From Eledone cirrhosa (taxonomy: Eukaryota), in NCBI GenBank assembly GCA_964016885.1, contig OZ024750.1, positions 2,914,001-2,978,000 of the forward strand: 64,000 bases of DNA. The letters run 5' to 3'. Position 1 is the first letter of the stretch, and each line of letters opens with the position of its first letter. Positions 1 through 64,000 of the stretch are shown here, in pieces. A model generated the notes under the pieces. It saw nothing but the letters and a program-made list of their open reading frames with translations. It was not told the origin of the DNA and did not search any database. Made by a program: the position numbers and the translations under genes.

Positions 1-88
1 AACCGTCTGAAATCACTGGTTTCTATGATTTTACGCTTTTTATATTCACCTAAAAACCTTCCATCATAATTTCATGCAAGAAACTTTG

Positions 89-274
89 TTAACCCTTTAG
101 CATTTAAACTGGACGTAATAGGCCAGAATTCTCTCACCTCTTTCTGTTCAAACTAGCCGTAACTGGCCACTCATACTGACATTAAGGTATTGTTCTCAAA
201 ATAAATAATATCAAAATCTTATATATTCAATATCATGTGAGATAAGGCCTTTACTCTAAATGCTAAATGGTTAA
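89..274 (+). mobile_element. piggyBac-type MITE family A; other copies 2445-2670, about 3525-3737, 29830-30045, 33475-33919, 35195-35412, 39919-40133, 41333-41544, 49008-49236, 53829-54056
   Basis: TTAA target duplication and CCCTTTAGCATTTA / TAAATGCTAAAGGG terminal inverted repeats; shared ggccagaattctctcacctctttctgttcaaac core. Confidence 0.85.
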
Positions 275-424
275 CTTATATTTCAAACAACAACTGAATG
301 AGAAAAGTTAGTAAAACAGCCTGATACTGTCTCTAGTTTTACAATATAAACCTGTTTGTTTTAGAATGTTATTAATCTAAACTCCTACCACCTTAACTTT
401 ATAATAATAATAATGATAATAATG

Positions 425-655
425 AAATTATTGTGTACAGTGCTCAGGTGCACTACAACTTATCAAAGGTACATGTATAGTACATAAAATAAATAATGTA
501 CAAATGTCAGGAAAATGAACAGTGTACGAGTCATGATATACATGTGTGTGTGTGTATGGAGGGCAGACATCAGGTGTAGTGTTGGCGAATCTCAGGAAGC
601 ATGGAGGTTTTAAAGGAGGCAGTGTCTCGACAGCTAATAACTGATGCAGGAATAT
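425..655 (-). mobile_element. CR1/L2-like LINE 3' end
   Basis: PASVISCRDTASFKTSM resembles the LPxxVVxxxxxxxFK terminus; simple-repeat tail. Confidence 0.5.
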
Positions 656-1679
656 TCATTAAGTCATGTCCCAAACACCAACATAATGAGAAATATAGTA
701 ACGAAAGAGTTAAAATAAAATCAAGATAGAAAGAATAGCCCATGCTAGCATGGAAAATGGACGTGTGATGATGATGATGAAAGAATGTGATTATAGTTTG
801 TCAATGCAGTAAGAACTAATTCTGACATACCCTCCCTAAATATACCGAAATACCTAAACTATTAGGTCAAGTTTGATAGATGTATGAAATAATAACACTT
901 CACATAGTTTCACATATTTCATACAATATTCCACATTCAAAGTAATCTTTATTTAATTTTACAGCTCAAAATTCTACAGTTCAAAATTAGATTTTATCTG
1001 TTTATATGGTAAAGAATAGTAGTTATTCTTAGCTAAACTAATTTTATCTTGAAAATTAGGTATGTAAGGCTACTAACCACAAACACATTAGTTTAAACAC
1101 TAGTTCACCAATTGTGATATGACCCCAGACAAAGCTAATTTTTGTATTCTCTTTGGTAGGCCAAACTAAAATAGTTGCTATTTCAACTATATGGTTCAGT
1201 GATTAGAAGTAGGAATAGAATTTAGTTGTACCAATGTAAATATAAAAATATTAATATATCATCATCATCATTTTTTGATGTCCATTGTTCCATGATGACA
1301 TGGGTTAAATGAGTTGTCCCATTGAGACAAGCTAGATCAGATTATCATGTCTTAGTCATACAGAACTGATTCTGGCTTGGTTTCTATGGCTGGATACACT
1401 TTCTAATGCCAACCACATTTACAGAGAGGCCTGGGTGCTTTTTGTAGTGTCGCTACCATGGCCACTTTTTTTTTTTTGTGATTCCAAAATAACAACTTTA
1501 CTGTATAGACCGAGGGGCTGGGTGGGGGAGGTGCATCGAGGGTGGGGCACTTATTTGATGAAGGGTGGCAGTGTAGGGTGGGGTGTTAGGATGTGGGAGG
1601 TGAAGGTGCACACTAGATGTATGCTTCAACCTGTGCACATTATATATATATATGAGAGAGAGGGGGGAGGGATGGAGAG

Positions 1680-1735
<56 letters not shown>

Positions 1736-4700
1736 TTTGTCTAACAACACTAGTTTATAAGCAAGATGTTTGGTTGACTGTTTTGAAACAATGTGCTTTA
1801 ATTATTTCAAAAATTGCTTATTGCATTCAATGAATGCACTGAAGTTAATTAAGCAACATCGTTACCGTGTTGGTAGGCTGAAAAACATTTCTGAGACAGA
1901 AGCAAATGCTGCAAGCACTTATTTGTGGTGCTGGAATCACTCACTGCCGATACATGAAAGACAACTAATGAGAAGATATCTTTCACTTAATGATAGATCA
2001 ATGTCAACACTAACATTTCAATATAAAATTTAGCATGGAAAAAAAAGAAAAAAAAAAATTCCTTGACATAGATGGAAACCAGTTGAGAAATGTAGAATGA
2101 TCAGAGAGGAGATGATGGGTGTGGCAGAACAGTTTTAACTCTTTCAATACCAACTTGCATGTGGTTCCATGAACAAAAAAAAATATCCTTTTTTTTTTGC
2201 CCACTTATTCCTGAGAGGGCCGTGGGGGCAGAGTCCTCAAACTTTCCTTCCAGCAGGTCCTATCAGAAGTAACTGTCTTTAACTGATCCAACTGGATCCC
2301 TAAGTGAGACCAGCAAAGCTCATGGATATTATCCAACCATCTTGCTCAAGGGGTCTGCTCATTTAAAAAAAGTTTCTATATAAATTAAATTAAAATCTAA
2401 TATAATTTGATATAAGAACCTATTGTTATTTTACAAATATCATCTTAACCCTTTAGTATTTACATTACTCTATATATACTATTGTATTTTTATAGTAAAG
2501 GCTTTATCTCTCATAGTATATCACATAATATCGAATCTTAGATTTTGATATTATTTATTTTGAGAACTATACCTTAACATCTGTATGAGTGGCCAGTTAA
2601 AGCCAGTTTGAATAGAAAGAAGTGAGAGAATTCTGGCCAGATACGGCCAGTTTAAATGCTAAAGGGTTAATAATGAAATAATTAACAATCTTTCTAAATT
2701 CTACATGAATACAGGGTATTTGATTAGAAATATGGCAACAAAAGGGTTAATAACCAATATTGGAGAACTCTATCACTATAAAACAATATGCAGATGATGC
2801 AATAAAATTATGGCTAATATAAAGTGACAAATGGACTTCTGTTGAAACCATTATATATTTATTTCCTCCAGATATTCTAACATATCCCAGGCAGTGAAAT
2901 ATCAAATCTAAAAGGAAAATCTGAAATATATCTGAAATAAATTTAAATGGAAAAGAGAAAGTTCAATAACAAAGTTTGTTTATTTATTTTCATTATCTTC
3001 CTCGTTGGAAACAAATCTAATTACTTTTAGCTGTGATATTTTATAATAATATCAAATTCGTGCTCAGAAATTTAAAATTAGCACCTGCAATTTCAGAAAG
3101 TTGAAAAAAGTATCTATTAAATCTATTAAAGCCAAGAATCGTGTCAATGTTAATGCATGGCCTGAGGTAATGGTGGACATATTAGCTTATCAAATGTCAT
3201 AGTTTAATTAGCTTGAATTAATTTCAATTGAATTTTCTCAAAAATACACATTTATTGCTTTATAGGATACAGCAAAATTAGTGTTAAAAATGAATTATAG
3301 AAACAACATTTTCGAACGAATAAAGATCTTATGATTTAACAAAAATGTATTCCAAGTCATTAAGTGAAAAGTTTTAAAAAAGATATATATATACATATAT
3401 AAATTTTTCTAAAATAATTTTGGTCAAATGGAAATATTTGTTTTCCAAATTGAGTAATGAATAAAATAAAACTGACAGGTAAAAACCAATTAGTAATATA
3501 TAATAGAGAGAATAAAAAATTCCATTCTATATTTACTCTATATTTATTTTTGTATTTTCACAGTAAAGGATTTATCTTACATAATTATCTCACAATATCG
3601 AATCTACGAGATTTTGATATTTATTTTGAGAACAATAACTTAACATAAGTATGAGGGGGCCAGTTGGAGCCAGTTTGAACAGAAAGAGGTGAGAGAATTC
3701 TAGCCAGATATGGCCAGTTTAGATGCTAAAGGGTTAATGTAATCCTTTAAATAAACAAAGTTTCTGTTAATAAAATATTTGCTCCCTGCATAGCTGTTAT
3801 TCTGATTGTTTGGATACTTACTTTGGTCATTGAACCCGAGAATATAGCACGAGAACAGAATGAAGCATGCTTCAGATATTCCTACTACTAATTTTTCCTA
3901 TGAAGTTTAATCAATTTCTCACATAATATAATCAACCACAAAGGCTGTAATGTTTACCAGAAAATATGAAACTTCTTTTACAGAATATATAAAAATTTCT
4001 AATAAAATGATATTAAAAAAAAATGTCTTTCATGCTTAATAGTAATTATATCTGTTCACAAAAGATTTCATATTTCCTTATAATATTAAAAAAAAAGTGA
4101 AAATTAACATGCACTAAGGTGGAAGAATATCTGGCTCCAGGCGAGTGGAGAGCTCATTCTTATTTTAATGCATTCTTTCTCAAACTGACAGCTCCCTGAT
4201 TCACACTTTGATGGAGTTTTAACAATGCTTGAGTCCCTGTTCTGTTGAATTATTCGCCACAAGCGTGGTTCTAGGTAAAATGATGCCTGCCAGGGAAAAA
4301 ACGATCACACACACACAAATATACACAAACATACACACGCACAGAAAACTTCAAGCACACCCTGGTTATTTTCCTGCCTTTAAATTCTAACACGAGTTAT
4401 GATGTAATATTTCTGAAATGTATGGTTTTGAATGTTATGAATTCACCAGTACATACAAATTATGTAACTGAGTTGTGAGTGGAATACAAATAATGACATA
4501 AAACTGAATGATATAATATATATATATTGCAAAATAGATAATGAAATAATAAAAATAAAAGTTCTAGCAAAAGGGAGATATAAATTTAGGTGACAAGGTT
4601 GAATAGAGAAAATGGTTAATGGCAGAAATATTTTGATAATATTTTGTATGATATACATATGGAAATAATGTATAGACATAGAAATAAATAATAAGAACTT

Positions 4701-5130
4701 TGAAGTAGTATGATAGTATTGAAGAATTAGTTGAATAAATGTTAAGAATTAAGTAGTAAGAACATAAACAGCAGCTAAAACTAAGAATGTCTGAAGTAGT
4801 TGAATAGATAGTACAATAGAAACCTAACATTAAAATATTATGTTGAAGTATCTTACTTGATACTCTATATTATTATGCATATACGAGGGTGGACTGATAA
4901 GTTCACAGGCTGAGTATGAAGGAGCAATGTTAGAGCTGTGAAATCTTGCATGCATTAATTTCAACTCTTCTTATCAATAACTGCATTGTTATATATATGA
5001 AAAATTCAGGACCCCAATGGCAGAGCTCCTGCCGTTTCAACAGCTAGATCCGAAATATATATATATATGTTAGGTAATTCCAAAAGAAAAGCAAAGGAAA
5101 AAAAAGAGTGCTCTATGTATAGAACAGAGC

Positions 5131-5368
5131 TATTTAATTAGAAAGTGAACAACACAAACTATAACTACTCCATTACCAAAGGTTTCTGGATCACAGACAA
5201 TAATAATGAACGTCTGGATCAGTCGTCAGACAGAGATGTTATAGATAAAAGATATCTTTTATCTATAACATCTCTGTCTGACGACTGATCCAGGCATATT
5301 ATTATTGTCTGTGATCCAGAAACCTTTGGTAATGGAGTAGTTATAGTTTGTGTTGTTCACTTTCTAAT

Positions 5369-5374
<6 letters not shown>
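5131..5374. mobile_element. Spacerless palindromic element (about 122-bp arms) beside (TA)n
   Basis: arms are reverse complements around GATATC at 5251-5256; hammerhead motif in each arm. Confidence 0.8.
5272..5337 (+). ncRNA. Type-I hammerhead ribozyme motif (mirror copy on minus strand 5168-5235)
   Basis: ctctgt-CTGACGA-stem II-GAAA-CC ttt GG-TA-atggag; helix I and III pair; base of helix II is imperfect. Confidence 0.65.
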
Positions 5375-5414
<40 letters not shown>

Positions 5415-6532
5415 AGCACTATATATTGTGATAATTTCCAAGCATAATAAGTCTACAGACTAGTTTTAATTCTATGACTTGATCCTGTGAGTTTGGCTGC
5501 AGCCATGAGGCTCTGCTGGGCTGACTTGTCTTAAACACATTACATATACTTTTACATATTCCAGCTGACAGGCTGAGGTCATACTGGGGCACCACCATTG
5601 ACAAAATATACAAAATTATAAAACAATTCCTTTCAAAATTATCTCTAACAAACATTTTTTTTCTTTATTAAAGAATAATTTAAAGATATCTTGGGAAACT
5701 TGAAAGCATAATTAGTCGAATGAGGATAACGAAGAGAAAATATATAATTACACAATGAATCTAGTGTAATGGATGTTTTGAAAGCTATATTTCAACAGAA
5801 TAATGCTATCTATTAAAATATAGATAACATTGATATTAATAATAAATACAAATGTTTTATATAAATAAACTATTTACCAATATTAGGACATATCTTTTTA
5901 AAAGCAAAATCTATTTCTAAACAAGAGAAGAGCTCTTTTACTCTTTTACCTGTTCCAGCCATCCGCCTGAGGCCATGCTGGGGCACCGTACTTAGTTTTA
6001 TTTGAGAAAATCTATGACATCAATGACTTTACATTCATCTTTATTCATTTATTTTAAATTTACCAGACTTTAATAATTAGAGATTAAAAATAATAATAAT
6101 AAAAAACTTTCTCCCACTTGATAGCAGGTGCGGAGGAGGGCTTTTTATGATGGTCTTTGTAGCTTGGAGACCAGAGGGTCACTCCAGGTAGAGCTGCTAC
6201 TTCTCTGAATTGAGAGATCATAGCTCTGATATTATGGACTTCAGGAAAGAATCGCTGGATAGATTTTATGGGCAAAACCAACTGGCAGGAGACCCAGGGG
6301 TAGACTCCGAGTAAGATGGTTGGAGAACATCTATGAGCTTGACTGGTCTTGTTTGAGGATCCAGCTGGATCAGTTGGAGATGGTTGCTTCTGACAGGACC
6401 CACTGGAAGGAATGGTTGAAGACTCTGCTCCCATGACAAACAGGATTAAGTGGGAGAAGAAGATTTTCAGTTTGAAAAATACTATTATATCACTATATAG
6501 GCACAGACATGGTTGGAGTTTGTTTTACAACC

Positions 6533-7156
6533 ATGTGGTTCCAGAGTCTGTATCAATACATGACACACGTGATTCCAGAGTCTACTACTACATGACATGT
6601 GATTCCAGAGTCTACCCCTACATGACATGTGGTTCCAGAGTCTACTACTACATGACATGTGATTCCAGAGTCTACCACTACATGACACATGGTTCCAGAG
6701 TCTACCACTACATGACATGGTTCCAGAGTCTACCCCTACATGACATGTGATTCCAGAGTCTACCCCTACATGACATGTGATTCCAGAGTCTACCCCTACA
6801 TGACATGTGATTCCAGAGTCTACCCCTACATGACATGTGATTCCAGAGTCTACCACTACATGACATGTGATTCCAGAGTCTACCACTACATGACATGTGA
6901 TTCCAGAGTCTACCACTACATGGCATGTGATTCCAGAGTCTACCACTACATGACACATGGTTCCAGAGTCTACCACTACATTACACATGTGGTTCCAGAG
7001 TCTACCACTACATGACACATGGTTCCAGAGTCTACCACTACATGACACGTGATTCCGGAGTCTACCACTACATGACACATGGTTCCAGAGTCTACCACTA
7101 CATGACACATGTGGTTCCAGAGTCTACCACTACATGACACATGTGGTTCCAGAGTC
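6533..7156. repeat. About 30-bp minisatellite, about 20 units, inside a SINE
   Basis: (gattccagagtctaccactacatgacatgt)n. Confidence 0.95.
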
Positions 7157-10100
7157 AGTATCATGGCACTCTGGGTAAGTGTCTTTTATAACCTCAGGTT
7201 GACCAATGCCTTGTGAATGAAATTTGGACGGCAACTGTTTCATATGTTTAAAATCCTCAGGACATTCCTGATAATTTCAAATGAATGAAACAGTTCTAGT
7301 CCTGTAGAAGTTCTTTCTCTTTGAATTAAACAGTATCTGTGTATATACATATACACATATATATCATCATCATCATCGTTTAACGTCCATTTTCCACGCT
7401 AGCATGGGTTTGGACGGGAATTGTCCCACTTGAGGCAATATTGGTTGTCTTGCTCGTATAGGACTGTCTGGCGGGTTTTCTACAGCTGGATGCCCTTCCT
7501 AACACCAACCACGTTTACAGTGCGGACTGGGAGGTTTTTTACCATGTTACCTACACCTATATGTCTGTGTATATACATATACACCTATATATCTGTGTAT
7601 ATACATATACACATATATACAAATGTGTGTCTATATGTGTGTCTGTATCTGCGTACATACATATACATATGTGTGTGTCTATATCTGTATATATACATGT
7701 CTGTATCTGTATACATACATACATACACACATATATATATATATATATACGTGTGTGTCTATATATATACATACGTGTGTGTGTATATATACATACATGT
7801 GTATCCGTGCCTGTGTTTATATCTATATATGTCTGTGCTTATGTGTTGTAACTTAACAGTTTAACAAAGAAAGAGATCAATAAAATATGTGGCAGACTTG
7901 AAACAAATAAATAACGATATCAATACAATCAACTAAATCCCTTTAAGGCGGTGCCTGAGCATGCCTGCAGTCTAATGAATGACTGAAACCAGAAAAGGAA
8001 TAAAAGAACGAAAGAATAAATAATGAATTCTTACAAGACCAAACATTTGTAAAGTCAATTAAACTGAACAGAATACATGTCATTTATTTTATTGACCTGG
8101 GGAAGATGAAAACAAAATCGATTCTGGCAGGATCTGAACTAAAATAATTAAAGAGATGTAACTATATTGGGCAAGATATTTATTTTGGCAGTATCATTTC
8201 TGCCGACCACTGCTCTTCTAAATGAATAAATATTAGCACCATTGCTGTTAAAATGTTCTTTAGTTTGACAAGATGGCTTCAATGGATTTGTATATTCAAC
8301 AAAAGTGCAAAAAACAAACTAAGTCTTGATGAAATTTAACAGTCGTGATATTAGGAATATAACTAATTTTATAAAATAAAATAAAAATGTATGGAATGTG
8401 ACTATTTAATTAAAACTGTATAATTAAATGTTAAAGTAAGCACCAACCATCATCCGAATTTCATAGGAATATTAAGATCAATGCAAATATAAAAGTTACT
8501 TGAATTTATAAATCTTGTTGAAGTTTTTTTTTTTAGTTTTAGTTTATATTTTGTTACCAATAAAACATTTGTCAGTTGTTATAACTGACATACCTCATAT
8601 GAAGGATCTTGATATTTTCTGGTATTAAAAACAACAACAAACAAACTGAAAAAAGTTCATAAGTGGACTATGAAGAAGTGATGCTAGAGCTGTGAAATCT
8701 TACATGCATTAATTTCCATTCTTTTTATTAATAACTACATTGTTTCTTTCTAGGGACTATGTTAACAAAATAAACCTCATATGGTCATTCCATGAGAGTA
8801 TCTTGGTCAGTCTATGACGGTGCTTGGTTTAATTAAAATTCTTCTGAATAGATAGTTACAAGAAACAAGTTAGATTGGATATTTCTTGTTTGTAGCCATA
8901 ATACATGGATTTCTTTGTTGGTGTTGAGTTCCATTTAACAATAGAACAACAAAGGAGAAAACTAAGAGGGGAGTTGGTTTCTTTTAGCACAAGTAGTTCC
9001 ACTTGTTTTTTACTTGCATGTGTATGGCAATGTATATATGTGTAGTCTTTTATTCATAAGACTGTGGCCATGCATCGGCACTGTTTTGAAGGTATTTAGT
9101 TGATCACATTGAACCCATTACTTCATTGATCTCTTTTTGTCAAACTACTAAGTTATGGAACCTAAACACACACACACACACAATACAACAGGTTTCTACA
9201 TAGTTTCTGACTACCAAATTTCATGTTCAAAGTATTGGTCAATCCAAAGCTATAATAGTAGAAGACACATGCCTGATGTACCATGCAATGGGACTGAACC
9301 TGAGTGAGTTTAGTCAATTATCTAAAATAATTTGAATTATGAAATTAATTTTTTGAAACTCGCCAAACCATGAAAGATAATTAATATTCAATGATTTACA
9401 AATTAGTTAATTAGCTAACAAATTACCGGAATACACATTATAGGTGCGTGTTATATTAAAGAAATAATCTGACTTTATTGATAGTGTAAATAGAAGAGTT
9501 AATACAATAGTTTGAAATTGAATCAACAATTACTGAACAATGATGACATTTGCAATGATAAAGAGGAAGAAGAAGAAGAAGAAGAAGAAGAAGAAGAGCA
9601 ATATAAAATTGTTAGCTTGCTTTTACAGAGATTGAACACAACAGGTAATGAAATAACAACAAGGAAATGATATGTAAACAATACAACAGACAAAGTTTAA
9701 AGTAGACAGTGTAGTGAATTGGCTTTAATTAAGAAACACAGACAATAAAGGTAACGGTTGAAATAGCAACAGAAGAAAGAGTATTTCTGCAGCTGCAGGA
9801 ATATATCTACCAATAAATGCTCTATTGTAAACTAGCACATATTAACAAGTTGATGAAATGTATAGTGACTCATACAGGTTAGAAGCATGGTAGTTGGCGT
9901 AATTTTTTATTTATTATTTATTTATTTAAGGTTGTTAAACTATTTCAAGCCAGTTCTTATTTCAAGCAGACCTTTGATCAAATTAATACTCCCTCTTTTT
10001 AACACCATAGGCTGTGATTTAAGGTTGATTTGGCTGCTATTGTAAATAAGGTGATAACTACAAAAAGGATCTTTTGATTGTTTTGGTTTTTTAAAACATA

Positions 10101-12075
10101 AAACAGCTTTGTATCAGGTTAATACTTTCATTTAATTTAACCCTTTCCCAACCAATCTGTTCAAAACTGCTTCTATTAAAGTGTTCAAATTTAGATTCAA
10201 ATCTCACTATTATATGACAAATAATTAGATTTCTCTAGTTAAATATTTGTCTTTCATTATTAAGTTGAAACCAGTAATGCACTGGGTAATTGCTGGCCTT
10301 GTGTCAAAAGTAGAAACAATTATTAAGTTGAAAGTTATTTATTTCATTAAACTTCTCATAATTCTTGATTATTTTGAAAATTAAACTACAAAGCAATATA
10401 TTTATTTGATCTGAAAAGGGTTAATGAAAAAAACAACAAAAGCAGTCAAGTTATTTTCTAAAATCCTTTAGTTAGAGAGAAAAAACAGTTATAAAGCAAT
10501 AGCTGAGACTATATATGGTATGATGAACAGAAAAGGCAATGATTTCTGTTTAAAAAAAAGTAGTAAATCACATTACAAGACAAAATTACATAAAAAGAAA
10601 TTCTGATTCAGACAACAATATTGTGGATGAAATATGAGAAAAGTTTGACTTCAATATATTTTAACCGGGTGCGAGTGGTAGCTTTTTTTTAAAAACAAAC
10701 AAGTGGTTAAATAGTTACAGTGTTGACTCAGGTATTGTCTTACATTCTAAGCAATGCAGATTAGTTATTGCACTTAATCTTAAAATAATGCTATTTCATA
10801 GCTGAGTTGTTCGGTTTAGGAATTTTCTTCAGCTGTAAAAGACCCCCCCCCCCCCCCACACACACACACACACACACCCAACAAATGTATAAATGGAAAT
10901 CCTAACTTTTATGTTAAAAAAATGTCTTCAATAAATCTAACAAACAGTACAGAATAAAAATCACGACTGAATTTTATTTCATGTTTTTCTTTTGGTTGGA
11001 GAAAAAAATACAACAAATAATGGTACATTATTGTCGATAAAATAAAATACCAGTAATACACTGGGGGGTCGATTTGATCGACTTTCCCTGCCCCCAACAT
11101 TGTTGGCCTTGTGCTTAAATTAGAAACCATTATTTAACAAATAAGGTTAGCTTTGAAAAGATTTCAATTTGTTACACCAGACTAACATGTATATGATTTC
11201 AGTATAGTAATCTTATTTAATAACAAAACATAATGTAATTTATACCAACATAAAGAGTAGTCTCAAATATATAGAAATATATAAAAGTTTAAAGCTATTA
11301 GGTCTTCTAATAGAGAGATAATCTTCTATATAAGATTATCTCTTATATAGAATAACTTATTTAAAACTAATAACTTATTCCTCAAATAGAAAACACACAC
11401 ACACACACAAAAAGAACATTCTTAAATAACTAGTTAAAGAAACAAAACAATCTGTTTAAATAACCTTTTTCAACTTAAACACATATGAGTATTCTTCAAA
11501 ATGACTTTGAAATTCAAAACTAAACTACTACTTTAGCACGCACAATATCTTTTTCCTTTTCTTTCATGAAGTATGAGATTTATGATGGAAAGTATGAAGA
11601 TATCTTTCTTGAGAAATATCGATTCAAGCTCATCACTAATTCTTCATAGCATTAAAAAACATACCAAATTATAATAAATAATTCAAAATAACTTAGGAAG
11701 AATAGAGGGAAAAATCTTAAAATATAATATAAAAGACAGAAATTGAACAGAAATTTTTAAAAAAGTGTGGAAAATGTAAAAGAAAATATTATTTTAATAT
11801 TAGTCTAAAGTTTGTCAAAGTTGGATGAAATTAATATCAAATATTTATATGAAAAGTCATTTTGTTTCACAAGAGTATGAAAGCTGTTTCCTTTTGAGAG
11901 AACTGACAACACAAGCTACTAACAATACTAAGCAATTGCCGTGTGGTGGAAAATGTGCAACTAAAGAGATATAATAATGAAAAATAGTCGAGTAAAACGA
12001 AACAACACAAATTCAAGATATAACAAGATAATTTACAGAAAAAAATGTGTAAGAAAAGTTATATAAAATCTTAAG

Positions 12076-12117
<42 letters not shown>

Positions 12118-12467
12118 CAAGCACATTTTAGCCTTGAGCAGTAAAAAAGCTGAAAGCCTAAAAGTTTGTTGTATAATAGTAAATGACATTAGCGGAATAG
12201 AGAGCTTTATAAAAGCATTTCTATGAGTTAGTCAGTTTGATATATTGAATTAAAAGTCGTGTTAAGATATAACTGTGATAAAAAACAAATAAATATACAA
12301 ACAGCCAAGCCGACAATCAATATGGTATAATGTGTGCGCTTGTATGTAAGGGTGGAGGGCATGAGGGCAGGGTCTTTATGTTCACTACAAATATATGGCC
12401 AAGCATGTGTACATGCAAACATACTCTCACACATACTTTTAGATATACACACACACATGCATGCATC

Positions 12468-12505
<38 letters not shown>

Positions 12506-12649
12506 TATATACAGTTATGCACATACACACACACCACACAAATATATGCACACATAGACACACACATATATATATATATATATACATATGCTTACAAATA
12601 TGTACATATTCACACACACATGTATATATATATATATATATACTGACAT

Positions 12650-12990
12650 GGAGGCATATGGCTTAGTGGTTAGAGCATTGGCCTTGCAATCGAAAGGTTG
12701 TGAGTTCAATTCTCAGACCGGGTCATGTGTTGTTTCCTTGAGCAAGACACTTTATTTCACATTGCTCCAGTTTACTCAGCTGTAGAAATGAGATGATTGG
12801 GACTGGGGTCCCTATCATTCCACTGCAAAGTGGTCGTGGAGGTGCCACGGCAAAAAAGCACCCAGCACTCACTGTAAATGAGGTTGGTGTTAGGAAGAGC
12901 ATCCAGCTGTAGAAATCAAGCCAGAATCAGTTCCCGTCCCACCCTTGCAAGCAGGGAAAAGTGGACGTAAAAATGATGATGATGATGATG
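12650..12990 (+). mobile_element. tRNA-derived CORE-like SINE with RTE-type (GAT)n tail; close copy on minus strand about 59575-59910; related heads about 19150-19425, 27855-27998, 43160-43305, 57600-57740
   Basis: A box tggcttagtgg, B box gagttcaattc, ccttgagcaagacactt core, tail ggttggtgttaggaag...ggacgtaaaaatgatgatgat. Confidence 0.82.
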
Positions 12991-13159
12991 TGTGTACACA
13001 TATGTGTAGGTGCAAATTTAAAATGCTGATTGCTGGGAGTGGTTGTAACATTACTTTGTCGGTCAAATGCAAGAATCTTATATGCTACATGTTGGACATG
13101 GCACACAGGGTAAGAGTAAATAGAGACAGACATGTAGGATGACAACAACTTTTACCTAC

Positions 13160-13264
13160 CTGCCTGGCATATATGAGTGACTGGAGCCGTGCCCGCAGAT
13201 ACAGATATCTGTACAATAGGGGGTAGGATGGCCTCCCACTTCCATAGCGACCATTCCTCTTCAT
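13160..13264 (-). CDS. Candidate alternative first coding exon of a short dystrophin isoform
   Basis: GC-richer unique island; ATG...CAG|gtaggt, phase 0 matching the intron; MKRNGRYGSGRPSYPLLYRYLYLRARLQSLIYARQ. Confidence 0.45.
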
Positions 13265-13443
13265 CCCAGCCAGGCCGAGCACCTCTCATGATAGTCGTCG
13301 TCGTCAATGGGTTAGCCAACCTGATAGAACCATTCCTCACAACGACCAGATGATGATGATGACAATAAGGAGGTTAAAGTAGGTGGGAAGTCTTCTATAA
13401 CTGTTCTATGTATATAGATATATACATACATTTATATATACAC

Positions 13444-13539
<96 letters not shown>

Positions 13540-15059
13540 GCGTGTGTGAGTGTGTGTATGTGTGAGTGACAGAGTGTGTATGTGTGTGTGTGTAGCACCA
13601 ACAGGTCTACTAGTAACAGAAGTAGTGGTACTCGTTGCGAAGGCAAAGGACTTAATGAAGTCACACCGACACTAATAGCAACAGCTAAATGAAGACAGAT
13701 TTTTTCCTCCGATAAAATGAGGCAGAAATATTGTACATGTTGAAGAAGAAGCTGTTACTGCTGCTGCCGCCGCCGCTGTAATACAGCAGTCAATCCAACA
13801 TTTTCTAAGCAAGCATCAGTTCTAGCAGTAGGTAGATATAGTAATAACAAAAATAGAGAAGATAAATCTTTTTACATCATGTTTGCTTTCTGTGGATTAT
13901 TATGCAGTCAGATATTAGAATGAAGAGCAGAAGATAGGAAGTGGCAAAGGGGTGCATGTATGATGAGGATAAATGGACTGTGACAGTAAGGAAGGACACA
14001 TAGAGGTAGATAGAATGAAGGAAGGCACAGAACAGTGAGGTAAGTTTTAATTGATGAACAGATGAATGAAAGACTGCCTTCGGAGAGAGAGAGAGTTAGA
14101 GAGAGAGGGAGAGAGAGAGAGAGGGTGGTTTTTTTTTTATTATTATTTTTCTTTTACCAGCTCCTTACCGCTCTGGCTCTAGCCTCTCCCTTCTCCTCTT
14201 CTATAACACCCACAAGGGCTTGCCTAGCATTTGTTAGTATCAGCCTGCCAGTTTCCATACAGCTCTGTCCTCATATACTACCTAAGCTGATGAAAAATAG
14301 ACAGACAGCTTCATTGCACTATTTTCAAGAATACAAAATCTTAAGAAGCTGATTAATGAGTGTGTGTGTGTGTATATGTGAAGGAGTACATGTATATGTA
14401 AGTGTATGTGAGTGAGTCCACGTGTATGTGTGTGTGAATGAGTGCCGATGTGAATGAATGAGTGCGTGTATGTGTATGCATGTATGAGTGAGAGCATGTG
14501 TGCGTATATATACGCTAATGGTTGATGATGAAGTGAAACAAGGAAAAAAAAAAAAACCATACCCAACTAAAAGAATCATGTTTCATTGATTAGTTAGAGA
14601 TTAAGACAATGTTGATTATTAATCATAATGTACAGAACTGTAAAATCAAGTAACCAACTGTTAATTCCTATTCTACAGATGATGATGATGATAGTGACTA
14701 TAATAATAATAATAATAATAATGATGATGATGATGCTGTCTACTATAGGCACAAGGCCAGCAATTTGGGGCAGGGGAAAGTCGATTAAATTGACCCCAGT
14801 GCATTACTGGTACCTTATTTTATCGACCCTGTAAATAATAATAATAATAAATTTACATTCTGCTAATTACAAAATACATATCGAAAATACAATTTGGAAG
14901 GAAATTATTTTATCAACAATCACACTGAGAATTTTATAAGTGACCCCAACATTAAGAGACCCAGTTTCCCTGCCTTCCATACCAGAAAGAAAATTCCAGT
15001 GTTGTCCCAAAAAATAAAGCAGCAAAAAGAGTGTAAAAAAAGCCAAAACAAGTACGTAC

Positions 15060-15083
15060 TCTGTATATGTAAACAATCTTCAT
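15060..15083 (-). CDS. Candidate second alternative first coding exon (MKIVYIYR)
   Basis: ggagggaATGAAGATTGTTTACATATACAGA|gtacgt, phase 0, with unique sequence upstream. Confidence 0.3.
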
Positions 15084-15793
15084 TCCCTCCGTACTTTGTT
15101 TTCAGAGTTCAAAAGTGTGTTTGTAAATGAAAGTGATTTCAACTGAATGGCGTGTGACTTTGAATGGCTATTACTGCAGAGTGAACAATGTTATTGAGTA
15201 ATATTGGTCAGTTCTGATCATGCAGAAATAACCGACAGAAAAGTGATTTCATAAACTCAATATGTTTGATGTGGATCAATATTTGACCACTTACTTTAAT
15301 GTATCTATTACAAATATTTATTTCACTGGCACCTGGTTTAGATGAAATGATAAAATAACTGCGGTATGATTGAACTCGGAGCTCCAGGTCACTGGAGTTG
15401 ATCAGCATCAAACTGATTTTCATTCTATCATACAGAGTTGTTTATTTTAAAGTGCTTCTATTTATCTAAAAATCTTCCATTATAGTTTTGTCGAAGAACC
15501 TTTATTAAGCTATGTTCCAAAATTCAGTTTGATAATGAGAAAGTTAGCAAGGCACTCCATCATAGTTTTGTGCAAGAACCTTTGTTAAGCTATGTTCCAA
15601 ACACTAGTTTAATAATGAGAAAGTTAGCAGGGTGCAGAAGTTTGCATTGAAACAAAGTTGCTTTAGGTTCTCTATGAAACAATGTGGCACTTTGGGCAAA
15701 AGACTTCTACTCTAGTCATGAAAATGAATTTGGTAGTTGGAAACTGTACAGAAGCCCATTCTATATATGTAGATAAACACATACATATATACA

Positions 15794-15833
<40 letters not shown>

Positions 15834-15839
15834 ATTATA

Positions 15840-16330
15840 ACATCACCACTATCATCATTTAACATCTATTTTTCCATGCTTGCATGGGTTAGATGGGTCA
15901 TCCACATTATGAGACAAGTCTGGCCAGCTGACCACACCGTACCTTGCTCAAACGGAACTGTATTTTGGCTGGGATCTTTTTCAGCTGGATGCCCTTCCTA
16001 ACACCAACCACATTTATAGTATATATATATATACATATATATATATACACATATATATATACACTGCAAAGTGGTCGTGGAGGTGCCACGGCAAAAAGCA
16101 CCCAGCCCACACTGTAAAGTGGACGTGTAGGCGCCACGGAAAAAAAATACCCGGCACTCACTGTAAATGAGGTTGGTGTTAGGAAGGGCATCCAGCTGTA
16201 GAAATCAAGCCAGAATCAGTTCCCGTATGAGCAAGACATGGTCAGCCGACTGGACACTGCCCACAACAGGACAACCCGTCTAACCCATGCTAGCATCGAA
16301 GAACGGACATAAAACGGTGATGATGATGAT
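15840..16330. mobile_element. Two oppositely oriented RTE-tail SINE fragments around a (TA)n tract
   Basis: cagctggatgcccttcctaacaccaacc at about 15982 and its reverse complement at about 16171. Confidence 0.7.
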
Positions 16331-16904
16331 ATATACCCACACACATCTCTATTTGATGTGCAAAGATCAGTACCTTTCTTAAAAACACGTAGTAATGGTT
16401 GGCATCAGGAAAACGATCTGGCTGTAGAATACTGCTTCAAAACAAAAGTATTGTCCTACTACTTATGGCAGCAGGGAAAACAGAAATGTAATGATGATGA
16501 TGATCATCATGATCGTGATGATGGTTGGGATTGTTGATGGTGATGATATATACAGTGAGAGATCAATAGTAAAAGAAAACCAGGTTGATGGAAAGCCAAA
16601 GTTTGTAATTCCATTTCATTTTGCCACTCTAACATACAGCAGATGGATTATTTTGTAAGTTAGAACTGAATCAATAACAACTTTGTATTTATGAAGCACT
16701 TCAGAATAATAGACCAAGAATGAGTTTTTGTAATATAAACTCATCACATTTAAACATAAGGAGTTAGGGATGATATTTACAAGAGAGTTGATAATCTTGT
16801 AAAATTGAGAAGTTATATCAGATTGGATGAGAAGATGCTAACATAATGGCTATTGGGAATTTGTTATATAGACTAGAAACAGCATTTAGTAATCAGAAGA
16901 AGGG

Positions 16905-17185
16905 AGGTAGGCTTAAAAGCCAAACTCGCTATCTTTAAATCGGTATTCGTGCCAACCCTTACCTATGGTCAGGAATCTTGAGTAATGACCGAAAGAATAT
17001 GATTGCGAATACAAGTGGCCGAAATGGGGTTCCTCCAAAGGGTCTTTGGAGTAACATTACTTGATAGAGTGCGTAGCTTGGAGATCAGGTTGAGTGTCTA
17101 CTTCTCTGGATTGAGGGATCACAGTTCTGATATTATGGACATGTGGTTAGAATGTCTCAGGAAAGAATCCCTGGCAAGAGACTAT
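16905..17185 (+). pseudogene. RTE-clade LINE ORF fragment (post-RT region)
   Basis: KAKLAIFKSVFVPTLTYGQES*VMTERI*LRIQVAEMGFLQRVFGVTLLDRVRS...YYGHVVRM with stops and frameshifts. Confidence 0.85.
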
Positions 17186-18123
17186 ATTATTATTAATTCA
17201 GGTTAGGTTAGGTTATTGAAATATGGAAACATTTCCCCCCAAAAATGAAGGTGATTTTAAGAAATATTTAGAGTAACCCAGAAAATGGTGCCACAACATA
17301 GCTGCTGTCAAATGACTGAAGCCAGTCAAAAGTGTGTCTTGCACTATAGTAGTGAAATCTTTGATAACATGAAACAACAACATATTCAAATGTTGATGAT
17401 TGATGATATTGCCGATAAAAATGAACATATTTTTTATAGTACCTTCAATAGCAGGTCAATTAGATTGAACACTTATTAACTGACTTTAATTTCCCTATGG
17501 TAAATCACAAAAGATTAACATCTATCTATCATTTTTATTTCATTTTTTATCTTCCTCATTTAGGACCCAAACAGATAGAGATCTCACGTATCTTTCTCAA
17601 CATTAACAACTCTGTCTGTTTCTATACCATACTACAGAAGTACCAGAGCATCTGTTACAGTTTTACAACTGGGGGGGGGGGGGGGGGGGGGCTTAAGTAT
17701 ATATACTGTACATGATTATTATTGTTATTATTATTAGCTCATGCTTTTTTTTATCACCAATGGAAGACTAAGAAAGAAATTAAAAACATGATCATACTAA
17801 CATATTTAGAGTCAGTAGAAAATCAGTTTAGTAAAAAGCAAAGCTCAAGTATATTGAAACAAATTATTGGAGGGGATTAAACCCCGAAAGCCCCTTAGCA
17901 CCAAAAGGCTTGACCATAGACTATTTTTTAGAAAATTTATATATATATATATGTCTAATAAATTTTATTCGTCGCAACACTGATTCTCCGTGTTATTTTA
18001 ATAAATATTTGCTCTACGGTTCTTATATATTTGATATATATTTATCCTTATCAAGGATAAATATATATATTTGGATTTTAGTCTTCAAATTTATTATTAT
18101 TACTATATATATAGTGATGATGA

Positions 18124-18159
<36 letters not shown>

Positions 18160-19665
18160 CCCAAATAATTTCCTTTAAATTATTGAATTAAGGTGAATAC
18201 CAATATTATTTATTAACATACATTTTTAAAGTTTTTTTTAAAAGTAAACACTATTGTTCTTGTAATCTGTATTTCTTTCTTATTGAATAAAATATTTCAT
18301 CTTCACCACAGCTGAGTAAATAGTAAATAGACCTGAATTTAGAATTAAAAACAAAAACAAGAAAATAGAAGGAATTATAAATTGAATTTTATCCCTTGAA
18401 TATTAACTAGCATTGTAGGTAATAGCAATGAAACTCGAGTATTTAAAGATTTAGAACCGATTTTCTTAAAGAAAACATTTGAAAATTATTGTTAAAAAAA
18501 AAGGGTATATTCTTTTATATCTTAAAGAATTCAATGTTTTTACTTTTCAAAAACAGATACATCTGTTAAAAATCAATAGTTCCAAGCATATAACAAAAGC
18601 TTATTAACTTTGTAGGAGAGATTGAAGTATTTAACAAAAATAAAGAAATATTTACAAGTATTAAAAGCATTTACAGATCAGATTCTAGTATAAAAGATGA
18701 GGTAAATCTTCAGAAACTACAAATACTAATAATATTCTTGGGATATTAGGGTAGCCATGGTTTTTTTTGCTGAGATCTACTACTACTACTAATAATAATA
18801 AAGAATGAATATATCATTTATTCGAGTTGGGTCATGGAAATGTTTCAGAGAAACGAAGGGAATTTCAAGAAATGTTTAGAGGGATACTCCATTATCTGAA
18901 ACCACAACATTGCTGCAGTCTAATGATTAAAACCAGTAAAAAATAAAATAAAATAAAGGGTTGTCTAGTTATTTCCTGGATTAACTCCCTAATTTAAAGT
19001 AATATGTTTAAAAAAACATTGGAGTTTGTTGAGAACTAAGAAACAAACATTAAAGACTAACTAAATTGTGAAGTCAACCATACAAGGAAGTAAACTTAAT
19101 TATAATGTTTATTTAGATATTTTCACATGAGAAATAAAACCCCAAATCTATTTAAGTCCATCGCAAGCCTGGGGCTTCAGCAGGCCGCTGCTTATCCAAA
19201 TTTCTTCATCATTAAGTGACAGAGTACAAGGCTCCCTGTTGGACAGGAGGCCAGTCCATTGCAGGATTAACTTCAAGCTACTGCTGCTGGTACACATTTT
19301 CTCCTGAATATACTGGCACAATATGAAATAAAGTGTTTTGTTCAAGAACACAACATGTTACCTGGTCCAGGAATCGAACCCATGACACTATGATCATAAG
19401 TCCAACACCATAACCACTACACCATGTGATGAGTTATTTCAATAGACAACTCCTAATATTTGATGATAGCAAGTTGTATGCCTTAAATACCAAGCTGGGT
19501 ATTTACATATGTAGGCTAAGTTGATATATATATATATTACTAATTTGGTTAATATTTATAGAACATTCTGCTGCAGGAGCAACTGATCTATATATTACTG
19601 TCCACAAATTTCAGGACCATTCCTTACTTGATGCAAAATTAATGAATTAGCAAATATACACTCAT

Positions 19666-19765
<100 letters not shown>

Positions 19766-21894
19766 ATGAGTGAGTGTCTGTGTGTGTATGTGTATATATA
19801 TATATATATACACACACACAAAATGGTCAATAGGATTTGAGTCATGACAACCATTTACAGATAATGTGAATAATTAACAAGTTAAGTGTGGCAACTGGGT
19901 TTTCATGAGATAGATCAATGAATCCCTGAGGAATTTGTTTACAATCAACAATCTACAACAGACAAGTGATCAGTCATTATCTCTCCTATATAGACATTTT
20001 GTTTTTCCCTTTTTTTGCTGAAGAACACAACAAGTGACCCTGCCCAAGAATCGAACCCATGACATTATGATTGTAAGTCCAACTTCCCTACAACTAGGCC
20101 AAGCACCTTCATTTAATTTCATGCTGCTCCAGAATACTCAGCTAAAAATGAGTACTAGCAGTAGCTGGGGGTTTAACCCTGCGATGGACTGGCGGCCTGT
20201 CCAGGAGGGAGTCTTGTACTCTCAGTTGCTTCACACCATGGAAACCAGGATAAGCACTGGCCTGATGAGTCTCCAAAGTGGAAGGTAAATGAGTGGAGAC
20301 AATGTAAGGTCAAGAGAACTCTCTAGTCCTTCCAAGGACATATAGCCTCTCTATGTACAGGTTCCACAATAAAATGCATCCAGTATGCACTTTTACTCTT
20401 TTACCTGTTCCAGCCATCCAGCTGAGGCCATGCTGGGGCACTGTCTTTAGTCTATAAAGTGATTAATAATTGAAGAGAAACAAGGACATAACCTTTTCAG
20501 TGTTGATACCATGATAAAATACACACTGTAAAGTTGTTGGAAGAACATCCAGCCCCAGAGCGTATGAGCAAGATGTGGTTCCCCAACCCATCTAGGAGGG
20601 CAGTAAATCCCAATAAGAACCTACTCACCCATGACAACGCATCCATTGCCAGCATGGAAAGTAGATGTAAAATGGTAATAAGGATGTTGATGATGGTGAT
20701 GATGATGATGATGGTAATGATGATGATGATGTTGAAGATGATGACACTTCTGGACATAGTCGTTTATCAAACGGTCAGGTATGGTCCATTTAGAGATACA
20801 GAAATACCTGAATGAATATTTACAAGGTTGTAAAAGCTGTTTTCGTCACAAATCTGAATATACTTGCACTGAACCACTCATGGCTAATATCTGAACTTTT
20901 GTTCTTGGAATTCTGAATGAACAGAATTCCTTTGCAAAAGCAGATCTCTCTCTTGCAAAGAAAAGAGATAATCAATATGTACCATTCAGAACAATGATTT
21001 ATTCTGTGTATATAAGCTTAGATTCGACAAAGTCAACATCAGCTTTGAAAAAGCCACAAGAAATTAACTTCCAGCAGTTCCTTTCACTCTCCCTCTCTTT
21101 CTCTCTTATTTCCAATTTCAGATTGGTAATGGCAAAGAAGATGGGGCAGGGGGAGTGGCTATAAAGATACTAGTGTGTATTGGTATTGTTACATCAGAGA
21201 AATCATGAATAATTATTTCAAATTGACAGAAATAGTGAAAACTGTTGAATGTTCTAACATCGCTAGCCAATGAAATGAAATGAAATAAAATGAAATGAAG
21301 AAGAAAAAAAAAACGAAAAAACAAAACAAAAGAAGAAAGGTTTACTGTATCTGCAAAAAGTTTTTAAATTTCTAGCTTGGAGAACAGACCACAGTATACA
21401 TGTGTAAAGAACACATTAACAGCAGAAAAACACAGATTTAAAATCAATATGAATATTTATGTTAGCATGACTTTGGTTGCAACCATATAAACTCACTGAA
21501 TTTCCAATGGAATTTTAGACATGAGTGGAATAAAAGAAATAAAACCATAACTATAGTGAGAACCAAAATGATTCATGTAAACATTCAACTTTGATATAAA
21601 ATGTCTAAATTATTTATTTAAAATATGATTGTTATGATATTCTTGCAAAAGATTCCGATATAGTGACAGATATAAAATTCACCAAATATAAAAGAGTTAT
21701 GAGAGAAAGACAGAAAAGTTGCTAGTTAATCTTGGTTTTGGTAGTATATTATAATTTGACCTTTATCATACATTAAACAACACCTACATCTGGCTGCTTG
21801 AAAAAGATCTGTCACTGAACACAAATACAATAAAATATATTAAAATATCACCATTTTTCTTCAATATTTATTTGTGATTATTATTACAAAGGAG

Positions 21895-22225
21895 GGCGAT
21901 GGATTGGCAGTATCGGTAGAGGGTCGGACGCCATGCTTTGACGCATAGAGTTACGGCCCTTGTCATTCTGAGTTCAAATCCCGCCGAGGTTAACTTTGCC
22001 TTTCATCCTTACGGGGTCGATAAAATAAAGTACCAGTAATACACTGGGTAATTGCTGGCCTTGTGCCAAAAGTAGAAACAATTATTACAAAGGGTGGTGG
22101 CTTGACAGAATCGGTAGAGCATCGAGCAACAGGTTTTGCAGCACAGAGTTCACATTCTGAGTTCAAATCCTGCCAAGGTTAGCTTTGCCTTTCATCCTTA
22201 CGGAGGTCAATAAAGTACCAGTAAC
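21895..22225 (+). mobile_element. Two adjacent copies of a second tRNA-derived SINE family; others about 38060-38345, 39070-39300, 41670-41760, 55185-55335, 58660-58780
   Basis: tggcagtatcggtagag A-box-like, gagttcaaatcc B box, gcctttcatccttacggggtcgataaaataaagtaccag core (Nin-domain-like from memory). Confidence 0.78.
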
Positions 22226-24427
22226 AAATGATACTGTTGTTATTTAATATACATTGTTTCACTAAATGTTTCGGCCAAACACAAACATTAGTTTCCTTGG
22301 ACTCAGCTATTTTATAGACATCACCAAAGTAACAGATCTGTATGAGTATGATGTGGTCTTTGGACCTGACTTATCTTCATAGGGTAGAAAAAAAATTTGT
22401 AACGAGATTGACTGAAACAAATCGTTTGTTATACCTGGGGGATTGAAAAAAAAATTTTGTTATACTGAAAAATTTGTTATAATGGTATTCGTTATAAGGG
22501 AATTTTATCTGTATTAAATTTTAAAATCCTAATTTAAAAACTCTAAGACTATTAGTAACTATTGAATATTAGAAGTTCTTTTTTGTTACAAGAAAATAAC
22601 CATTCCCACAATTTCTTCAAGAATTGTAACTGTGGAAATACACAAATCATTGAGTATGTTTCCAATTTGTTTTATAATCATTTATTTTAAAAGTTTTGTG
22701 TAGAATATTTTCATTTCCCTAAAATATCAAATGTTGTTTGTTCTCAGCCAAGAAGAGATTTACTCCTTTTTGTTGCAGATAAGATAGTAAAACTTTTTAT
22801 TATTATTCCATCACTCTGAGGTCAACTTTGCCATTCATCTTTCTAGGGTCAATAAAATAAAGCACCAGTTAAGTACTGGAGTTGATTTAATTGACTTTTT
22901 TCTTCCCTTAAATTGTTGGGTTTGTGCCCAAGTTGGAAAGCCTTATTATTCTATCACTCATCTCCAATTAAAAAACAACACAAACAATAGAAAACCAAAC
23001 AAAACATAGAAAAACAACTTTTCTCTTAAAAAACAAACAACCGCATTTCCTAAGTTTAAATTCCTAGATTTAAACATTTTTTTTAGATCAGATTAAAATA
23101 TAGAGAAGAGTTATATGAAAGGAGTTAGATTTGAAGTTGCTCAGAATTGAAGTGACAGAAAGATATATTAGGGCTTTATATTCTCACATAGACTAGTTCC
23201 TTGAATGACAACCTACTTATGTGTATTACACAGTGGTGTGTATTCCTAAGAATCAAGGTAAGCATTCGCTTACCTTATAAAAATTAATGAGGAGGTACAT
23301 GAAACATGCTAAGATCAAGTGAGATATAACAGCTCAGGTTCAAGCTAAACAGAATGATAAATGAAAATAAAAGTAGGATATTTTTACATCTCTTCCTCTT
23401 CTATCTAACATTGATGCTCCTATTTAGCTCAGCATGACATATCAGACTAGAAACAAACAACCTGAAAGAATTTTGTAAATGGTTACAAAACTTAAGATAT
23501 AGGAATGCACTAAGACCAGATTCAAGAGAGAAAACAAACAAGAAACAAAAATACCTCGTTTAATGAAGAAACTACAATAAGATTTAAACCAAGGACAAAG
23601 TTAGAAATATTTAAAACAAGCTAACATAAAACATAAATAAAAGAAAATATCCAGAAAGAATATAATAGATGCCTCAGATTAATAGTTAAAAGTGAAGTAA
23701 ATGCTAAAAATAAGGTAACAGGAATTAACATTTTAGCTGCTCTAATTACGGGTAACAGTAGGATACTCACAACAACAAATTAACTGAATTAGTAATAGTT
23801 AATAGAAAAATTAGAAAAAATATGAAGACAATATTTTAGTACGCATACAACTCCAAATGTTATAGACGGAGCAGGAAGTACGCATACAACTCCAAATGTT
23901 ATAGACGGAGCAGGAAGTAGATTTATCAGCAACACAAAAAAGTAGAGGACTTTGGTAATTGAAAAGTTCTTATCACACATCTACTGTAGGAATACAATAG
24001 CATCGAGTAAAGAGGGAAAGAAAGCTGTCACAAATATCTAATAAACTTGAACAAAAGAGACTGTCTTGGAGGAAGCCAAAACATTTGAAAATGGAGGTTG
24101 AAGTGACAGATTAATTTGAAGAGGAGGAAGCATATATACGGTAAAAAAACAAAAACAAAAGAGTTAGACCACTTAGGAGAAAAATGAAAATGAAATTACA
24201 AAATGCTGTAGCAAACCAATATCACGTATGGCTTCTATACCACTATAAAGATTAACTGAAATATTTCAGGAATCATAGTTTGGTGCTTCAGATAATTTCT
24301 TTGTAACCATGTGGTTATAGGTTCAATCTCACTCTGTGACACCTTAGGCAAGTGTTATCTACAATATGAAGTGGAACTTAGTTGACAGAAACTGTGTGGA
24401 AGACATAGGTGTGTGGATGTGTGTGTG

Positions 24428-24480
<53 letters not shown>

Positions 24481-24486
<6 letters not shown>

Positions 24487-24640
24487 TAAAATAACAGATT
24501 AAAATTTAAGCAAAGAATCGCTGCTTTCACCCTTAACGGGATCTTCTGAAATTTGCTCTAGGGTTCTTATATATTTGATATATATTTATCCTTATCAAGC
24601 CCTCTTGGGATTTTAGTCTTCACATTTTTTATTATTACTA
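24481..24640. mobile_element. (TA)n-embedded short repeat family; relatives at about 17990-18105, 63007-63128 and, inverted, 63487-63646
   Basis: shared blocks ttaagcaaagaat, gctcta(g/c)ggttcttatatatttgatata, ggattttagtcttca; always flanked by (TA)n. Confidence 0.7.
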
Positions 24641-25933
24641 TATATATATATATATTATTAGGAAGGGCATCCAGCCATAGAAAACCCGCCAGACAGTCCT
24701 ATACGAGCAGGACAACCAATCTTGCCTCAGGTGGGAAAACTCCCGTCCAAATCCATGCAAGCGTGGAAGATGGATGTTAAACGATGATGATGATGATGAT
24801 TATTTATTTATGTTCATACACGGAACAATAGCACTGCTCAAGGTTTCAAGGTCCAAATTTGACCATACTTCCAGAAAAAAAGAGACATCAAACTCGAATT
24901 AGTACCTGAAGAATGGTCACTATTTTGATGTCTCTTGTTTTCTGGAGGTATGGTCAAATTTTCTTATTTTTTTAAAAAGGAGAAGTAAAGTGTGATTTGA
25001 GAAAGATTTAGATGCTACTTCTTGTAGGTTGAACAACAATCTAAAGGTTCCTTCTTTAGTTCATAAATATCAATATCTAGCATTTATTTTAGAAACAATG
25101 ACCAGATGAAAAGTAAACTCAATATGTAAAGCAATGTTGTCCAACATGGATTCCAGTATAATTCTAAAAGGGTTGCGAAGAAGACAAAAGCTTTTTACTT
25201 TTGAAATATTTGATGAAATGGAAAATATTAATAAATATATTTAACAATAGGTCATAGACATAAAGGCTACTAAAGAACATTTATTGGAAACATAAACTGA
25301 GGAATATCACACCACATTCCACACCCCACAAAAAAACCTCATAAGTGTTAAGTGTGTCCCATTAGAATATATTAAACAGAGTCAAAGAAGGATTATTGAT
25401 TTACTAAAATAGGTCACAAAATGGTACAAGGTTGGGAACTGCAAAAACAGGGATTATTGGAAAATTAAATAGAGACATTTTTCCTAACGTCTACTTTAAT
25501 AAACATTAAAAAACATTGTTATTCAATTTAAAATATACATATGGTATATATTTAAAAAAATATATATACATGTAATGTCATGTTTCTTTTTTAGTACAAA
25601 CACACTTCATATACTTATGAAAAAAGAATCGATAATTTTATTAAAAAAATAACTGAAAAATAACTGAAAAATACAAATAAAATTCCCCATCATTGTCATT
25701 AAAATAACAAATATCTCACATCTTCACTGGACTATTTATATGCTCTGAACTAGATCAATGGTTCACAAACTCTATTTTGTTGTGGGACCCTTATACCGTT
25801 TCCCAAAAATTCATAACTCATACCTATTTTTTATGAACAATCTCTTCCACACTAAATCTAAAAAAAATGTTTAGAGGGAAAATTTATTTGCATAAAAAAA
25901 AAAACACTTAAAATAAATTTTGATTAAATCCTA

Positions 25934-26169
25934 TTAACCCTTTTGTTACCAACCCAGCCCAAACTAGCTCTGATTCTATGACATAAAATCACTCATTTCA
26001 TAAGTTTCCAATTTATATTAAAACCTCCCAACATAATTTTATATAAAAACCTTTAACTTACTATTTTAGTAATGAAATAATTGATAATTTTAGTAAATCC
26101 TTCAAAATTCTTCATTAACTAATTGAAATAGAATGTATTTCATTAGAAATATGGTCATGAAAGGGTTAA
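25934..26169 (+). mobile_element. piggyBac-type MITE family B; copies 10137-10424, 36401-36639, partial about 54841-55025
   Basis: TTAA-CCCTTT...AAAGGG-TTAA termini with a different internal sequence from family A. Confidence 0.7.
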
Positions 26170-27288
26170 AAATTACTTTATCTAACAGATATTTCTTTGA
26201 GAACCCTAGGGTTCCTTGGAATCCCTCTATTTAGGTTACACTGGACTAGATTATATATAAGAGTACAACGATTGAAATCCATTGGAAAGCCATAAGTAGA
26301 TGACTTCATTCAGGTAATGTGTCATATAAGATGACATATTGTGACAGCATAATTGTTGATTTTTATGATGGAATCAAATGAAGAGAAGCGAAGAGAGAAA
26401 GTCACTTCATGAAAGATTACCATCTATGTTACAGTTTACAATGTAATAAAGTTTCGTGTATTGACATTTACAATAACTGAGAATATTTCAATGATGACGA
26501 TTATTGAAAGACTGTCAATAATGATGGTGGTAATGATAGAAAAATACCTAAAATATCTTTTCCAAGAAAAATGGTGATAAATAAAAAAAAGCATAAATAT
26601 AAATATATATATAATTGAAGAAAAATAAAATATTTATTATGGGGTGGGGGAGAAAAAAAGGCTATCAAGAAAAAAGTTGTCATGGATTAAAATGTTTAAA
26701 AAAAAAAAAGCTTTACTATTTCCAAAAATTATGAGTTAATTAATCTGATTATGTAACTTAACTAAACTTAGGAAATGTAATTAATTACTCAACAAGATTG
26801 TCAACTAATCACATTAAGATTACTTTCATTTTCTCTTCTGTAATGAATAAGAAGATACCATTTTACCATTTACTGATTTCTGACAGAACAGAAGAAATAA
26901 AAAAAAAAAGATTCCACTGCGCCAGTTTTACATGTAAAAACCAATGCTGCAGTAACATATTTAACACTTGTTTGACGACCACAACCACCACCAACTACAC
27001 CACCAACACCACCAAAAAAGAAAAGAAAGAAAGAGATGCAGACAGAAAGAAACTTAAATGTTCACCCAGACAAATTACTTTCATTTATTAATTTTTGTTA
27101 GAAAATAAAACACCAATATTCTTCCAAATTACTATTTTAGTGAATTTTTAAAAACATTTATTGCTTTCAACTTTTAAATATCCACATTCTTGTCTCTTGG
27201 AACTTCTGTTTATATTATTTATTATTATTATTACTATTTTTGTTAAACACAGACACACACATATATATATATACATCCACATATATAT

Positions 27289-27361
<73 letters not shown>

Positions 27362-27486
27362 TATTACTGTTTGGAATAAAAAAAATAATCACTTCATATT
27401 TCTTTAAATGCTTTGAAGTATATCAGACAATTGACTACAGAACATTCAAGAATAGTCAGAAGAAGAAAACAATGAAGAATATTTAA

Positions 27487-28088
27487 CAGTGGAACCTCAG
27501 TCTACGAACGCCTCTCATCACAAACAAATCAGTTCATGAACAAGTTTCCGAACATGAAATGCCTTAGTTCACGAACAGTGTCTCGAGTATTGAACACGGA
27601 AGCAGGCAACAGCGGCTGGCAACAAGCTTGGAGTATCGGCAAGAAAGCATCACTTGATGTGTACTTAGTTACTATGGTGATATCTATCTGTCTTTCGCAC
27701 ACAGTCTCTCTCTCTTTCACTGTATTTCTCTCTCAACATTTCATATGTGTGTGTGACAGCTCACACCTATGAAGGTTTAGCTGGCCTCCTCCAAGGTATA
27801 TCTCGTTGGAGGTGACTTTGGTGATTTAATGATATGGACCCCAGTCCTATCATCTCATTTCTACAGCTGAGTAAACTGGAGCAATGTGAAATAAAGTGTC
27901 TTGCTCAAGGAAACAACACATCAACCGGACTGAGAATTGAACTCACAACCTTTCGATTGCAAGCCCAATGCTCTAACCACTAAGCCATGAACCTTCACAT
28001 ATGGGGGAAAATAGTTTAGGTTTACGAACATTTCGGGTGACGAACGGCCTTAAAAAACAAACTAAGTTTGTGAACTGAGGTTCCCCTG
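27487..28088. mobile_element. Tigger/pogo-like MITE with nested SINE (about 27840-27998, minus)
   Basis: CAGTGGAACCTCAG ... CTGAGGTTCCCCTG terminal inverted repeats. Confidence 0.7.
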
Positions 28089-30502
28089 TATATCAGACGA
28101 TGTAATAGAAAAATTGACTAGATAACCTTCAAACGTAGCCGGAAAGAAGAAAGTACTGAAGTATCTTTAACTATTTTAAAAGCAAAAAATGCAATAATCT
28201 CAGCAATCCAATAAAAATGATAGAAGTGAAATGATGAAGTAAAAAATATAAAGCTTATGTAATTTTCTGCAATTCTGGCCTTTTATATAAGACATATTTC
28301 AAGCATCACTTATTTTTATAATGTCAAGTAAATCAAGAATATTACTTATCATAGTTTACTGAATGTTATCAGGCTTATTTTTCTTTGTTTGTTTTTGTCT
28401 TTTATTAAACTAAATACTGTTAGTGAAGTAGCAGAACATACGGAACAAATGCTTGAATAATTTTTAGGTATGTCAACTGAAGAGCAGCTGAATTCACCAA
28501 TAAGTGAGCAATGATCAGTAGAAAGTCTCTTACAAAAAAAAATACATTGCTCTGTTTTATGAAGCATTTTGGAGGGGAGGAGTGGGGAGTTATTGTTGCA
28601 TCTCTATCACAAAATCTTATGATTTTTAGGTTGAATGAAATATATAAAATGTATGTAACCAGCCATAACTACAAATCTTTAAGACTGCTGAAGTCTACTC
28701 AATTGTAATCTAAAGTTAGGAAGATCTGATAAAAAATGTAAACATAATTTTATTTCACTGAGACAGATGTAAAAACGATGACAATGACAATGATGATGAT
28801 GATGATGATGATGATAAAAACAGAATGAATAGATGAAAAATAAAAACAAAAATAAAAACAGCTAAAAATTAAAAAGAACTTCTCTAATTTTAAATTAGGT
28901 TTTGGTGGGTAAACTCTGCTGTTGTATAGGAAAATAGTAAGACATTGACTATGGAACACATATTTAATTGTTTAATTAATTATTTCTTAATTATCAAAAA
29001 ATTGTTTAGGTTTTGCTGATGAGGTGAGAATAAGACCAAAACACTGCAAATTTTTTATAACACTAAATCCTTTTATTTCAGCACCTTAGCCTCACTATCA
29101 CCCATGGAAATGCTGGGAACAAGTTGGCTTGCCTCAAACATTTCTGAAGACCCTTGTGGTGTATGACTAATTGACGCACTGAATGTTGAATTGGTGGGGT
29201 TTTGTTAGTTTTTCTCCTGCTTTGATTATATATATTTGTGTATTATATTTATAAGGTTCCTAGCAATAATTGATTATGGGTATGTACTACTATTTAATCT
29301 TATATATTTGTTATATGATAACAAACAAGAATTTTAAACAACAATAAGTAAACAAGGTTACTTTTTGAAAGACAGACAAGTATGCAAATAAAATTACTCT
29401 TCTCTTCTAGACAATAATAACCACTTTTCTATAGATTTCTTGTCACATAAAAGCACTAATAATAACCTAAAACAAAATCAATGATATTAAAAATTTGAAC
29501 TTTTTATTATTTTTTTTATTTTCCACATGAAGCAACATTAATTTTGAAATAGAACATAAAAATAAATTGCAATTAATTAAGTTAGCTACATATGTTCATT
29601 ATTTTAGAAGTTGTAATTTATGGCTTTTTAATAATTAGTTATTCATATAGACTGAAAATATATTTCAGTCTATAAGAATAACTTTAGTTACCGAGTTGGT
29701 AACTAAAGAGTTAAAGGATAGATTTAATTTTTGATGTTTTGTACTGGGAAAAAATTAAGTTGCCTCTGTAATTCAAAGGGGCCAGCTTTGTCACAAACTT
29801 TGTCAGGCAGAATCTCCCTGAGAACAGCTTTAACCCTTTAGCATGTAAACCGGCCATATCCGGCCAGAATTCTCCCACCTCTTTCTGTTCAAATTGGCCA
29901 TAACTGGTCATTCATACTGATGTTAACGTATTGTTCTCAAAATAAATAATATCAAAATCTAATTGATTCGATATTATGTGAGGTAAAGCCTTTACCACAA
30001 AAATACAACAGTGTATATAGAGTAATGTAAATGGTAAAGGGTTAAAGGTAGACGTGTCAGAAATGCTAAGCCACCTGCACATTCATTTGAACAGTTGTCA
30101 TAGGAACTGACAGAGATCTAACACATTCATGTTTCAACCAATTTTGTTAATACAAAAATATAACAGGCTCTACTTTGTTATATTTTTCACAAGGGACATC
30201 AAAATGCCACTCTAATATATTATAGTGCCTTGCTAAAATGATATTGCATTCGACTGAAAAAATATTTAGCCTCTAACCTCTATATATATATACATGCACA
30301 CATACATACTCATGAAAACATATATGTGTATATGTGTGTGTGTATATATATACGTATGTGTGTGAGTGTGTGTATATATACACACATATATATATATATA
30401 TATACAGGGAGTGTAACTTGGAGTTACTGTAGGTTCACCCGGGTGAGCACTTGATGTTTAGGTTCACTTCTGTGTCGAGGTGTAGAGCTAGACAGAGTGT
30501 AT

Positions 30503-30832
30503 TATAGTGAAAGGATAACAAGGACGATTGGTTACTCCTTCATTACATTTATTGGTAGGTGACGCGTGTTTCGCCACTGATCAGCTCAAGGTTTGATCTG
30601 TATCGATCTGACCTGACTCCATGGATTACAATCCATGGCTCGTCAGACCATTGTAATGTTAATGGTCATTCTTCCATTAACATTACAAGTGGTCTGACGA
30701 GCCGTGGATTACAGAGTCAGGCTAGATCGATACAGATCGAACCTTGAGCTGATCAGTGGCGAAACACGTGTCACCAACCAATAAACGTAATGAAGGAGCA
30801 ACCAATCATCCCTGTTTTCTTATTTCACTATA
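30503..30832. mobile_element. Palindromic element (about 160-bp arms, 8-nt spacer) between (TA)n tracts
   Basis: inverted arms around tcattctt 30666-30673; hammerhead motif plus AATAAA in each arm. Confidence 0.82.
30690..30776 (+). ncRNA. Minimal type-I hammerhead ribozyme motif, Penelope-LTR-like (mirror copy on minus strand 30557-30650)
   Basis: tggt-CTGACGA-GCC...GGC-GAAA-CACGTG-TC-acca; palindromic helix III, GUC cleavage triplet, AATAAA at 30780-30785. Confidence 0.8.
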
Positions 30833-31158
30833 TATATATGTATCTCTGGCGTCACGCAGTAATACAGAAGACCCGACCCCCCACGGGTACAAGCCGAAGC
30901 TGAAGCATATAGACAATATGCCCCCACACCCTCCCACTGTAAAGTGGACGTGTAGGTGCCACGGAAAAAGCACCCAGCACTCACTGTAAATGAGGTTGGT
31001 GTTAGGAAGGGCATCCAACTGTAGAAATCAAGCCAGCATCAGTTCCCATAGGAGCAAGACAAGGTCAGCTGACCTGACATTGCCCACAACAGGACAACCC
31101 ATGCTAGTGTGGAAGAATGGACATAAAACGGTGCTGATGATGATGATATATATATATG

Positions 31159-31214
<56 letters not shown>

Positions 31215-32699
31215 AAGAGAGAGTAAGAGAGAAAGCTGGGAAGAATAAAGATTCTATATAGAAGATACACCTTACACTAGATAAGATATTTGTTTCTACT
31301 TTTAGCACAAGGCCAGTATTTACCCCAGTGCATTACTGGTCCTTTATTTTATCGACCCTATAAGGATGAAAGTCACAGTTAACCTTGGTGGGTGGCTGAG
31401 CACATTGACCATCTTTTGAATATACGAGGGTCAATTAAAAAGTTCATAAGCCGACCCTTGTATGCAAATGTAATGATTGTTAGTGGCTCAAGTTTAAATT
31501 TTATCAAGTCTTATAAACATATTGTTATTTAAAAGTTGAAATTTAAATACTGACTGCTGAATCTATGAATTATTCTAAACAAGTCTATTTGTGGCTGATA
31601 TGCTAAATAAAGTTTTGCTGATACAATTAATTGATTCTGAAATAATGGTAGAGGAAGATGTTACTGATGTAACTGCTTTGAGATAAGACATGTTAGTTAA
31701 CCAAATTTGATGAAGGTATAAATCCTTTACATGTGGATCAATACAAATTCAGAAGATCAAAGCAGGATGGTTAATTACATGACATTACATAATCCTCTCC
31801 CTTTTTATACCCCTTCTTTACCCAAAGAGATAATACAAGAAGGGAGAAGAAGCATGAATATTTTCCTACTTCTAAAATATCTGACAAAAAAATTTGACAA
31901 ACAGTTTTGAAGCTCTCTACAGCAATGGTAAAGATGTTTTCCTTTCTTTCGGAGAGAATAAATCAACAATAAAATGACTTTATGTGGTTCATGTTTCTGG
32001 AGTTTTCAGCTGAAACTTATAAATAATGGCTCAAATTTATATATTTTAAGCAGGGATTTCCTCTTCATTATCATTTAACGTCTACTTTCTCTGCTAGCAA
32101 GGATTGGACAGGTCGTCAGCAGACGGGGTTGGTACTCATAGCGGAGGTACTGACTCCACAGAGGTCTGGGGGGCCTGCATCTTGCTTAGGCTCCTGCACC
32201 CTACTGAATACTTTGATGGGCTTACAGCCCCTGATATTTGCTTACATACAATCTGATGCAGTGTCATGTCTATTTTATCACAGCACCAGCATTAGGAAGG
32301 TTGTCCTGTCTTTAGTACAGCTGAATAGTTCTTTAAACCTGTTATTTGATGGGTTTCTACAGCTGGATGTCCTTCCTATTAAATATACCTTTTCAACATC
32401 AATTTCTACACAATGTCAGCCAAAACAGAACATATGAGCATGATATGGTCACATGAACAACCTGCCTAACCTATTGAAAGCAAAGACATTTAGCTGTTAA
32501 ACAGTGATGATGTTGATAATGATGATTGCCTCTCTATACATATATCTCATATTCCTAGCAACTGAATACATTTTTAATGGATTTTTAAGGAGTTATTTTA
32601 CCAGAATAAAAAGATGAAAAGATTTGTTGGTTTAAACCGAAGATTAAATTGAAATATCGATATTAATAACAAAAAAAAAAAAAAAAGAAAGTCACTTAC

Positions 32700-32889
32700 C
32701 CTAAATTGTTCTAAATATTCTCGACATAAATCATCATTATCCAAAACTTCCTCTTTACTTGTATGATCTGCTAGCTGACAGTAGCTATTCTCCACTCCAG
32801 CCATCCAACTAAGAAAGCAGTCTAGAGCATGATGTAATTGTTGCATCGAGTTGCGGTTAGCCTGAAGAGTTTGCCACTTGTTAGCCAAT
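32700..32889 (-). CDS. DMD: Dystrophin exon, homolog of DMD exon 55
   Basis: tctcag|A...AGG|gtaagt; 190 nt, phase 2 to 0; LANKWQTLQANRNSMQQLHHALDCFLSWMAGVENSYCQLADHTSKEEVLDNDDLCREYLEQFR. Confidence 0.94.
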
Positions 32890-33298
32890 CTGAGAAACAA
32901 AAGAACAACATAAAATTAGAAAATATTATAGTCTGGCTTCTCTTGAAATAAGGGTGAGAATGTGTGGAGGAGAAGGAAAATGAAATGCATCAGATTATAA
33001 CAAATCGTCTAAATATGTTGAAGACTAAATTAGTTTTAGTATCAAAGAAGTTCCAATTTCATTCAAACAGCATATAAAATGATTAAAAATGTGTTCATTT
33101 TTAAAAATAAATACAACTTAATCTTATTTGCAAAGAGATTAATTTTTTTCTTTCAATTGTAGGCTATTTTCTTTGATAATCACCTTGGAAACAAATCACT
33201 GAGAAGCTGTGTATAAAACATTTGTATTTTTTATTAAAATTTAATAAGAAATCAGAAATTTAAATATCTGTCTTTTATTTTCTTTTGGCATCTTAACA

Positions 33299-33329
<31 letters not shown>

Positions 33330-34019
33330 TTTAAGAATTTCTTCTTTGTTTCTTTTGGTCTGATTCTGGCACCACAGAACAAACAACAATATGACAATCA
33401 TTGTCTCTTTTAACCTTTTATTCAAAACTAAATAATTGTATAAACTGACTTGAAATATTTCAGATTGAATACATTTAACCCTTTAGCATTTAAACTGACC
33501 GAATTCGGCCAGAATTCTCTAGCCTCGTTCTGTTCAAACCGGCTGTAACCAGCCACTCATACTGATGTTAAGGTATTGTTCTCAAAATAAATAATATCAA
33601 AATCTCGTAGATTCGATATTATGTGAGATAATTATGTGAGGTAAAGCCTTTACTGTGAAAATACAATAGTATATATAGAGTAATGTAAATGTTATGTGAG
33701 ATATTATGTGAGATAAAGCCTTTACTGTGAAAATACAATAGTATATATAGAGTAATGTAAATGTTATGTGAGATATTATGTGAGGTAAAGACTTTGCTGT
33801 GAAAATACAATAGTATATATAGAGTAATGTAAATGTTATGTGAGATATTATGTGAGGTAAAGACTTTGCTGTGAAAATACAATAGTATATATAGAGTAAT
33901 GTAAATGCTAAAGGGTTAAACAAAACTAAAAACTCAGCTATTTTACTGTGGTCTTTTCCATTTCTAATGAACAGTGCAGATAGATTGTTACACTAGCATT
34001 ATATTAGCAATGTATCTCC

Positions 34020-34305
34020 TTCTTCTTCTTCTCCCACTTATCCTGAGAGGGTCAAGAGAGCAGAGTCCTCAAACACTCCTCCCAGCAGGTCCTGCCAGAA
34101 GCAACCGTCTCCAATTGATCCGGCTGGATCCCCAAGTGAGACCAGCCAAGCTAATGGATGTTATACAACCATTTTGCTCGGGGTCTACCCCTGGGTTTCC
34201 TCTCGGTTGGCTTTTGCCCGTAAAATCTGTCCAGCGATTCTTTCCCGAGACATTCTAACCACATGTCCATAGTATCAAAGCTGTGATCTATCAATTTAGA
34301 GGTAT
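34020..34305 (-). mobile_element. RTE-clade LINE 3' end; related copies about 6195-6462 (+), 2200-2360, 56850-56940
   Basis: YGHVVRMSREESLDRFYGQKPTERKPRGRPRAKW followed by ctcaggataagtgggagaagaagaag tail. Confidence 0.75.
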
Positions 34306-35384
34306 ATTCTTGCTGTTGTGTATCTCCTTTTTTTTAAATATGTAGCCTTTATCCTTGCATGTCCTAAGAGGTGACTAAAAGGGTTAACATTTGGAAGGAC
34401 ATCAGGCTGTAAAGCACAGCTTAGAAATATCCAATCCAACGCAAGTCAGCACAGGAAAAGAAGCAGACATGAATATATCAAACATGCTTATCACTAAGTC
34501 TACAGTATTACACACAACTCATTCATATTCACACTAAACCTTTCAGAATGTAGCTTTTATTTCTTTATTTTAAACTTCTTTCCAAATGATAATCTAATTT
34601 AGTTTTATATTTTCAAATTTTCAAATTTCAACATCCTATAGAACCCCCCGCTACCACCACAAAAAAAAACAACTTCCACTGAACAAAAACACAAGCCAAC
34701 GAGAAATGAATATTTTTTCTCAATGTTCAGGATTATTCCTGTTGGGAATTAAACACATTGAACACCTTTGTTTGGGTCTAATATTTCTGAAATCAGCTGA
34801 AATAGTTCCAAACATTTAATTATGGCAGAAAAAGACTTTGGTCGTTATTCACTATCCTGACATTTTTATTTATCTAACTGATTTTTCAGTCCATTCAGTT
34901 TTATATTTAAGTTGATACATATGAACTTTTCAGCCGAACCTTGTATATTGTAGTGATGCTAGAGCTGTGAAATCTTGCATGCATTAATTTCAACTCTTCT
35001 TATTAATAACTGCATTGTTTCTTTCCAGGGACTATATTGAAAAATAAACCTCATGTGGTCATTCTATGAGAGTATCTTGGTCAGCCTATCAACTTTTCAC
35101 CCGACCCCCAATATCTACTGTCTATAGACTATCATCAGTCTCAATATTTATTATTAGTTCAAAATTCCTTTGGAAAACTATTTTGGTATCTATATTAACC
35201 CTTTAGCATTTAAACCGGTCGCATCCGGCCAGAATTCTCTCAGGTCTTTCTGATCAAACTGGTCATAACTGGCCACTCATACTGATGTTAAGGTATTGTT
35301 CTTAAAATAAATAATATCAAAATCTTATAGATTTGATATTATGTGAGATAAAGCCTTTACCATGAAAATACAATAGTATATATA

Positions 35385-35892
35385 TAAAGTAATGTAAATG
35401 GTAAAGGGTTAAATAGGAACCCTTAAAATACAATAGTATATATAAAATACAATAGTATATATAGAGTAATGAAATGGTAAAGGGTTAAGAACCCTTAAAA
35501 TACAATAGTATACATAGCGTAATGAAATGGTAAAGCGTTAAGAACCCTTAAAATACAACAGTATATATATAGAGTAAAGTAAATGGTAAAGGGTTAATAG
35601 GAACCCTTAAAATACAACAGTATATATAGAGTAAAGTAAATGGTAAAGGGTTAATAGGAACCCTTAAAATACAACAGTATATATAGAGTAAAGTAAATGG
35701 TAAAGGGTTAATAGGAACCCTTAAAACAGAACAGTATATATATAGAGTAAAGTAAATGGTAAAGGGTTAATAGGAACCCTTAAAACAGAACAGTATATAT
35801 ATATAGAGTAAAGTAAATGGTAAAGGGTTAATAGGAACCCTTAAAACAGAACAGTATATATATAGAGTAAAGTAAATGGTAAAGGGTTAATA
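35385..35892. repeat. About 52-bp tandem array derived from a MITE end
   Basis: (tatatagagtaaagtaaatggtaaagggttaataggaacccttaaaatacaacag)n. Confidence 0.92.
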
Positions 35893-36979
35893 AGCATGCC
35901 AAACTATCTCAACTCTTGATTAATGCATGGAAGTAGATGGAACATTTGAGTTGCAGAGTGAGTAAAGAGACATGATTATATCAATTATTTACAAATTATT
36001 GATTTCTAACATTGGTACAAGGCCATAAATTTAGAAGAGGGAGGGGGATAGTAGTGTCAATTAAATTGACCCTAGTATTTCACTGGTATTTTCCTTGTTT
36101 TATCAACACCAGAAGAATGAAGGGATTTATAAAGTATTAATAAAGTTTGTTTATCTACTAATTAATACTAATTGTAAGATATGTGAGATTATGGAGAGTA
36201 ATATGATCAATTATCAGTAATATCTGTGATTGACCTATATACCCACAATTTTCATTGATCTTCACAACATTGACAAATTAGTCCCAGCCACAATTAGTCT
36301 ATCATAAGTTTCCTTGGTAACTAAAATCTCCCCTCTACCTATATCATGGCAAGGAGAGAGTTGCCACTAGAAATAGCAGGCAAATGATGCCCTACTATAT
36401 TTAACCCTTTCACAACCGCATTTCTAATGAAATACACTTGATTTCAATTAATTAATGAAAATGTCAAGGGAATTACTAAAATTATTAATTATTTCATTAC
36501 TAAGATAGTAACTTAATGTAAGGTTCTGATATAAAATTATGTTGGAAGATTTTAATTTAAATAAGAAACATTTAAAATGGGTGGTTTTATTTCATAGAAC
36601 CAGAGCTGGTTTTGGCCAGGTTGGTAGCTAAAGGGTTAAAAACAAAGGATACATCGGATAATGTAGATCAGGGTACACCATGCTGACAGATGGAATGTCT
36701 TTGATGAATCAAAGATAAGCTGGAGCTCAACAATTACATTATAGGGACATCTATTATAGTCCAAGTCTCATTTGGAGGTGCTGCCCTCCAAGATGGGTCA
36801 GAGGACCATGTTTCACTTGTACATACCGTTTCTTTGGCTGGATGTTCTTCCTAAAACCAACCACTTTACAGGGTGTACTGGGTGCATTTTGTGGCACCAA
36901 CACAAGAGAGCTTATTATGGCTTTGACAAGACTAAAGAGTCCTTTCTAGTCTATATTGTATGTTTTATCTATTGCCAAC

Positions 36980-37019
<40 letters not shown>

Positions 37020-38618
37020 AAGTGTTGTAGCCGTGGGACACATTAACAACATAGAAGTCCAGAAAAGATTAAAATAATTCTAAGTGTGAATCTTAACTAA
37101 ACAAAAATCAAAATAAACAACACAAAATCTTAAAGTTTCATCTTATAATAACCCCCCCCCCCCCCCCCCCCGAAAAAAAAACAACAAAAGACAACTAACA
37201 AAACAAAACAAAACAAATAAAATAAATTGCATGAAATTAACTTATAGCCACAGAAGAAAATTAACCCTTTAATAAATGTCATTTTAACACGGAGACAGAC
37301 ACTATCTATACTTTTATAGCAGTTATTAATAATTTTCAAAAAAGATAAAGTTGAAATAAAATAACAGATATAAAACTCCTATAAAATATTGATTTCTTTT
37401 CATAATCAAATGAACAGTAATTCTGTAGTGGAATGGGAACCCAGAAAACCAAAGTAGTCAATAAAGAATACAGGAGTAATTAGAGCAGATAAGAAATAGT
37501 TAAAAAGCATGAATAATGGTTTATAAACTAGATTATTGATTAGCAACCAGATGCAATACGAAGAGTTTGTAGAGAGGATAAAATGAGTTGAAAGAAGTAC
37601 GTTGTTATGACATAAAATGTTTTGCATTTTGTCTATGAAACAGTTTTAAAACACACATTAATAAAAATAAAAGATACAGAAAAAAATTTTGCAATTAATT
37701 TTACTTGCAGATAAGACATTTACTACCTACTAAAAAAATGTTTTGTCAGTAACATCTTTTGAACTTTAATGTTATTTTTCTCAAGTTCTAATAATGGTTT
37801 ATGATTTAGGTACAAGGCCAACAATTCTGCGTGAAGGGGAAAGTTGATTGAAGCAACCCTACCCAGTGCATTACTGCATATTGTTTGGGATTGCCCCCTC
37901 CTCAAACATTTTTCCCCGGCAGACAATCCATAATGCTACAAATGACACCTTGGTCTAGCTCACCTGTCTTAACCTACCTCTATATTGTGAATATGTCATA
38001 CGACAACAAGAAGTATTACCGGCGCTTTATTATATAAATATAAGGATGACACAAACTTAACCTCGATAGGAATTGAACTCAAAACATAAAGGGCCATAAC
38101 TCTATGCCTCAAAGCATGTTGTCCGACACTCTACTGACAGTGTTAATAATACGGATTTCTACTATAGGCCCAAGGCCAGCAATTTTGGGGCTATGGGGAA
38201 AGTCGACCCCAGTGTGTTACTGGTACTTAACTTTATCGACCCTGTAAGGATGAAAGGCAAAGCTAACCTCGGTGGGATTTGAACTCTGAAGGCAAAGGGA
38301 TGTAACTATATGCCATAAAGCATGTTATTTGACACCCTAACCAATACTGCCAATCCACCACCCTACCAATACTGCCAATCTACCAATCCATCACCCTACC
38401 AATACTGCCAATCTACCAATCCACCACCCTACCAATACTGCCAATCTACCAATCCATCACCCTACCAATACTGCCAATCCACCACCCTACCAATCCACCA
38501 ATCCACCAATACTACCAATCCACTGCTCTTGCTGATGATGATGATAATGACCTGCCATAATGGTCCCTCTAGTTTAATCTCGACACTGGTATGAATATTT
38601 CCAGAGTTATTTACACCT

Positions 38619-38958
38619 GACATCAGTTACAGTCGACATCAGTTACAGTCGACATCAGTTACAGTCGACATCAGTTACAGTCGACATCAGTTACAGTCGA
38701 CATCAGTTACAGTCGACATGAGTTACAGTCGGCATCAGTTACAGTCGACATCAGTTACAGTCGACATCAGTTACAGTCGACATCAGTTACAGTCGACATC
38801 AGTTACAGTCGACATCAGTTACAGTCGACATGAGTTACAGTCGGCATCAGTTACAGTCGGCATCAGTTACAGTTGACATCAGTTACAGTTGACATGAGTT
38901 ACAGTTGACATGAGTTACAGTTGACATCAGTTACAGTTGACATCAGTTACAGTTGACA
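38619..38958. repeat. 16-bp minisatellite, about 21 units
   Basis: (gacatcagttacagtc)n. Confidence 0.95.
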
Positions 38959-39300
38959 TAGAAAGACAGTTGAATCATGTTCAACCAGTTATGAAAGACA
39001 TGTCTTATTTAATTAGAATATAACTCCTTAGAAAACTCCTTCCCAGAAAGACTGCATTATCATACATAAAGGTGGATTGGCAGTATCGGTAGAGGGTCGG
39101 ACACCATGCTAGGGCGGTGGATTGGCAGTATCGGTAGAGGGTCGGACACCATGCTTTCCAGCATAGAGTTACGGCCCTAGCTGAGTTCAAATCCCACCGA
39201 GGTTAACTTTGCCTTTCATCTTTACAAGGTCAATAAAATAAAGTACCAGTAATACACTGGGTAATTGCTGGCCTTGTGCCAAAAGTAGAAACAGTTATCA

Positions 39301-39507
39301 TACATAAAGGTTGGCCGAAAAGTACATAGGCTGATTATTATGAAGGAGTGATGCTAGAGCTGTGAAATCTTGCATGCATTAATTTCAACTCTTCTTATTA
39401 ATAACTGCATTGTTTCTTTCCAGGGACTATGTTGAAAAATAAACCTCATTTGGTCATTCCATGAGAGTATCTTGGTCAGCCTCTCAACCTTTCAGCTGAC
39501 CCTTGTA
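39301..39507 (+). mobile_element. Mariner-type MITE; copies about 4881-4990, 8646-8816, 31422-31462 (collapsed), 34920-35110, 40250-40440
   Basis: shared gatgctagagctgtgaaatcttgcatgcattaatttcaactc core; TACGAGGG...CCCTTGTA termini seen in copies. Confidence 0.75.
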
Positions 39508-42409
39508 TGCAAATGTTTGTGAGTGATGATGATGAAGATGATGAAAGAAGAAGAAGGCAAAGAAGAAGACGCTGATGATGATGATAGATATGTATATTTA
39601 TTTGAGGTGGTAACCTCCTAAACATTCACAAGTTTTGAAAAATATAAACCAGGTAAGTGAAAATTTCCATTGATGGCATAGAGAATCAGTTCCCTGGTCA
39701 ATGGACTGAAAAACTAGTTATTCAATCAACAGGAAACCAGTCAACAATAAACCTATATAAACACTCAGCTAACTCGTTTTCAAGCTGAAACTGAAGCAGC
39801 TTTTGTGCTGTTCTTTTTTTTTTTAATTCCATTTTTGGTATCAGAAGTCATTGAAAGGCAGATGAATAATATCAAAACACAGGATTCATGGATTCAACCT
39901 CACATTTCTACATTTCATTTAACCCTTTAGCATTTACATTACTCCATATTTACTGTTGTATTTTTGTGGTAAACACTTTATCTCACATAATATTGAATCT
40001 ACGAGATTTTGATATTATTTATTTTAAGAACAATACTCTAACATCAGTATGAGCAGCCAGTTACAACTGGTTTGAACAGAAAGAGATGAGAGAACTTTGG
40101 CCAGATATGGCCGGTTTAAATGCTAAAGGTTAATAGCTTGCCACCAAATTAATTCATTAAATGTTCTTAGAAAGATTCCCCACTTAATGCAATACTAAAA
40201 ATCTTGAACAAAAAAAAAATGTTTTTTAACCCTTTTGATATGAAACAGGCATGAGAGTATCTTGGCTGACCAACATACTCTCATGGAATGACCAAATAAA
40301 GTTTAATTTTTTAACATAGTCCTGGGAAGGCAACAATGCAGTTATTGATAAGAAGAGTTGAAATTAATGCATGCAAGATTTCACAGCTCTAGCATCACTC
40401 CTTCATAATCAGCCTATGAACTATTCAGCAGATCCCCTGTATAATACAAAACTGAACATTTAAAAATGTTTATCCTTATATTAAAACTTTTATAATTTTA
40501 TTCTAGTAATCAGCTTACTAATGAAAATGGACATTTGATGGTAATGATTATTAATATTGAAAGGATAGTGAGGCAGGCATCTGGTTTGAGAAGGTCAGCA
40601 AAAGAAGATTGTTCAAAGTTTGGGAAATAGGCTTAGCAAAGATTCAGATTTAGATGGAAGAGAACATTGCTTTATGCACTGAAATAAGTAGATTTTTACA
40701 TTTCTATATTTCTATATAGAGATTTCTGATCGCAACAAAATATGTTGAGTTAATATCAATAAGTGAGTTTCTAGGCTTTGAATGGCCTGTTTTTATCCAT
40801 TGCACAGCAAGGTAGCAATCGTTAAAAACTAATCTGAAACATGTGCCTAACAGTCATATATTGCCAAAGATTAATCTTTCTAGAATGAATTGCCGAAAGC
40901 CCAACAAACTGACAGCGTTCAATAACCAAAGAGTTAGAGATCATAACATACCTTAATTATATTTACCTCATTCTTTGTAGCTGCTCTAGATACCAATTAT
41001 CGTTAGTGCTCCAAAGAGTAATTTAAAGAAACATCAATAACAAGAATTGTTTTAAGACTGTTTTCCCTGTTAAAGCTGGGATTAGTCTTGTAGGGGCCCA
41101 AATACTGGCTTTGTATTAATTATGGTGTCCTTTTGAGGCAATGAGCAAGGTCACCTATGTAGCCAGCACAAATTTTGATTTTCAAATCATTTCAATACCA
41201 CCAAATGATTGAATTATCAGAAATGCTACTTAATAAAAATTACTAATTATTGTTCACACACTAATGAATATTTTAGACACCACTTCTTTTGATAACAAAC
41301 CAAACATCAGAAGAAATGAACAAGAAATTACTTTACCCTTTACCATTTACATTACTCTATATATACTGTTGTATATTCGCGATAAAGGCTTTACCTCACA
41401 TAATATCGAATCTATGAGATTTTCATATTATTTATTTTGAGAACACCTTAACACTAGTATGAGCAGCCAGTTACAGCTGGTTTGAACAGAAAGAGGTGAG
41501 ATAATTCTGGACGAATACGGCCGGTTTAAATGCTAAAGGGTTAAAGTGTAAAATCCTTTATAAAACATATATTTCAGAAGTTAACAATCCCCAAAATGTG
41601 AAGTTCACCAAACAAAAAGTCTACAAAAAGTGGATTATATTTAAGGGAGGTGTCCTGCAACTTAAGGACGAGACTGGTACATTTTTTATCAACCTCGAGT
41701 GGATGAAAGGCAAAGTTGACCTCAGCTGGATTTGAACTCAGACCACAAAGAGCTGGAACAAATACCACAAATACCACATAGACTCTTCACCATCTCACAT
41801 TTACAAACGATCTAATACTGAGCTGGTATCAACCTGTGACATTTCCATATTATAATAGCAACAACTCTTCTTGGTAACTTTATACTTCTTCATCTAAATC
41901 TATTTAATGTATTCATATCTTCCCCCATCACGTTTCTTTCACCCCAATTTACTCACAGATCCCAAAATAAATACTTTGCTCTTGTTTTCTCTAAAACAAT
42001 TAATCTAATCACAGCTAATGTCAACAAAGCTCCCTATGATATATATATCAATTTATGATAATTAACAATATTAACCCTAATCGGCTATTTTTATTGTCTT
42101 GTTTAACCAGGCTTAAAAAATAAAACAAAATTATGGTGATTACTTTTTTTTCTTTCAGACTAAGAACTAAAAATAAAATGTTTTCATAGTATTTTATTCA
42201 AAATGTCTCCCTGAAACTTCCACGACCTCATGTGACATTTACATAAGTATGAATTACTTTTTGTTTATAATACTTTGCCTGATATTATGACATTTGCTGA
42301 AAATGTTCTTTGTTGTTAAGTCATAAGGATAGAACGTAAAAGTAAAATAACTGAACCTCTGTCAGCTATGATGATGATGATGAGTGTTCCAACTATTCTA
42401 TCAATGGTG

Positions 42410-42560
42410 TACGAGGGGGTTGCTGAAAAGTTCCTGGTGTGATCACTGCTTCAGAGACCTGAGTTCTTTTTACAGGGCTAAGAAAAATTGAAGGACCACT
42501 ACAATAAGTGTGTGAATCTGAGAGGAGGAATATGTTGAGAAAAATCATAATTAACAGATC
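42410..42560 (+). pseudogene. Mariner transposase C-terminal relic with TIR
   Basis: tacgagggggttgctgaaaagttc TIR, then decayed FLQG*EKLKDHYNKCVNLRG/EYVEK resembling the mariner KCxxxxGxYVEK end. Confidence 0.7.
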
Positions 42561-43334
42561 CTCCTGTATTTTCTTTTACCCAAAGCGAGAAACTTTTCAG
42601 TCTCACACATAACAAAACCACAATAAACAGTAAAAAGAAAATGCATGCAACAAGTGCGGAAAAGAGACATAAACAGAACGTTGTCATTTTTCAAAATATA
42701 ACACCTGGTATTTTGCAATATCAATAAAATAGAAAACAAAACTTTTTACTTTTTCTGTGTGGCCTGATACCCAATAGTCCACAGCCCGGTACCAGTGTGT
42801 TGTACCGGGATAGGATAGAATGTAGGTGATTAACAACAATATTTTTTTTAAGGTCCCCATTGGTCACAAATGACCATGGGATTTGCACCTGGAAAGTTTC
42901 TCTCCGAGGCACAAACCTGGGCAAGGTTGTTTGTGGAAGACCAGCAGTCACCCATACGTACCAGTCTCCCCTCGCTCCACGCCACCAATGTTGTCCAAGG
43001 GAATGGCCGATACAGCTTGGCACCAGTGACGTCACAACTTACTCTATATATACTCTATATATACACTCTATACTCAATATATTCACCTTTTATACTCTAT
43101 ATATACACTATATAGGGGAAAGGCTATGGCCGATACAGCTTGTCACCAGTGACGTCACAACTCATTTCTACAGCTGAGTAAACTGGAGCAACGTGAAATA
43201 AAGTGTCTTGCTCAAGGACACAACACATCACCCGGTCCGAGAATCAAACTCACAACCTCTCAATTACAAGCCCAATGCTCTAACCACTAAGCCATGCACC
43301 TTCACAACAACAACTAAATCAAGTTTGTACTCAC

Positions 43335-43489
43335 TTTGTTGTTAGGTTTGACCAACGCTTTAGTAACTTTTCTAGAACATCTTGTAAATGTCTTGTATCT
43401 TCGATACTGTATTCTTCAAGCAATTTGTTAACTACCTGCTTAATATTATCTAGTGATGTCTTCTTCTGGTTCACCTCATCTTGCAATAG
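43335..43489 (-). CDS. DMD: Dystrophin exon, homolog of DMD exon 54
   Basis: ccccag|CTA...AA|gtgagt; 155 nt, phase 0 to 2; LLQDEVNQKKTSLDNIKQVVNKLLEEYSIEDTRHLQDVLEKLLKRWSNLTT vs human KLLRDYSADDTRKVH. Confidence 0.94.
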
Positions 43490-44719
43490 CTGGGGAAAAC
43501 AAACAAAACAAAAAATAAATTAAATAAAATAAAAACAAAACTAATTGTTAGAAGAAATTTTATGATAAAACCAACCAAAATCAAACACAAAAGCTACAAA
43601 GAAAATTTGTAGTTCAACAGTTTTTTTTTTTTTATTTAAAAAGATAAAAAACCAAAATGACACTTGATAATGGCTATGGCGTGAAGAACAGTACTTTGTA
43701 AAAACTATTGTAAATGCATAAATTCTATACATCATTGAGGGGGTAGGGAGAAAGAGAAGAAAAGAGAAAGTGAGGCAGAGGCGGAGAGAGAGAGAGAGAC
43801 ATTCAATATTTACTAAGATATCACCACTCTTTAGAGATCATCATCATCGTTTAATGGCCATTTTCCCTGCTACCAATATTTCAAATAATTATTTTTTAAA
43901 CATTAAAACAAGTACAACCAGTAATAAAATTATAATTTTTTGGACAATTAACTTCAGATAAACATTTTTTTAATGTTTACATCAACATTGCTACAATTTT
44001 ATTGATTTAAAAATTTTTTTTTTTGTTATCCAAATGTAGTTTTGACGTAAGTATTAAAATACTTTTTCGTCTTTAAGAATAAGTTTTAATAACCTCTAAA
44101 ATTAAAATCGTATAAAGACGAACAAGTCAACTCTGACTTTTAGATATTTAAATACTGTTTTATAGTTTTAAAATACAGGGGGAGAGAACCGTGTAAGTTA
44201 ATCTCAGAAATGGTATTTGTTCTGAGTTCAAAGTCAATTTTATCTTTCATCTTTCCAAGGTTGATAAAATAAAATACAAGTCAAGTCTGAGATCAATTAT
44301 ATCAACCTGGCCTTTTTCCTGGCCTTGTGCCTAATTTAGAAATCAACACATGACAATGAGTTCAGTGAAGAATTTAGTGTGCAGGGGTTTAACCCTTTAG
44401 TATTTACATTAGTCTATATATAGTTGAGGTAACATCTTTATCTTAGATACCTTCACTATTGTACCCTAGTAGCTACTCTCTCCCCACTCATGCCCCTTCC
44501 ACTAGCACTCCCTAGCAGCTATCTACACCATTACTAAACATGCACTCCATCCATGCCTCCTCCGGTTTTCATTCCTTAGCCTTCCCATCTCCAATCCCTA
44601 GATAACATCACTACCGCACCGTACCTCCTCCACTATCACCTCCCGCTCCAGTACTGAGTCTATGTAGACCCATCAAACCCTTGCTAGCAGGGAAAGCAAA
44701 CGTTTGATGATGATGATAA

Positions 44720-45300
44720 TAGGTGTTTATCAAGACTCAGTCCCCTTCTGTATATTATAATTCTTCGGGCTATTGTGGAAGTGTTTAAGACTGATTCTCT
44801 AAGGGAACTCTTATTTGCTGATGGTCTTCCAGCTAAATCTGGGGACAATCTAAAGAACAAATTCCAGGCATGGAAATAAAATCTAGAATTAAAAAGATTC
44901 AGAGTAAATTTGGCAAAAACTAAATTTTTAGAATGTCGGAAAGAAGACAAGATTCTGTTGTCATGGAAATATGCTGGAAAGGAGGAGTAGGTAGGAATTT
45001 CATATGATATAAATAAACAATGGGTACACAATAAGTGTAGTGGGATTACCAGCAGGTTAACAGAGAAAGAAGGTAGACTTTGTATGTGGCAGATGCACAA
45101 GAGTAGTCAGTAGTCAAAGCACCAAAAAAAAAAAAAAAAGAATATAATCTTTCTCATGTTCCAGAGAAATAGTTGATAGCTTCTATTATACCTAGCTGAC
45201 CCAATTAGCAGTGGAGGAAGGTAATCTGAAAGTACAGTACCTAGAATAAGAACAGGGTGGAAGAAATTCAGGGAACTACTACTAACTATACTGGCAACAA
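44720..45300 (+). pseudogene. Decayed RTE reverse-transcriptase fragment
   Basis: LSPLLYII...RELLFADGL...FRVNLAKTKF...RIRTGWKKFREL. Confidence 0.78.
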
Positions 45301-46182
45301 GTGAAATATTGTGACTACACTAGCCCAAATAAACCAATTTATAACAATGATAATTCCTCATCTAAGGAATTCAAACTAGAAAATATAATTAAATTTAAAA
45401 AAAAACATATTATAAATATAGTGTAGAGTTCTCTTTGGATAAAATAAATAAATTATGAAATGAAATTATAAATCATAAAAAAAATTAAAAATTAAAAAAA
45501 AAAATCTAAATCCTTCTTTTTATGGAAATTATCAAACTAAATTGGGACAAGGGAGATAATTTTGGAGCTCTTCAAAGCATCTCGTTTGTTAAGTCTAAAT
45601 GGTTTAAGAAGGAAATTTAAAGTTCATATTTCCAATAGGCGTATATGTTCATTGATATATATACTTGATAGAAATATTCATGTTTATTAAATGAAATATA
45701 GATTTTGATTTCTTTTAAGAAGTTCAATGGAAATTAATTTTTTGTAAGGGATATATCGTTGACTGAATAAATATCAAAATAATAGATACTCTGCCTTTTC
45801 CACAATGAAAAAAAGATGTCAGCTTCGTTTAGCTGACGTAATTTGGATAGTCATGTGTAACTGACGTTGATGGTGACGTCCGAATGAGTATCCTCCATTA
45901 CAAACTAACATACCCTCCACTTCTGGGTCCCAGCCGATATGATGGAAAAGGGATTACCCTGGAGGATAGCGAGGGAGACCTGCTGGAACAGTCACACTAC
46001 CTCACACCTGCAAGCGGCCAGCTCCACTCCGATAGCCGGAACTCTCCACTGCTACAGGCTCTACCACAAACGCTAATATAAGCTAAGATTATAAAATCAG
46101 AGAAAAAAAACAAGCAAGAAATGTCGGCTATTTTAGTTTTAAGATATTCTTAAAATTTTGTAATACGCAATAGAAAGTTTAC

Positions 46183-46385
46183 CTTATAAGTTGAAAGAGA
46201 TTTTGTAATATCACAAGAATTATGCGCTTTTGATTTCACCTCGTCTTCCATTTGATGCAACCATCGGTTAAAGATGGTATAAGTTTCATCAAACTGGCGA
46301 CATTCAAGTAACATATCTTCTAAACGAGACTTTCTTAATGAAACGGAAGATTTTGTGTCATTCCAAAGATGGCTTATTTCATCAG
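46183..46385 (-). CDS. DMD: Dystrophin exon, homolog of DMD exon 53
   Basis: ttgcag|CT...AAG|gtaaac; 203 nt, phase 1 to 0; ADEISHLWNDTKSSVSLRKSRLEDMLLECRQFDETYTIFNRWLHQMEDEVKSKAHNSCDITKSLSTYK (absent from ORF track). Confidence 0.93.
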
Positions 46386-46904
46386 CTGCAAAATAAAGAA
46401 CATATTTTGTTGTAATAGAATGTTGTAGTTTGCTTATTATACTCTGACAAAGGGAATTTTAAGTCCATAATATTAGGACGAAAGAAACAACAACAATAAA
46501 ACAAAGATTACCAGGTAACTAACTTTTTCATTGCCATCAACTTATCGTCCATTTTGCATTATTTAGCCTTATATAACTTTCCACTTTCCAAATTATACAT
46601 TTTGTTTTGTTTTTTCCCCATGTGTGAAACTAAGAAATTTATTCAATATAAAAAACCCTCCCAATGTCACGAAACGCCATTGACATTATATAAAAATAAT
46701 TGAGCAGTATCTAATATAAACTAAATATACTGTTAAAGAGAAGAGAAAAGATTCACTCTTGTGTGTTGAGAAGTAAGGTGAGATATGAAATTATATGAAA
46801 AGATGGACATTAAAAACGGAAATCATATGGCAACTAAATCTTTAATGTAAAAACCTCCACAAACTAAAGAGAAATGAGTTGTGTGTGTCGGATGGGCAAC
46901 ATGA

Positions 46905-47420
46905 AATAGTATAGGAGAGAGTAGATAGTATAGGAGAGAGAGAGAGAGAGAGTAGATAGTATAGGAGAGAGAGAGAGAGTAGATAGTATAGGAGAGAGAG
47001 AGCAGATAGTATAGGAGAGAGAGAGTAGATAGTATAGGAGAGAGAGAGCAGATAGTATAGGAGAGAGAGAGCAGATAGTATAGGAGAGAGAGAGTAGATA
47101 GTATAGGAGAGAGAGAGTAGATAGTATAGGAGAGAGAGAGCAGATAGTATAGGAGAGAGAGAGCAGATAGTATAGGAGAGAGAGTAGATAGTATAGGAGA
47201 GAGAGAGCAGATAGTATAGGAGAGAGAGAGCAGATAGTATAGGAGAGAGAGAGCAGATAGTATAGGAGAGAGAGTAGATAGTATAGGAGAGAGAGAGCAG
47301 ATAGTATAGGAGAGAGAGTAGATAGTATAGGAGAGAGAGAGCAGATAGTATAGGAGAGAGAGAGTAGATACTATAGGAGAGAGAGAGCAGATAGTATAGG
47401 AGAGAGAGAGCAGATAGTAC
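46905..47420. repeat. Purine-rich 21-25-bp minisatellite beside the exon-52 donor
   Basis: (gagagagagcagatagtatag)n. Confidence 0.95.
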
Positions 47421-47479
47421 AGGAAAAGATGAAACAGTATACTCTTGAAATATATTTAGTAAAATAAAAAGAACTCTAC

Positions 47480-47597
47480 CCTTTTCTTGAATTGCTGTCT
47501 TCACTTCAGAAGAATTAGTTTCCATTTGTAATGCAGACGATCTCTGGAGAATATCTTCAAGGTCTTCTTGTCGATTCTCCATATTTTGCAAAGTATT
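47480..47597 (-). CDS. DMD: Dystrophin exon, homolog of DMD exon 52
   Basis: tttcag|AAT...AAGG|gtagag; 118 nt, phase 0 to 1; NTLQNMENRQEDLEDILQRSSALQMETNSSEVKTAIQEK. Confidence 0.93.
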
Positions 47598-48034
47598 CTG
47601 AAATTAATTGGAAAAAAATACAAAAATAGTTATATGAGTAAACATAACCTATGAAGCAAGCGGCCGAAATGGGGTTCCTATCAGCAACTACTTTAAAGTA
47701 TGTATTGGGTGGGTTTATTGTGTAGAACAGCAACACTAGGGGGCGCTGTCATGTCTTGAAAACTAAAGGGTCTTCCGGTTCTCTGTTGGGGTAAACTTGG
47801 CCTTTCATCCTTTCAAGGTTGATAACAAATACCAGTGTAGTACTGGGGTCAACTCTTCCTCTGTATCTCCAGAAGACTGGACTCCACCAGGTTTAAAATA
47901 CCCAGAACAAGCTTCATGTCATGACAATGATCCTACGACTGCAACAAGAGTTACAGGTCCAAACATATATATAGTCACGGAATAAAATAGAAAGAAAGAT
48001 ATTTTTTCCAATTAGAATTCAGTAAGACACCTAC

Positions 48035-48222
48035 CTTCTGTTTCACAATAAGTTGCTCAATATCAGATAAGTTGCCAATCACAGCTTTATTAACTTTCTG
48101 CATTCGATTCTGTAAAGCTAGCCAATCCATGAGGTCAGTTAGTGATTTGTCAAAGCTAGGATGGCGCGTAGCGCTTGTATGAGACATATGGTTTGCTTGT
48201 TGTGTCTCATGAGATACTTTTA
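48035..48222 (-). CDS. DMD: Dystrophin exon, homolog of DMD exon 51 (hinge 3 into repeat 20)
   Basis: ttatag|TA...AAG|gtaggt; 188 nt, phase 1 to 0; ...FDKSLTDLMDWLALQNRMQKVNKAVIGNLSDIEQLIVKQK vs human FNRAWTELTDWLSLLDQVIKSQRVMVGDLEDINEMIIKQK. Confidence 0.94.
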
Positions 48223-48696
48223 CTATAAAGAGAAATGACAGAAAAGTACCAAGGTAAGTTGAGAATCTTTATATTTTCAATGACCAACATATACTGAGGC
48301 ATCAAATACTATGTTCCCTAAATGTTTTCCAATCATAAACATTTAAAACTTAACTTGACACCCTAATTTAAATTGTAAAAGTGAATCCGATTTATGCCAA
48401 ATCTTTCAATATAAATTTTCTCGTTCAATCGACTTTCTAGATTAAAAACAAACAGTTTAATAGAAAAACCTTATATGAAATAAGATAGCGTGTGTTGATA
48501 GGTTTATGAAGCTGTTAGATAAGTGAACTGTATATAGGACTGATTGGAAAAATTGAAACTGGTGCAGACTTAGCTCAACAAGAGCTAAACTTTATAACTA
48601 AACTTTATAAGCAAGAATAAATATTTTTAAAAAATAAAATAGTTTTAAAGCATTTTTATTAGTTACATAAAATAGAAAAACAAAACTTTTAGATAC

Positions 48697-48913
48697 CTTT
48701 TTTCATAACTTCAACGACTGATTCTGGAGCTGGTTTCAACTGAGAAGCCATTATTTGTACTTGTTCCCAGTCATTATTAAGTCGAACAACTCGTTCTTGA
48801 ATTGCCTCTGTCATTTTCATATTTTGTCGTTGTCCATCTTTTATCATCTGTCCATATTTATGATTAATGTTGTCAATATTTACTTGTCGGGCCTTCAAAG
48901 CTTTCTGCATAGT
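48697..48913 (-). CDS. DMD: Dystrophin exon equivalent to fused DMD exons 49+50
   Basis: ttatag|ACT...AAAG|gtatct; 217 nt, phase 0 to 1; TMQKALKARQVNIDNINHKYGQMIKDGQRQNMKMTEAIQERVVRLNNDWEQVQIMASQLKPAPESVVEVMKK. Confidence 0.88.
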
Positions 48914-49276
48914 CTATAAAACAAAATAATATTGGTAAACTTTATACAGCTTCTATAGCAACAAAAGCCACATTTCTCACACACTCAACAAGACAAATGA
49001 AACAGTTTTAACCTTTTAGCATTTAAACTGGCCATATCTGGCAAGAATTCTCTTACCTCTTTCTGTTCAAACTGGCCATAACTGGCCAGTCATACTTATG
49101 TTAAAGTATTGTTCTTAAAATAAATAATATCAAAATCTCACAGACTCAATATTATATAAAATAATTATGTGAGATAAAGTGTTTACCATGAAAATATAAT
49201 AGTATATATTGAGTAATGTAAATGCTAAAGAGTTAAAGCAGAAGTTAACTTGAGATAAAGATGAAGTGAAACTAAC

Positions 49277-49468
49277 GTGTGGATCTACAACAACTGAATC
49301 TTGTTCTTCAGAGCCTGTAGTTGAGTTTGTGGGATTTTGTTGGGCCTCTAAAACATTTTTGGTTCCAGTAATCCATGTCTGCAACTCTTCAAGATTCTTT
49401 AGGAAGTCTTGTAATGTGCTGAGTTTTACATCTAAAAATTTCACACGTTCTGGAATTGCAACTATCAA
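49277..49468 (-). CDS. DMD: Dystrophin exon, homolog of DMD exon 48
   Basis: tttcag|TTG...CAC|gttagt; 192 nt, phase 0-0; LIVAIPERVKFLDVKLSTLQDFLKNLEELQTWITGTKNVLEAQQNPTNSTTGSEEQDSVVVDPH. Confidence 0.88.
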
Positions 49469-50006
49469 CTGAAAACAGAGTCAATCAAAATGACGGGATT
49501 CAGAAAGATTTCAAAAAGTCAAGTAGTAAACATTCCATCTACGTACAAATATATAAGAAAGTGTTTAAAATTTAATAAGTGTTTAAAATTTAAATCACCC
49601 AGTTCACTCTGTAAAGTGGTTGTGTAGGTGACATGACAAAAAGCACCCAATCCACACTGTAAAGTGGTTGTGTAGGAAACACGACAAAAAGTGCCCAGTT
49701 CACACTGTAGAGTGGTTGTGTAGGTGTCATCACAAAAAGCACCCAGTCCACACTGTAAATATGGTTGGCGTTAGGAAGAGTATCCAGCCGTAGAAACCAA
49801 GCCAAAATTAGTTCTGTATGAACAAGACATGGCCACCTGACTTGGTCTATCTCACAACAGGACAACTCGTCTAACCCATGCTAGTGTGGAAAAAATGGAC
49901 GTTAAATGATGATAATGTTAAACACTTTAAAATAAACAGTTTTGTATCACAGAACTAAGGGTAGTTCCAGTTAAGTATCACAAAGGGTTAAATTAAGTAC
50001 TCTTAC

Positions 50007-50156
50007 CTTTTTCCATCGCGTATTAAGGTTTTCAAGATCTTTACTCATATTCTCTTTATCCTGGTTAGATAAAGAGTCTTGCTTCATCATATGTTGTGCG
50101 TTGCGGTTAAGTACCTTCAACTGTTGCTGATGTGTTGAGAACTCATCTTCCATTTC
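50007..50156 (-). CDS. DMD: Dystrophin exon, homolog of DMD exon 47
   Basis: gttcag|GAA...AAG|gtaaga; 150 nt, phase 0-0; EMEDEFSTHQQQLKVLNRNAQHMMKQDSLSNQDKENMSKDLENLNTRWKK. Confidence 0.92.
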
Positions 50157-50244
50157 CTGAACATAGAAAACAGAGAGAAATTCTTACTCTTCTCCTTCAC
50201 TCTGATGGTGCTAACAGATCCAACCAAAAACAATAACATGTAGA

Positions 50245-50455
50245 ATATGGAATTAATTAGATCATTGGATGAAGAAGTGGAAGGAAGTTACGGTAGAAAG
50301 ACCTGGGCTGAGGTTGTGAGACCTGACCTCAAATTACTGAGACTCACTGAGGCGATGACAAAGGATTACGACGTGTGGAGTGATGTCATGCTGAGAAGGA
50401 CCCATCCAACCCATGCAAGTGTGGAAAAGCGAAGGTATAATGATGATGATGATTT
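50245..50455 (+). mobile_element. RTE LINE 3' end
   Basis: GRKTWAEVVRPDLKLLRL then acccatgcaagtgtggaaaa...(GAT)n. Confidence 0.7.
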
Positions 50456-50700
50456 AATGAAATAAAAATCAAAGAAATAAGTTTTACAATAACACAGTAT
50501 TTTTTAAATATAAAGAATGATGTGTTCTTGTGCGGAAATGCTATAAAACAGTTTTAAAAAGCATGAAGACCCTTTAAAGAGGGAAAAAGAAGTTGCCATT
50601 GGCCGCTATGATGAATTAAACCTCATATCTCTCAGATAAGGTCTTTAGACCAATACCCCCCCCCCCCCATCAAACATTTATAAAAACTTCGACTACTTAC

Positions 50701-50845
50701 TTTGAATTTGTCATAGGTTTCCTCTAAATTTTCTTCACCTTGAATTAATGGAATGCTCAAAAGGTTTTCTGCTTCATCGATCCATAAAAATAATTCATCC
50801 ATGTCATCTGTGAACTCACTAGTTTTTAAACTCTCATCATCATAC
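50701..50845 (-). CDS. DMD: Dystrophin exon, homolog of DMD exon 46 (alternative in-frame acceptor would start it at 50872)
   Basis: tcacag|G...AAA|gtaagt; 145 nt, phase 2 to 0; YDDESLKTSEFTDDMDELFLWIDEAENLLSIPLIQGEENLEETYDKFK vs human SEFQRDLNEFVLWLEEADNIASIPL. Confidence 0.93.
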
Positions 50846-51554
50846 CTGTGACAAAGACAAGACAGATCATACCTGTGACAAAGACAAGACAGAGTTTAAA
50901 CAGCCAAGAGAACAACTTTATTTATGTACAATTATATTAAACAAACAGTATATAGCCAGTGGTACCAAGGCTGCAAAATAAACCAATAATAAAACCTTTA
51001 TTGCAGTCACTTGAGTTGTAGGACATAAACAAACATCACTAGCTACTCAAGCAGTGCAAAGACATCAAAATACAATAGTAAATATAGAGTAATGTAAATG
51101 CTAAAGGGTTAAACAATTTAAAATACTTATTAAAATATATTGTAGCTGCCTTTAATTGTATGGTAACCTTAAAACAAAAACAAACTGTTCAGTAGCTAGA
51201 ATTAACCTTTAGTAGTGATTCAAGTCAGTTCTAAATGTCATTTGACAAAGTGATCTTTACTTTATCAACTTTACACTAAACAAAAAAAGGGGTTGAATTC
51301 TCAGTTATTAACCATGAAATAAACTTTGACAAAGGAACATTTTGTTAACTATGATTGTAACATTATTTCAATACAGGATATATATGTGAATTTCTAAAGA
51401 AAAGAATGTATTTCAACTCCCTATTTTGTTACCCTAACCCCTAACATTCCAAGTTGAGGAAGAGGGGATACACAACAGAAAATTTCAATGACTAGAGCAT
51501 TGTTGTAAGCAACAGCCCTTAATCTGTGAATAGCCAGAGAAAGAACATCAACAC

Positions 51555-51698
51555 ACACACCACACACCACACACCACACCACACCACACACCACACCACA
51601 CCACACCACACCACACCACACCACACCACACCACACCACACACACCACACCACACCACACCACACCACACACCACACCACACCACACCACACACACAC
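51555..51698. repeat. (CACAC)n microsatellite
   Basis: direct reading. Confidence 0.95.
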
Positions 51699-52800
51699 AA
51701 AGACAGACCGAGACAATGATAGCTGTTATTTGAAGTTAGTATTGTTGTAACTGTGAATGTATGATTGATAATCAAAGTATATATAAACTAGGAGTTGACC
51801 ATTTGACACCATCTGCTAACAATAAACATTTCAAACAGATGTAGTGAAACACAATAACAGCATTAACCCCTGCCCCCTTTTAATCCAGAAATAACTGGGG
51901 TGGAATCTAAGCAAATAGAAATAGGGTGCCAAATGTCTAGTGAATTGTTGGGGGTTGTTACCAGTTAATGTTCACCAGTGAGAGGATTCAGTCTATTTTT
52001 ACAAAAAATAAATACTATTTATGGGCCCAGACATGACCAAGTAGTTCAGAAACTCATCTTCTCTGGTTCTATTAGACTACATGACACCTTAGACAAATGA
52101 CTTCTACTATAACCTTTACCTACTATAGCCAATACCTTGTCAACGAATGGAAATTATGAAGCTTGCTATATATCATCATCATTGTTTAATGTCCATTTTC
52201 TATGCTAGCATGGGTTAGACAGGTTGTCCCATTAGTGGCAAGTCAGGTCAGGTGACCGTGTCTTGCTCATATAGAATTGTTTTGGGCTAGGTTTCTATGG
52301 CTGGATGCCTGTCCTAACACCAACCATATTTGCAGTGTGTGCTGGGTGCTTTTTGTCTTGACCCCCAAGATAAAATGCATCCAGTACACACTGAAAAATG
52401 GTAGTACTGGTACCATACCCAGTACGCACTGCTGGCATCACAATAAAATACACTGAATATACTCTGTAAAGTGGTTGGCATCAGAAGCCATGCTGAAATA
52501 TGGAACATACGAGCAAGGCATGGTAACTGACGTGTCTTGTCTCAGAGTCTGACAACCATTCCAACCTATACTAGCATGGAAAGCAACAGTAAAACAATGG
52601 TGATGATAACATAGATCTTTTAGTAATGGAAACTATTCTTCATTTTAAATGAATAGTTCCTCAATAAAAGAACATTTCAGAAGAATACATTAAATAAAAC
52701 AACAAAATCCCTGCCCCCACCCGAACAAATAAACAAACTATTTTTAAGTCTCAAATTGCCAAATGGTGTTTTGACACCTTTCAACACATCTGTTACTTAC

Positions 52801-52976
52801 TTGTCAGGTCTTTCTAAAACATCTTTACACAAGCATTTCCATCGGTGATTAAGAGCATCCAGCTTTTCTCTCAACAGGTGAGAATCAGGAGCGGCTGACT
52901 GACGAATTATTTCATTGCCTGCTGCATTCATACTATTTACAGTCCCTTGGTGGGATCGGATTCCATTTTCTAATTC
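52801..52976 (-). CDS. DMD: Dystrophin exon, homolog of DMD exon 45
   Basis: ttgtag|GAA...AA|gtaagt; 176 nt; ELENGIRSHQGTVNSMNAAGNEIIRQSAAPDSHLLREKLDALNHRWKCLCKDVLERPD vs human ELQDGIGQRQTVVRTLNATGEEIIQQSSKTDASILQEKLGSLNLRWQEVCKQL. Confidence 0.95.
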
Positions 52977-53239
52977 CTACAAATAAAAATTAACACAGTT
53001 AAGTTCATAATTGTGACAGTTAAAAAAATATCAAAAACAAAATCCAAGATAAAATTGCAAAAGAAACATTGCAAAAGAAACCCTGTTGATGAAGGTAGCT
53101 GTGGCCTGATGTAGTCTGTCACCTCTGTATCCTAATTCTAATGTCCTAGGTGTCTTCAATGTAGATTTAGTAAAAGAATTTATTTATAGTAAGTACTAAT
53201 TCTCTATGTATTGTATATTTTGTAGCATAGTATTATGTT

Positions 53240-53725
53240 ATGGATTCTATGATGTGTATAAAAATAAGATGCTATGGAGTGTATATAAAAATAAGATTCT
53301 ATGGGGTGTATAAAAAATAAGATTCTATGGGGTGTATAAAAAATAAGATGCTATGGGGTGTATATAAAAATAAGATTCTATGGGGTGTATAAAAAATAAG
53401 ATGCTATGGGGTGTATAAAAAATAAGATGCTATGGGGTGTATAAAAAAATAAGATGCTATGGGGTGTATATAAAAATAAGATTCTATGAGGTGTATATAA
53501 AAATAAGATTCTATGAGGTGTATATAAAAATAAGATTCTATGGGGTGTGTAAAAAATAAGATGCTATGGGGTGTATAAAAACAAATAAGATTCTATGGGG
53601 TGTATATAAAAATAAGATTCTATGAGGTGTATATAAAAATAAGATTCTATGAGGTGTATATAAAAATAAGATTCTATGGGGTGTATATAAAAATAAGATT
53701 CTATGGGGTGTGTAAAAAAAATAAA
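53240..53725. repeat. About 27-bp minisatellite
   Basis: (aaaaataagattctatggggtgtatat)n. Confidence 0.93.
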
Positions 53726-55474
53726 ATTCAAATGGAGCAAAAATGTTAATACATGGATGCAAAAACAAAGATATTTGAAGTGAAGTCTGTTGTGGAAGAA
53801 AAGACGATCAAAGTACAACAATTCTGGTTTAACCTTTTAGCATTTAAACCAACCATATCTGGCCAGAATTCTCTCACCTCTTTCTGTCAAACCGGCCGTA
53901 ACCAGCTGCTCATACTAATGTTAAGGTATTGTTCTCAAAATAAATGATATCAAAATCTCGTAGATTTGATATTATATGAGATAATTATGTGAGATAAAAT
54001 GTTTACCGTGCAAATACAATAGTAAATATAGAGTCATGTAAATGGTAAAGGGTTAAACGGTGTCAGCATGAAGACATGGAAAAATCTATATACACATGAT
54101 GATAATGGTGATAAAGGCATCAACAATGATGATGGTGGTGACATCAACAAACGATCATGATAATGATGATGAAGACATTAACAAACAATTTCACAAGGTT
54201 TTGGTTGACATGAAGCTGTGGTAAAGAAACTTGCCCAAGATACCACTCAGTGCAATTGAACCAGGAACCTCATGATTGTGAAGTGAACTTCTTAAACACT
54301 CAGGTGTGGTTGTGTCCACACTAAGCTTAATTTGAATGAAACTGTGTGTGTGAGAGAGAGAGAGAGAATTCATCTGAAGAACATAGTAGTTGGGGGGCTA
54401 CATTACCAAATTAGATGCTTTCAAGTTAATTGGGTGTAAAAAGTTTTTAGCTATGTTAAAAAAATGGAATTTCTTTTTTCGACATTAAAAAAGTTTCCAT
54501 TTCAGATTTAGATCTTTAAAAAGAATTTTTTTAAATATATATAAATTTATTTCAAATTTCATATTCCCCACATGTATCTAATTTGGAATAGGTACACCAT
54601 ATTCCTGTGTACCATAAAAGACCATTAAAAGGTTGGCATGAAACCCTAAAATACTGCCCCAAATAGGACCCCCTGATGATTAACAAGCCTGTCAAAGAGA
54701 CCACAAGACTAACCCTTGCTTTAGCAGAGAAAATAGTTTTTAAATGCTTTTTGTTGTAATTTCATATTCTAGTGTATGCTTTGCTATGACTACTGTAAAA
54801 CAAAAACCACACTTTTAAAGATAATTTAAATTAATCTATCTAATCCTTTCATTACCAAATTTCTAATGAAAGACATTTCCTTTATATTTCAAATAACTTT
54901 TTAAATATCCACACATTTCGAGGGATTAAGTAAATTAATTAACTAATTTTAACATTATTTAAGTTGGTGTTTGGAATATAACTTAAGAAAGGTTTTTACA
55001 TAAAATTATGATGGAAAGTTTTTATATAATTATATGACGTTAAGACTCTCTTCTTGCTATTTAAAGTGTTAAACTAATATATTTCTTCCATGTACTGTGC
55101 CATTTGTTTTGTTATTTTTATTATTTATGTTTACCTTTTTACCTTTTACATATATATATATATATATGTAAACAATTTAAAATAATTGTTTCTACTTTTG
55201 GCACAAGGCCAGCAATTACCCAGTGCATTACTGGTACTTTATTTTATCGACCCCGTAAGGATGAAAGGCAAAGTTAACCTCGGCGGGATTTGAACTCAGA
55301 ATGGCAAGAGCCGTAACTCTATGCGTCAAAGCAATTTAAAATAATGGGTGCTTTCAAGCAGTTTGTTATCAAAAGGGTTGATGAGTCTTTACAAGACTTA
55401 GATGTGTAAAGTTAGTGGCAATTACGTCACCATTGACAAAAGAGAATACTTAGATAAAAGAATAACAGACTTAC

Positions 55475-64000: not shown

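Follow-up and report, generated by a model that had tools for sequence, protein, structure and literature searches.

The DNA at 30405-30832 of the window (the whole 64,000-nt stretch of Eledone cirrhosa DNA that was analysed) probably represents decayed 3′ terminal repeats (pLTRs) of a Penelope-like retroelement (PLE), derived from a high-copy unit of ~255 nt with a type I hammerhead core and predicted to be inactive at this site. Two arms lie head to head, at 30503-30665 on the minus strand and 30674-30832 on the plus strand, with an 8-nt spacer between them, and both start at the identical base of the repeat unit. A preliminary description of this DNA treated 30405-30832 as the pair; its motifs are located where it placed them, but 30405-30502 belongs to the left arm only. 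The features of the locus and its surroundings are:

30405..30665, minus strand: left copy of the unit, 261 nt, with its 5′ end at the junction and its 3′ end at a TA-rich microsatellite
30405..30502, minus strand: 98-nt 3′ extension that the right copy lacks; it belongs to the family unit (family coverage is deep across 30405-30500)
30548..30553, minus strand: AATAAA of the left copy, within the left arm
30561..30646, minus strand: left hammerhead; core retained, helix III not self-complementary, helix II predicted unformed (pair probabilities 0.0, fold penalty 18.7 kcal/mol)
30619..30638, no strand assigned: private 8-bp hairpin of the left copy, in no contig or read among those listed
30666..30673, no strand assigned: 8-nt spacer of the head-to-head junction (depth 38-46 in sequencing run X1, with letters unlike those of the window)
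30674..30832, plus strand: right copy of the unit, 159 nt, terminating in a short TA run
30681..30792, plus strand: right type I hammerhead including distal helix I (pair probabilities 0.94-0.96; 5′ strand kept in the loose ends of other copies)
30706..30755, plus strand: loop II insert, 50 nt, family-wide (top depth of the stretch at 30725-30756)
30764..30772, plus strand: helix III, palindromic, with cleavage predicted after C 30772 (self-duplex -10.3 kcal/mol)
30780..30785, plus strand: AATAAA inside an internal loop of helix I in the right-arm fold
32700..32861, minus strand: of the exons recognised in the window for a dystrophin-like gene, the last (residues 818-871 of a 1,837-aa homolog), with the element 1.9 kb downstream

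Geometry and hammerhead anatomy

Alignment of the arms gives 144 matches, 9 transitions, 3 transversions and 10 gap columns, which agrees with the earlier account of scattered, mainly transitional differences plus an indel. The 98-nt extension of the left copy is interpreted as a possible ‘tail’. The short TA run of the right arm adjoins another repeat; high-copy sequence also occurs right of the element at 30845-30870, and a dispersed SINE-like repeat with ~10 further copies in the window lies at 30932-31135.

Core nucleotides C3-A9, G12-A15.1, U16.1 and H17 are present in both arms, with CTGACGA at 30694-30700, GAAA at 30761-30764 and C17 at 30772 on the plus strand, and with CTGACGA at 30646-30640, GAAA at 30572-30569 and C17 at 30561 on the minus strand. 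AATAAA follows 7 nt past the cleavage triplet, which bears out the reported combination of a hammerhead core in both arms with AATAAA within 10 nt. Helix II of the right arm has 5 bp (GCCGT at 30701-30705 with GTGGC at 30756-30760), with 60 nt between the core halves and 54 nt between GCC and GGC. The corresponding distances in the left arm are 67 and 61 nt, and helix II there encloses 57 nt. A long helix II insertion, first put at ~55 nt, is thus upheld for both arms. Folding of the loop II insert is not significant (z = -1.68).

In the predicted right-arm fold, a distal helix I of 6 bp (30681-30686 with 30787-30792), absent from the preliminary description, forms with a probability of ~0.95; helix II has a pair probability of ~0.4 and a penalty of 6.9 kcal/mol. 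AATAAA lies in an internal loop of helix I because the distal helix closes the fold. It stands 3′ of the predicted cut, 143 nt from the end of the unit, with no poly(A) tail after it, and its proposed role as a working poly(A) signal is unsupported; AATAAA occurs 1.9 times per kb in the window. The right helix III segment comprises 8 nt (30764-30771) and is followed by GTC, and this anatomy supports the cut after 30772 that was expected in the preliminary description. A palindromic helix III, as previously claimed, exists in the right arm but not in the left. The left arm does have its own hairpin, located at 30619-30638. This hairpin is likely a local template-switch duplication, is known from the window alone because none of the listed records has it, and removes helix II from the predicted ensemble of the left arm. 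For the dimer fold, rough sums without junction terms put the cost at +3.5 kcal/mol in the right arm and at +29.3 kcal/mol in the left, and both arms are predicted to be inactive at this locus. Nor can the pair itself be a cleaving hammerhead dimer, as had been suggested, because a dimer needs two same-strand copies and these arms lie on opposite strands.

A hammerhead descriptor (helix I ≥3, helix II ≥4, loop ≤100) matches two loci only in the window, the two arms, and 300 dinucleotide shuffles give 0.11 descriptor loci per window; a strict motif (helix II ≥5, helix I ≥4, palindromic helix III) is found in none of the 300 shuffles. An Rfam search of the whole window returns 124 matches, none of which is a hammerhead, and a 141-base search with RF00163 yields a partial match of 17.2 bits (gathering threshold 34, E 0.088) that is aligned on a different CUGA. 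Matches to miRNA-type Rfam models over the junction and microsatellites are far under gathering thresholds and were dismissed. A pattern scan of viral contigs gives 0 matches, and the ten metagenome matches, all GC-rich (55-72%) with a helix I of 0-2 bp and no further likeness, were attributed to chance.

Other inverted repeats also occur in the window. A second head-to-head pair at 5131-5374 has arms that are 97% identical, no spacer, and a hammerhead-like core at 5278 and 5229; its core halves are 34-36 nt apart, its three-base loop III is like that of Hydra-clade elements in the published listing, and it has a (TA)n end; it belongs to a different family. A third pair at 60384-60632 adjoins TA repeats, and AATAAA comes after its decayed hammerhead core (60540, 60468). 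The near-perfect palindrome at 59435-59550 appears to contain the 3′ half of a hammerhead, with GAAAC at 59508 and a long helix III; its fold-back point lies within helix II, and a TA repeat stands at one end. Four such inverted pairs occur in 64 kb, and all turn within ~40 nt of the core. Further short inverted repeats, at 24855-24961 and 29637-29683, contain no hammerhead core. A short element at ~61685-61817 has ~47-bp terminal inverted repeats between TA dinucleotides and resembles a Tc1/mariner MITE. Weak tRNA matches at 27929-27988 (33.7 bits) and 12659-12716 (28.1 bits) are probably tRNA-derived SINE heads.

A dispersed family and its decay

Nine sequencing runs contain part of the stretch, none of those listed being an RNA run (which has no bearing on expression), and four were compared with it at 80% likeness. 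Family pieces placed on the stretch comprise 7,623 contigs in X1 and 1,919 reads in X10, with 26 and 4 pieces in X5 and X9, two of five small-share runs. Summed X1 depth on the arms reaches 1e5-3e5 in many bins, compared to 4-10 for single listed contigs; this depth is not a copy number, but it suggests that the family likely has thousands of copies. Coverage peaks over the loop II insert, which therefore belongs to the family. Depth drops to 8-28 at 30629-30660 in X1, which indicates that the head-to-head junction and hairpin found here are not common to other copies. In the sequence before the core, copies mostly differ among themselves: depth falls from 19,537 to 1,392 between 30693 and 30661, and loose-end agreement is 0.53 in 41 contigs at 30691. 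At the 3′ side, copies run into (TA)n at 30406 in 62 X1 contigs, and a second group ends near 30503-30518/30823.

Left-to-right joints in other copies are of at least 17 distinct kinds among the joints listed (15 of 61 in one table and 12 of 28 in another), where nine are labelled as same-strand skips and eight come from the second table, which has no kind label. Inverted arms end at various positions between 30438 and 30620; in 11 of these 17 joints, the forward copy picks up again at 30668-30713. Fifteen X1 joints have depths of 8.6-16, like single contigs. Differing breakpoints at single-contig depth point to independent inversions rather than to one amplified palindrome or MITE. Head-to-tail joints are absent from the locus and from the 15 of 61 joints listed; tandem arrays may exist elsewhere. 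Text searches of the literature returned no occurrence of a 15-base motif of the element, and searches on cephalopod hammerheads and long loop II returned no description of this family.

The family majority has G at 30766 (87% of X1 depth, 85% of X10 reads) and C at 30769 (88% and 68%), and its helix III is a perfect palindrome that matches the Rfam type I consensus line, with a self-duplex of -13.3 kcal/mol. At this locus, 30766 is A in both arms and 30769 is T in the right arm. The right-arm palindrome is most simply explained by two CpG-type changes at symmetric sites; alternatively, it may come from a minor subfamily that carries both. Among the 40 of 166 variants listed, the right arm differs from the X1 majority at 9 or more sites. 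Four of these letters, at 30690, 30705, 30719 and 30766, are common to both arms (the majority letter at 30705 being so in X1 only), which indicates that the arms came from one template or were homogenised later and are not independent. With 12 substitutions in 156 columns, a clean core of 13-15 nt is expected by chance with p = 0.28-0.34; on both counts, core identity is not a sign of selection, as had been proposed. The pair is the best preserved within the window, as first described, but is decayed with respect to the family, given the right-arm departures and the broken palindrome and helix II of the left arm.

Evidence from the family as a whole is mixed. U4C, a change reported to lower activity in vitro (PMC3088659), occurs in 45% of X10 reads and at 5% of X1 depth. 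The 5′ strand of helix II is changed at 30703 in 62% of X10 reads, with no matching change in the 3′ strand among the 40 of 166 variants listed. Given U4C and the unpartnered helix II change, a functional ribozyme may have been missing from a large part of the family while it spread or aged. The palindrome and the distal helix, on the other hand, have been kept.

Probable host gene and predicted read-through fold

Spectrin-type exons occur on the minus strand of the window. Eleven exon-like matches to a dystrophin-type protein are collinear at 32700-55612 on that strand; the homolog has 1,837 aa with spectrin, WW, EF-hand and ZZ domains, the layout of dystrophin, and its residues 248-871 map in order from 55.6 kb to 32.7 kb. 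Homolog residues beyond 871 have no collinear match in the window, and the element therefore likely lies within an intron of >32 kb of the dystrophin-like gene, likely the next intron after the 32700-32861 exon.

Read-through RNA across the pair is predicted to fold at -266 to -273 kcal/mol into a hairpin with 149 pairs, of which at most 40 follow one another without interruption; once it has emerged, the sense core is paired in all prefixes that were folded. Host pre-mRNA, presumably read from the minus strand, would contain the antisense arm first, so that a ~150-bp duplex would enclose both the sense core and AATAAA on their emergence. In an active parent, two same-strand copies would instead pair via the palindromic helix III and undergo cleavage after C17, and the long loop II, lying outside the core, would be tolerated; at this locus both arms have drifted since.

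Probable affinity with Penelope-like elements and alternative origins

Hammerhead anatomy, head-to-head arms and family inversions sustain the earlier interpretation of an inverted Penelope-type terminal-repeat remnant (PMC4209133, PMC3846280, PMC8557442), and from these traits we infer membership. Traits of endonuclease-bearing PLEs seen are a type I hammerhead in a terminal repeat, an inverted 5′-truncated copy with varied breakpoints, and a (TA)n target with no poly(A) tail. RT (telomerase-like) or GIY-YIG domains, expected in the ORF of a parent element, are absent from the Pfam results for 207 window frames (of the 220 that reach ≥52 aa, 206 were included along with one added frame, the other 14 being microsatellite-derived), and the short contigs supply no frame upstream; matches are spectrin-type in 6 frames, plus 3 weak unrelated ones.

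Several published systems come close to this arrangement. Palindromic helix III with low, dimer-dependent activity is described in PMC4209133, as are minimal hammerhead motifs on opposite strands 100-700 bp apart. Head-to-head inverted pLTRs, tails and solo pLTRs, with self-priming proposed, are described in PMC3846280, and the inverted 5′-truncated copies and (TA)n bias of PLEs in PMC8557442; PMC11167929 attributes the tail to internal RT starts and finds ribozyme cleavage dispensable for insertion in vitro. In the endonuclease-bearing PLEs Pen2/Pen3 of Adineta vaga (PMC3846280; PMC8557442), inverted pLTRs are likewise head to head, with a unit of ~200-260 nt, a one-sided extension, solo repeats and an AT-rich/(TA)n target. 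The element described here differs from them in having no attached ORF, an extension of 98 nt versus 30-40 nt and an 8-nt spacer versus an overlap; the target duplication is unreadable here in TA runs.

Compared to metazoan PLE type I hammerheads (PMC4209133; PMC6765202), the core, the G10.1-C11.1 pair, the short proximal helix I, the palindromic helix III and the opposite-strand pairs are shared, whereas the element has a loop II of 50 nt, no extra base between A9 and helix II, and a 6-bp distal helix I around AATAAA. File S2 of PMC8557442 gives loop 2 as 3-10 nt in its canonical rows and as 35 and 29 nt in two plant elements marked as deviating, PLE-X1 of Selaginella. In the same source, PLE-X1 likewise has widely separated core halves at a PLE end (PLE-X1_sMoe 54 nt, 60 nt here), as do Naiad ‘HHR_half_core’ cases (35-50 nt); the PLE-X1 elements are, however, plant, endonuclease-less and rDNA-targeted, and the Naiad cases lack canonical helices. 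The family-wide 50-nt loop II is the sole unusual trait, and it has a near precedent. Six short exact motifs were compared with published Naiad and Hydra-clade consensus files, a weak test in which four had no match and two matched in unrelated contexts only.

It is unlikely that the family is instead a short non-autonomous retroelement, a dispersed retrozyme-like monomer from a pLTR whose transcription would start ~20 nt before the core and which a Penelope enzyme would copy in trans. The heterogeneous sequence upstream of the core, the common start of both arms and a unit without an ORF would suit such a monomer, and retrozymes are reported as pLTR-derived and leaving monomers (10.64898/2026.07.22.740005). 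Animal non-LTR retrozymes (PMC7229834; 10.64898/2026.07.22.740005) are also short, non-coding, high-copy, PLE-related units with a type I hammerhead, but they form head-to-tail tandem arrays, unlike the dispersed, head-to-head element here. The lack of head-to-tail joints among those listed argues against a retrozyme-like monomer, as do 3′ ends that meet (TA)n rather than another unit and a unit start that, unlike that of a ribozyme-cut monomer, is not at the cleavage site.

Distinctly improbable as a whole is a broader reading, in which a very high-copy, Penelope-derived short retroelement with a fixed 50-nt loop II is active as a dimer and is missed by Rfam and the usual descriptors, and in which intronic head-to-head copies survive because the first-transcribed antisense arm silences the ribozyme and AATAAA, with the resulting duplexes becoming editing substrates.

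A DNA-transposon foldback or MITE with a TA target, a CAGGG start and an incidental dead hammerhead is very improbable and largely refuted. The left end does follow TA and start with CAGGG, like Tc1/mariner ends, and a copy whose inverted arm is short would look as if it were bounded by TIRs; two listed junctions fall at 30466-30467. This copy has no matching right end, however; no junction is amplified, the listed joints being at single-contig depth with differing breakpoints, and many copies have unrelated sequence upstream of the core. Retention of the pair by the host as an intronic control element of the dystrophin-like gene (through cleavage, early polyadenylation or an editing hairpin) has scarcely any probability: the likely intronic position, the sense copy with its core and AATAAA on the gene strand, and the long predicted duplex would fit, but 12 of the 156 columns differ between the arms, as in neutral decay, it is the sense copy that is broken, and none of the listed pieces from four runs spans the locus, a gap in coverage that by itself proves nothing.

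As a remnant of Penelope-like terminal repeats, this single locus is ordinary retroelement debris of small importance alone. The family can serve as a marker of how long-loop variants are overlooked in genomic hammerhead counts, and its many junctions could serve to test how Penelope-like elements make head-to-head inversions. If intact copies cut, the tolerance known for natural dimeric hammerheads would extend to a 50-nt loop II in an animal.
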